A program made the translations under genes and the position numbers. Shown piece by piece: positions 1 to 64,000 of a stretch of DNA of 64,000 bases. The DNA lies in contig NW_020845073.1 in NCBI RefSeq assembly GCF_003704095.1, positions 1,240,001 to 1,304,000 of the forward strand, read 5' to 3'. The notes under the pieces are model-generated. The model was not told the DNA's origin, ran no database searches, and was given only the letters and a program-made list of their open reading frames with translations. How positions within the stretch are numbered: position 1 is the stretch's first letter; each line of letters begins with the position of its first letter. Source of the DNA: Pocillopora damicornis (Eukaryota).

Positions 1-78
1 TGTAGGCAGACAGCTGTCACTTTGGCGAGAAGTTACTAGTAATACGACACAGAACTTTTCCCTCTCATTATTTTTTAG

Positions 79-3000
79 TGGTCGGACAAGCAATCTAGGC
101 TGCATTTAGATGGGCATAATCTACCACATATTAATATTGCAGAATACACTAAAAAGCCTTTTTGGCGACCGAATGACTCTAGGTAAACTCACTAATTTGC
201 TTTTAATTTCCGTAGATTTTTATTTGCAAAACATAGTCAGCTTTTCTTCTTTGTTATTATTCTGTAACGAGATATAAATCGATACCTGATATGTATTTGA
301 AAACATTTGTTTAAAGTTTTAATTAGTGATAACATATCTCCTAAAAGTGGTGAACAGTGTTTAAATTGGAATGCATGTGAGAACTCACCATTAAAAAGAA
401 GCGATTCTCGCTCGGATTAAATCAAAATAGCTGTAATTTGAATCAACATTTGTGGCTCACCAGACCTTTTAGTTGTTCTAAGCTTTCATTGTACAACACG
501 ACTCTCCCGACACAGCTGTACTGCGTTCAAATATTTCAGCCGTGTTCAGTGTATCGATTCGCGTTTGTCGAGTGTAATCTGCAAACTTGATTTTATACGT
601 AGTTGTAAAAGGCGGTAGATCGATACTAATTTCCAATTAAGGAATGTGGTACAAACGTAAGAAAGCTTAAGAATTTGGATGTCACTTGTAACAAAGTTAA
701 GTAAAGTCAAGGTCGACCTGATTCATGAGATAGATGTAACAACTTTAACTTAACGCCATTTTGGCAGGATGTAGAGAAAGCCTCAATCTGTTGGAAAGAT
801 TCGAAGGTTACCTTTCAACCAATTATGCCTTTGTTTTGCTGACCTTAAAAGTTCTATCATAGCATTGAGAAGTAAAATTAAATGGATTATGACCCTTTTT
901 CCTTTTGGGGTTCTTTTTATGCGTGTATGGGTCACCTAAGTTTAGAGAACGATTGAGTGCAAATTTGAGACTACTGAGAACAGAGGATGATCATGAGTTA
1001 ATGGGCTGCAAATAGTCATCACATGAATTTGTTGGGAGCTATGATAGTTAGTTAAAAAATATCATTGATTTATGACCTCCCTCCAGTTCAAATTCATTCT
1101 TCATCATTCAATGTTTATAGAAAAGAGATGATTGCTATAGACATAAACTGACTTTGAGTGTGATGGAATGGAATATGATAGAATAATAAAATGTTTAATC
1201 TATAGAAATAAATACAATTTATGATAGGTAATAAGAGGTTCAAAAATAGGTTCTTGTGCCATATGTTACATCCCACCTTCAACCTGGAGCCTCATATCTC
1301 ATGTCACAAAGCAGTTCAAATAAGAAAGTAACAGTGCGTGAAGGACTGCCTTACTTATTTACCTCACCTGCTTAAACCTCAGGCTTTGTGTGTCTATTTG
1401 ACATTGAAGGAAAGGGAAGTGTGGGGACTGTAGATAGAATATTTTTTTGGTCAGACTCTATGAAGCATTACCAAAAATAGTCATAAGCTATTATAATAAC
1501 ATCACAACTGGCTAACTTGTCAGAAGTAACCTTTCAACCTATTTTCACAGTAGTTTTCATGGAGTATGTGATTTTGATGGAGATGCAAAAGATGTGTCCT
1601 TTTAGCAAAATTAAAACTTATCAAGAAATTTTGGTTGTCATGTTTTTTCTTTTTCTCCACAGAACCACTGTCAATCTGGGTGATGGCATCCCCACTCAAA
1701 ATGGGCACATGGTGCTTGAAGAAACTTTAGCAGATGACCGCTGGCACATCATTCAACTGCGTTTGTTGGGCAAGGAGTTAAAAGTTAAGTACAAGGAGGA
1801 AACGCGCCTTATCGTATTGCAGAGTGAACACACTACTTTTGATGTTGAAGGTTTTGCTTACGTGGGCGGTATACCTCAACACACATTGAATGTCTTGACA
1901 GCTTACAGACCATCATCAAATTTAAGAGGGTGCCTTCGAAACGTGGTTTTTGACAGATGGCAAGTTTTGTTCAGCCCCACGCCAGCGCGCAAAAACTACA
2001 GAGTTTACGGCTCACCTCAAAATAATTGCCAGCGTGAGCCATTTGAAACTGTGAGCTTTCAGTCTCCAGATTCTTTTCTATACATGCCTTCGCAGGGCGA
2101 AGACATCTTCCATGTCCAAATGCAGTTTCGCACTTATATCGCCAACGGCGTGTTAGCGTACAAATTCGAATCAGCAGTAAAAGTTAATGTGCTCTTGCGT
2201 GACGGGAAAGTAGTTTTGGATGTCTTGGTGGTTGGAGTGAGCCAACTGCCGCTGCTAATCCAGGGAGAGAGTTTAGACGATGGAGAGTGGCATTATCTTT
2301 TTGTGATTGTCACCAACACAGACGTGAAGATGAAACTGGATCAACTGGCGGAATTGAGGCACGAAAATCCAGCATTGAGGAAAGTCTCAAAGTTTAAAAA
2401 TAAAGTCTTCATAGGGAATGGCTATTTTAAGGATAAGCCAAATTTTGTCGGCTGCATCCACGATTTACATGTGGATAACAAGAAAATCGAGCTATGGGCA
2501 ATACCTTGGAGCCGTTACGCTTTCGGAAAGGTGTACAATCGTTGCAACATCTCAAGCCGTTGTTTCCCGAACCCGTGCGGACACGGTGGAAAGTGTAACG
2601 ATTTGCCGAATGGTGATTTCTCTTGCGATTGCCTAAAGACATTTCACCGTGGTCGACTCTGCGAAATACCGATATACTTAAGGACCTGTCAGGAGTATAA
2701 AGATCTGGGCCTGGCCGATGATGCTTACTGTAAAGTGGACCCTGACGGTAGGGGACCGATTAAACCCTTGGAGGTCCTTTGCAATATGACCGATCAAGAA
2801 GAAGCGGTAATGCTCGTCTATCATAGCAAAGTGGGACCTCAACCTGTTTTAATGTCCAGGGGTGATGACTATCCAGTTTACTTTCACACTTTGGAATATT
2901 CAGATCTTAATGGAATCAAAGCTTTGATAGCTCAAAGCGAGAGATGTCGTCAATTGGTTAGTTTCAACTGTTTCGGTTCTAAACTTCTGCAATCGCCAGT

Positions 3001-4651
3001 GGGTCCGGCTGTGGTGAGTTGGGCAGGAGGAGACTTAAGATACGTGTCCGACTACTGGCCAGGTGCGCCTGCCGGGAGCATGAAGTGTGCATGCGGTGTA
3101 AACAGAACGTGCGCGAATCCAGGACTTGCTTGCAACTGTGACATTGGAGACGAGAAATGGAGAGAAGACGAAGGTAGGCCTCAGTATGCAAGTTCTGCAT
3201 ACCGTACTCTATTTATTTCCTATGGCACTAGCAAGGAGAATTTATCCAATAATCAAGAGGTTATTGAGGTCATCATCATTTCCTTTATTCTCAAGACTTA
3301 AATGTGTGACTCAGCGGTGATACTGTTTCGGGAAATTGGATGCAGTTCGGTGTTAAGGGTTAAGCCGATATCTCTCTTGTTCCCCTAAAGGTCACCGGAC
3401 AAAAACTAGACAGCTGAATTGAACGACTCGCTCAAACTTATCAGAACTAAGAAAAATTTTTTTTAATGCATGTAAGCATGAGCTACGGACCGATTTCCTT
3501 AAACCACTTCCTAATATCGATCAATCTTGCCTCTTTTGAGGGTGATAACCTCTGGCAGTAACGGGCCTGCTCGAGTGCGTTCGTAAAACTTTAGCTCAAT
3601 GAAGCCTAGATTTAGATAAGAAAGAGTTTGCAGCGTGTCTGTAAGAGAGGCCACTTTTTTATTTTTTATTTTTTAAGAAAATACCCACGAAGTATTGAAA
3701 TTCTTCCTTTTTTTCTCCGCTTAAGGCTACGTTACAAACCGCGCCAAGCTACCCGTAATTTTTCTCACATTTTCTAAGACTGCTGCACGATCGTATTTTA
3801 TGGTTGGGCCGCTGGAATGCTCTGGAACACTAAAGAACGATAGAAAATTGTCCCAGAAGGCACAACGCGATGCCTCACGCTTCCTGTATTCTATATGTCG
3901 CCCTGTGAATCCCACTTCTCCGGAACCTCGTCTTAGTTCATCTATTTCAACGTACATTGAGCACAAGAGTTGGAGTTGGCAAGTTCAAGAGGAGCCTTCT
4001 TTGCATCCACCCACAGAATTGCCCACAACGAGAAAACTAAGAAACAAAGTCATCTCCTCAAAACCAACCATAGCACATGAAGTAACTACCACTGTCTACC
4101 GTGTCTCTTCACCATTCACTTTTGACGAAAAGACGCAAACTGCCTCAGATGTAAGACTTAAGAAAGACAGGAAGAGTGAAACAACCGCCGGTGCTGCCAT
4201 GTCTCCTACAATAGCTCGCCCTGTCTCGGTGTCTTCTGAAGTGTTCGGCTCTGCACTGCCGCCATCAAACGTATCCCAATGTTGCAGTGATTCCGAGGAC
4301 GTTACAGTTCCCTTTGATCAAGATGCGTCCACTGGAGAGCGAGTCGCTGGTAGAATATCTTGGCAAGTAATGGTGGCCTGGGTGCTTATGATCGTTGTAT
4401 TTGTCATGTTTGTTCTTGGCATTTTTATTTTCATGAAGCGCTCCAATCGAAGAATGGTGCCCAGTTGTGGGCTTTGGGGAGTCTGTAAACAGAAGAAGCT
4501 GCAATCGTTTGCAGAAGAAGAGCACGGTTTTCCCGAGATAAGACTGAGGTCGCGCTCTGGCGAGCTGAATTTGCCTGAAGTTCGTCGCTCGATCGATGCC
4601 GGTAGTTATAACGTGAGAACCGGCATAATTGCATACGGGGAACCCTTCTAG
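79..4651 (+). CDS. Contactin-associated protein (Caspr)/neurexin-IV-like single-pass membrane protein, 3' part. Exons 1663-3173 and 3726-4651, plus a tentative upstream exon 79-182; the 5' end is outside the window
   Basis: Two LamG domains (LADDRWH..YVGG..LRGCL; LDDGEWH..FIG..FVGCI), an EGF repeat (CFPNPCGHGGKC..CDC..GRLC) and a Caspr-type fibrinogen-like region (RTCQEYK..VDPDGRGP..CACG..CNCD..WREDEGYVT). These are followed by a S/T/P-rich stalk, a TM helix (VMVAWVLMIVVFVMFVLGIFIFM) and a basic stop-transfer. The 3173/3726 junction is GT-AG and in phase. Confidence 0.85.
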
Positions 4652-6068
4652 TCGTAGAGGAGTACACCTTACAACACAAACAGGTAAGTAATTTTCGTTA
4701 TGTTACTCCTTATCAATCAGTCAAAGGCATCGAGGCAATGGTAATTAACTGGAATTCGTAGTCCGAATCTCCAGGGTATGACCAGTCACAGTGGCTTGTT
4801 AAGCTAGACTGGTCCCATAATCACTTACATTCGTTTCTTTCGACGACGGAGCTCAGAATTCACCATATCTCTATTCACTCATACATCGCTTATCGTGCCT
4901 CAGCAGGTAGGATAACCTTGCCTGTTTCCAGAGCCTCCGTGTACTAGGCCAGCGGAAACTATTTAGTCCAATGTGTCATTGTGTAGCTGTTACGAAAGAC
5001 ACCGGTGACGGGACAGCTGTTGCTACTCACAACTCGATAAGAACGCCCCGTAAAATTGTCTCGATGTGGAGTGTTCACCCGGTTACCTGAAATTATATAA
5101 ATCATCGGCCTTAATTTATATCGACTGGAAGGTGAAAACGAGACAAAAATTTCAATAAATAGTACTCGTGATCTGTCGTTTTCCTCCGTAGCAATTTCTC
5201 CCCGTGCTTGGTTACCCGAGTATTAACCCTACAAGACGTCGTGTTAATTTCCAATAACGAATGCTGGCCAAACCGCTCATGCGAATGACACTTGCGAGTT
5301 TTAATTGTTATGGTAACCAGGATTTATTTTAGAACGCAACTTTGCGGTATTTCCACAAATTGGAAAGATATGCCGCATAAAATTTACATTGCTGCGTCAA
5401 ATGGGGCGCAAAATAAAATTAAAAAACAAACCTAGGGATTAGTATTATTTTTTGGAAATAAAATATTCGAAAACATCACTGACAACAACACAGATTTGAC
5501 GGCCGTTCTATAACCTCACTTTAACTTTTATAGCCTCTTACTGCCTCAATTGCCTTTCTCTTCCTGGTTTGAGTCATTATTTCACCACTCAAACATCCGG
5601 GATTCTGCAGTAATCCGAGCACACGCTTTTTTCAGTTGCCCAGAAAGCCCTCCTAGAATTACTGATAGGGGCCCATTTGCTCGAAATATTACTGTGATCG
5701 AAATATTAGTTTGTATAGGTTGAACTATTGTACTTCATACAGTTTCGGAAGTGAAATTTCCCCCCTCCCCCACTAATTCTTTAATTTTTTTTTGTCGTTA
5801 CAGTTGATTGATGTTGGGTTCACCTGATCTTTGGGCCAGTTGGCGTTGTGTTCAGCTTTTTCTTTATATATATATATAAGGAGTTTGCCATTGCCTTTGG
5901 GCAAATTAATTGCATAGCCTGTAACAATTTTACCATCAGTTTTAGTTTTGGTTAGAACCAGGCTATGACATAAACTGGTTCGATAGGCTCTGAGCAGCCC
6001 CTCCTTTTCGGCAAAGTCCATCGGCTTGAGGCGCTCGAAAAGTACTTTTTGAGCCCCACACTCCAGGA

Positions 6069-6168
6069 NNNNNNNNNNNNNNNNNNNNNNNNNNNNNNNN
6101 NNNNNNNNNNNNNNNNNNNNNNNNNNNNNNNNNNNNNNNNNNNNNNNNNNNNNNNNNNNNNNNNNNNN
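6069..6168. other. Assembly gap (100 N)
   Basis: Run of N. Confidence 0.99.
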
Positions 6169-6500
6169 AGTGTCACTAGCACAATGGCTGCATTTTCACG
6201 AAAACTTTTTTCGAAGGCGCTTTCCGCTATTTAATGATTCCACGCAGTTTTGACGGCCTTGTTTGATTTTTTCACCCATTGCCCGAAGACTGCGAACTGA
6301 TGCTCTATCCCGCGCAAATTTCCCACGAGAAGGTTTGATACAATTCAATCAATTCACGGACCTCGACATGCTCTGTCACTGAGGGTGCGAATGAGGTACA
6401 GATCGCCATCTTAGCAGCGCCTTTTGCGAGCAGTCTCTGAGGGAATCTCTTAAAAATGTCTGTATTCAGTTGAAATCGTGTTTAACATTCATGCACAAAA

Positions 6501-8112
6501 ATGCAACATAGCGAGTCAGAAAATGTCCGCGATAAAAATTTCACGGAATCTTCAGCAAACCTCGCGGCAGCTGTCGACGATGGATTTGCAAAGGACAAGC
6601 AAACAGTAGAAATGGAATTTGCACAAACGCAATATAGTCCAAGAGGTGTTGTACTACTATACTTTAGAGGCGAACCTGCTGCAGAAGTGGACAGGCATTT
6701 TTCCAGGACCTTTGCGGAGTTGTGCTGTCTTCCTGGTTCAAGTTCCCCGGAGAACAGTTTGGAAGATTCCCATTTCCAAGGTAACATAGAAGCTTTAGCG
6801 AAGGCTTAAATTTATTCTTAGAGTTGTTTTCTCTAAAAAATTTCTTCATTAAGAGACAGAGCATGACATGGTTTGTTTATACTACGGCATAACTTGAGGC
6901 GCCACAATGCTCATAGTACACATATAGTGCACCATAGCGCCATCGTGCTCATGTCACGGCGAATCAGCAGAATTTGTTGCTAGATGATGCTAAAATCCTT
7001 AAGTGTTAGAAAATTGCCCAAATTTCTAATGCGTGATCATCATTATAACTTCCCAGGTCAGGTTCCACGTAATTTCTCGCTCGTAAGGGAAATATTGAAG
7101 GTTATTTCAGGTATTTATTAGAATTAGAATAACGTGACATTTGGGACTTGGAGTGCGTTACAATCCACGTGATAAAGATTGTTTTGGCGTCGTCAGGAGG
7201 AATTATTTTCATCCCCAGGCCCGTTATTTTTACTCGTCAATCATTTGGTTAAACAAAGAAACAATACGCGAGAAAACCAGAAAAAAAGAACGAAGACGCT
7301 TGAAGCCACTTAAAACTCACCTAGCTTTTCCTGATCAAGCCAATAAACTTTCTTTTTCTTCCGATACTGGCCTGATTAATTTCAAAATAAGCATTTTGTA
7401 TCATTCAAATGCGTTCATCTGTGACTAAGTTTGTCAGCTTGTTGTCGCCAGATCTCAATGACTGAGTTTTCAATTTCTTCCTTCAGGAAGAACATGTGTT
7501 CCAATCCCCATGTCGCAGAGGAATCTGCCGCCGTCGTTTTGGAATCCGTCTCACAAGAACAAATCCCAACACCCAGCTCATACAGGCTCAAGTCACCATG
7601 GCAACTCAGTAAACATATTTCAGCAAAAGCATAATATGATGAATCATTATAACAGCAACTACCAACCAACTGTGCGCTATGATAACTTCAATCGTCATAC
7701 TGAGTCAAATTTTGTTCACACGCGAACAATCCCAGTGTCCTATGCACAACTAGCAACAGGGACTATAAAAAGCGACTCCTCAGGGCCACAAATACGTGTT
7801 CAACCTTTCCATGCATTCCTGCATTCATTACCGCACGAGTCTGCCTCACAGAATAGCGACCTGGAGCCGAATTCATTACGGTTTGATCCCAGCTATAATT
7901 CACTTCTTGTTCAGCCAGATGTGAAGCCTCATTTGCCGCACATCCCTGGAGAACCATCCTGCACAAGAACTGACGCCAGAAATAAAAATCCGGTAGGATT
8001 TCCGGCAGAATCACCCATGAGAAAAGAAGAAAAACTAAGAAGTACCTCAACTAAAATTTATGCATTTGAGTTATCAGCCCAAGATGAATTTAAAAATGAT
8101 CTGGAGTACTAG
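6501..8112 (+). CDS. VGLL: Vestigial-like (TONDU domain) TEAD cofactor, 2 exons (6501-6780, 7487-8112), about 301 aa
   Basis: TONDU motif RGVVLLYFRGEPAAEVDRHFSRTF (family pattern CVLFTYFxGD..VDEHFSRAL) and the conserved VGLL motif PMSQRNLPPSFWN. A phase-1 GT-AG intron joins the two ORFs. Confidence 0.88.
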
Positions 8113-8799
8113 TAATTAGTTAAGATTAAATAGAGTGCATGAGGCCGCAACATTTGAGGTAACTGTTACGAACTTGAATGTTAAAACAATTATGTGTTGC
8201 CATTTCTAAAGAATTTGTGTTGACAAAATTTGAGGGTTCCCAAGCTAAAATTATAGAAGTACTTCAAATTATTCAAATAAGAGGAATGCAAGAATAAGTA
8301 TCGGTAGTTACCTTTTAAAAAGTAGCGAAATCGACTAAAGCTCGTCTAAAACTACCACGTATTTGTCGGTGCGTGGAGGGAGGCGAAAACAAGAGAGACT
8401 AGAACATTTCAAAAGTTGCCATAATGTGAAAAAGTCTGCTTCAAAACTGGGAAACGCGGTAGTCTTGATGAGGGCGGAAACTCATTTTCTTCACAAAACT
8501 TTAAATTTTTTCAGTGTTTATCAAGTTCTGCAATCATGGAAAGAATCCTGGTTTTCTAAATTGTAGATAAATTTCTAAAGTAAAGGGGAAAATAAAACTG
8601 TTTATTGTCCGTTGTACGTAGTATATTTAAAAACGTTGGAATCTATATCGAAATATCTACAACGTACGTGTGAAACATACAGCAACGCCTAATTATTATA
8701 ACCTGCACGATCTTTTCTTTTTTAATTAGCTCAGATGGAATTGGTGAAGTTTTACTGTTTTAACTAGACGTCTTCCATCAAACGGTTACGTCCCTTAAG

Positions 8800-9886
8800 G
8801 GTCAAAGGGTTAGATTAAACAAATCCGTTCTCTGTTTTTACATCGATACAAAGCTGTTTCTCCTGAAGATTCCCTGGACTTTGTTTCTACCATGACGCCA
8901 TAACGACTGGGCACTGCCTGCGCTGACGTCATGACTGACAAGTGAATTGATTTTTTGTTGGCTTCTTTAAGTTGCATTCCCCACTGCGAGAGCTGAAGGA
9001 TATCTTGAATCTTGATGCGCACACTGTTTTCTCTGCTTTTGGGATTATCTTCGTCTGCAAAAATCAAGTTGGTTATGCGTCAACCTGAAGGAAAGTTCTT
9101 CGAAAGGATGTGACAGTTACAACTAGAATTAGAAATCATCCTTGGTTTGGATCTCTCTGGTATAAAAGCGCATTCCATGGCAAAAGCTGAGAAGGGTGTA
9201 AGCTCCTTGTAAAGCAAAACTAAAGGGAAACAAATAACATGAACAGTAAAACTTTCCGCAAATCAATGAGGCCACCTTGGTCGCACTGTAGAGCCAGTTT
9301 AGGGTCTACATGAAATGTTTACAGCACAATTGTTAACTTATTCAGATTTTTGTTCTTGTCTCCCATAGGAAGAAAGCGGGCAGAAACGTGTAACCTATTC
9401 TAGGTTATATCCTTCTGATGAGAATTGTTTCAACGCTCTAATCCTAACTCTTTGATAGCCAGAAAATATGGCCAAACAGCACAGCATCGTAAGCTGGACG
9501 TCAAAAACAAAACGGGATCCGCAACGAAATAGAGAATTTTGTTCTGTTCTAATTCTTGCCTCAAAATCCATATCGGAAAAAGTGCTTGAGGAGAGGCATC
9601 GATGAGAATATCGTCAGTGTTTGCTTGTGCTTATACTAGCTTGTAGTGTGTATCAAACACAGAATCTACGTAATAAATCACTGCATTGTTGCCCATTTAC
9701 CAGAGACAAAGAGGAGCGTGATAACGTCAGAGTCCGGATTGTAGTCTCTGTTAAACTTGACTGTTACATCAAACACCTCCCCTCTCCTTAGTACTAACTC
9801 CTCAATCTCCGGGTAATTTTCTGTTTTGTGAGCTGCTTGGTTTTCTGTTATGTGAAAGTTAATCATCTCGGCCTGCAACTCGTTTT
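8800..9886 (-). pseudogene. Transglutaminase N-terminal beta-sandwich fragment (exons 9886-9701 and 9054-~8800), truncated
   Basis: N..AHKTENY..LVLRRGEVF motif and a second exon (..WGMQL..SAQAVPSRY..VET..ICLI) joined in phase 1. The conserved LxFNPW motif reads TTA ATC TAA CCC TT (frameshift/stop). No catalytic-core exon (GQCWVF) is seen before the VGLL 3' end. Confidence 0.8.
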
Positions 9887-10089
9887 CTGGAAGAAGAAAA
9901 AAGGTGAAGACTCAGTTCTACATTTACTTCAGTTTCAGCTAAGTCCTGAGTCCGGTTTACTCTGTCGGAGTTATCAATTGGTCTTTACTGTTATACTTTT
10001 TTGTTGCTAATATTTTTTAAGGGCATCGCATAGCTTCGACGAAATTATTCTCAACGCATTCAGCCATAAATTGGTTACAGAATGAAAAA

Positions 10090-10232
10090 TAGAATGAACG
10101 AGATGGTAAGTTTTGAGCTCGGTAAAGAAATAGAGAAAGATATTTTTCGTCTTCTCACAAGCGTGGGTTAAAGAATTAAAAAAATTCTGCGTTTTTCAGT
10201 AGAACGCGACAAGACGAAAAACTTCTATCTTT
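10090..10232. repeat. Dispersed repeat; a related copy lies at about 33965-34072
   Basis: Shared sequence agatggtaa..gagct..taaaga.atagagaaagat...tcttgtcac.ag.gtgg with internal inverted symmetry. Confidence 0.55.
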
Positions 10233-10830
10233 AGAATAAAACTGTTTCAAACATTTCGATGTTGGATCGAGAGGGTTGCAATGACCGAGACTGAAGTAGA
10301 CAATACTGTTTGTAAAAAGTGTTTTAGTCCGCCGATGTACTTCAATCGAACCTATCTTAAAAAAACATCATGTACCAGGCGTATATAACATCAAAATATA
10401 ATCTCAGCCGTATTAACCATGTTAGCTGGATAAGGAAAAGCTAAATGCACGCACATTTACGCACAATTACGTATCAAGTGTAAGAATTTTAAAACCTTTT
10501 TCTGTCAGATTTCTGTTCCTCGAATCGACTTGTTTTGCACTGGTGACAAAAGAACTTTCCTCGTCTTTTTGCCTTTCACAAGAACCAGTAGGTCTAAATG
10601 AAAAGTACAACAAGGTCGTAAGATCTCGTAAGGGTATTTCAACTTGATCGAATTGGCAATCGGCATCAATCTTTTTTGGTCGATCGAATTTTTTCCTTGC
10701 ATGCGTAGAAGCAGAAAAATTATCAGCCGCAGGTCGACCATAACTCGACCCAGCAATTAAAGTTTCCTCCTCTTCGCTCGAGAACGTTGGGACCTTGCAT
10801 TGAGAAGAAGGCTTTTTATCTGAATGAGGG

Positions 10831-11078
10831 TAGCCTTAAGAACAGGTGTACTCTGTTTCGTTTTTCAGTCGAACTGAGAAAAGCGGGAGAAAAGCGCGAG
10901 GCAAGCGCGAAGTGCGAGTCATGCACGAGAGAAGAAGCGCAAAAAAAATAAATAAATAAAAATAATGCCTGTACTCACGCTATTGTTATTGGTCGCGCTC
11001 TTTCCCTCGCGCGTAACTAGCGCTTGCCGCGCTCAGTTCGCCTGTAAAACGCAAAAAATTACCCGGGTCTGCAGGCTA
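10831..11078. mobile_element. MITE-like foldback element
   Basis: Termini tagcct../..caggcta and internal inverted arms (gcaagcgc..gagagaagaagcgc vs gcgctctttccctc..gcgcttgc). Confidence 0.5.
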
Positions 11079-13711
11079 GGATGAATGAGCTGCTGTTCTA
11101 TGATGCATCCTATCTCCTACAAGTCACAATTATTTGTTTGGTGATCCCAGACTCGGAAAGTATCAGTAAACTAAGAAAGAACAAGGGTTCTTTTCCAGAC
11201 GAAAGATTGTTGAATTATAGACAATGTTTCGTGTTGAGCTTTAAAAGTGACACTTACTGTCTCTGTTGAAAAGTGTCACCGGGTTCTACTAAATTCTTCC
11301 GCCTGAAGGAAAAGCAAACGTTTAATATTTTGTAACCATTAGTAATTTAGGGCGTCGCCTGCACTAATGTTATTTCAGTTGCATAAGGAACTGGAATTCT
11401 GTCTTCAAAGTCGAGGTTGAAGTCGTTTTTATCAACTAACTCCACTTCTAGCAATATGCATACATCTTGCTTTCACTCAGGACATCAGATCGATGCCGGT
11501 AGATATTGCCATTACTGTAATCATCGTTCGTGAGAGATACTACGAGTAATTAAGATAATTCGCAAAATCGTGGTCTCATGTTTACATAAGCACCGATCGA
11601 CACGCAAACTAACTTAAGGGCGCTTAAGAAGGACATAAATGAAGGCAGACTAATCGAGAGAGATCCACCCGAACGACGTGGTTTGCGTTGCTAGGCGCAG
11701 ACCCGAAGGATCTTTTGTTACCCAAACAAGGGAGACGTGAGAGCTCGTACTACTCTATATATCTATTTAATACTGATTTAATAAAATGTAAAATCGATCT
11801 CCGTGGAAAAAAACACTTTTATTCCACCTTTAGGTGAACTATTACCGGACGGTTCTTTAAAATCAATAAATCCTAACAGTTTACCACCAACGCGTGAGAA
11901 AGGTCCCTTTGTGCCTCATGGATGGATATTTCCGCTGAAAAGAAAGGAACTTCAGGTTCTGCTAGATTCCTGTGTCAAAAAAGGAACCAACGAAACAGCT
12001 TTGTTTGCAACTTCTCAAAAGACGAACCGTGCTTACAACTCAGGCTCGAGTGTACGGTACTCTTATTGTTCTTAGTCAACCCTTGCAAAACCTACATGAT
12101 ATCTATATCATATTGTCTAAATGATGAAAAAAAAAACCAAACCTGACCACTCAGCTTGAAACTCCCTGCTACAATTCTTTTTTACCTTTGATCCGGCTGA
12201 TGTAGCGATCTTCAATTCGGCTTCGAGTGGCGATTTTACACCTCAGTCTAAAATTAAATGAAGTTCAAAGCTGTGGTTCGTGTAAGAAGAAGCCTAAAAG
12301 GAGCACAGTCTAATCCTTTCTGAAACGAGAGTAGATGGCGGTCTTTGTTAAAGGAGATTAGTGTGTCTACAAACGAAATTATATTTTCAATTTAGTTTTT
12401 GAAGCAACCGCACGATTCTTCACTTGACAACAGCTAATTAAAATTTTGATTCGGTCTACAGGGCATCGTGCTAGGATCCACAATGAATAGTTTTAGTAAA
12501 GGTCCTAGTTTTCATTTAGTAGTGCGAATACAAGTTGATGTCGGGTGGAAGCTAGCATACTATTCAATTAATTCAATCAGTTTCGAGTTCGTGATTATGA
12601 TAAAACGATCAATATCTCTCACACTTGCTTTGTTTTGTTTTATCGATATGGCCAGTCATAGCTTGGTTTGGAAAAATATCAGTCCACAGCAAAAATCGAT
12701 TTTTGCCTAAGACAACAGTCATTCACTAAATCTAGTGAAAGTGGCTGCAGTTTTTTATTGTTGGTATGTTTTTTGGTTAGCCGTTTGTGCGTACCAAACA
12801 ATAATAAAACAAAACAAAAACGTGACGGCAAGGTCACGTGTCAAAGTCCCAGATGATACCTTTCGAAACCGTCTGCCAGTGTGTCCCCTCAAATCAGGAG
12901 TTCTGGTCACTTTTCTGAAAGCTTAGCCATGTTGTATCTTACTCTGCCAGTTATATCTATCAATGAATGTTACTGTTAACAAGCTTAGAGTGGGTTGGTC
13001 AAGGAGCTAATATAGTAATCTCCGGTCCTTGATATTTACTATACTTCAGCAAGTCAAAATCAACGATCTGAGGTCATTCCCAAATTGGAACTTTTTTAAA
13101 TTAAGGATTAACCTTTTCGTCCATGGCTCTCTTTTATTCCTCAACTTGGCACAGATCAGAGGTTTGAAAATGAGAAGTGATGACCGGTGATGGGATGTTC
13201 AGTGCATCTGAGTTATTACATAAAAAGCTTTGATAAAGGCAAATTGCTTTGGTAGTTTTTCACGACCACTTTACCCTCAAATGATGGCGCTCTCGATGTC
13301 CGTAGGTGTCATTGGGTTGCAGGAAGGGTACACACTTTTGCCGGAATGTGCATGTCCTGCTAACCAGCCAATGGTTTCCAGGCTTCTGAATCCCTGGTAG
13401 GCAGTTTCAAGTTTTCAAATGAACAGGGCGTCAACCAGAAGCCTTGGAAAAGCTGCAGACATTGCGTAGTCCAAGAGCGTCGACGCAGTTTAGTTAAATC
13501 TCATTCTGTGTACCTTGTCTACAGAGCATACTACTTGTATATGAGAGGATATATTCCCATGTACCTGTGCCAATCTGACTTGGTGCTAGGAGTGGCTCCA
13601 CAAGATCGATTTAACGAACTCCATATTTGTGTGCTTTTGTCCAAAACAAATTAATGTCGAGGTTAGAGGTCTGAACATCACAACTCTTGGCATCAGCTAA
13701 AATCCGAAACA

Positions 13712-13800
13712 CCGAACATGCTGGTACTCCGGAACATGTTCGGTGTTCCAGCATGTTTAGGGATGTTCCAGCATGTTCCGGCATGTTCTAGCGTTCCAGC
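13712..13800. repeat. Short tandem repeat, unit about 10-11 bp (gcatgttcca/g)
   Basis: Repeated catgttcc/atgttcca units. Confidence 0.7.
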
Positions 13801-14280
13801 TTTTAACACGTGCCACAAATCTACTCAGCCCCCCACCCCCCACCTCACCCCCTACAACTCTGGCGAGGTCTTGAACCTTGCAATGACCTATCTCACCAGT
13901 GAGTCCTCATTTCATGGCGCGGCTGGAGGTCTTTGGTTCTATTTCTTCGAGGGGGAAGAAAGATCTTTTCAATGACTAGCGCTGGTGATAGTATTGAGAC
14001 AGAACAAATAACGTTTCTCCATTACCTTCTTACGGGTGCCAGTTGAACACACCGTGACCATCTGAATCTTGCTTTTGATATGAAGATCATTCTATCTTAA
14101 AAGGGTACCAAAGATCTAATGCGAGCAATTGGAATAAATCAAAATGATTAAAAAAAAGCTAAGTATGGACCGCAAAGCAGTCCCCAAGAAATCATAGTTG
14201 AGCCTGCAAAACATGAAATCTTGACAGCGGTCGTTACATGGAGTATGCGCTCCTCAAGAAATATAATTTCATACACGTCT

Positions 14281-14385
14281 CTGATTGGTCGGTTTAAACC
14301 AACACCGCCAGGGCGGTTTGATTCAAGAATTATTGGACCGACATTTTGATTTTCGACTTGTTATTTGGAAACTCTGTGCCAATTT
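14281..14385 (+). promoter_or_regulatory. Putative KIF23 promoter with CCAAT boxes and CHR-like elements
   Basis: ATTGG at 14284 and 14332, CCAAT at 14379, TTTAAA at 14293, GGCGG at 14312 and TTCAAG (reverse CTTGAA) at 14322, all just upstream of the ATG at 14417. Confidence 0.4.
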
Positions 14386-14416
14386 CTATGGTGGAAATCA
14401 TCTGTTTTAGATAATA

Positions 14417-17400
14417 ATGCGACCAATGTAAGTATAAAACATATTTAAAGTAATTTGATTTGTTGTTTTGATGTTAAACTGCCTCGTGTTTCTGTTTAGC
14501 CCGAAAACTCCTTCTTCGACGAAGACCCCGCGCAGTGCGAAGACACCAAGACGACCTACAGGCAACAAGGATCCTGTCGAGGTAAGGAAAGGAGACTTTT
14601 CATCTAAAGGTCGTATACGTTCCGGTAATTTGTTCGTTTAAGCGACAGCATGAAGGATCTTTGTGAATCTACTGAAGGTATAGTACGTCTGACGCACGAT
14701 GCGCCGGCAAAATGGTTGTTGGGTTTACATGTATCCCTTGTTCAAATTGCCAGTGCGGCACTGAAAACGAGAAGTGTGGCGTAAATTGTGATCCGTTTAA
14801 GATATTCACGTAACAAAACAGGGTACATGTTCCAGAATTGTGTCAAAGAAACACAATCGGAAGTAAGTGTGATAGCTAGCTAAAGCAACAATGCCTCCAT
14901 GACCTGCTGAATTCGAAAAGTAAATATGAAAGTCCGCAAGCCTCTTCTGCGATGGTACTACAATCTTGCAGGGTAATATAAGACGCAGATGCAAGATGAA
15001 TGTTATCCAAATCCTTCGTTATTTCTAGGTGTATTGCCGAATCAGACCTCTCGGCAACAATGAAGAAGAATCTTGCGTTCACATTATCAGCGATACTGTG
15101 TTAAAGCTAACAGCGCCAAAGGTAAGCACAATGACGTGTGTACCATGAACAGCTTGTATGAATAGAGCATCTTGATCCAAAGCCTGAAGTTTTTACAGCA
15201 TTAGACATGTAGAATAGCTATGCGAGACGGTTCAAAAAATAAGAAAAGGGGAAAAAACGGTATTTTGTGCATCTGTGCTTTTTAGAAGGTTTGGTATTCT
15301 GCTTTTACTCAGCAATTTTCCTGTTTTGGTATGAAGTTGGGGTAAACATTTCAACGGAGTGATTGAAACATACGTGAATTTTAAAATGCTTTAAATCTTA
15401 GAATAAGTGTCTCTCCTCACTAAAGGTCCCCTTTCGAGTACTGATGTGCACAGATTTTCCTGTTTCTTTGTGAAGCTCATATGGGAAAAAATAACTGATT
15501 GGTTGTACAGCTTCCTTTCAGATGTTGGATTGACCATATTGTTACCACTGGGTTACATCTAGATAATATTCTGATGAAATTCTCTTCCAGAATTCTGCAG
15601 GATACAAGTCTGGCCACCGAATAGAGGTAAGTAGGAAAATCTCAATTTAATAGCATCATGTGTGAAAAATGCATGTAGATATTAAAAGTGGAAATGCAAT
15701 GGATCAGAACCACTTTGTCACACCAGAACAGTTCAACCGATCAATACACTGTATAAGTAACTTAGCTAAGATGTCTCACAATCTCTTAACAGAGTTCATA
15801 TGAAAGTGTTTATTATCATTCTAAACCCAGACACAACATACATTCAAAAAGATTTATGATGAGAAGACATCCCAGAAGGTGCTTTATGATAATGTGGCCA
15901 TGCCCTTGGTTGATGATTTAATTCATGGTAAAAATGGTAAGTATTAGATTTACACTTGGTGTGCTTTCAAAGGCAAACAAGTTGACTTTTACTGCTACTA
16001 ATTTTCTTAGATTGAGAAACCTCTGTATATTCTGGACAACAAAATCAACCAGCTAGAGTTTTATTTAGCATTTTTAAAAACTCTGAAATACATGAATGGG
16101 AATCATAGATTTAGCTGGTGGGAAAATTCAGAACAATGTTTCATCATCCAAGTTGAGGCTGTATGCCAAAATTGAGTCAGTCTTAAGTGATTGCAGAAAA
16201 TGACCAAAATCTCAAAGGAAATGTGTAATATGTTATACCCCTCAGTTCGAGTTGTTGCATGTTTCTCTGTGTCCAAATAGAGACATGTTTATATACCTCA
16301 CTGTGAGTGATTATGGTGATATTAAAACACCTTTTAAAAGCTTAACACATGGCTTACAGTACCCCTCAAAAGTAAGTCCCTCAAGACTTGATCCTCACTT
16401 TTTTCAATCCTCAGTTTTTCAAAAACTTTGAGGATTGAATCACATTTTGAGATGTTCAAGTCAAGTTTCAAGAGGCTTGAAACAAAGAAAGAGAGCAAGT
16501 TTGAAAAATTTTTAATTACTTAGTTGACTTGGTTAAGAGACTTGTTGAAACTCTTGGGGTTACCAGTTCCTGATGGCACTGTCTTTGTGCTTCCTTCTAA
16601 TCACAGGTTTGATATTTGCTTATGGTATCACTGGGTCTGGTAAGACACACACCATGACAGGAATGCCCAGTGACAGTGGCTTGCTTCCAAGGTGTTTAGA
16701 TGTCATCTTTAACTCTATTGGAGAATTGCAGGCTCCTAAATATGTAAGTTATAAATGGTTTTCCATGGCAAGATAGGATATATTTATTGTAAGTTGCCTA
16801 ATTGATGAAGAAATGGTATTCTTGTTTACATGTACTTGTTTTATTGTATAGAATAACTCTGTAATTTAGCGTGTTTTATTTCCATTTGCTGTAAGTTTAC
16901 CAGTAGAGCAGTATATCCTTTTGCTTTAATTGTGTACAATTTAAAATCAATCAGAAGATGTTACTGCATTTATATGATTGTATGATTTAAAAATATTTTA
17001 GCTGATTTTTTTAACTGTGAATAGTATGGTCTATGACCATGTTAAAAATATAATCATGTAACCAAGAACTCTTTTGCTTTTTATGTACATTTGGCTATAA
17101 TTATGATGATAGTGGCTAAATTATTTTTCAAGTGACACTGGATATTTTCTCTTCTACTGCATTTTCATCAGTTAGAGATAACTTTTCAATAACAGTCACC
17201 AAAATATAACTTTCTCTGGGTATTCTTCTCCTTTTAGGTCTTTAAACCAGACAAATCCAATGGCATTGAAATACAAACAGAACTTGAAGCAAAACTTGAG
17301 AAAGAAAAACGTGTAAAAGAAGCTGCTCTCCAGGCAGCTCAAGGAGGTAGAAACAGGTAAAGGGAACAGCATTCTTTTGGAATAATTGATATATTAAGTA

Positions 17401-20400
17401 CATATCAGTTTGGTCTGATACTGATAACGTCTCAATTGCATGCACAAACCTTATAATGAGAGCCCAGTTTGGATTAAACTTTGACTATTTTAACCAGAGT
17501 GACTGAGTCTGGTATAGTACAGTGGTGGGGTAAAAATAGTAGGCAGTCATCAGAAGATAAAGGGTTCAACCCTTGTTGGGAATAGGGCCACAATGATCTG
17601 ATTGTTTAAGCCACACAGACTCTTTTTGTTTCTATCTAGTTCAGTTTATATACAACTTATTCTAAAACTGGAAGGAAGACCTAAAAATCTACCCATGGAA
17701 TAGCAAACCTTTGATAAATTTCTTTCTTTAGTTAGTAGAAAGCAGTATCAATCAGAACTCCTGATCTTAAAAAGATACAGCAGCTTTAAGATAATACAAG
17801 TCAGCAGCTGACATAATTTTACTTTACTTGTTGGTACTCCCTTCTTGTACATTTACATTAATTTTCTTTTTTTCTGTGATTTTTAATGATGTTCATCCAG
17901 GAATGCTGATAATGACTTTGCTGATCTCATAAGAGTAGCTGAGACAGGAGTTATTTCTGGAGTGAGTGAGATTTATTTATTTCTGTTTTAACAGAGCACA
18001 ATGATGACAATTATTTTTTGTCTTACTTTCCTCTGAAAGTGCATGTGAGCAAGGATTGCAATAAGTGCAATAGTGCCAGTTACTATCATGGTTGATACTT
18101 ATCTCTTGTCGTGGAATTTTACTCATGGGTCAATTTGCTGATAGCACCAATTGAGCTAATTCAGGTTTAAAGTAGCAGTTATAGTAACATTCAGTTTATA
18201 TACATGTATAGTTCTTGTAAGCAAGCAACCTGGTCCATGAATAAAGGGGGCAAGTTTCTGAAGAAACTGTGGCACTGCATCAATAAGAGAGTATAATAGG
18301 GTAATTAAGTATAATCAACTGAGTTGATAACATAAATTGGCCACCAAAAGGAATTTTATAGCTGATGTTTCGAGGGTCAGTCAATGTTACATCTTAAGTT
18401 TAAATAAGTGCAATCCAAGTGGTATAGACTATACAGACATTTACAACCTGCTTCAAAGATTATATATCACAACTTTATTTGCAGGTGGATGAGGATAACA
18501 GCTATGCAGTGTTTGTGTCATACTTTGAAATATACAACAATTACATTTATGATCTGCTTGATGAGACTCCTGTGGATCCCATTTGTCCAAAGTAAGTTGA
18601 CCTCACACACTGGTATTGAAACAACTAAGATTTATGCATTGTCATCTTGTGCATATACAACCATTGTTTTGTTGTGGTTGCCTTTCATTTCTAGTGTCTG
18701 AAAGATTTGTTATCCTGCTTGCACAAACAATTTACACACAGTATTACTGTGTTAGGTAGTAACCTATATATCATAACTAAGTTCAAGACGGTACTTCTCC
18801 AAGTGCATTTAAGTATTGATTAATTGTGCCCTTTGATTTTACAGACCACCAGTTTCAAAAAATCTTAGAGAAGACATGAATCGTAACATGTATGTCAGTG
18901 GTGTCACAGAAATTGAAGTCAAAAGCACAGAAGAGGCTTACAGCATATTCTGGAAAGGTGAGTAACCAGTACTTTTAGAGACATCTCAGGGAAAGATTTT
19001 CTATTAATTCCAATTAAAACAATTCTGTATTTCAGAGGTAGTAAGCTTCCATTTTTGACTGTAAACTTGTATACAAGTGCATATCTACATCTGTCTTGCA
19101 TGTAAAATTATTAAAAATTTACTTTCTATGGAACCTCCTAGGCCAAAAGAAAAGGCGTGTCGCCAACACAGTACTGAATCGTGAGTCCAGTAGGAGCCAC
19201 AGTGTGTTTGCCATCAAACTTGTACAAGCACCATTAGATCCTGACGGTGAAGAGGTCTTGCAGGTAAAACATTGGTTTAGTTGATTTTTAAATTCACTTC
19301 ACCTAGATTCCTACAGAAAAACAGTGAAGAACATTCTTAAGCATTCAAATGGTTGACCATGTTTTAAACATATCTCCTGAGCAGGACAAAAATCAGATTG
19401 CTGTAGCCACATTATCACTGTGTGATCTAGCAGGGTCTGAGAGGACAAATAGGACCAGAGCTGGTGGAGACAGACTGCGAGAAGCAGGTAAATTCCACTT
19501 TGATACAGGGTTGTAAACTTTTTCACAGCTGGCTCAAGATATGGGATACATTGTGAGGATCAAGTATTGAGAGTTGTCAAAATAAGTAGGCAACCGGCAA
19601 ATTTCGCCATCTACTTTGAAAAACATGCTGGCTATTCCAAATGCTTGTGGTTCAATTTTTAACATGGAAGCATGACATTGTGCTGCCTTCATGTACTTTT
19701 AATTGCAGTCCATTAACCCAAATCTTTATGACAACCCTGAGTATTTCATCAACTTGAACCAAATATTTTCCTGTTTGCCACAACCTCTCAGTTTGAGTTT
19801 TTACAGAGTTTTTCAGGGAATTCTCAGGAATGCTTTAGTTTTTTTTTTATGTATGTACCAGGGTTGCTAGCTCATAATATTAAAATCTGGTCAAGGTACT
19901 GGCAAAGTCCCTAGAGTTGCCACACTTAAAGTCTATGTGAAATAACTAACACACATTTTTGTATATTATATTGTCTCCCACTTGATTTCACCTTTTCGTA
20001 TATAATGAATCAGTTCTTTTTCAAGTATGTCAAAAGGGTGAAGAACTTTCCCCAGCAAAAGGTAACAGCAGGGCAAAAGGAAACATAAAAACCTCTCTTA
20101 ATCTTGTCATGTTGCTACCATACCATTCCTTTTTAAGTTTTGCAAGATGAAGGTGAACAATCATAATCGTGTGAATTTATCTAAGGATGAATCTCTCGCT
20201 CTCATTAGGTAACATCAATGCATCCTTGATGACATTAAGAACTTGTATGGAGGTTCTAAGAGAGAACCAAGCAAATGCTGAGAATGGTGTTTCTCCAAAG
20301 GTAGTTTGCTTTCATAATATTTACAATACTGGTAAATGAGTTAAATGTGCACTTTAGAGGGTACACACTCCTTGGTGCTGTGTGCACTGATTATTTGTTA

Positions 20401-22862
20401 AAATTTTTTGATTTCTTCAGATTGTCCCCTATAGAGACACAAAGTTGACTCATCTGTTTAAGAATTTCTTTGACGGAGAAGGAAAGGTAAGAAAAAAGCC
20501 ATACCTATTGCTTCTCAAGGGAAAGTTTGTCATAAGGAGAAACCAACATTCCTTTAATAATTTAATATACATATGGATATAATCTAATGGGCTTTAAAAC
20601 AACTGAAATAAAATAGGTAAATCTAACAATTAAAAACTAAACAAATTGGTATCTGCAGATCTCACCATCATGGAAATTACTATGTCAAGATTCCTTTGCT
20701 ATTCAGCAGTTTCCACCTTAATTTTTCTGGCAGTAAATGTGATGTGATCTGCTGCCAGAAATAACCATTCTAGAAGCACACAATTTGTTAATGGAGGAGT
20801 TTGACAAAAACAAAATATCCTTCGCATATTTATCCTGTTAAACCAATCTTGAAGACCTTGTTTTATAATTATATCTTTGTGAATATTGATCTCCAATTTA
20901 CTATCTTTTTGGATTGATGATGTTTGCTTCTCTCCAGGTGCGCATGGTGGTCTGTTTAAACCCCAATGCTGATGATTATGATGAGAGTGTGGTAAGAGGC
21001 CCAAAAACAATTTTTGTACAACTTGTACAGTCACAGTTTTATGTTTTGGACTTCGGAACAGATTAAATTTACTTATCTCTTTTAATGGAGTGTCTTTTGT
21101 ATCACTTCAGCATGTCATGAAATTTGCAGAAGTTACACAAGATGTTGTTATAGCCAGACCAGAGTCAGTCAGGTAAAATTGCTGTAGTTCAAATACTGTG
21201 CTTCTCAAATGACGAACCTGTTTTAAATTAAAATTTGTCTATTGAAGCAAGAAATATCTCAAATAGCAAGTGTACCTATAGATTAAAACTAAAACAATTA
21301 AAGTGATTGCTCAAAGATCTCATTTTGAACTTTCACTTTGACTTGCAAAAGGTATCGAGTAGGCCAAACTAATTCAAACTCCACTCTTTTTTAATCTTTA
21401 CCTTATTCTTTAGTTTGGTTTAGCAAGAGACAGAGTGGCTCAGCATTCAACTGAACCTTGAATGTTATATCCACAGGCTAAATTATTTGTTTATCTGTGT
21501 TCACAACAATTACAAGAACTTCCATTGTACTGTTCTATTTCTTGCTTGTTTAGATTTGACACTGGACTAACTCCAGGAAGAAGAAGAGGTATGTTTCAGT
21601 TGACAATTTTACACAATCTATGTACTTGTACATGTATCATTGATCCTTCCTTCCTTCTCATTTGCCTTTCAATACTTTTTAAAAAATATTTATTGATTTG
21701 TATCAGGGGTGTTTCCCTGCTGATTTTTCCTCTTATAATCTTTTAGCAAATCAAATGTACAAGGAAGTTCTAGCAAAGGTTGAAGAAAGTAATGGTATGT
21801 ACACTTAAATACTTTGTCTAATTTTAAAACATTTTTTCTATTGGAGCAGAAATAAAGGAAGTAATTCTTGATAGGAAACAAAGCTGACTTCAACTTATCA
21901 GTATATTTATCCACCTTTTCATTGAAGAATCATGCAAAGTCATCTGTGGACTGGTATATTAAATTTACAGGTGATGGTGAAACTGTGATTGTAGCCAAGC
22001 CAGTTCATACCATGGGACCACCTTTCCCTCTATTTGAGGTAAGTTGTACTGTTTTGGACTGTTTTCAAATGCAGGTATTGTAAGTAGTGAAGTGAATTTA
22101 TGATGAGGCTCCATGTGCAATGATGAAGATGTGATTTTCCATTTGGTTTCTTTAGTTGTTGTTGTTGTGTTTTTTTATCAGTTGAATTCTCCAGAAGATA
22201 GCACAACACTGGTAAATTTGATGCACTACCTTCAAGATAGACAAAGACGGCGACAAACCCTTATTGATGATTTGTCAAGAAAAGGTATTGTCTATAGAAT
22301 TTGTTGCACGTGATGCAAATGTTGACTCAAACACTGGAAATTGAGATACTAGTATTTCTTTTTAAATTAACAATCTACCAGTTTTGAGTCTTTTCATACC
22401 TTTTGAGCCCTTATTTCAATTTTATGTCACAGAGGGAGTTTTCAGGGCTCATCTATTGGCATTGGAAAAAGAAAACAGTCAAGCAAATGGAGTAAGTTAG
22501 AACAGCCAGGTGCTGTCAGAGTCATTTTCATTGTTTCAAATGTCTTGTTTTGTCTTGAGTATCAAATATAATTGCAATATTTTTCTGGGTATTTGTTAGA
22601 TTGTAGCAAGCCTTAAAGCAACAATTGAGGAGAAAGACAGGTATGATTTGCTAATCTTCATTTCAAACTATATCATTTCCTTTATAGAAGTATTTTCCAT
22701 GTCCTTCACCTGTAAAGTGAACTTGAAAATATAAATAAAATGTTGAGAAAATAACGCGGTGACCCTCTTTCCAGAGATATTCAGAAACTTGAAAGAAGGC
22801 TGAAGGCGCTAACACAAAAGGTACAATAATTTTTGTTGTTGTTCTTCTCCTTCTTTTTCTTC

Positions 22863-22905
<43 letters not shown>

Positions 22906-25900
22906 TTATTATTGGTGTTTTTATCAAGTGACCGGTAACGATCAGTGTGTCATTAGAGGAAGCTAGGAAATGACGATCTTTCTGAATAATTCTCTCTTTA
23001 AGAACGAGATGCTTCAGAAGACGGCAGAGATGTACGAACAAGACAAGAAAGAACTACGATATGAGGTACGTAATTTTATATTTTATTGCGAGAACCACAT
23101 GACGAACGTCAAAACTGGCCCTTTCCATTTGCCTATCAGTCAGTGGAAAAGAAGTAAACACTGAGGACTAACGGAGCTGGTTCTGGTCTTTTTTTCTGTC
23201 TTTTGAGTCAATCAGTTTTAAGACTTCTCGGTACCGGAATTATCCGCGTAATATGAGAGAATTTTAGTGCCAATTCAGAGGTTTCCAGAAAAGCTGTTTA
23301 CCGGTGGTCCACAACCGCCATCTGTTAAGCCTGCGATCAGGCTTTCGTGTTTGTGTTTCGCCTGACTGAAACCCTCGCTCATCATTGGAAACATAAGTGC
23401 AAAGTATTTCCCAATACTTTTTGAGGAAGCGCAACTCGAACCCGCTTGGCTGCGTAGGGTGGAGTTTTTGTGCTCCATTTGCACCGGCCAGTATCAGTTC
23501 TTCCGGTTGAGTCAAACCTGGAAAAACGGAAGGTACTCCATAATATCTATATCAGATCCTGAATCCTCTTTGGAAGCCACACTTTCTTGAAGTTGAGGTT
23601 TAAGAAATCCTTAGAGGAAATCTGACGCAGTAGTTTTGTTCATCTTAAACAGATGAAAGTATAGAAAACATTTTTCAGCTTTGCGAAATTTGCTTCGGTA
23701 ATTAGCATAAATAAGACAGGGAAAACTACGCAAGGTACTGCGCATACCGGAGACGTAGACATAAGTTCGTCAGTGAACATCTAACGACAGTTTAGTTGGT
23801 GTGTATTGACGATAACGTGAACATCTTTCTTAGCTGGATGATCAGAAGAAAAGAGCAGACAAAGAGAAGACCGACAAACTTAAAATGCGCCAGGTAAGAA
23901 TTGTCAGTTGACAAGTTACATCTGGTGCTTCCAACTTGAAAGATTGGAATAATAAAATTGGACTTTGAGTTGTTCGTTTGCAAGACTCACCGATTGATGG
24001 ATGGGACATACTATGCAAGAGTTACTTTTGGCCAGTGATCGGTTGTATCGGTAGGTCAGCGCACAGGGCGGTCCATTCAGACAGTAATTGCAGTTTCTCA
24101 ACATGCTGAGGAGACAGGCAACATAATTGCTTCCTATCAGCCATGCACTTTGCTCTACTTTGTTGTAAACCTTATGAAAGAGTTATTGAATTTTGGCGAT
24201 AAAAATGCAATCGTTATATACGTTTATGAATAACATACAGCGATAAATATGTATATATTTTTTTTTGTCTTTTTTTTCCTTTGGTTTTGCTTAGGCCTTG
24301 AAAGGAGTTGTGTCACAAGAAAAGGGAAAATGGGAACGGGAGTGTGTAAGTAAAATTTCTGGGTGCTTTTAAATACTATTCAATTCATGTTTATTTTTGT
24401 TAGTTTTAGAATTATGGGATTAAGGGAAAGTGATAGTCGATCGAACTTCACTCGTGCCTTAAGAAAAGAAATAAATTTTCGTTCTCGTTTGAGTAATTTT
24501 TAGGAAATTTTTCAGTCGTTCCTACGTTTGTGTGATTTCTGGCTCTTTTTTTAGTCGAAACGCGTCAAGGACAAGGAAATGGAGATGCAGGCCAAAATGT
24601 GGCAGAAAGAGGAAAAACTAAGACAACTCAAGGAGATTGTGCAGGTACGTTGCTTTGTACAACCTATCTGTGCTTCACCGTGTTCTTTATCTCGTCACTA
24701 TCAACTATATCGGTCCTTGGCAATTATTATTATTATTATTATTTCATCTGTTACTTTGTTGTTTGAAAAAAGAGAAATTCACGTAGGATTAAAATTTACG
24801 TGGAGAGGATTAAGTATAAATCTCATTTTTTTCCTCTTCAGAATATGAAGACGAATGACTCGGGTCCTGTTACTCGTGCTCAACTTAAAGCCGCCTCCAT
24901 GCCTAGATCGAAGTCTCCACCGCCTGTTTCCAGAAAGGTAACTCGATATTAGTTACGAAAAATACATCCAGATTTGCGCGGTTTGTGTCATCATTGATAA
25001 AAATTTCTCTTCTTCGTGTTTCAGCCTCCGATCAAATCTCGTCACAGACGATCCAAGTCTTCGGATTGTTGGATAGAGCACAAACCCTTGACTCACCTAG
25101 AAACAGGTACTAGTAGTATGCGTGAATGCGAAAATGTATAGTTATGGTATGGAACACCAGGATGTGCAATACTAAACGGGTAACATAATACAACATCCTC
25201 TCTTTTTCTCTTTTCTCTCTTTTTCTGTTCTCTGTTTGGTCTCACCAAAAATATATTCAATGTCGCCAGTTACAATGTTAACGAACAGCACGTCTCTGTT
25301 TTAGACTACAACCCTTGTCTGTTAACAAAATTTCTTTCACGTGACAGGCACAGTAATGAAACCGTCGATAAAGAACAAGAAAACCGTTGCCAGGCCTGGT
25401 GAGAAGGACTTCAAAGACACTAATGTAAGTACGGTATCCTTAGTGTCTCTTCATTCACAAGGCATACAACCGCCTCTTTAGAAAGTTTTCAGTTCATGTA
25501 CACGAAGCAATTTGTCTTTTTTGTCTCAATTTCCTCTGGAAAGCCTTTTCTAATTAGTTTTCTGGATGCCTTTTTTCCGAAATTTAAGTATGACGTGATT
25601 ATCTCCGATAAGAGCTTTTCCATCCAATGTTAAATTGCTATGTACTCTGAAATCTTCTTGCACCTCTAGTTTTTATTGTTACATGATAAGGTATTTGGAT
25701 GTGTTCCTTATTTGTGTAGGCCACAAACTATGTTTTAGCCCACCAAGAGGAAGATTCTGCTGGTGAAATTGAGACTAAGTTGATCAAAGTGAGTTAAAAC
25801 TTTTCTATGGAAGACTTTGAACCACTTGCTTAATTTTTCGAATATTTTCATGTGTTACCGTTTTCATTCATTAGAATAGATCAAGTACCCTTTTTTGATT

Positions 25901-27211
25901 GAAACAAAGGAAGGGGTCACTTCACTTACATGTACTGTAATCGTAAACCCTTGTTGCCATATGTTCGTCTGGATCGCCCCGGTTATTCCAAGTTATGCTC
26001 AGGAAATCGGAAAGTTTGCGTGTCGAAATCAGGCCAATGACCACTAACTATACGGAGGATTGGTGCAACCACCATTCCCTGGAAAGACCTTATTTTTTGC
26101 TCATGCTGGTTTCGTACATTTTCCGTGGTCTTCCGAGTCATATAGGAAACCAGGGCGATCGGTAGGATGCGAGCGATCATATGGAAACCAGACGTGAATG
26201 CTGGGTAGAACGCCTATCAATTGAAATTCGTAACATCAGACTAAACTAATCACAACTGCGGTCAGAACAAAAGTATATGTCACAGGAAGCCAATTAGAAC
26301 TAAAACAAAACCAGTGTTATCGCCCTAAGTGTGGGAAAATACGAGTACAAGTCTATTAGTTTATTAAGGTTTGCATATTATAAATTGAGATTATGGCTAT
26401 GTTGATATTTATCTCCTTCAATAAATTGCTTGTCAAGTACGACGAGCTCCTTACACGAGTGTAACTAAACTGCAGGGAGACGTGTACAAGACTGTGGGAG
26501 GAGGTCACTGCATCCAGTTTACAGAGGTGGAAACTTTGAAAACAAGATCTGACGAGCTAACTAGTCCGGGACGGTAAGTGCAACAAGCTATGTTTTGTTG
26601 ATAAAGACGAGGATTCTGCCGAAACTTTTTTAAATCAAGGGACCCTTTATACAAATAAATGAGACGGATGTAGAATTGGCAGGGTGGAACTGTAATGGAT
26701 TACTTTGTCGCTTGATATTGTTTCTGACTCTCACATTGACTACCTGTGAAAGATCATGGACGCGGAATCTTGAAGACGAAATTCGTGAGGGTAACTAACG
26801 ATGGATTGGTGTCACAACCAGAGGAGTAGTTACAGCCTTTCTACAGAAAGGATGTGAATACTTCTCTCAATATCCTACCTGAGTCCGGAATACTTTGACC
26901 CAAGGCTTGGCAGTGGAGTGATACATGATTCTGTCTTCTACTTCTTGGATAATTTACTTTAATTTACATATTTTTTTGTGAACAGAAAACGACACGCGTC
27001 TGACTCGATCGATGATGAGAGCCATTCCAGCTGGACTGATGTGGAAACAAGGGTAGGAGACCAATTGATGGGTCTTCATTTCTCCCTCGTTTAAAGTCAT
27101 TCTAAACGCAGGGATACTCAACAAACTTTGCTTTTTTTATTTCAGTGTTCAACGGCAATCGAAGGCAGACCTAGGACTGGACCCAGTTATTGTCACACTG
27201 CAGCTAAGTAA
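14417..27211 (+). CDS. KIF23: Kinesin-6 family KIF23/MKLP1/Pavarotti (centralspindlin motor), about 30 small exons
   Basis: Spliced translation gives [13 protein letters not shown], the P-loop [16 protein letters not shown], switch [12 protein letters not shown], switch [36 protein letters not shown], a coiled coil, [15 protein letters not shown], the tail [25 protein letters not shown] and WTDVETRCSTAIEG. Stop at 27209-27211. Confidence 0.95.
18250..18382. repeat. Partial, degenerate copy of the repeat family at 41886-42135
   Basis: aactgagttgataacataaattggccacc..gctgatgtttcgag matches the left arm of the 41886 palindrome; gaagaaactgtggcactgc matches its flank in reverse. Confidence 0.7.
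22863..22912. repeat. (TTA)n microsatellite in a KIF23 intron
   Basis: tattattatt... run. Confidence 0.95.
23117..23538. mobile_element. MITE-like insertion in a KIF23 intron
   Basis: Imperfect terminal inverted repeats (ggccctttccattt.. / ..aaaacggaaggtac) around a non-coding interior. Confidence 0.4.
25953..26189. mobile_element. MITE-like element with terminal inverted repeats in a KIF23 intron
   Basis: gttgccatatgttcgtc.ggatcgccc ... gggcgatc...gcgatcatatggaaac. Confidence 0.55.
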
Positions 27212-28142
27212 GTCCAAAAATAAAGCGAGTCGTTTGTCACATGAATAGACAAGTAACGTCTCCCTCTCTTTAGCCGTTGGTGTATAATACTCCAAAAAGT
27301 CCTGTCTTTAAATGTATGTGGATAATACCGAACAGCTGTGGCCTTTATTGAGAGTTTCGTGCATTCCTTTTACGAGAATCTGTGCTTTTAGCACCTCGCG
27401 CCTTGATCGCATTAAGAAAATAAATAAAATAACCAAAATTTTTTACCCTCGAGAAATATGACATCCTCAGGTTGACATTTCCTTGGTCGACACTGGTTAG
27501 AAAAGGAAGGAAACCTATTTTAAGTCAGGAAAAGAATGTTTTGAGTCTGATTAAATTAAAATGATCTTCACTCATTTGCTGTGATCGTTCAGTTTTGTAT
27601 TGTAATATGTGGTACAATGTTAGCGAGTAGGAAACACGTCTGTAAGAGTCAGGGAATGTTGATAATTATTGCCTATGACAAGCCTGGTAAAATTTGTTTA
27701 ACATACTTCCCACGTTATGACTAGTAAGCTCTTTCTATTAAATGCATGCCTGTTTTATGGAAAGGGAAACATAAGAAATCACGCCAATAGAGTTCATCCA
27801 GTGAAACTGCTAACCCGATACAGTAATACGCGGTTCCTGGTTCCGAGAACTTACCTGTTCTCTCTTTGATTCCACAGGAAAAAGAAGCCCTAGAGATGTC
27901 ACTTCTGCAATGTGTCGGGTGGTTTCTTGTACAAATATTGTGCGTCCTCTGCTGTGGCGGGATCAAGACTCGAGACTGACGAGAAACATAAATTACCTTG
28001 CTAATTGATTTCGATCGTCAAACTATGATGTGGACATTTATTTGCCCATAGCTTAAAGAAATAGTTTTAACAAATGAAATCCCTTGTAAATGAACCCCTC
28101 CTTCGGAGCGAAAGTCAAGGATATCAAATAAAGCTTCTTTCC

Positions 28143-28271
28143 AACGGTCATGATAGTTGGTAATAGTTTCAACTTTCATTCGCTATCATTAACTATCATG
28201 TTTGCTTTCAAACGGCTCATGACAGTAGATGGTAGTGGTAGTTGAAACTATCATCAACTATCATGACCGTT
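28143..28271. repeat. Palindromic (foldback) element
   Basis: aacggtcatgatagttggtaatagtttcaact ... agttgaaactatcatcaactatcatgaccgtt. Confidence 0.8.
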
Positions 28272-29009
28272 TTAAGAGGCAAGTTGAGTTATACCAACGG
28301 CGCTATCATTTTGTTTCTTTGAATACATAGTTGACTCTTATCGATTACTGATGTTCCATTTTTTAATCTTTTGTTTCCATTTTAGTATTTTTTTTTCACT
28401 TAATCCACCGATAGGTGGTCAATGTAAAAAGCCCTAGGTAATAACTAATAAATATTAGTACTGAAGTTTGGGTGTTTTTGTTGTCGCCTCCTCTTCGATG
28501 ATAAGTTCCGTGCATCACTACAAGTACTGAAAACTCACTCTAAATAATACCTAGTAATTAACTCACGACGGTCATTAGGCCTCCTGCATCGATGTGTCAA
28601 AGTTTGCCACGGCCTCATTAAGATCGTTTCACCTTTTCCAGCTCCCTTCAGTTTTTAGTTGGGCATTCTTTTCATCTCTGCTGTTCTTGAAATTCTTTAT
28701 CATAAAATTTATAACGTACTTCAAAAGCGAGGCTTGGTGGCGAAAGTAGCTAGTCTTACGTAAACGTGCAAAAGCGCTATTAGATCAAAGTCAATGTTCC
28801 TGTGGCTTGTGGTGGTTAAGAAATGACCTCTCAATAGAAATTGATGTTTGGTTGCTACTTAAAATAACGGTCTTGACCAAAATCATGGAAACATTTGGTG
28901 CCATCCAGGACAGATGCACTTTAGATTGAATATACCGCGTTCAATGACCAAAACAGAATAAACGGTAAGATTCTATTGACGGATTCAACCATTAGTGTTT
29001 GATTTTAAA

Positions 29010-29226
29010 TTCTAGGGTCGGATTTTAGACTCAAGTGTCTGTTTTGAGACCTTAGTGTCCGATTTTAGGAGCTAGTGTCCGATTTAGAATTTTAGTGTCC
29101 GTTTTAGACACTCGTGTCCAATTTTGGGCATCGCGTTCGATTTTAGAAATTAGTGTCTGATTTTATACACAAGTGTCCCAGTTTAGACACTAGAGTCTTC
29201 TTTGGTTCACTGAGTGTCCGATTTTA
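29010..29226. repeat. Degenerate minisatellite, unit about 20 bp (agtgtccgattttagacact), about 10 copies, upstream of ILF2
   Basis: Repeated gtgtcc/gattttag units. Confidence 0.85.
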
Positions 29227-29782
29227 ACGGGGTGAGAAAGACTGAGTTTCTTCTAATTTTTCTTTAATTCGTTCGGGCTCCTGTTTAGTCTATACCATAA
29301 AAACTATTTGCGATGGATAATTTAAAGAGATTCTCAGACCTCATAGTTGAATATTTGGCCATAGTTGGTAGAAGTAAGAGGTAGATTGCCTTTGGTAAGC
29401 GACGACATGTGAGATTTCACTCCGCCATTCTGCCTAGCCATGAACGCTTGAGGATGTCATTTCCTCGGTCAGCGGAAACAAAGAAAGTACCCGGATGATC
29501 TACCATGTGATTCAAAACAGCCGGGAAGTACTCTGTTGTTGTTGATGTCGATGAAAGACACTCTATTTAGTGTTTTTAGGGTATGTAGAATTTTGATTTC
29601 CTAAAACTTACGTTATTCTTGAAATTATGTGATTGCTTGGATCACATCTATCTCGAAAGAGACGTCGTAAATCGTTAATTTCCGCCGTGTCGTTGTCGGA
29701 GTTATAGCACTACAAACTTGCAAAGAATTTCTAGTATACATGTAATTTGTCGGTTGTTGTCCTTTGTAGACGTAGAGGAAAA

Positions 29783-37106
<7,324 letters not shown>

Positions 37107-37798
37107 ATTGTGGTTAGTAGTTAGTGGTTAGTAAGATTGGTTCTATCTGCAGTAGAGCTTTGCCTGTAACACGCTAAAAGAAGTGCATACGTTCACTAGG
37201 TATTGATGCCTGTGATAGACTACTACTCAAAGTGTTCGTCGGTTGTAAAGCCAGCTATATACAAACATTTTAACCAACAGCTGGAAGAAAGAGGAAACGA
37301 AATTTTAATTAGCTTTCCAGAAGATTTTCCGTTCTTCATGTCTTTCAGTATTATTTAACGCAGTTCAAAGCATAATCCTATCACTGTTATTGTCTTACTT
37401 TCGAAGAGACTTCAAACATTGAAACGCCTCACACTAAACTGCTCCTTATCTTTTCTATTTTCAGACTTTCCTTTTCTTGGACCTATTGGACCACTCGGTG
37501 TAATGCAGATTTAGAGTTCTTTTGTAAATTATTGTGTTTATTTCGCGATGTATAACAACAACGGATGTTTAGCATTAAAATTGTAGACTTTGTTCTTTAC
37601 ATGCCTGTGTTCCCTCTATAGTTCATTTATTTTCTGTGTCAAATAACAACTCAGGGGCTTTGGGACTTGACTTAACGCTTTCCATGGCAATTCTCTCTAC
37701 TTGAGAGAAATCTTATGAATATCTAAGGTAGAGTTTCTTGTCGCAATGAAGCAACAACAGCAACAACCCAATTGTTCGTTAAATTTTTTTTTTCTCCT

Positions 37799-40700
37799 CT
37801 ATACAATTTGAACTTCTTTTACAAGTTGACACAAATCAAGGGTTGAATCCCAAGAATGACTTTGACTCTTGGCAAATTTCTGTAATTTCATGACTGAGTT
37901 GTGAAAAATATTTTTAAGAGCGTCAAGGGATTTCTTCTCTTCACAGTCCGTTTGGTATCTAAGCTGTGGAAGAGCGATCACGATCTCGTTTACTTCCCCC
38001 TCGATTCCGATGGTGTAAAGCTCAGGAAAAACAGCCCGAAGATCGCTGACAACTTGCTCTCTCAGGAAGGTATTGCGGCAAACCAAGTTCAAAACGAACA
38101 CTCCTGAAAAGAGAAGAAAACCTTAGGAGGCAGGTTACCCCTTACAATTCGACCACATATGGGCCAGAGATAGAGAAAATGAATATAAACCTCGTTAAGA
38201 TAAACCTGTGGTTCTCTTTAAACTATGTGAAAGTGTAGTCTGATCGTGTGGGTGAGTGCAGTCCTGAGAAGGACTGTTGTCTGTTGTAGTGATTGATGTT
38301 TCGACAACCTGAGCGGAAGTCATCTTCACCACAAGCGAGCGACAAGAAAATGTGATGTCAAGAATCACATTGTTGAATATCATCACCTTACGAACCACAC
38401 TATCGACTGCGCAATGCATCATCGGCCTACAGCACTAATTATTTTCAACGGCTGACTCTAGAAAGCTGGCTCACTAACTTACAACGGACTTCCCTAAAAA
38501 GGTGTCAGCTACTACCGGATCCACACGAACGACTTACTCACGAAATCAACATCACAAACGAACCGAACACGATGACCTAACTTTACCGACGACACTTTCA
38601 CATAGTTTGCGCCACTCGAGTCCTCACGACTAAACTTAACAATCAGTTCACACGAACCGGACTTCACATTCGACTGAAAACAACTACTAACTTGACTCTG
38701 ACGATGACTTCCGCTTAGCTCATCGAAACGTCTGGCAGTCACTACTACAGACAATAGTCCTCAGGGCTACACTCACCCTGACGATCAGACTTTACTGTCA
38801 CATGTTACCCCCGGGTTCAAGCCATTTATTGTTTTTAACTGTTATAAGCACTTAAACTTAAGCATGAAATCTGGGGCAGTCGAAAAATAAATTGAAAAAG
38901 GAAATGCACAAGTTAAAATATGGTTGGAATGGCAAAGAAGTTTACTTCACACTAAAAGGAGATAAATTTAAATCCACCGCCGCAGCGTGTTGAAAGCGAT
39001 GTGCAGGCTGGATGCTTTGGATTGTCTGGCACCCAGTTGCACGAAAACCCTACCCATTTAAGTCCAGTAAAATCAGGAGCACATAACCTACGTTATATGC
39101 ATTTGTTGAAATCACTTGCTTGTAATTTAAGATGCAGTCGTTCCCCGTGAACCTTTCAGAAAAGCTCTCTAAAAATGCCCATTCTTCCTTAGTCAACTCT
39201 CTCTCCAAACACCAGCGACTGACCTGAAGGAGATAGCAGGGAGTGAACCTGTTTGAGAAACGCTCTATCCACGAAGGCCTGTGGCGGACAACTCATTCCT
39301 ACGCTCGTATCTTTAGAATCCACGTCAAAGATAATCACATCATAGCTTGGAGTGCTCTCTGACAAATGGTAAAATATGAAACAATAATGAAAAACAGAGA
39401 GACACTTCACGGTTTCTTATGGGCACCAAGAGAGGGTGGGTAATAGACGTAAGTAATCATCGCGAAAATTCAACGGTAAGAAAGTAATTTCGTTCGTCTT
39501 ACGATGGAGCTACTTGCGATGTGGATCGCGATGTGTCAAGTGCTTTCCGCTTGTCTTCTCCAGGCTAAGCCTTGTTGGTTCATGACTTTTTGTGTAACTG
39601 GTCGACTCCATCACCTAGAGATTAGCAGTTGGCAACCGAAATGCCATTCGTATCGTAGGTAGCTTGTTCCAGGCCTTCAGTTGACGAAACGGAACGCAAC
39701 TCATAGTAAACAGCGCGATGGCAGCGGACGAATGAAATAACGGGGTAGATTTGGGTCGGGTAGCGCCACGACCCGAACAAAACTGCAGCCCTTTTTCCGC
39801 AGCGCCTCTCAGTTTATCGCGCCTGGAAGAGGCTACATCGAAGGGCACTATATCGTGAGACAAACGTCAATACTCTAATTTCATTATATCCTCATCGATG
39901 GCATAAACATCCTGTGGTCCTCTTTTGGGTAAAGAAGTGTTCTAAAAAGTTTAAGATCAGAAAACAAACCTTTGGATCGAATATATTTCAATCCGTCTTC
40001 AATTATGACTTGCATTCTATCATCTTCTTTGAACTCAAACCAACTATTGGCAATTTCAGAAATGGATGGATCTAGTTCTACGACCTCTACAGAAAGCTGT
40101 GAATCAAAGAACAAATATCAATCAAGGGCGATATAAATAAAACAAGATTTCAGCAATATATTGAAAATTGTAGTAAACATGGTATGGGGTGCACGTCATT
40201 GAGCTAAATTCAACGAGTAAACAGTCATCAGGAGATAATAGAGGTCGAAAGCAATTATTAGTAGAAGTCATGGGGCATAAATTCTACTTGTTGAAAGAAG
40301 AAAGAGTACAGGCCACTTTCTACCGCTAGGAAGCACAAACTACTGCAAGTCGGTTTTCGACGAAAGTAGAACAAGCTGTTATCAGAGGAGCGGACGCAAA
40401 GTATGAGAAAAGTGTGAACAAGCGCGAGGGACAGCATACGAAAAAAGCCACAGAGAGTGAATGCGGGATGTCCATCGTGTTTTGAGCTTCTTTGTAAATT
40501 TGTTTGCCTTGCTTTGCTTTCCTCTTCCGCACGTAATTCAACATTCGCGCTTAGCTCCAATCCAATGAAAAAAAAGTAGAAATTAACGAACAATTACAAC
40601 ATAAAGGCTTAAAGTAAGTAATATCCTAAATGTCAGGGTTTATTTTCAATTTTTTTTAATTTTCATATTATATCTTAAAATTACCTTCTTGAAGTATTGA

Positions 40701-42084
40701 TGCAGAAACATTGCCAGTCCTCCACCACCGAGGCCAACTATCAAGCCTTTCCTCTTTTCGTCTAAGATTGTACATAATCAGAGACATATTATACAGACAA
40801 CGATACTTAACATTATTACTCAAAGAAAGTCAATTATGAAAAATGTTTGGATGCAGAGGACCACACGGCGAAGAATTGAAATTGCTTGGCTTCTCTGTTG
40901 CCAAATCTCTGGTTCAAGAGATACATGAACTTGAAGTCACTGCTGCTGTTCATAAAACCATATCCATTAAAGGCCAACATAACGCTGAATGTGCAAACTT
41001 GATTGGCCCAACATCGTTCCCAGGGTCTTTTCTCCTCCTCCCAGGTGAAAGAAGGGAGTCAGAGAGAGAAACCTGGAACGAGGTTGTGATTGCTCAAACT
41101 TCGAATTCAGAAATTTTCTTTCCTGGTTTTTTGTTTCACAGTTTTTTTTCTCCATTTAGAACAAAATCTGAAACGTGATTTGCTAAAGCATTTCAGAGCC
41201 GGTCGCAAAATAGTTTACCGTTCGCGGGAATACTATTTCGTGGTTGATGGAACCCGTAAAAATTGCCATGCTACACGCTGGACCACGATGGCTTACCTGT
41301 GGTACAAAATCCCTCGATCCAGGCCAGGCCGGTGACAATCACTCTGTGATGCTGACAAGCTAAATACCCATGATCCACTCGGGGACTGCTGTTGTTATGA
41401 ACCTTTGCCTTCTGTTTTCCTTTGCCCTTTTTAACATTTGTTCTGTCTGTATAAACGGTGCAATTGTCATTATTACAATATTAGCGAGTTATAAATAACA
41501 ACAGCATATGATAAAGCAATTTTCAAACGGGTGTTGAAAGGAACTCGGGATTATATCGGTTTTGCTTTACTTTGCTCTGTGATTGGTACAGAAAACTCGT
41601 GCCACTCTCCAATCAGGTGCGAAACAAAAACCAACCACGACTTGGTCGCTTTTGGTATAACTGAAGTACTATACATGATTTCATTGGTTGAAAACCGAAC
41701 ATTTATTTTAAAGATAAACACCAGAGAACTTAAATATATCAAAGTTAAGTTGCAAGTTACAGAAATACACCACAACATTTAATAGTTATAAAAAAACAAC
41801 AACGACAACAAAAAATAACTCGGTATCTTAGAAAAACCATCAGAGACTGTGTAAATTCTTAAACCCACGCAGCCCACTCAATTGACAGGTAATTTAGTGT
41901 TAACACCTGAGTTGAAAACGTAAATTGGCCACCATAAAGAGTAAAAAAGCTGACGTTTCGAGCGTTAGCCCTTCGTCAGAGCGATTGATGAAGGGCTAAC
42001 GCTCGAAACGTCGGTTTTTTTTACTCTTTACGGTAGCCAATTTACGTTTTCAACTCAGTTATAAACACTACATTACCTGCTATA

Positions 42085-42117
<33 letters not shown>

Positions 42118-45100
42118 AAAACTTATCCCCTTTATCCATCAGTCAACTGACAAGCAATTGCTTCCTATTGCTTAAACGAAAAAGAACCAAATAAGAGACG
42201 TGCCCTTATTTTTAAGACAAAAGCATACCATGCTTTTACTTCAACGGGCTTTCAACGTTATGGATTCCATCAATTTCATCAATCCCAATAATTTTGCAAA
42301 AATGGGACATTTTCAGTTTCGCGAAATTTATTAGTCGAAATTCAAAATTAATCCGAAATTACTTTGGTTTCGCGTAACTTTAATTCGCTTCGTACCAGCC
42401 TCTAAACTGATCAGATACAAAATTAAAAGCAATCGCGACTTAGTCACACGTGTTTCACGCACTTCAAGCAGTTTGCCTGTCACAGGCAAGTTCTAATTAG
42501 CCAATGATGGTTTAAACCTTTATTCTCATTGACTGTCGTGATTACTTCGGTTTAAGTGTTTCGCCACTTAGTTAAAACCTGCTTAAAGAAAAGTTCACCT
42601 GTTATTAGTCGGGCCTCTGACTGCACTACGTTCTTGTTGCTAAGAAAAACGAGTCGTCGAAATTTCTGTCCTCCATCCCCGTCGACATCTTCCACAACAT
42701 AGTCTCCACTCGACTGTGAATTTCCTTCATACAAAACTACACGGTTTCCAAGATCTTCACCGACAGAAAGGAAGGGTACCTTAAAGATGAAAAGAGAAAA
42801 ACTATTTTAAAACTTAACCCATACATTACAAATGCCTCCTTTTAGATCTTCTGGAGTCNNNNNNNNNNNNNNNNNNNNNNNNNNNNNNNNNNNNNNNNNN
42901 NNNNNNNNNNNNNNNNNNNNNNNNNNNNNNNNNNNNNNNNNNNNNNNNNNNNNNNNNNNNNNNNNNNNNNNNNNNNNNNNNNNNNNNNNNNNNNNNNNNN
43001 NNNNNNNNNNNCCCCCCCCCCCCCCCCCCCCCCCCCCGCCTTCCCTTGCATCTCGCCACGTATGAAAATTGGGACACTTCTCAAGCAGCTATTAGATGTC
43101 TGGTTTGAGAGAGACACTGCAAAGTAAATTGTCTCACCCTAGAAAATAAATTCATATTAAATTCGATTTACCTGTGCATTACGGCTAAGTTTTCGAGGAG
43201 CAAGTTCCATGACTTTGGTTGACAATTCACCCTTAATAGCATCCATGTCAGTAAAGGTGTGTCCTCTCCCAAGAGTCACAACCACAACACGCTCAAAACC
43301 TGCATTTGTACTGAGTTCTGTTTGTCCTTCTTTTGACGAAAATAACCATTCTGTTTCCCTTCCTGTGAAAAAAAAAACTTAACTTGAACTCTCAATTATA
43401 ACGAAACAAACTGAGCTAAATAAACATTTAAAAAAACAACGTGCAGTGTACACTAATAATGATAATGATCACAATTACAACATTATGACAAAGATGATTT
43501 TAACAGTAACGATGACGGTAACGACGACGGTAACAATGACGATAACGATAACAATAGTGCTAGTGCTAATGATGATGATGAAGATGAAGATGATGCTAAT
43601 GCTAATGCTAGTGACAAAAATAATGATTAAAATAATAATAATAATAATAAAAATTAGAGATTCAACCATATTACTGTTCACAGGCAGAATTGGAATTTAG
43701 AGATGTTTCAGTTTGTTTGCTATCTAATATTGACCAGAGAGAAAATCGCCTTCTAATTACATTATCCAGTCTTTAACAACCAGGGCCTGAATTTTACACA
43801 CAAATAGATTAATAGCATCAACTACTGCATATTGAATCTTACTTTGTTGACAGAGGTCTTTAGTTTTCCTACTTTTCTACCATAAAACTTGTCCAACATA
43901 TTACCTTGTGGTACAATAAATATGGCAAACTTTCCATTCTTTGCCAATGAAGGTTGAATGTCTACAATTGCCATTGAATAACGAGGTTCACTTCTTTGTT
44001 TTTGACCTCCAGATGATAAATACAAGTCTACATTGAGGTGCTGCTTGGGTCTCAACTTTTCTGCAGGAAAACAAAGCAAAGCAGTAAAGGAATAAAATTG
44101 AGTAAAACAGAAGTGAGAGCATGGAGAGATGATTGAAATGCTGGTGGAGCAGAGAGTTGCATTCTTGAGGTGGTGTCTACCCCAAGGCATGGGAACACTC
44201 CTGGTGAGTGGAACATTACACAAACTAAGCCAATATTTACCAACGAGTAGACAGGGTAGAGGAGCAGTGTAGGAGTTAGTGCAATATAAAACAACATAAG
44301 TAAATAGCACAACTTTAAACAGGTGGAGGATAGGATGTTATAATCATAATGGGAACACCTTGCCAAACATTAAAAAATGAACTTCCATTTCTCCTAAATA
44401 TTGTGTAAGAAGTTCAAGGTGTTCACTGTCTATTGTGGTGCAAGACCTCTCTTATGGTATAACATTTTAACAAAGGGTTGATTTCCAAATAGAAACAGAA
44501 AATGCATTTGCTGTTAGGGTTCCCATTCTAAGATGGACAAGGTGATTTAATGTTGTTGTTTTGTAAGGGACAGCTGGGAAATGTACACAGTTTTAAAATG
44601 TATGCACAGGGCTGTTTCTCTGCTCATTTAAACTTTCTATTACTTCATTGCATTCTTGTTTCCAGTCACTACCAAGGGCTTCTTTAAGATCATATCTAAA
44701 AACAGCACTATTGACCAGCATTGTCTCTAGCTGTACTTGGCCTAAACTGCATTTTCAAATTTCTTGGAACTGTTGCACCATTCACAATGAATCAAAATTT
44801 AAATTTTACGATCTTCATAAATCTTGCATTTGATAACAAGCCTTTGTTTGAGAAAAGAGTCTTCACTCTAGATTAAAGATTGCACTGGAGAAAAACCACA
44901 GCAATTAAGCTTAGAGAAATAGTTCAACAAAGCACTGTCTTACAATCATACCAAGAGATTTCCTTGTGATGAAATACTGCTGGATTTCTTGAAGATTAGT
45001 CTTGACTTCCGAAAAACAATTCAATCTCTGGATGCTTTCTGTTCCCTCAAGGCATACTTCAATGATTTTTAATGGCTGACTTGATAAACCTAGATGTATA

Positions 45101-46763
45101 TAAATCATGTATACATTTAAAAAAAAAAAGCAGCAAATAAAAGCAAACCTATAGATTGCATAAGACAATCTGTGTCTAACATTTGCACCAATTGGCACAG
45201 TCATTCTGAAAACTATTCCATTAACTAGCATTCTTCCAGCCGAAGTACATGACCAATGCCAGAGGTTCCTTGTTATTTTATGATTAAGTATTCCATAGGC
45301 ATGTCAAATTTGCAATGTGTTAATAAGCTGACTAAAGTTATCATTATAGACAAGTCCACTTAAATTTTATTCAAAAAAATGAGAACAAAAATTCATAACA
45401 TAGTTATCCTACTGAAATGCAGGACAAATAAAAACAGTCTTCAAACATATACTCTCAATTTCTGTGTGACAGTTTATTTGAATGGGCTTTGTCCTCATTA
45501 AATATCACACAGTAGAAATCTCAAGCTCATATCCTTCTAGCTAATGCGTCACTACCCAAAGAATATTACACCCACTTTATCTTCCTTGGAATAGATTGTC
45601 TCAGCCTGCACACCACACAAGTATGGTTTATAATAATCACCTGCAGATTTTGTCTTTGTCAAGATAAAACAAAACAAGGGAAATGAAACCAATTTTCCAT
45701 CTAATAATTCTGTGTTCAGCATGTGCACCCTAAAGAACCATCCAGATGAAAAATAGACCAGAAGTTTATCCAAAACATCTGTTGTCGCCAATGAAAAACA
45801 AATATATCGGCCACCAACTTTCAAAAGGCGTTGTACTGCTTCAAAATGTTGTGCAAAATCATATAACTCAAAAGAAGATTGTTCTTTACGTATCATGTCC
45901 AGTTCTCCCTTGTCTATTAGTACATTGAAACTATCAGCTTCATCATCAATCTGAAAAAAGCAAAAACATATAAGCTCTAATAGATACTTTCCAGTGGCAT
46001 TACAGGCAAAGTTACGGAAAAAAACTTTAATTAAAACTTTTAAAGAAAATTGGTCAGTGAAAATTTGAGTCATCAGCTCCAACAAAATAGAATCTAGAGG
46101 CACTTTCAAAATGATTTTTCTTGGAAATACAATGTTTGTGATTTCAAAAATTACATATGTAGAATAATTTTATTATTTTACCTCTAACCTGACCTATGCT
46201 TTACCCAAGGATAATGGACGCTGACTGGGGATGTGAGTTATATGTCTATGGATAAATTTCACAATTACTTATTCTCTCTTCTGTTTGCTGTACATAACTT
46301 GTGAGGTCACAACTATTTGCTTTCAAAGCGGATAGATTTGTATATTTTCATAGCTTGGTTTCTGAATAATGTATCGAAGTAGTATAGAGAAGTTACGTGT
46401 GGATCGTGTATAAATAGACAGCTCTTTTACTTTAAAGCCTTTCGCCACAACGAATTGAATTTCAGGTCTGTTCTCTTTGTTCCTTTCTTTTGCAGTAGAA
46501 ATGTTCTTTTCAGAGCTGTCCACCCCAACGACAGCATGGAAGCCTGCATCGTACAAATCTTCGATAAAGAGAGTTTCTCCATCACTTGTCGATTTGCAGC
46601 CAGTTGCTAAAATTCGATCGCTCGCTTTGCAATACTTATGTAGATAAAATTTCAGTTCTCTATAGTTCCCATAGCAAAAGTCAGATTCAACTTGCTCGCA
46701 AAACAGCTGACTTTGCCGTTGCTTGAATTCAGCATTGATGGGACTGCGAAATATGAACGACAT
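37799..46763 (-). CDS. METTL13: eEF1A lysine and N-terminal methyltransferase. 11 exons: 46763-46431, 45950-45641, 45089-44952, 44060-43905, 43362-43172, 42779-42599, 41446-41297, 40761-40685, 40096-39970, 39358-39224, 38103-37799
   Basis: [113 protein letters not shown]. All introns are GT-AG and in phase. Confidence 0.93.
38225..38830. mobile_element. Penelope-like element remnant: two inverted terminal-repeat copies (38225-38328 on -, 38694-38805 on +) with hammerhead-like cores
   Basis: Both copies read TGA(A/C)GATGACTTCCGCT.AG....TCGAAAC.TC...cactcaccc..acgatcagact in opposite orientations. Confidence 0.6.
41560..41650. repeat. Dispersed repeat family; related copies at about 26240-26390, 32270-32480, 42360-42552 and 50500-50600
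   Basis: Shared motif ccaatcag.tgc.aaa..aaaaccaatcgcgacttggtc and its reverse complement. Confidence 0.55.
41886..42079. mobile_element. Near-perfect palindrome (arms about 95 bp) with back-to-back minimal hammerhead-ribozyme-like cores, likely Penelope-derived
   Basis: caggtaat..ctgagttgaaaacgtaaattggc..gacgtttcgagcgttagcccttcgtcag / ttgatgaagggctaacgctcgaaacgtc..gccaatttacgttttcaactcag..attacctg. Confidence 0.8.
42859..43011. other. Assembly gap (153 N) followed by a poly-C run
   Basis: Run of N inside a METTL13 intron. Confidence 0.99.
43455..43650. repeat. Degenerate trinucleotide microsatellite (ATG/ACG/ATA)n
   Basis: Low-complexity triplet array. Confidence 0.9.
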
Positions 46764-46996
46764 CCCGTCCACGCTTTGCCTGAATGATACTTCCGTTCAC
46801 TAAGCATGAACTACTACATTAACCGCTGGTCCTCTCATTAACCGCTCGCGGCTATTGTGTACTTCGCAGGGATCCGCAGGGGTTGGGACGAGGAGGGAGC
46901 GAGTCTGGTCACGATTTATAAAAAGTCAGATTTGGAGGAGGCACATCGAGGGGGCAGATATCTTTCGCTTTGGTCTCAGGAAGAAATCTCGTCAGA
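46764..46996. promoter_or_regulatory. Probable bidirectional promoter between METTL13 and the selenoprotein gene
   Basis: Divergent ATGs only about 230 bp apart, locally GC-rich, TTTATAAAAA at about 46915. Confidence 0.6.
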
Positions 46997-49450
46997 ATGG
47001 CCTCGAAAGTCGAAGTTTCCGTAGAATATTGGTAAGTTCACGTGAATTTATTGTCGTTTAAGCCCTCTTCCATCTCATTTTTTCTACTTAGAAGTTAAAA
47101 GATAGGTTAGAGTAATTAGAAAATTGCTAGCCAAGCTTTTGTACTCCATTGGCCAGCATTGGTTCAATGACAAACGTAAATTAGCATTTCAAATATCAGC
47201 TTAATTTTTTTGAGCTTTAAACTTTTGTGTAGAAGCTGGAAAGTTCTTACTTAATTCAACCAAATAAACTCAGCATTCACCCCCGCTCTGGAATGGTTAT
47301 GGCCAAGAGATGATTTGCTCGCTTTCATGGCAGTGCCGCAGTGGACGTCAGGAAACCCAAATTGTTGACGAGGCAACGAATTGAAATTGCTTGAATGCGT
47401 TTCCTTGTTGTTTCAAATGAAACGTTGTAGAAATCTATAATTTCTGGTGGGGTAGATTTGTAGAACCAGTCGTTTGCAACGGCTTGCACCGAAACGAGCA
47501 TTCATCGAACCCAAACCTTCACGAGTTCATTACTCTTCATTTTTAACTCTTATCTACACAAAGCATATATTAACTTTAATGAAGAGTCATAGAATTTTTT
47601 ATTGGCCTGAAGATCAATTTAGTAGTTCAGAGCTTAATTCGTTCTCTCATTACCCAAAAATAACAAGCCAAATTTTGAATATTCTGGCTCGATACATTGG
47701 AAACAGATATGAACCACCCCGAAAGTGCAATATCATTTAATCTGCAATTCAATCAGTTTAAACGCTACGGGCATTTAGGAATAAAGTGACAAACATACGA
47801 AGAAATAGAGGACTATATATTGTATCTCTGGCGTAGGAAATTGTATGTCTTGGTGATGATTATTGTAAGTGATGGCAAAACAAGTCGTCACTTGTTTTTC
47901 TGTGTCCTGACACGATCTGTTTTTTACATTTTAATTTTATTCTACACTCCCCATCTCTTTTAAGGACGGAGGGTTTTTGTAAAGGGGGTCAAGATTTTCC
48001 TTTAAAAGAGACAAAAGCTGCTCTATAGTATTATTGTTTGATTAGAATCCATTTTTTTATTTTGATAAATTTTGCAACATGCTATGGGATTATATGATAG
48101 TGACTGTGTCAGTGAAAAACAACAGCAATGCATTTAGTTAGGTAGATATTCTAGTCTTGATAAATACTACATGGCTTTGAAATAATTCGAAAAGTTTGTT
48201 AGGATTTAAAGATGTCGATGAGTAGTCAGCACACCCTTAATTTCACTCATTCTGCATCATATGAACAAATTGTTTAATTTGTTTTCCTTATCATTCAGCG
48301 GTGCCTGAGGGTACGCCCCACGCTACAGGGAACTGGCTGATAAGATCAAGGCCGATGTCCCTGAAGCAAATGTTGTCGGCCAAGTTGGTCGCACATGTAA
48401 GTTTATATAGTATGAAAATGTGTAGTGAACAAGACCTTCTGTTGTCTGTTCCTTCTTTTTAGAGAAGGGACAATTTTTAAACTTTCAACAATGTGCAAGT
48501 TGTTTACTAATGGTTCCTTTGTTGTGAATGTGTTTTTTGCAGCTTCGTTTGAAGTAATGGTGAATGGAAAACTGATTTTTTCCAAACTTGAACAAGGAAG
48601 TTTTCCCTCTTTCAAAGAGGTTAGTTGAAATTGAATAAATCAAACTCAGTGAGAGTTTTGAGACTAACTCTCCTAGAAGATGCATGTTATCAGAGAGGCA
48701 AATTTGTACCTGCACAGGTTACATAAATTTCATTGACATCCATAGATGCTCATAGCCACCAAAGTTAAGACTTCTACCCCAGTTGTCCAAAGTGTGGACA
48801 ATGCTATCCACTTGATAAATCTCTACTGGTTGGATAGCTCAGTATGTTTTGTTAACTTTTACTTACTGGATAGCATTATCTAGACTTAAAAAAACTGGGC
48901 CCTGTTCCTATGTAAATTGTTGTGAAGGCAGTTATTACTATCTGTTCAACATAAATTCTTTCAATGCATAACAAAAATTATCATTAGTCTTACCTTATCA
49001 CACCTAACTATTAATGCACTGTTATATTTTTCCCTCTCCTTGGTTACTCTGTGATTGTCTTAGCACTAGAATTATTGTAACTACCCAGAGAAGTGTTATT
49101 AACTAAGTACTGCAGAGTGGCATTTAATTACTCATTGTGCAGAGTAAAGTGCTCTGTGTACCAGTGTGTTGTATTGTGTTTTCAAGTAAGTTTTGCAACT
49201 AATTGTGTTGTGATATCAGTTTTGAGCTCATAATTCTGTAGAGTAGTATCAACAAAATTGTAACCACCAAAGTTTGGTGTGGAGTGGTGTATTAAAATAG
49301 AATCAGACTTTGCATATTTGTTTAAAATATAAAGTTAAAATTGGAGTGTCTCTTTTTGTATAGATTGTTGTTGTGGTACGTGACTGCAGCCAAGGCAAAG
49401 AACCCTGTGAAGTGACAGAGAAAGAGGAATCATCATGCATCCTGCTATAG
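46997..49450 (+). CDS. Selenoprotein W2/MIEN1-like Rdx-family protein, 98 aa with Sec. Exons 46997-47031, 48299-48396, 48543-48619, 49364-49450
   Basis: Spliced product MASKVEVSVEYCGAUGYAPRYRELADKIKADVPEANVVGQVGRTSSFEVMVNGKLIFSKLEQGSFPSFKEIVVVVRDCSQGKEPCEVTEKEESSCILL. In-frame TGA at 48306-48308 in the CxxU motif, the Rdx motif FEV..NG.LIFSKL..G.FP, and a SECIS downstream. Confidence 0.93.
48777..48902. mobile_element. Short MITE-like repeat in a selenoprotein intron
   Basis: Inverted termini cccagttgtccaaa / aaaactgggccc with internal tatcca/tggata symmetry. Confidence 0.5.
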
Positions 49451-50032
49451 TCCAGCCACATGTTAACAATCCTACTAAATCAAATCACTTTAATCCAGTT
49501 GACAATTATGTGCACTTGCACACAAAATCGATAAAAAATTGAATCATTTTATTTATTAAAGTAGCTTTTTGTTTCTTCTAGGCATCTAAAAGCCAATCAC
49601 CAAAGTTTCTTTTTATGATTGATGTCCTCTTAAAAACTACTAGTTGTTATTTAGCATGTAGTAAAGTTAAACCTAGTAGATCTTCTTCCGTTGTCTCAGC
49701 GGTAGTTGATGTGCATAAAGTGTTTGGGCTTTAAGAATAGATGAGACGCCCTAGAGCCAAAATTTGTAAACTTCAGCCAATCCTTCCCTGATAAAAATTT
49801 TAGTGATGGTGGATTAGTTGCCTGTAAAAAGAAACTACAACATATTGTTAGCTATTGTGTGTATTAATTTTTGCATAATTGACTTAAATTTTAATGCAAA
49901 TATGGTGCTTATTTGTGGCCTTGATGCCTCATTTGGCAACACAATTTTTCACATGCTATGTGGCATACAGCTTAACTTTAGAACAAGTGGATGGAGCCTT
50001 GTGTATCTGTTGTTGATGCAAGGTAACGCTGT

Positions 50033-50101
50033 TAATGTTATTGTATGATGGTCACATCAAAAACACTTAGTAATGATGTTGACTTGATGGTTGGAACATT
50101 G
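50033..50101 (+). promoter_or_regulatory. SECIS element (eukaryotic) in the selenoprotein 3' UTR
   Basis: Helix I aatgtt/aacatt; core ATGAT (50045-49) with TGAT (50085-88); 10-bp helix II GGTCACATCA/TGATG(T)TGACT; apical AAAA (50060-63); AATAAA at 50160. Confidence 0.9.
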
Positions 50102-51944
50102 CAGTGGAACAGCAGAAACTTGATAGGTAGACATGCCCTGAGTGCTTGTAAAAAATATCAATAAAATATGGAAAAGTTAGAAGTCATACTCGTGCATTTC
50201 TCTGCAAAGTAAGGTTAAGTTTGTTGCTTCTCAAGTGGTTCTAGATTTTTCTACACCATTTGAAATGACTGATATCACCCAGAAGTAAGACTTACAGGTA
50301 AAGATTTCTCATAAATTTCCAAAGTAATTCAGGTATTCCTTCTTGAGTACACCTCATTTAGGCAACAATCTCCTAAATCTCTTTCACTAAATACTAAAAT
50401 TTTGCCCATGGAAGGAGTAATCCAAACCCTCTTGTAGGTAACCAGGACTACTTCCATTATTCTTTGTTGGTTCAGAGTCTGTATTGCTGAGTATTGATAA
50501 ACCTAAGTCATCACAAAGGCCAATCAGAGCACAGAGAAAATGTGCCAGACACAAGCTTAAATGAGAACTCAAAGTAAAGGCAAAAAATAAAATGACCTGC
50601 GAAAAATGTAGTAACTGCCTTCACACCATTACTTTTTTTGCTGAGAAACCCCAAGTTTCACCTAAAAAATGTCTAAGGGCACATTTTTTTAGCACATTCT
50701 TTGAGAAGTGCTCTTACAAAGATTCTCATCCACCAGTTTGTTTGCTGTTGTCATCAAGCCATTGGAAACCAAGGCTCCTTGCAATGCTATTATAATGTTT
50801 CTTCTAAGAAAATGCCTCCTAATTCATTGGCTATGACTCACCAACACAATAAGTTTAATTTTCCAAGGCCTGAACCACCTCCAATAATTGTTGTATGAGA
50901 TTTTCTCAAAGAGGGTGTTACAGATCAAATAATTGCTTGGCTGTGGAGGGGGTGCTCTAATGATTGTAAGCTATAAGAAGACCACCACAAGTTAAGTTTG
51001 TACCTCTTGTAAGCAAGCAGCTTCTATCATTCTATAGGCTTGAAATACAAAGGTAACAAAATCCAATTCACATGACTTTATTGTTGAATTCATAATCAAC
51101 ATGACATTATCTCACCATGAGCACCCCAACCTATCAATACTGAGCAAGCCTACATCAAAACAACACTTAGCTGCACCTAATGAGAGCATCCACAACACAT
51201 CAAACTTAACAACAATATTTATCAAATTGTCTTTTCAAAGACTTCTTTATGTTTAAGACAAAAATGTTTTCCCTCATAATTCTTGTGAAAAGAAAGACAC
51301 AACTAATGGTAGCTAGGTGGAGAAAGGGGGACTGTCTGAGTAAAACTGTCATTTGAATCTAGCATACAGCTACAGCAAGAAAAATCTCTAGAAACTGTTC
51401 AATAGTTGAATTATCATGCATAATAACTAATAATCATTCACACTGTAAAATACTAAACTGTTACCAGATTTATGGACAAATAAGCCCCTAGTTTCTTAAC
51501 ATATTTTGCCAAAAGAGGATTACTAAGCACAATAATTATCACTTTCTTACAATGGACTACTAAAAAAAATTCCATTTGATGGTCTGTAATGAGAAATGGA
51601 AAAAGTTAAATGTGTTACATTTATGAGCACCTTACAATCATTTTTGAGGCAACTACAAGCTTCCAAAACCAGTTTACACCAAGCCAAATAATTGGCAGGA
51701 CTCAAGTAAAAATTAATGGCTAAATAACTCTTTCCATCTTTTCTCAATCCATACAATGTCTATGTGGTTTGAGTACTGTCCCAAACAGACACAGATTTCC
51801 CCTTTCATATCTCTAAACTATGAAATTTGGGGAGCCCACATCAAATCTTGACATTTTAATTTTTAAATCAATTTAGTATTAACTAAGTACAATGTAAAAG
51901 TATTGCATGCAAACAGTAGCCTGTGGAAGGCCTGGGCACAACTG

Positions 51945-54900
51945 CTATTCAATAGTGTAAGCCATAAAGATGAAGTGTGGACTATCTGGACACAATTCGT
52001 GACCTGGCTTCACTGTCTCAAAACCCATGAACATGAAAGTGCGCATCAGACTCACTGCAAAAAGACCAACCAAAAGAAAAAATTATTTATTTACATTTAC
52101 ATACAGTACCCTGCTTGAGAAAGACTTTGAAAATGACTTGAGGATGCCCAAATAGTTAGTTACAAGCGAGAACTGAGTTGAATAAACATTTATATGCTGT
52201 ACAACTGAGCTGAACCCTTTCACTCTCAAGATCTCATCAGTGATTCTCCTTTCTATCTGCCACACAATTTTTATGATGTTAGTTTGGATAATTAATTATT
52301 GGATCAACTTAAGATATTCTACTTGATATTTTTCTTTATTCTTATCACTTGTCTGCTTGATATTGTATTGATATTGTAAGGAGAAATTCTGTCTTGGTCA
52401 CTCATAGAAGTTCAAGGGCTAAAAGAAAGCACAGGCAAATTAGGCCATAACAGTAACATCAACTCTTAGTACAGACAAACAAATAATAATTTTGCGTTTC
52501 TGTTATTATAATTAGAAAATGAGGGAATTTCAGGGTACAGTACGTTCTTTGTGCCCAAGAATTCAAATTACCTCTGTCTTCTCTTTCCTTGAGTAGACCA
52601 ACAAATATGTGAGTGCAGTCAAGATGTTCCTCTGCATACTCCAGCAGTGATACAAAACTAACCAAAACAAAGATTTCTAATAAGTGCCACGAGGTAATGT
52701 TATCTCAGTGCTAGTTTACAATAGGCTAGGCAATAGGCTTGGCAGATCCACCAATGAGTTGTAGTGGTATAGGCTAAGTTACTGCGCGTAAAAAGATTTT
52801 TAGGAGTGTCTTGAAGACCGATGGTTTTTTGACAGCTTAGCAACCCTCACAAAAGCATCTTAAACTCAATTTAGAATGCTTGAATACCTGTAGAGAGGTT
52901 TACAATAATGTTTTTATGATGTGACCAAATAAAGAAAATTTCCCTCAGGCTAATAACTTTAGTTCTTGTACTGACAAGTTCAAAATTTGGCTCTTCCAAT
53001 GCAGAGTTAAGAACCTTTTATTAACCATAACAGACAGAATTAGCCACAATAATGTGAGATTGTACCTTACAACTAAAGAGGAGAGACCTACCACAACTTA
53101 TCTAATTATCAGAGCAAATTCAAACTGCCACAGAAACAAGAAGTAATACATACAGTAGTCAGTATTACATACCACTCTTTGCCTCCAGGAGCAATCTCTC
53201 CATGTGGAACCTCTACATAAAGAAAGCTATTTTGCAACACAGCTCTCCACTTGACCACATCGTGTTCACCACTTTTAAGGCAAAAGCTATAGAGCAGGGA
53301 CTTTGATAGTTGGTCATTGTCACTCTCATTGGCTATTTTGGAATCCTGGTCAAAAACAAAAACATAATACAGTTGAACCTGTATTAAGTGGGACTGTACT
53401 AAGCGGTCACCCACTATTAAGGGTCACTTGTCAAAGTCCCAGATTTTTTTCTCCTTAATCACTGTACTTTTCACCTCTATGAAGCAGTCACCCCTATCAA
53501 ACAGTCATGGTCACTCGCCAGAGAGTCAGGAGATGACTGCAAGTTACTGGAGTTTCAAGAAACCCCAGCCATAATATGAACCTATACATACATGGACAAA
53601 ACTAACTAACTCCTTATCTACACAGGTCCAAAACAAGAAACAATCTCTTCACCTTTCCAAAGCATTTTACTTGTTCACTGATAGCAAACTTGAGCTCAAA
53701 TTCTTGTCATAATACAACTATTGGAGTTTTTCAGTTCCACGCATTGTAGTTTAAAATTCAGGTATATTTCCATAATCTTTACAAAGAGGACAATACAAAT
53801 CAAACTAATCTTAAGCCATTTATAATGAAAATAGGACTGAGTGGAGTCCAATTCCATCTGCAGTACTGTTATACAGTCAAGTATAATGGATCTGTAGTCA
53901 TATGAATGATTTAAGAAATTGAACCATGCTGGGACAAATATCACTTACATTAAAAAGTTTGAGGAAGGATATACCGTCCTCATCATCATCTCCTCCTCCA
54001 CCACCATCTCCTGAACTTCCTGCCTCGTCATAGCGGACATCAGGTATACCAGTCCATCCACTGTCGCAGCTTATAGTTACAATACACTGCTGACTCCCTG
54101 GTCAAATTAATCAAGCAATAGTATTACAAACAAGCAAATTTTGGTGAACAAGATTCAACACTTTTTCAAAACTATTATTTTTGAATTCCAGACTTAAGTT
54201 AAGGAGTCAAATCTGATGACTAACACCTAAAGGTAGTTTTCAGGGGTTCACCCTCAAGGTGAATATTCTTCAAATAAGTTAATAAAAGAAAATTTGAACT
54301 TGCACATAAAAATTCTGAACGGTAATTTATGTATTTAATAATGCAATGACAAAAAATGATACAGGCTTCTTCCAATGTTTGATTTGAGACTTGATAACAC
54401 TTAATAAAGGTCTTGAATATGTTTTCTTTTGATTTAGGATTCCACGCAAACCCTGAATAAAACAAAGGCTGGCTGAAAACAAAGGGCTGTCTGAAAAATA
54501 TAATATTCAACACTGATGATTTAATCTTGTGAAACAAAGGTTCCCGTCTAGTCAAAGGTGCGATGGTACTAATAGTAATGTTTCCAACACAATTTTCGTG
54601 TTTGCAGGGCGAGAATGTCTATGATTCCTCACTTTACACGACAAAGATCTCAAAAATCACACACCAACTGGTTTGAAAATAAAGGCAATTTGCTAGCGGC
54701 ACCAACAAATTCGCTTACATCAAATGCAGCTGCAATGAATACAAATTATTAGCGACAAAATTTTATTATGTAATGAGCTTTGATCACTTGTTATCACTGC
54801 AGCTACGATAAACACACGCATTCGAATACTGAAGTCACTTGACATTAAAATACTTTAAACATTCCTGGAAAAAAAATCGAGCACAAGTGGGCAAGTATCA

Positions 54901-54967
54901 GTTTTATCATAACAAAGTGAATATATGGCTGAGACATACGTAACAACAAAATCTTCCCCACTTACAG
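51945..54967 (-). CDS. OAZ: Ornithine decarboxylase antizyme, expressed by a probable +1 frameshift. Exons: leader ending 54966, 54097-53949, 53345-53173, 52657-52572, 52054-51945
   Basis: ORF2 reads DVRYDEAG..WRAVLQNSFLYVEVP..GGKECFVSLLEYAEEHLDCTHIFVGLLKEREDRVSLMRTFMFMGFETVKPGHELCP..FIFMAYTIE*. It has no usable in-frame AUG upstream of the conserved domain. ORF1 ends TGG TAT ACC TGA T (54051-54039), overlapping the ORF2 GAT GTC in the +1 frame. Confidence 0.92.
53367..53512. mobile_element. Tc1/mariner-type MITE remnant (TA-CAGT end) in an antizyme intron
   Basis: atacagttgaacctgtattaag..aagcggtcaccc..ttaag repeated subunits. Confidence 0.4.
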
Positions 54968-55789
54968 GGCTGTTTGGCGAATTTCCCCGGATGTTTTTGG
55001 TTAGGATGTTGGTTTTCTTTCTTCTTGTGCGGCGAAATTGTTGACAAGTCGCTGCCGAAGCAGACTACTGACGACAACAGCAATAATTAAACGTTTGAGG
55101 GAGAAACTGAATAGGCGATTGCTCCACTAAAGACTCCTGAGCCCCAACAGATCATGGAAGTCGAAAATGTAGACCAGAATGCTTTTGGACATTTGTCAGC
55201 CTTGTTCCCAGGCTTTTTCTGGTGCATTTAAGAATGGGTTTTGAGTGTCGTCTCATATTACAGAAAAGTTATTGCAAAATTAAAATTTTCAAGCCCATTG
55301 TTATGTAGGATTTCAAGCAGTGCAACATCTCACAGAACCAAAAAGGCATTAAGTTTAAAGTGGCTTGAGAGGCTTATACATATCCTCGCTGATCGTCGCT
55401 GTAAATTCAGCCTTCGGAGAAGCATAATAGTACTAGTAATTAGGCTAATAATAGAACTATTAACAATGGTCATAGTACTAGTCTTCTTCTGATTTATTAA
55501 CGAGGAGGAACAATGACCTACGATCAAAACGTAGTTGTACGTTTGGGTCTTAAGCTAATTTTCTTGCAAGACTGAAATCCACGATTGGAAAGGTATAATT
55601 ACTCAGAGGATCGTCATTGTCAACATCATCATCATCATCTCAATTAATTCGGTAAAAGCCGGTTAGGCAACATACCAACCACGTACAAAATGCAAAAGTA
55701 AAAGTTATACACTACAATAAGTACAATTCAGAATAAAAAATGAACTATACAAATTGAAACGCTCCTATTAGCCTAATGAACTGAAGTAA

Positions 55790-55893
55790 TTATTGAATTC
55801 GACAAGAGATGTAATATCAGATATATCAAGGAGAAGCTGATTCCAGTCTCGGGCAGTTTTTGGGAAAAACGAAAGTTTGAACACGTTCTTCCT
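55790..55893 (-). mobile_element. 3' remnant of a LINE (L2/CR1-like) reverse transcriptase ORF
   Basis: Minus strand translates RKNVFKLSFFPKTARDWNQLLLDISDITSLVEF, matching the SFFPRT..WN.L..SL..F C-terminal motif. Confidence 0.65.
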
Positions 55894-57810
55894 ACAAAAA
55901 AAATTATTATTATTATTATTATTAATTATTATTCAACAATACTCAGATTAACAGCTTTCAGACTAACCTTTTTAGCTGTGCTGGGTCGTCACGTTTTAAG
56001 CTGAATTTTTCCTATGTCGGCCACAGTGAACAGGCTGCTTTAAATTGGGTCCGAAAAAAAACTTAATTAAAGGTGCTTAGTCAGTTACTCGACTGACTAT
56101 GAATGTTTAATTTCAGAGTTTTCTAAATAACTCAAAGAATTTGAACAAAAACTGATTCCTAAAAACATTCGTTAGGTAAGTCAAAGGTTAACTTTTGGCT
56201 GTTGGTTTAAAATAATAAAGAATTTCTGATTTGCTAATGTTCTTGCCAGCAACGTTTTACTTAGCCATATTCAGCGATATGCCGCTCTTCCTGGTCTGGA
56301 TTGGAAATACGAGGAAATTCAATACACCCTATACACAAATGACCTCATTTATAATCTTTTTATGTTATTTTTCCAAAGATTTATATAAACTTAGGACCTG
56401 TCAATGATTAGAAAGAGAAAAGCTGGGAATTTATCGCATAGTACACGCACACACATCTAAGGAGTCCGTTAATATAAAATGAACCTTTACTCGTTCAGTA
56501 AAAATGTTACAGAAAAGACAACAACACATTTTTATCGTTTATGCATTTAATGACAACAACTAAATGCAGTCAATATTTTTTTTGGCTTTCTCCCATTTTT
56601 TCCTTTTTCTATGTCATTATTATTGCAGTTAGACGTTCGTTGTACAAGCTCGTTATTTTGAAGGAGCAGCCACTCAGAAAGATACACACAGCTTTATGGA
56701 CTCGAATAAACAGTAATTACTTTGAAATTATGATAATATCGCCGATCTACAAAAGTCAACTATTAAAAAAGAATGTCTAATCACCTTAAAATTATGGGCC
56801 TACTTATTGATTAAACCCCCGTAAATACACGTAAGCAGTGCTCGGAGAGGAATCGCTCAGTTGTTTAGCTCAATTACCCACATGTTCATTGTTAAAGGTC
56901 CGGCTTTTGTTGTGCGAAGAAGTGCGGTGTGTAAAAAAGGGTTTCCTTTGCCTCTGGAATCAATCATATTAGAAAGTACAACGTAAAGTCGCCGGCGACT
57001 CTAAAAAAAGGGAAAATCAGGGGCGTAGCGACCATATGTGTACAAGCGTAAATTTGGATCCCTGCAGAATTGCTTTTATCTATGAAATCGTGCTCATTTG
57101 CATGAATTCCTCTCAGTTTGATGCTACGACTTGGAATGGTAGAATGAACTGTTTGTCCAACCTAAAAGCTCTGTCGTTATGGTAAACAAAATGGGTCTCT
57201 AGAACAACATTCCCGATTTAAAAAGGGTTCAAAGTTAAATGATTCCAAACGATGTGTTTAAACTTCATTTAAAATTAAAGAAATGCTTGATCTTCTGGCC
57301 CTCTACATGATTGGGTGAGCCTTTCAAATGATCACCATTACCTCGTCATAGATTCTCTAAAGTAAAAGACAGACAAGAACGTCGAGTAGAGGATTAAAAA
57401 AAATGTCTTAATACTTGATTAAACAAATATTATCGCAGTATATAATGTTCAGGTTGCCATTTATTTTTTGATCTGAGGCGTCACAAGTGAGAACTGTGTT
57501 GACCCTTCAATGAGTTGTTTGCTGGGCTTCCGCCGGGCTTTTAGGATCTTGCATTCATATACCGAGCTAAAATGGGCCTTTCCTCAAACACAGAGAGGTA
57601 AATGCAAACAGTTGTGCGCTTATTGCGACAAGCCGCTGACAGAAAAAACCCACAAGGAACTTTTAAAACGTTTATACGTCAAAGTAATATGTAACAAAGT
57701 GTTCATTGATAAAACACTTCAAGAAATTGTTCACTTAAACCCGCATAGGAAAATGGAACAGCTGTAAAAACAAGGAAGAGCGCTAAGAGCAATGTATGAT
57801 CTACTCTTAC

Positions 57811-57818
57811 TATAAAAG
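57811..57818 (+). promoter_or_regulatory. TATA box of the serine protease gene
   Basis: TATAAAAG 80 bp upstream of the ATG at 57891. Confidence 0.55.
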
Positions 57819-57890
57819 TAGGCAGATGAAGAAGGACTTTTTACATGCAGACCTTCAGACAACAAAGAACTCCCGAGGTTTTTGTTCAAA

Positions 57891-64000: not shown

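What the first reader, a model, noticed from the sequence alone, without database searches (positions are those of the whole stretch)
46997..50101. Hidden selenoprotein: CxxU redox motif plus CaaL prenylation signal, with SECIS
Seen: four short exons give a 98-aa protein with YC|GA-TGA-GY, the Cys codon split by an intron, and ending ..SSCILL*. A well-formed SECIS lies about 600 nt downstream. Established: Rdx-family SelW proteins carry CxxU; mammalian MIEN1/Rdx12 is a Cys homologue ending in a prenylated CVIL; CaaL directs geranylgeranylation. Inference: this is a Sec-containing, membrane-anchored SelW2/MIEN1 orthologue, likely truncated or mis-spliced by automated annotation.
Basis: partly seen in the sequence, partly recalled or inferred. 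Interest (0 to 1): 0.7.

Follow-up and report, generated by a model that had tools for sequence, protein, structure and literature searches.

The report
Coral SelW2/MIEN1 selenoprotein with prenylation tail
This is a real, spliced coral gene for a small thioredoxin-like protein that very likely carries selenocysteine at an in-frame stop codon and is predicted to be lipid-anchored at its tail; it is an ordinary member of a known selenoprotein family that public coral annotations cut short.

Summary
Four exons (35/98/77/87 nt) give 98 codons with a CGAU motif (TGA at codon 15, 48306-48308) and a CILL end. Each junction appears in 6 of 7 RNA or likely-RNA runs, and one contig carries poly(A) behind the SECIS. 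The SECIS (50035-50099) scores 33.9 bits, just under Rfam's 35, but is the only 3'UTR block conserved in orthologous coral loci, with three compensatory pairs. All 31 related loci keep TGA at this position. The protein is Rdx family, far closer to MIEN1 than to SelW. Its exon sizes match the Sec-containing MIEN1 genes of zebrafish and guppy, which also end in CaaX, in the supplement of PMC13134290. So Sec plus CaaX is already on record in this family, though I found no paper remarking on it. Database proteins of four coral species lack the CxxU motif; the Pocillopora damicornis entry starts right after the TGA. Sec insertion and prenylation are inferred, not measured. Verdict: new member of a known kind; modest interest.

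The parts
46997..47031 (+). Coding exon 1 (ATG to the first two bases of the Cys12 codon)
   Evidence: junction to exon 2 in 6 of 7 RNA or likely-RNA runs
48299..48396 (+). Exon 2 (98 nt): completes Cys12 and carries the GAU part of the CxxU motif
   Evidence: weak Pfam Rdx hit on this exon alone, E 0.042
48306..48308 (+). In-frame TGA, codon 15, inferred selenocysteine
   Evidence: TGA at the aligned position in 31 of 31 related loci
48543..48619 (+). Exon 3 (77 nt), Rdx core strands
   Evidence: Pfam Rdx E 1.1e-5; 2LJK E 8.4e-5
49364..49450 (+). Exon 4 coding part (87 nt): last helix, acidic linker, CILL, TAG
49436..49447 (+). CaaL motif (CILL), predicted GGTase-I site
   Evidence: Cys at -4 in 101 of 150 listed family representatives
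50027..50106 (+). Eukaryotic SECIS: helix I, AUGA/GA core starting at 50045, helix II, A-rich apical loop (Rfam match 50035-50099)
50160..50179 (+). AATAAA signal and poly(A) site (about 50179); some contigs run on to about 50500

Best explanation
This spliced, transcribed stony-coral gene encodes a SELENOW2/MIEN1-type Rdx protein whose in-frame UGA at codon 15 is very likely read as selenocysteine under the 3'UTR SECIS, giving a CxxU redox site, and whose CILL end is predicted to be geranylgeranylated. Shown here: exon structure, splicing, a poly(A) site behind the SECIS, conservation of TGA, SECIS and CaaX, family and intron positions. Inferred steps, from established selenoprotein and CaaX biology: (1) SBP2, eEFSec and tRNA-Sec bind the SECIS and recode UGA15. 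(2) Cys12 and Sec15 form a selenenylsulfide/selenol couple on a thioredoxin-like fold that reduces or isomerises target disulfides, probably recycled by glutathione. (3) GGTase-I prenylates Cys95, then RCE1 clips and ICMT methylates it, giving loose attachment to the cytosolic face of membranes; with no polybasic stretch the protein likely partitions between cytosol and membranes. (4) Without recoding, translation would stop after 14 residues, so selenium supply would gate the whole protein, anchor included. The UGA lies 88 and 165 nt upstream of two later junctions, so the mRNA would likely be open to nonsense-mediated decay when selenium is short.
For: Splicing and poly(A). TGA at the CxxU position in 31 of 31 related metagenome loci (32 genes). 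A SECIS-like stem after the CDS in 19 of 26 loci scanned, against 0 on the antisense strand and 0.3 expected from shuffles; 6 of the 7 misses have under 700 nt downstream; the same scan finds only 50045 on the window's + strand. The SECIS is the only 3'UTR block aligning to the orthologous loci L009/L010 and L018 (73-74% over about 120 nt), which share flanking genes with the window. 95.5% of cells are paired, with 3 two-sided changes in helix I. Cys at -4 in 101 of 150 listed representatives, 61 of them ending in Leu. A model of the 84%-identical relative P0026 (pLDDT 86) has MIEN1 2LJK as top fold match. Exon sizes 35/98/77/87 against zebrafish Sec-MIEN1 29/98/77/78 and guppy 29/98/77/81 (computed from listed positions). 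Human MIEN1 is geranylgeranylated by GGTase-I (PMC6738349, passages) and has a -225 mV CxxC (PMC3527542, passages). Both coding variants displayed in the RNA contigs (48333, 49447) are synonymous.
Against: No protein-level evidence for Sec insertion or prenylation in any coral. The SECIS is 1.1 bits under Rfam's gathering score. The covariation test has only 3 sequences, and 33 of 500 shuffles reach the observed value. No single listed contig joins TGA and SECIS. Intron 1 is retained in the main X1 contig and in related contig L001. The tail is acidic, which argues against tight plasma-membrane binding. The physiological substrate is unknown.
Confidence: 0.88

Rival explanations
1. It is a selenoprotein, but the CILL tail is not prenylated, or is prenylated without stable membrane attachment, and the protein acts as a soluble cytosolic redox protein like SELENOW1.
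For: Acidic linker with no polybasic second signal; human MIEN1 is reported as predominantly cytosolic (PMC6738349, PMC3527542, passages); some homologues lack any anchor (L013, L015).
Against: CaaX is conserved in 101 of 150 representatives against a Cys frequency of 1.7%; prenylation is reported for human MIEN1 (PMC6738349, passages); one group of homologues has a hydrophobic C-terminal stretch in place of CaaX (L016, L019).
Confidence: 0.08
2. The UGA is a true stop, or is read by ordinary leaky readthrough (Cys/Trp/Arg), and the product is a shorter protein from a downstream AUG or from intron-1-retaining RNA, as database annotations imply.
For: Database models of four coral species start after the UGA or use a different N-terminus; intron-1-retaining contigs exist; the SECIS is below the Rfam cut-off.
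Against: TGA in 31 of 31 loci at the position of the catalytic Cys of MIEN1; exon 1 is conserved as coding and spliced in frame; the SECIS is conserved while the rest of the 3'UTR is not; the database models disagree with one another.
Confidence: 0.03
3. The gene is a SELENOW1-type gene that acquired a CaaX tail independently in corals.
For: Exon 2 alone hits mouse SelW best (E 0.0055); the CGAU motif and the Cys-splitting first intron are shared with SELENOW1.
Against: Residues 16-98 match MIEN1 at E 2.9e-13 against 0.011 for SelW; the profile gives 2.8e-27 against 3.8e-4; mammalian SELENOW1 has exons 47/25/54/75/78 and no CaaX, whereas the window has the MIEN1 pattern.
Confidence: 0.01

Closest known systems
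Sec-containing MIEN1 of ray-finned fishes and lamprey SELENOW2 (PMC13134290, section 14 and supplement passages)
   Same: CxxU with G-Y after Sec; Rdx domain; C-terminal CaaL (zebrafish CIIL, guppy and lamprey CVIL); the fish MIEN1 genes have four coding exons with internal sizes 98 and 77 and the first intron in the Cys codon.
   Different: Cnidarian, so it predates the SELENOW2/MIEN1 duplication that the paper places at the root of jawed vertebrates and is co-orthologous to both; more acidic linker before CaaX; neighbours are a methyltransferase and antizyme gene, not the vertebrate neighbours.
Mammalian MIEN1 / Rdx12 / C17orf37 (PDB 2LJK)
   Same: Best sequence and fold match; same exon pattern (whale 89/98/77/81); CaaL prenylation signal.
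   Different: Mammalian MIEN1 has Cys in place of Sec (so needs no SECIS) and a longer N-terminal extension; its reported ITAM was not tested here.
Invertebrate SelW2 (Trichoplax, flatworms: PMC3828610 passages; two Nematostella SelW genes in the table of PMC3473315; amphioxus and sea urchin SELENOW2 in the PMC13134290 supplement)
   Same: Same subfamily; Sec at the same place in the entries I saw.
   Different: The amphioxus, sea urchin and centipede predictions I saw cover only the middle exons and show no CaaX exon; here the full-length model with its tail is supported by RNA.
SELENOW1 (SelW, PDB 2NPB)
   Same: Rdx fold, CGAU motif, intron in the Cys codon.
   Different: Five coding exons of other sizes, no CaaX, far lower similarity.

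Membership tests
Eukaryotic selenoprotein | In-frame UGA in the mature mRNA | tested here: met
   TGA at codon 15 in exon 2, spliced in frame on both sides; no variant listed at 48306-48308 among displayed rows (48 and 141 rows were hidden)
Eukaryotic selenoprotein | UGA aligned to Sec/Cys in homologues and conserved | tested here: met
   TGA in 31 of 31 loci; Cys in bird, ant and whale homologues
Eukaryotic selenoprotein | SECIS element in the 3'UTR, upstream of the poly(A) site | tested here: met
   Canonical AUGA/AA/GA core, conserved in orthologues, poly(A) at 50179; caveat: 33.9 bits against Rfam gathering 35
Eukaryotic selenoprotein | Sec incorporated in the protein | not testable with these tools
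   Needs 75Se labelling or mass spectrometry
Eukaryotic selenoprotein | Host encodes Sec machinery (tRNA-Sec, eEFSec, SBP2, SPS2) | not testable with these tools
   No whole genome held; the cnidarian Nematostella has 30 predicted selenoproteins including SPS (PMC3473315 table)
Rdx (SelW/T/H/V/Rdx12) family | Rdx domain above curated cut-off | tested here: met
   PF10262 47.5 bits (cut-off 22.6), TIGR02174 47.2 (cut-off 34.2) on P0006, identical to residues 16-98
Rdx (SelW/T/H/V/Rdx12) family | Thioredoxin-like fold with CxxU/C after the first strand | tested here: met
   Model of relative P0026: E6-11, H18-31, E36-41, E48-51, E54-58, H68-79; top matches 2LJK, 2NPB. A prediction on a relative, not on the window protein
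SELENOW2/MIEN1 subfamily | Closer to MIEN1 than to SELENOW1 | tested here: met
SELENOW2/MIEN1 subfamily | MIEN1-type exon structure (x/98/77/y) | tested here: met
   35/98/77/87 against 29/98/77/78, 29/98/77/81 and 89/98/77/81
SELENOW2/MIEN1 subfamily | Placement in a rooted gene tree | tested here: inconclusive
   48-row tree: window with Stylophora (100/87) in a coral group; vertebrate rows form their own clade (99/95); deep branches open; no SELENOW1 outgroup
SELENOW1 | Five-exon coding structure (25/54/75 internal) and no CaaX | tested here: not met
GGTase-I substrates (CaaL proteins) | C-terminal Cys-aliphatic-aliphatic-Leu | tested here: met
   CILL then TAG; junction 3 confirmed
GGTase-I substrates (CaaL proteins) | Isoprenoid attached and membrane association | not testable with these tools
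   Needs a prenylation assay; no polybasic second signal

The most novel reading that the evidence does not exclude
The ancestral animal SELENOW2/MIEN1 protein was a geranylgeranylated selenoprotein. Sec and CaaX occur together from corals to lampreys and fishes, so this family is an overlooked class of lipid-anchored selenoenzyme that brings a CxxU site to the cytosolic face of membranes, and the mammalian cancer-migration protein MIEN1 is its Cys-converted remnant. The sequences are in published supplements, but I found no paper stating this (main text and the held part of the supplement of PMC13134290 have no 'prenyl').
Probability: 0.6. Interest if true: 0.38.

Novelty: new member of a known kind. 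Interest (0 to 1): 0.22.

Why it matters
It corrects a gene that public coral annotations truncate or mis-splice (Pocillopora damicornis, P. meandrina, Stylophora pistillata, Oculina patagonica entries), so a redox selenoprotein is misread in coral stress and bleaching datasets. It shows that the Sec + CaaX design and the MIEN1 intron pattern reach back to cnidarians, which gives a simple comparison (Sec against Cys form, with and without anchor) for asking what MIEN1's redox site does. It is not a new family or mechanism.

Tried and rejected
Rfam scan of the whole window at gathering threshold: 0 hits. Rfam e-value scans of the 31 related loci found SECIS_1 in only 2 (L018 28.5 bits, L006 27.3 bits), so the Rfam model is insensitive for this family in large searches; I used a pattern scan with antisense and shuffle controls instead (26 of 31 loci scanned, leaving out L011, L014, L025, L029 and L030). 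No whole genome is held, so paralogues and Sec machinery could not be checked. The tree (48 rows chosen by hand from 172 proteins and 31 loci, bootstrap not fully settled) did not resolve deep branches and lacked SELENOW1. Contig depths differ along the 3'UTR but cannot show levels, so I draw nothing on an upstream poly(A) site (ATTAAA at 49555). An exon-2-skipping joint was not listed (4 joints, all shown); 50 joints were hidden. Searches of earlier scan findings returned nothing. The supplement of PMC3473315, with the Nematostella SelW sequences, could not be read and may already show a cnidarian SelW2 with its tail; the PMC13134290 supplement is cut at 4.0 million characters. No complex prediction was run.

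Full report
Observation. They give 297 nt, 98 codons plus TAG. The Cys12 codon is split TG|C by intron 1, codon 15 is TGA (48306-48308) within CGAU, and the protein ends CILL. Laying eight public runs on the region (seven RNA or likely RNA, one of unknown kind) showed each junction in 6 of 7 RNA-type runs. The eighth run covered the locus unspliced, as DNA would. X1's main contig retains intron 1. One X5 contig has a poly(A) loose end behind 50179, just after AATAAA at 50160, so at least some transcripts include the SECIS; other contigs continue to about 50500. No single listed contig spans both the TGA and the SECIS.

The SECIS. Rfam SECIS_1 matches 50035-50099 over the whole model, E 9.6e-5 in a 1-kb search, at 33.9 bits against a gathering score of 35; at gathering threshold the window gives no hit. 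The fold is -23 kcal/mol, z -2.34. Comparison gives stronger support. In orthologous loci L009/L010 and L018, which share flanking genes with the window (methyltransferase in all three, antizyme in L018), the SECIS region is the only part of the 730-nt 3'UTR that aligns (73-74% over about 120 nt). On three sequences 95.5% of cells pair and three pairs of helix I change on both sides, though 33 of 500 shuffles reach this, so the covariation alone is weak. A pattern scan finds a SECIS-like stem after the coding region in 19 of 26 related loci, against 0 on the opposite strand and 0.3 in shuffles. In the window it finds only 50045 on the + strand and one site on the - strand.

The UGA. A scan of metagenome contigs with a six-protein alignment returned 31 loci. 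All 31 have TGA at the CxxU position (32 genes). The patterns used for that scan lie outside the motif, so the codon was not selected for. Named homologues from quail and an ant have Cys there. This is the standard signature of a Sec codon.

Family. Database protein P0006 (XP_027042795.1, 'MIEN1-like, partial', Pocillopora damicornis) is identical to residues 16-98 and begins at the codon after the TGA, so the window most likely comes from a Pocillopora coral. Entries from P. meandrina, Stylophora pistillata and Oculina patagonica also lack the CxxU N-terminus, which confirms the mis-annotation claim. P0006 passes Pfam Rdx and TIGR02174 and matches human MIEN1 (2LJK) at E 2.9e-13 against mouse SelW at 0.011 (profile 2.8e-27 against 3.8e-4). 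A model of the 84%-identical relative P0026 has the Rdx fold with 2LJK as top match; the ESM Atlas returns MIEN1 clusters. The tree places the window with Stylophora among coral rows and leaves deep branches open.

The tail. Of 150 listed representatives (of 266 at E up to 0.001), 101 have Cys at position -4, 61 of these ending in Leu and 20 in Met; many of the 49 others look truncated or mis-predicted. The query included the tail, which biases this count upward. Human MIEN1 is geranylgeranylated by GGTase-I at CVIL yet reported as mainly cytosolic (PMC6738349, passages) and has a redox-active CxxC of -225 mV (PMC3527542, passages). The coral tail is acidic, with no polybasic stretch, so loose membrane association is the safer reading.

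Mechanism. Shown: gene structure, splicing, conservation of TGA, SECIS and CaaX. Inferred from established pathways: SECIS-directed recoding of UGA15; a Cys12/Sec15 redox couple on a thioredoxin-like fold; GGTase-I, RCE1 and ICMT processing of CILL; action on disulfides of proteins at the cytosolic membrane face. Failure to recode would leave a 14-residue peptide, and the UGA lies 88 and 165 nt upstream of later junctions, so NMD under selenium shortage is likely. The substrate is unknown.

What is known. PMC3316567 (passages) defined SelW2 as a selenoprotein of fishes and frog, with Rdx12 as its Cys homologue. PMC13134290 (section 14 read whole, other passages, supplement passages) places invertebrate genes in the SELENOW2 branch, dates MIEN1 to a duplication in jawed vertebrates and reports Sec-containing MIEN1 in ray-finned fishes. 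Its supplement lists zebrafish and guppy Sec-MIEN1 with exons of 29/98/77/78 and 29/98/77/81 nt ending in CIIL and CVIL, whale Cys-MIEN1 with 89/98/77/81, and lamprey Sec-SELENOW2 ending in CVIL; mammalian SELENOW1 has 47/25/54/75/78 and no CaaX. The coral gene (35/98/77/87) has the MIEN1 architecture. SelW2 is reported in Trichoplax and flatworms (PMC3828610, passages) and two SelW genes in Nematostella (PMC3473315, table in passages; supplement unreadable). Searches for prenylated, geranylgeranylated, farnesylated or lipidated selenoproteins found 0 papers, and searches combining MIEN1, SelW, selenocysteine and CAAX found only MIEN1 cancer and structure papers plus one unrelated paper (listings only, apart from the two papers read above). 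The library lacks most subscription papers, including Dikiy et al. 2007, which I saw only as a reference.

Verdict. The additions are a correct, RNA-supported coral model and the point that Sec plus CaaX goes back to cnidarians. Interest 0.22.

Noticed in passing
window 54056-54036 (- strand), antizyme gene about 51121-55060: A convergent ornithine decarboxylase antizyme gene (PF02100; spliced) has a candidate +1 frameshift site reading ACC-UGA in an otherwise typical context. ACC is not among the P-site codons in Table 1 of PMC1874602 (passages; Cnidaria listed as UCC). The ORF1 start was not resolved and the base was not checked in reads or relatives (no match). Two recoded genes lie side by side; L018 keeps the same order.
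   Followed up: partly
window 46763 and below (- strand): A spliced methyltransferase gene (weak Pfam Methyltransf_25; METTL13-like from recall, not tested) lies head to head, start codons about 235 nt apart, suggesting a shared promoter; the arrangement is kept in L009, L010 and L018.
   Followed up: partly
window 47032-48298 (intron 1); L001:1-880: Intron 1 is retained in otherwise spliced contigs (X1; L001; proteins P0022 and P0024 look derived from such contigs). It may be slowly spliced or regulated, or an assembly effect.
   Followed up: no
L016:36-400 and L019:28-390 (same group: L023, L024, L026, L027): These homologues have CxxU and a SECIS-like stem, but L016 and L019 end in a hydrophobic, tail-anchor-like stretch instead of CaaX: a possible independent membrane anchor in the family.
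   Followed up: no
L015:290-1260: Three SECIS-like hits behind one homologue, two of them near-identical copies about 410 nt apart.
   Followed up: no
proteins P0004, P0027, P0030: Database models from a coral and two fishes share nearly the same short peptide in place of the Sec exon; likely a gene-finder artefact around the TGA.
   Followed up: no
window 52250-52420 and 48780-48840: High-copy repeats inside introns; thousands of contigs pile on 52250-52420 in RNA-type runs and in the unspliced run alike.
   Followed up: no
L029:208-417, L030:387-596: GC-rich (65-66%) loci with CTIU and a tRNA gene just upstream in L030; probably bacterial SelW-like selenoproteins.
   Followed up: no

Follow-up and report, generated by a model that had tools for sequence, protein, structure and literature searches.

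A candidate ACC-UGA-U variant of the antizyme +1 frameshift site in stony corals and a probable non-AUG route to antizyme

Antizyme is a brake on polyamine synthesis, and its frameshifting is the standard textbook example of regulated +1 recoding in cells. The P-site codons that antizymes can use form a short list, the stop codon of ORF1 is UGA in ~97% of known cases, and a 3′ stimulator is present in many antizyme branches, if not in all. Elsewhere in the pathway, Ivanov and colleagues reportedly described, in 2008 and 2018, an upstream conserved coding region (uCC) in AZIN1/ODC, which is said to have a non-AUG start and to be a separate upstream ORF.

The census of Ivanov and Atkins, published in 2007, contains seven antizyme P-site codons, with UCC only in the Cnidaria (PMC1874602). 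It covers the CCC-UGA site of Aspergillus and its relatives, CCC being active in mammalian cells as well, the 17-codon ORF1 of Hydra and a CUG-started extension proposed for mammalian antizyme 3 (PMC1874602). When UCC was replaced in the human OAZ1 context and assayed in human cells, only UUU gave a +1 signal like that of the wild type (PMC7297798), so ACC may be weak outside corals. A preliminary description of one coral sequence had supposed that ACC was unreported at an antizyme site, and the evidence agrees: the codon is absent from the seven of PMC1874602, and the searchable literature yielded no paper on antizyme and ACC-UGA and no functional test of ACC comparable to that of CCC.

Antizyme gene and shift site of Pocillopora

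The window analysed here is a stretch of 64,000 nucleotides from Pocillopora damicornis (contig NW_020845073.1, positions 1,240,001 to 1,304,000), and all coordinates refer to it. Its minus strand carries a five-exon ornithine decarboxylase antizyme gene supported by RNA (Table 1). The spliced ORF2 of the window is identical to that of a natural transcript (L012), which scores 71.3 bits on the ODC_AZ profile (Pfam PF02100; cut-off 24.2), and exon 5 taken alone scores 24.9 bits. Homologues in Stylophora, Montipora, Exaiptasia and Nematostella bear the antizyme name; together with the profile score, they confirm the family assignment made in the preliminary description. A Pfam scan of the whole assembly revealed no antizyme paralogue besides this locus. 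RNA contigs from three runs of three studies show the splicing of exon 2, with joints 54096/54965 and 53344/53948 and GT..AG ends, and one of them (X17 record 13) covers exons 1-2-3 with zero differing letters in exon 2. The 3′ UTR extends beyond 50950. Nucleotide identity to related corals is 91-93% in exon 2 and 77-80% in exon 3. An alternative first exon bearing an AUG was considered and rejected: the transcript contigs L010-L014 show just intron-like letters upstream of exon 2, and 30 loose letters at 55117 in one contig (X15) have no AG acceptor, while an ORF2-frame AUG within them would run into the TAA at 55087-55089.

Table 1 Features of the antizyme gene, in window coordinates
Feature	Position	Strand	Basis or remark
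Exon 1, AUG-free 5′ leader	54966..55127	-	RNA contigs end 55117-55127; splice 54966 -> 54097
Candidate near-cognate starts UUG 55083-55081, CUG 55080-55078, UUG 55077-55075	55075..55083	-	Sequence reading
Leader hairpin CUGC-UUCG-GCAG	55052..55063	-	Stem identical in all anthozoans seen
Exon 2: ORF1, shift site, start of ORF2 proper	53949..54097	-	Splice joints
Conserved 36-nt cassette through ACC UGA U	54039..54074	-	ORF2-frame synonymous change suppressed
First AUG of mRNA, frame 0, 5 codons before UGA	54055..54057	-	ORF1 = MDWYT
P-site codon ACC (Thr), final sense codon of ORF1	54043..54045	-	Sequence
ORF1 stop UGA	54040..54042	-	Sequence; +1 codon GAU = 54041-54039
Exon 3 (ORF2)	53173..53345	-	Splice joints, homologues
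Exon 4 (ORF2)	52572..52657	-	Splice joints; ODC_AZ profile positions 45-75
Exon 5, coding part	51945..52054	-	ODC_AZ profile positions 76-114; stop TAG 51947-51945

At the site the minus strand reads ...CAG TGG ATG GAC TGG TAT ACC TGA T, and the antizyme ORF2 continues as GAT GTC CGC (DVR...). ORF2 is +1 relative to frame 0, which is open from 55000 to the UGA at 54042-54040 and takes in the AUG at 54057. Could ACC simply be an assembly or sequencing error for TCC? We regard the chance of this as negligible, given that three RNA runs show no listed difference, that X17 record 13 matches exon 2 exactly, and that ACC also stands in six more transcript contigs, which come from other runs (L009-L014), and in 13 contigs of related corals. 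The zero-frame Thr codon of the preliminary description therefore stands in the genomic sequence and in RNA alike.

The alignment across Anthozoa that had been proposed along with it shows ACC-TGA-T in 14/14 of the distinct scleractinian or scleractinian-like sequences that could be fetched. This set takes in L017 and L019; both group with named robust and complex corals within the scleractinian clade (100/99 support). Because ACC-TGA-T occurs in all 14, ACC is neither an assembly error nor chance. Canonical TCC TGA occupies the same aligned column in Nematostella (L015) and in another non-scleractinian anthozoan (L016), which places the coral UGA, as had been claimed, at the position of the canonical UCC-UGA-U. 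The context ...TGG xxG GAx TGG TAT NCC TGA YGT CCG is common to L015, L016 and the corals. Judged by alignment, the coral ACC-UGA-U is the orthologue of the canonical site, in which U would have changed to A in the stony-coral lineage, with A held since.

Within the 14 scleractinian sequences CCT GAT is invariant, and the ORF2-frame codon that overlaps ACC is ATA, TTA or GTA. Its first base varies and its third base is always A, a pattern that points to selection on the frame-0 ACC in stony corals. The third base is also invariant in 9/11 degenerate codons of the cassette versus 6/33 elsewhere in exon 2 (Fisher p = 2.8e-4), as compared with an invariant share of 34% of degenerate third positions over the whole 14-sequence set. 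This synonymous suppression extends over the 36 nt that end at the UGA and marks out a candidate 5′ stimulator next to the site; in known antizymes such elements occupy the corresponding region (PMC1874602; PMC7297798). On the 3′ side no pseudoknot or stem-loop was found in exon 2, where RNAalifold gave -6.65 kcal/mol and no compensatory pair and where the single-sequence fold was not above shuffles (z = -0.59). Exon 1 likewise folds no more stably than its shuffles (z = 0.79), and Rfam returned no match at E <= 1 save two sub-threshold chance hits. Nematostella (UUAG) and L016 (CUCG) have other loops in the small leader hairpin; its stem is invariant, hence covariation is absent.

The coral gene thus resembles metazoan antizyme 1 (rat/human OAZ1, Nematostella) in gene family, aligned position, UGA followed by a pyrimidine, +1 GAU GUC C, conserved 5′ stretch and the context UGG-xxx-NCC-UGA. 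However, it differs in having ACC (Thr) rather than UCC (Ser), an AUG-started ORF1 of 5 rather than ~60 codons, no detectable 3′ pseudoknot, and an upstream ORF2 frame that is open and conserved as protein. With the fungal CCC-UGA it shares the form NCC-UGA and the status of a lineage-fixed derivative of UCC-UGA (PMC1874602). The two differ in that CCC re-pairs fully on CCU, whereas ACC, like UCC, is mismatched at the first position.

The first AUG lies in frame 0 in each of four independent transcripts, at -5, -19, -5 and -15 codons from the UGA, the taxa other than stony corals having it at -15 or -19. Their leaders hold 1-2 ATG where 3.4-4.5 are expected; the frame-0 AUG is the sole leader ATG in 3/4 of them, and L019 adds an out-of-frame ATG downstream of it. 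The AUG context GGA UGG is kept in 13/14 scleractinian sequences. In Pocillopora the junction of exons 1 and 2 builds an in-frame CUG 19 codons before the UGA, exactly where L016 has its AUG. A short ORF1, shared with Hydra (known here from PMC1874602), seems to characterize cnidarians: ORF1 has 19 codons in L016, 15 from the first AUG in Nematostella and 19 from the junction CUG in the coral. Most stony corals differ from Hydra, however, in having their sole AUG 5 codons from the stop. The 2007 census contains no ORF1 as short as this AUG-started one (minimum 17), which counts against a frameshift reading. The frame-0 peptide has pN/pS = 2.5-3.0, which indicates no conservation at the protein level.

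The ORF2 frame upstream of the UGA

The preliminary description had reasoned that frameshifting would be refuted if ribosomes proved to be reading the ORF2 frame before they reach the site, and evolutionary evidence goes part of the way in that direction. Upstream of the shift site the ORF2 frame stays open over ~58 codons with zero AUG, and no in-frame AUG follows until close to the C-terminus. In exon 1 it opens just past the TAA at 55087-55089 and encodes a conserved ...CFGSDLSTISPHKKKENQHPNQKHPGKFAKQP, and across Hexacorallia the ORF2-frame protein alignment runs unbroken upstream of the site. For the ORF2 frame, pN/pS takes values of 0.27 (leader), 0.17 (ORF1 overlap) and 0.30 (downstream); by this measure, the upstream frame is under protein-level purifying selection as strong as that downstream of the UGA. 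Selection of this strength suggests that at least part of the functional product arises independently of the shift, and values of 0.17-0.27 in a frame with no AUG imply translation from a non-AUG start. Since the frame is open and selected through exon 1 and the ORF1 overlap, frameshifting may not be the sole route to antizyme.

Where would such translation begin? The extension probably starts at a near-cognate UUG or CUG near 55075-55083, the first codons past the in-frame TAA. Other corals have a UUG 2-6 codons before a conserved Cys codon, with an in-frame stop 1-5 codons farther upstream, and the Oculina model, known at the protein level, begins with M at the corresponding codon. Public gene models give one continuous ORF, those of Oculina and Montipora beginning with M in the ORF2 frame and several coral and anemone ones being flagged partial for a missing start. 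The 'MC' start of the public Nematostella model was set aside as a probable prediction artefact; the model joins a very small exon farther upstream to the hairpin, at an acceptor that corals lack. When 1.84 billion proteins were searched with a profile of the extension, only the anthozoan antizyme cluster and exon fragments were returned, and no homology to it was detected outside Anthozoa.

The extension is like the AZIN1/ODC uCC and the antizyme 3 extension in being an AUG-less leader stretch, conserved as protein, in an mRNA of the polyamine pathway. However, the coral stretch is in frame and continuous with ORF2 and overlaps all of ORF1. The uCC, by contrast, forms an upstream ORF of its own, and the extension of antizyme 3 belongs to the frame of ORF1, not to that of ORF2 as in corals.

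Routes to antizyme in corals

We think it rather probable that in the coral mRNA an ACC form of the antizyme +1 site, functional and specific to corals, stands alongside a probable non-AUG route that is independent of frameshifting. Scanning ribosomes would reach the first AUG in frame 0, 5 codons ahead of the UGA; the junction CUG, 19 codons ahead of it, offers another possible start. Once Thr-tRNA occupies ACC in the P site and the A site holds UGA, which is decoded slowly, some of the ribosomes would step +1, read GAU GUC CGC... and yield antizyme, possibly in response to polyamines. On slipping onto CCU, ACC would keep the two pairs possible for UCC, in which G35 and I34 of a tRNA bearing inosine face the second and third codon positions, and these two retained pairs would put ACC, next to the known sites UCC and CCC, in the NCC-UGA class. 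Other ribosomes, initiating near 55075-55083, would produce an N-terminally extended antizyme with no frameshift.

Is there a shift in corals at all? Initiation at an upstream near-cognate codon (UUG/CUG) of the ORF2 frame might instead be the only source of antizyme. AUG...ACC-UGA would then be an overlapping out-of-frame mini-ORF, either left over from the ancestral site or acting as a decoy or pause for ribosomes once they have passed the weak start. An ORF2 frame open from 55083 under equal selection on both sides of the UGA, an unconserved frame-0 peptide, the continuous ORFs of the public models with their M starts in Oculina and Montipora, and the below-wild-type level of ACC as a replacement of UCC in the human reporter screen (PMC7297798) all favor this reading. 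However, we consider it unlikely. The first AUG of every transcript lies in frame 0, with no stop before the UGA at the ancestral shift position, and ribosomes that start there would be wasted if no shift occurred, because ORF2 has no in-frame AUG until near the C-terminus. Moreover, the candidate near-cognate starts carry U at -3, read from the sequence as a poor context. A relic would decay, but the site is kept on both sides of a strongly supported anthozoan split, and the A of ACC, CCU and GAU are invariant where neighbouring synonymous sites vary. This last observation also bears on the proposal that ACC is neutral, tolerated drift from UCC through a synonymous AUU -> AUA change, at a site that behaves as any NCC-UGA. 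In its favor, frame-0 UCC, CCC and ACC correspond to the ORF2-frame codons AUU, AUC and AUA, a synonymous set, both UCC and CCC occur as natural sites (PMC1874602), and the re-pairing arithmetic would be equal for ACC and UCC. However, a neutral base should vary, and A is found in 14/14, even in the GUA codons, where every third base (GUN) would be synonymous, and in the UUA codons, where G (UUG) would be; with only 34% of degenerate third positions invariant, drift is an improbable account.

The favored reading, a functional ACC site alongside a non-AUG start, can be extended, tentatively and with more doubt than conviction, to two competing routes in anthozoan antizyme mRNA that lead to one protein core: a near-cognate long isoform, made with no shift, and an ORF1 begun at the AUG or junction CUG and followed by the NCC-UGA shift. 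Pausing at ACC-UGA when polyamines are high could, by queuing, also raise upstream initiation, and in stony corals the fixation of ACC, which performs poorly in the human context, would have retuned the site. If so, the old frameshift site would also serve as a pause element that senses polyamines.

An ACC fixed across a whole animal order would be a natural eighth antizyme P-site codon. It would also bear on whether tRNA re-pairing or A-site occlusion drives the shift, because ACC and UCC should re-pair equally poorly and yet ACC falls below wild type in the human screen. The AUG-less extension in the ORF2 frame suggests that frameshifting is not the sole gate to antizyme in Anthozoa, an idea of which no description was found in the literature for anthozoan antizyme. 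It bears on annotation as well, several public coral and anemone antizyme models being carried as "partial" continuous ORFs.

Gene structure and the shift site in corals and anemones

The antizyme gene on the minus strand of the window reads ...CAG TGG ATG GAC TGG TAT ACC TGA T, and the +1 frame after the shift site continues as GAT GTC CGC... (DVRYDEAGSS...). The preliminary description had read the site correctly, and its interpretation, an antizyme with a non-canonical ACC-UGA-U site, was right as far as it went. In contigs of three RNA-seq runs, each from a separate study, every splice joint has GT..AG ends on the minus strand, and one RNA contig joins exons 1-2-3 with zero letter differences in exon 2. 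When the ODC_AZ search (Pfam) of the spliced model was run exon by exon, exon 5 by itself scored 24.9 bits against a cut-off of 24.2, and exon 4 matched profile positions adjoining those of exon 5. The ORF2 of the natural transcript contig L012, identical to the ORF2 translated from the window's joined exons, scored 71.3 bits. This gene is the only ODC_AZ locus in the whole assembly, and its nearest named homologue, from Stylophora pistillata, is 92% identical. The runs containing this DNA carry coral or marine metagenome labels, and together with that homologue they identify the source as a pocilloporid coral.

Features of the antizyme gene and their positions in the window
Feature	Position	Strand	Remark
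Exon 1	about 55127-54966	minus	RNA contig splice joints
Exon 2	54097-53949	minus	149 nt, holds shift site; RNA contig splice joints
Exon 3	53345-53173	minus	RNA contig splice joints
Exon 4	52657-52572	minus	RNA contig splice joints
Exon 5	from 52054	minus	RNA contig splice joints
Break in X15 RNA contig	55117	minus	exon 1 5' end
TAA before ORF2 frame	55089-55087	minus	ORF2 frame open directly after it
Near-cognate candidates	55083-55075	minus	UUG, CUG, UUG
N-terminal extension	54966-55083 + 54042-54097	minus	most of 5' leader, all of ORF1
Leader hairpin	55052-55063	minus	CUGC-UUCG-GCAG
TAA closing frame 0	55003-55001	minus
Junction CUG	C54967, T54966, G54097	minus	frame 0, exon 1/2 junction, 19 codons before UGA
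Stretch of 36 nt ending at UGA	54074-54039	minus
First AUG of mRNA	54057-54055	minus	frame 0
ACC	54045-54043	minus
TGA	54042-54040	minus
GGGGGDDDED stretch	53963-54030	minus	GGN Gly, then GAU/GAG Asp/Glu codons
Intron 1 deletion	54160		11 nt relative to window
Intron 4 repeat	about 52144-52541

Introns 1, 2 and 3 are covered by contigs of depth 7-15, versus 400-1800, a sign of some unspliced RNA or carried-over DNA; the intron-retaining RNA contigs of two runs carry the intron 1 deletion. The intron 4 sequence is a high-copy repeat, where the summed contig depth reaches 10^4-10^5 in RNA and DNA runs and the contigs have numerous loose ends and odd joints; it is probably one of the coral genome's short dispersed repeats. 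One contig of RNA run X15 has 30 non-genome letters 5' of exon 1, and is probably chimeric since the break lacks an AG acceptor.

That ACC might be an assembly error for TCC is excluded, as the three RNA-seq runs, six transcript contigs of other runs (L009-L014) and related coral contigs all read ACC. The related contigs were gathered with fragment proteins and a degenerate DNA pattern, and ACC TGA T was found in 14/14 distinct scleractinian-like exon-2 sequences, including the scleractinian transcripts L017 and L019, whose proteins fall within a 100/99-supported clade with Stylophora, Oculina, Montipora, Porites and Desmophyllum. On the opposite side of this split, a Nematostella sequence (L015) has TCC TGA C and a distant transcript from another non-scleractinian anthozoan (L016) has TCC TGA T, both aligned in the ACC TGA column within the same conserved context. 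ACC in all 14 scleractinian-like sequences, with UCC across the split, means that the stony-coral lineage swapped the canonical UCC for ACC.

A full-text literature search for antizyme with ACC-UGA, coral names or tRNA-Thr, with many subscription papers outside its reach, returned nothing relevant, and the site is probably unreported. It is a lineage-wide and apparently unreported variation on a well-known mechanism. When the human OAZ1 site was put through a saturation screen in human cells, only UUU could stand in for UCC with wild-type-like signal (PMC7297798), and for this reason ACC is not a generically good site.

A conserved ORF2 frame upstream of the site

More surprising than ACC itself is that the ORF2 frame stays open and conserved upstream of it. 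Homologues of ORF2 have about 200 residues, roughly 50 more than ORF2 proper, and the extra N-terminal part aligns among the coral and sea-anemone homologues (...TISPHKKKEN..NQ..PGK..KQPWSQQCIVTISCDSGWTGIP, then DVR...); in the window it corresponds to exons 1 and 2 taken in the ORF2 frame. When ten taxa were aligned by codon, most of the variation lay at third positions of this frame. Summed pairwise Nei-Gojobori counts gave pN/pS values of 0.27 in the ORF2 frame and 2.98 in frame 0 (the ORF1 frame) for the leader upstream of ORF1, 0.17 and 2.51 for the ORF1 overlap, and 0.30 and 0.91 downstream of UGA. This pattern suggests translation in the ORF2 frame upstream of the shift site, and the ORF1 peptide lacks protein-level conservation. 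A profile of the extension, searched against 1.84 billion proteins, had no matches beyond the anthozoan antizyme cluster and exon fragments.

No upstream AUG in the ORF2 frame is present in any transcript examined, and the 'partial' flags on several public homologue models fit its absence. Near-cognate candidates lie just past the in-frame stop in the window, other corals and L016 have UUG 2-6 codons before a conserved Cys codon, and the Oculina gene model (protein model only) opens with M at the candidate start codon. In the Nematostella model (L015:3001-3236), a 7-nt exon joined to an acceptor within the conserved leader hairpin supplies the initiator Met of the 'MC' start; corals do not share that acceptor, so this start is likely an annotation artefact. 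The hairpin lies 8-14 nt downstream of the candidate UUG/CUG starts; its stem is identical in all anthozoans examined, and the loop is UUAG in Nematostella and CUCG in L016.

Candidate start codons and signs of selection at the shift site

Exon 1 contains no ATG, and the first AUG of the mRNA opens a mini-ORF (MDWYT-stop) five codons before UGA. The first AUG is also in frame 0 at -5 codons in L017, -15 in L019 and -19 in L016, where it occupies exactly the position of the junction CUG. The leaders of these four transcripts hold 1-2 ATGs versus 3.4-4.5 expected from composition, and the frame-0 AUG is the sole one in three of the four, L019 having one more, out-of-frame and downstream. The junction CUG is flanked by G at both -3 and +4, and Nematostella reads ACC CUG G at this position; the comparison makes this CUG a plausible start codon. 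Since frame 0 is closed upstream by TAA, ORF1 has at most 29 codons.

The candidate upstream near-cognate codons have U at -3 in all species, and most scanning ribosomes would bypass these weak codons and initiate in frame 0 at the first AUG or the junction CUG. The first in-frame AUG of ORF2 lies near its C-terminus, so that frame-0 ribosomes would need a +1 shift at ACC-UGA to make antizyme. In such a shift an inosine-bearing tRNA-Thr would move from ACC to CCU, pairing at positions 2 and 3 with a mismatch at position 1. By standard decoding rules this would match tRNA-Ser moving from UCC to CCU, and would place ACC-UGA in an NCC-UGA class with UCC and fungal CCC. A minority of ribosomes initiating upstream in the ORF2 frame would yield a long isoform without a shift; that the extension is conserved implies that either this isoform or the translation process itself is important.

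The ORF2-frame codon overlapping ACC is ATA in 11 sequences, GTA in two and TTA in one, such that its first base has undergone at least two changes altering the amino acid and the A of ACC, which is the codon's third base, none. This invariant A points to selection at the site, of which it is the strongest sign, and contradicts pure neutral drift from U to A at the P-site codon. Moreover, the third base is invariant in 9/11 degenerate ORF2-frame codons of the 36 nt ending at UGA and in 6/33 elsewhere in exon 2 (Fisher p = 2.8e-4). In known antizyme mRNAs, 5' frameshift stimulators occupy the stretch just before the site (PMC1874602; PMC7297798). Nucleotide identity between these corals is 91-93% in exon 2 and 77-80% in exon 3.

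The main rival explanation is that corals have lost the shift altogether, leaving the mini-ORF as a relic or a decoy. A relic is argued against by the location of the first AUG in frame 0, by the invariance of the A of ACC, of CCU and of GAU, and by the suppression of synonymous change next to the site; a pause or decoy role of the mini-ORF is compatible with all three.

Within exon 2 sequence, fold analyses and Rfam supported no 3' structure at the shift site. At 20-70 nt 3' of UGA lies the G-rich stretch encoding GGGGGDDDED, which is kept in all anthozoans and contains GGGG tracts in Nematostella.

Follow-up and report, generated by a model that had tools for sequence, protein, structure and literature searches.

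The ornithine decarboxylase antizyme gene of the coral Pocillopora damicornis appears to carry an AUG-free leader that evolves as protein-coding sequence in the frame of ORF2 (the +1 frame) across Hexacorallia, and not in the frame of ORF1. ORF2 has no internal AUG until the C-terminal ...SLMRTFMFMGFE, and a functional product therefore needs either a frameshift or a non-AUG start. Comparison between species supplies all the evidence for translation, and the ORF2-frame coding signal in leaders that mostly lack AUG makes non-AUG initiation likely, with the best support in the ORF2 frame. On balance we lean slightly toward an explanation with two routes, in which an N-terminally extended antizyme would be made without frameshifting, beside antizyme made from a tiny ORF1 by frameshifting. 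Antizyme is, to our knowledge, the textbook cellular gene product made only via programmed frameshifting; if the two-route explanation is true, an animal clade has a second route to antizyme through its own conserved, AUG-less N-terminal extension of ORF2.

The window analyzed is a stretch of 64,000 nucleotides (contig NW_020845073.1, positions 1,240,001 to 1,304,000), and all positions given here are those of the window. The antizyme gene is single-copy, lies on the minus strand and has five exons (Table 1). Its exons 4 and 5 match PF02100 at 25.6 and 24.9 bits (cut-off 24.2), a Pfam search found no match in exons 2 and 3, and full-length relatives of the protein carry PF02100. Among named proteins the closest is that of Stylophora, and the 3′ UTR extends to at least 50763.

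Table 1. Features of the antizyme gene and its leader, in window positions.
Feature	Position	Strand	Remarks
Exon 1 (AUG-less leader, ~163 nt)	54966..55128	-	RNA contigs, 4 runs; 5′ end approximate
TAA closing ORF2 frame in exon 1	55087..55089	-	frame open from 55086 through junction into ORF2
Small conserved hairpin CUGC-UUCG-GCAG	55052..55063	-	also Cys-Phe/Leu-Gly-Ser in +1 frame
UUG, second candidate start	55047-55045	-	some species only
AUU, candidate start, ORF2 frame (aca AUU u)	55036..55038	-	invariant
TAA closing ORF1 frame	55001..55003	-	12 codons upstream of junction codon
CU of junction codon	54966..54967	-	G = 54097; CUG in ORF1 frame
Intron 1 (GT..AG, 868 nt)	54098..54965	-	joint in 4/4 runs
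Exon 2	53949..54097	-	ORF1 (19 codons from junction), shift site, start of ORF2
First AUG (ugg AUG g), ORF1 frame	54055..54057	-	5 codons before UGA
Shift site ACC-UGA-U	54039..54045	-	ORF2 goes on GAU GUC
Exon 3	53173..53345	-	RNA joints and translation
Exon 4 (ODC_AZ domain)	52572..52657	-	RNA joints; PF02100 E 1.2e-5
Exon 5, coding part (ODC_AZ domain, ...AYTIE, stop)	51945..52054	-	RNA joints; PF02100 E 2e-5; transcript L017

Exon 1 ends with ...ACA GCC CT at 54966 and the donor GTAAGT (54965-54960) follows directly, while the acceptor AG of intron 1 occupies 54099-54098 and exon 2 opens with G GAG TCA at 54097. The joint (54096/7 to 54965/6) is present in all four RNA runs, at depths of 58-1378 in the contigs of four studies. 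It matches exactly the 54966-54097 splice of the original prediction, and the CUG that splicing was said to build is present as CT/G at this RNA-supported junction. In the genomic sequence the same CTG is immediately followed by TAA, as had been claimed for unspliced RNA. Retained intron 1 occurs at a depth of 5-15 in RNA contigs, and the retained form also corresponds to transcript L017.

There is no ATG in exon 1 down to the donor. The exon-1 contigs of the four runs begin at 55117, 55125, 55127 and 55127; being RNA assemblies, they do not fix the true 5′ end. RNA depth in these runs is nil between 55300 and 57700. The original prediction had described an ATG-free leader running from an initiator-like TCAGTT (55110-55105) to the donor at 54965; the absence of ATG stands, whereas TCAGTT does not hold as the start, since contigs reach at least 17 nt upstream of it. 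By itself, a lack of ATG over 163 nt is only mildly unusual (ATG is absent in 9% of shuffles and in 6% of 163-nt regional windows), but every hexacoral exon 1 measured is free of ATG for 190 nt or more above the donor. The nearest upstream ATG, at 55155, lies outside the RNA contigs; although it shares the ORF2 frame and its position is conserved, stops close the frame in every species, and it was rejected as a start. Within the mRNA, AUG first occurs at 54057, in the ORF1 frame and five codons before ACC-UGA-U.

If the gene model were incomplete, a different first exon or a trans-spliced leader could provide an AUG in phase. Such a reading could draw on one contig of run X1, which has 30 unmatched bases with ATGs upstream of 55117, and on transcript contigs L018-L022, in which 37 foreign bases lie 28 nt upstream of exon 2. 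We judge it very improbable. The loose bases of the X1 contig are missing from the other three runs, which track the genome to 55125-55127, and no acceptor AG is present at 55118; the 37 bases recur at least 129 times in this genome as a dispersed repeat and were rejected as a leader exon. In the four runs the sole joint entering exon 2 comes from 54966, and no AUG-supplying first exon, which the original prediction had itself set against its proposal, was found among them. RNA-supported NCBI models of Stylophora, Actinia and Exaiptasia are likewise startless.

Upstream of the shift site the ORF2 frame is open for ~59 codons, which span the 5′ part of exon 2 and the junction (U/GG = Trp) and reach into exon 1; in composition shuffles of the joined exon sequence, a given frame is expected to be open over such a stretch in 3% of cases. 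When the natural transcript contig L017 was used as the protein query, ORF2-frame proteins of at least 15 hexacorals aligned over its whole length, including the 19 residues that precede the shift site, and these proteins extend 30-40 residues further into exon 1. They include Stylophora, Oculina, Montipora, Porites, Actinia, Exaiptasia, Nematostella and several transcript contigs, mostly without AUG, and the leader consensus reads ..TISPHKKKENQ.PNQ..PGK..KQPWSQQCIVTISCDSGWTGIP/DVRY.. in the ORF2 frame. Homologous exon 1 sequences are present in L011, L014, L016, L031 and L032-L044.

The pattern of nucleotide change in these sequences is that of a coding region. Nei-Gojobori counts covered DNA of eight species in exon 2 and of 12 in exon 1. 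For the ORF2 frame they give a pN/pS of 0.00-0.26 in the part of exon 2 that precedes the shift site and of 0.08-0.35 in exon 1, and in the ORF1 and third frames the ratio runs from 0.33 to >3 or there is zero synonymous change. Changes in exon 1 fall on ORF2-frame codon positions 1/2/3 as 18/10/28 across all species (chi-square p 0.013) and as 7/1/13 among scleractinians (chi-square p 0.006); the corresponding distribution in exon 2 is 3/7/14 (p 0.02). Two indels occur in the coding-like part of exon 1, each of 3 nt.

Several hexacoral antizyme models are labelled ‘partial’ by NCBI, that is, no start codon was found. An AUG-less leader would account for the public-database antizyme models of corals and anemones being either partial or equipped with an invented start exon. 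The ‘MC’ start of Nematostella was set aside as a gene-prediction artefact. The Oculina and Montipora models are annotated with a methionine start, as seen in protein records and not in DNA.

Where translation of the leader might begin is narrowed by the sequences themselves. In-frame stops occur just 5′ of or beside the exon 1 hairpin in L016, L033, L039 and L040, and the start of the leader coding region should therefore be confined to the region of the hairpin and the AUU. This AUU is the best universal candidate; it is preceded by A at −3 but followed by U at +4. Near-cognate codons other than this one are not conserved. A UUG just 5′ of the hairpin was rejected as a universal start, as TAA stands directly behind UUG in L040 and a stop lies at the hairpin side in L016. 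The hairpin stem is invariant in 12 exon-1 sequences, with a loop of UUCG, CUCG or UUAG. This invariance leaves no room for covariation.

Comparison among species indicates that the frameshift cassette is also constrained. The +1 programmed frameshift of canonical antizyme was reportedly described by Matsufuji in 1995. The codon before UGA is ACC in P. damicornis and five other corals and UCC in L016 and Nematostella; UGA is kept in all eight species, and the +1-frame CCU GAY that yields it is invariant in the same 8/8. A 26-nt block immediately 5′ of the shift site is invariant in six corals, and flanking synonymous sites vary (Fisher p 0.009). RNA folding revealed no excess structure in the leader or in exon 2 (Z +0.79 and −0.37 relative to shuffles, two tests), no covariation was found in six corals 3′ of the shift site, where many animals have a pseudoknot as a stimulator, and Rfam gave no family match near the site.

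The plainest account of these data would leave the leader untranslated, with ORF1 consisting of the five codons AUG GAC UGG UAU ACC and with the conservation in the +1 frame reflecting constraint on the RNA. AUG 54057, the mRNA's first, is indeed kept in all six ACC-type corals (UUG or CUG occupies the site in L016 and Nematostella), the 26-nt invariant block adjoins the shift site, and 5′ stimulators of antizyme frameshifting are known within ~50 nt of the site (PMC1874602). However, constraint on RNA does not predict third-position periodicity, exchanges among Leu codons (UUG/CUG/CUA) and 3-nt indels, nor a pN/pS of 0.1-0.35 in one frame only over two exons and ~15 species from corals to Nematostella. 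Moreover, the AUG-initiated ORF1 of canonical antizymes has 17-86 codons, and five would be far below the shortest on record, that of Hydra with 17 (PMC1874602). We therefore hold this account to be improbable, though less so than a missing first exon.

A stronger contender is that ORF1 is entered mainly at the junction CUG, as in the original prediction, with the ribosome then shifting +1 at ACC-UGA. From this codon ORF1 has 19 codons (LESAVYCNYKLRQWMDWYT and stop), ending ACC (54045-43) UGA (54042-40); the ATG at 54057-54055, with T at −3 and G at +4, is its only one in frame and lies five codons from the stop, as had been noted. CUG occupies the junction in 11 distinct exon-1 sequences, including Nematostella and all scleractinian-type exon 1, even though the site is synonymous for Pro and other leader Pro codons vary, and the one divergent lineage that departs from it (L016/L032, which also has UCC-UGA) carries AUG instead. 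Three +1-frame synonymous sites never carry the T that would give a stop in ORF1 codons 10-13, and the CUG start of mammalian antizyme 3 is a precedent (PMC1874602, PMC5009743). The junction codon thus behaves in comparison as a start site might, which supports initiation there but is not proof of it.

Several points weaken this reading. In the ORF2 frame the C of the junction completes a Pro codon (CCC) and the U opens a Trp codon (U/GG), and the conserved Gln-Pro-Trp (CAR CCN UGG) of that frame accounts in full for the RCC NUG G context. The context that had been called ideal is real, as is the retention of CUG as far as Nematostella that a check on GCCCUGG conservation sought, but the context is forced by the +1 frame. 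One unchanged synonymous site over this tree is by itself not significant, and the open codons 10-13 lie within a wholly invariant block, possibly a stimulator that acts at the level of RNA. The ORF1-frame codons from the junction to AUG 54057 show almost no synonymous change (pN/pS 0.33 to undefined), and no purifying selection on the ORF1 peptide was found by pN/pS. Finally, an ORF1 AUG occurs at codon 5 in Nematostella and L016 and at codon 15 in ACC-type corals, so that an AUG is available in every species. Entry mainly at the junction CUG is hence a tentative alternative that we rate below the two-route explanation. The idea that two recoding controls are stacked on this mRNA may well hold, but probably in another form than the one first suggested; the clear coding signal of the AUG-free leader is in the ORF2 frame.

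Under the two-route explanation, scanning ribosomes would find no AUG in exon 1, and a minority would start at a near-cognate codon in the +1 frame, for which the AUU at 55038-55036 is the best candidate; in some species the UUG three codons upstream might also serve. These ribosomes would read straight through the ‘shift site’ and yield an extended antizyme of ~196 amino acids without frameshifting. The remaining ribosomes would scan on to the overlapping tiny ORF1. AUG 54057 (five codons) would be their most probable point of entry, with the junction CUG (19 codons) as another possible one, and they would terminate at UGA unless a +1 shift at ACC-UGA-U led to a short antizyme of 158 or 172 amino acids. 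Against this explanation, the frameshift sensor has persisted from fungi to mammals and is clearly maintained in this gene too, and a route that bypasses the frameshift undercuts its logic.

Polyamines favour antizyme frameshifting. AUU initiation on AZIN1 mRNA is likewise stimulated by polyamines (PMC2811004). With these two effects in mind, both routes could raise antizyme when polyamine is high, which by analogy we offer as speculation. It is possible, if rather doubtful, that the hexacoral antizyme mRNA bears two polyamine sensors, one being the ancient +1 frameshift from the mini-ORF1 and the other polyamine-favoured AUU initiation of a conserved leader ORF joined to ORF2 in the same frame. 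Antizyme would then be inducible without a frameshift, and the junction CUG or AUG together with the ORF1 AUG would set the split. If true, this would tie antizyme control to polyamine-sensitive near-cognate initiation, so far known only from AZIN1 and ODC leaders.

As in canonical antizymes, a short ORF1 ends in UGA and a +1-frame ORF2 encodes the ODC_AZ domain, and an NCC-UGA-U/C shift site lies at the homologous place with strongly conserved sequence 5′ of it. The coral P-site codon ACC, however, is outside the seven listed in 2007, where cnidarians have UCC only (PMC1874602). The coral gene differs further in its AUG-initiated ORF1 of five codons, in an ORF1 peptide that is not conserved, in the lack of an Rfam match, and in an ORF2 that is not closed upstream and continues as conserved coding sequence into the AUG-less exon 1. 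With OAZ3 it shares a conserved CUG with no in-frame AUG upstream, and non-AUG initiation, which is putative in the coral mRNA. The OAZ3 extension, in contrast, is in the ORF1 frame and has a conserved peptide, whereas in the coral the conserved peptide belongs to the ORF2 frame, and protein conservation is absent from the 14 ORF1 codons that separate CUG and AUG.

The leader also resembles the uCC of AZIN1 and ODC mRNAs, a conserved coding region started at AUU, UUG or ACG with polyamine-stimulated initiation (PMC2811004). Both are AUG-less conserved leader coding regions on polyamine-pathway mRNAs, and the candidate start in the coral, the invariant AUU, is preceded by a purine at −3. Unlike the coral leader, the uCC is a separate uORF that has two adjacent prolines near its end and represses the main ORF (PMC2811004). 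The coral leader lacks Pro-Pro (there is a single Pro-Trp at the junction) and a stop, and is fused in frame to ORF2, so its translation would yield antizyme and not repress it. Genes with conserved non-AUG N-terminal extensions (PMC3105428) likewise have 5′ extensions that are in frame, lack AUG and stop codons and are under purifying selection. Those genes also have an AUG for the main form; coral ORF2 has none and is otherwise reached by a frameshift out of an overlapping mini-ORF.

AlphaFold gave no confident structure for residues 1-81 of the extended protein (pLDDT <50). The two routes are predicted to leave distinct peptides. A +1-frame tryptic peptide bridging the junction and the shift site would be QPWSQQCIVTISCDSGWTGIPDVR, and the frameshift route would give ..QWMDWYTDVR from CUG or MDWYTDVR from AUG. 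Nematostella and Exaiptasia offer tractable test systems.

Relatives of the antizyme gene were gathered by exon-level searches, contig look-ups and one DNA-pattern scan, and were compared over exon 2 (eight species) and exon 1 (twelve distinct sequences, including Nematostella and the divergent lineage L016/L032). Of the three frames of the leader, only that of ORF2, the main antizyme frame, looks like coding sequence in this comparison. The first six substitutions noted in exon 2 upstream of the shift site each change the amino acid in ORF1, the short frame ending at the shift-site UGA, and five of them are silent in the +1 frame. Nei-Gojobori pN/pS values for the ORF2 frame are 0.00-0.26 in this part of exon 2 and 0.08-0.35 in exon 1; in the two remaining frames the ratio ranges from 0.33 to above 3, or synonymous changes are absent. 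Changes at codon positions 1/2/3 number 18/10/28 in exon 1 of all species (p 0.013), 7/1/13 in exon 1 of scleractinians (p 0.006) and 3/7/14 in exon 2 (p 0.02). Each of the two indels in the coding-like part spans 3 nt, and the Leu codons UUG, CUG and CUA interchange.

A search based on L017, a natural antizyme transcript contig that retains intron 1, recovered antizyme proteins from 15 hexacorals. In all 15 the alignment covers the 19 residues that precede the shift site and continues for another 30-40 residues into exon 1, with the consensus ..TISPHKKKENQ.PNQ..PGK..KQPW SQQCIVTISCDSGWTGIP DVRY... The NCBI models of Stylophora, Actinia and Exaiptasia are labelled 'partial', and that of Nematostella takes its Met from a 7-nt exon that is an artefact of gene prediction. 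AlphaFold was uninformative for the N-terminal extension. The gene is single-copy (search of the 234.35-Mb, 4393-contig assembly), its exons 4 and 5 match the PF02100 antizyme domain, and the nearest named protein is that of Stylophora (92% identity).

RNA contigs from four runs in four studies were placed on window positions 51900-57890. The joint 54096/7 to 54965/6 is present in all four runs at depths of 58-1378, and no second joint into exon 2 was found among their contigs; contigs retaining intron 1 have depths of 5-15. The original prediction that splicing builds a CUG across this junction is exact in sequence and borne out in RNA. Exon-1 contigs reach 55117, 55125, 55127 and 55127, and no run has a contig in 55300-57700; transcription therefore starts slightly upstream of TCAGTT (55110-55105), formerly taken as the 5′ limit of the leader, at an approximate position near 55128 judged from contig ends.

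Features of the antizyme gene and its leader
Feature	Position	Strand	Basis
Exon 1 3′ end	...ACA GCC CT at 54966, then GTAAGT	minus	window sequence
Intron 1 acceptor AG	54099-54098	minus	window sequence
Exon 2 start	G GAG TCA at 54097	minus	window sequence
Exon 3	53345-53173	minus	RNA contig joints
Exon 4	52657-52572	minus	RNA contig joints
Exon 5	from 52054	minus	RNA contig joints
Conserved small hairpin CUGC-UUCG-GCAG	55063-55052	minus	exon 1
Conserved upstream ATG	55153-55155	minus	homologous sites in L011, L033, L036, L039, L040 (related sequences); upstream of contig ends

The leader is free of ATG, as predicted; the nearest, at 55155, lies beyond the RNA contigs, and every exon 1 compared lacks one for at least 190 nt upstream of its donor. 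Nor is there an internal AUG in ORF2 before its C-terminal end. All scleractinian sequences share an ATG, set in ..TTCCATG.. and situated 190-202 nt upstream of the donor; it may be a promoter element and not a start codon.

The ORF2 frame is open in the window from 55086, following TAA 55089-87. In several corals in-frame stops fall just 5′ of the hairpin, and in two of the related sequences (L016 and L040) immediately beside it. Downstream of those stops, AUU 55038-55036 (aca AUU u) is the only near-cognate codon in 12 of 12 sequences; UUG 55047-45, three codons upstream, is found in some species only. We infer from these patterns that the leader ORF starts near the hairpin, with AUU as the candidate. 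Corals and Nematostella share an unchanged 4-bp stem, closed by a UUCG-type loop; the hairpin may make scanning ribosomes pause and so aid near-cognate starts, or it may simply reflect the codons Cys-Phe/Leu-Gly-Ser.

Entry into ORF1 at the junction CUG, as a selected and used start, is possible but rather doubtful. The spliced frame, closed upstream by TAA 55003-01, runs from this CUG through 18 further codons to ACC (54045-43) and UGA (54042-40); in unspliced RNA the CUG directly precedes UAA, as had been noted. Exon 1 ends ..CAG CCC U in all scleractinian-type sequences, ..CAA CCC U in Nematostella and ..CAU UCA U in L016/L032, and exon 2 begins G GAG YCA throughout. Eleven sequences, Nematostella included, thus have CUG as the junction codon, and one lineage (L016/L032) has AUG, a pattern that would be expected of a start codon. 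However, the same bases encode Gln-Pro-Trp in the other frame, which already dictates a purine at -3, a G at +4 and, with any Pro third base, an NUG junction codon, so the predicted ideal Kozak context, although present, is not independent evidence. Moreover, the ORF1 peptide is not conserved, its changes between species being nearly all non-synonymous, and every species offers a further ORF1 AUG downstream, in the window solely at 54057-54055 (ugg AUG g).

The shift site itself (54039-54045, minus strand) has ACC-UGA-U in six corals, with AUG at ORF1 codon 15, and canonical UCC-UGA in the divergent lineage (L016) and Nematostella, with AUG at codon 5 and none at codon 15. CCU GAY, giving UGA in ORF1, is invariant in eight of eight species, and the codon in front of it gives ACC or UCC in every case. 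Over a 26-nt stretch directly 5′ of the site the six corals are identical, while synonymous sites on either side differ (Fisher p 0.009). These comparisons indicate that the frameshift cassette remains under selection; folding, covariation and Rfam gave no support for a 3′ structure. The coral ACC differs from the canonical antizyme shift sites listed in 2007, where ACC is absent; that survey recorded only UCC in cnidarians and a shortest ORF1 of 17 codons, in Hydra (PMC1874602). A literature search found no paper on recoding of coral antizyme.

These sequences are most economically explained by use of both frames. Initiation at an exon 1 near-cognate codon would lead a minority of ribosomes along the +1 frame directly into ORF2, producing an extended antizyme of ~196 aa without frameshifting. 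The remainder would enter the tiny ORF1 at AUG 54057, and possibly also at the junction CUG, and on reaching ACC-UGA-U would either terminate or shift +1. The proposal that near-cognate initiation is stacked on frameshifting would then be partly right, but the best-supported non-AUG frame is that of ORF2, not ORF1. Mammalian antizyme 3 is a known case of initiation at CUG (PMC1874602; PMC5009743), and leader ORFs of AZIN1/ODC start at AUU and are polyamine-stimulated (PMC2811004).

In intron 4, the summed RNA contig depth over positions 52300-52499 is 44,000-170,000 in each of the four runs, and numerous loose contig ends fall at 52319-52406; this stretch, for which Rfam gave no match, looks like a short, strongly expressed, SINE-like repeat. 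The first 37 nt of L018-L022, transcript contigs from closely related Pocillopora samples, are the end of a dispersed repeat that this genome has in at least 129 copies, and the join lies 28 nt before the exon 2 acceptor (window about 54125); the sequence represents an insertion polymorphism in the intron or else a chimeric assembly, and it eliminates the in-frame TAA closing ORF1 in the unspliced window sequence. In another coral (L009:7658-10351 and L010:6257-8943), a retroelement with integrase and reverse transcriptase genes follows antizyme exons 2-3 at a distance of ~2 kb and probably sits within the gene.
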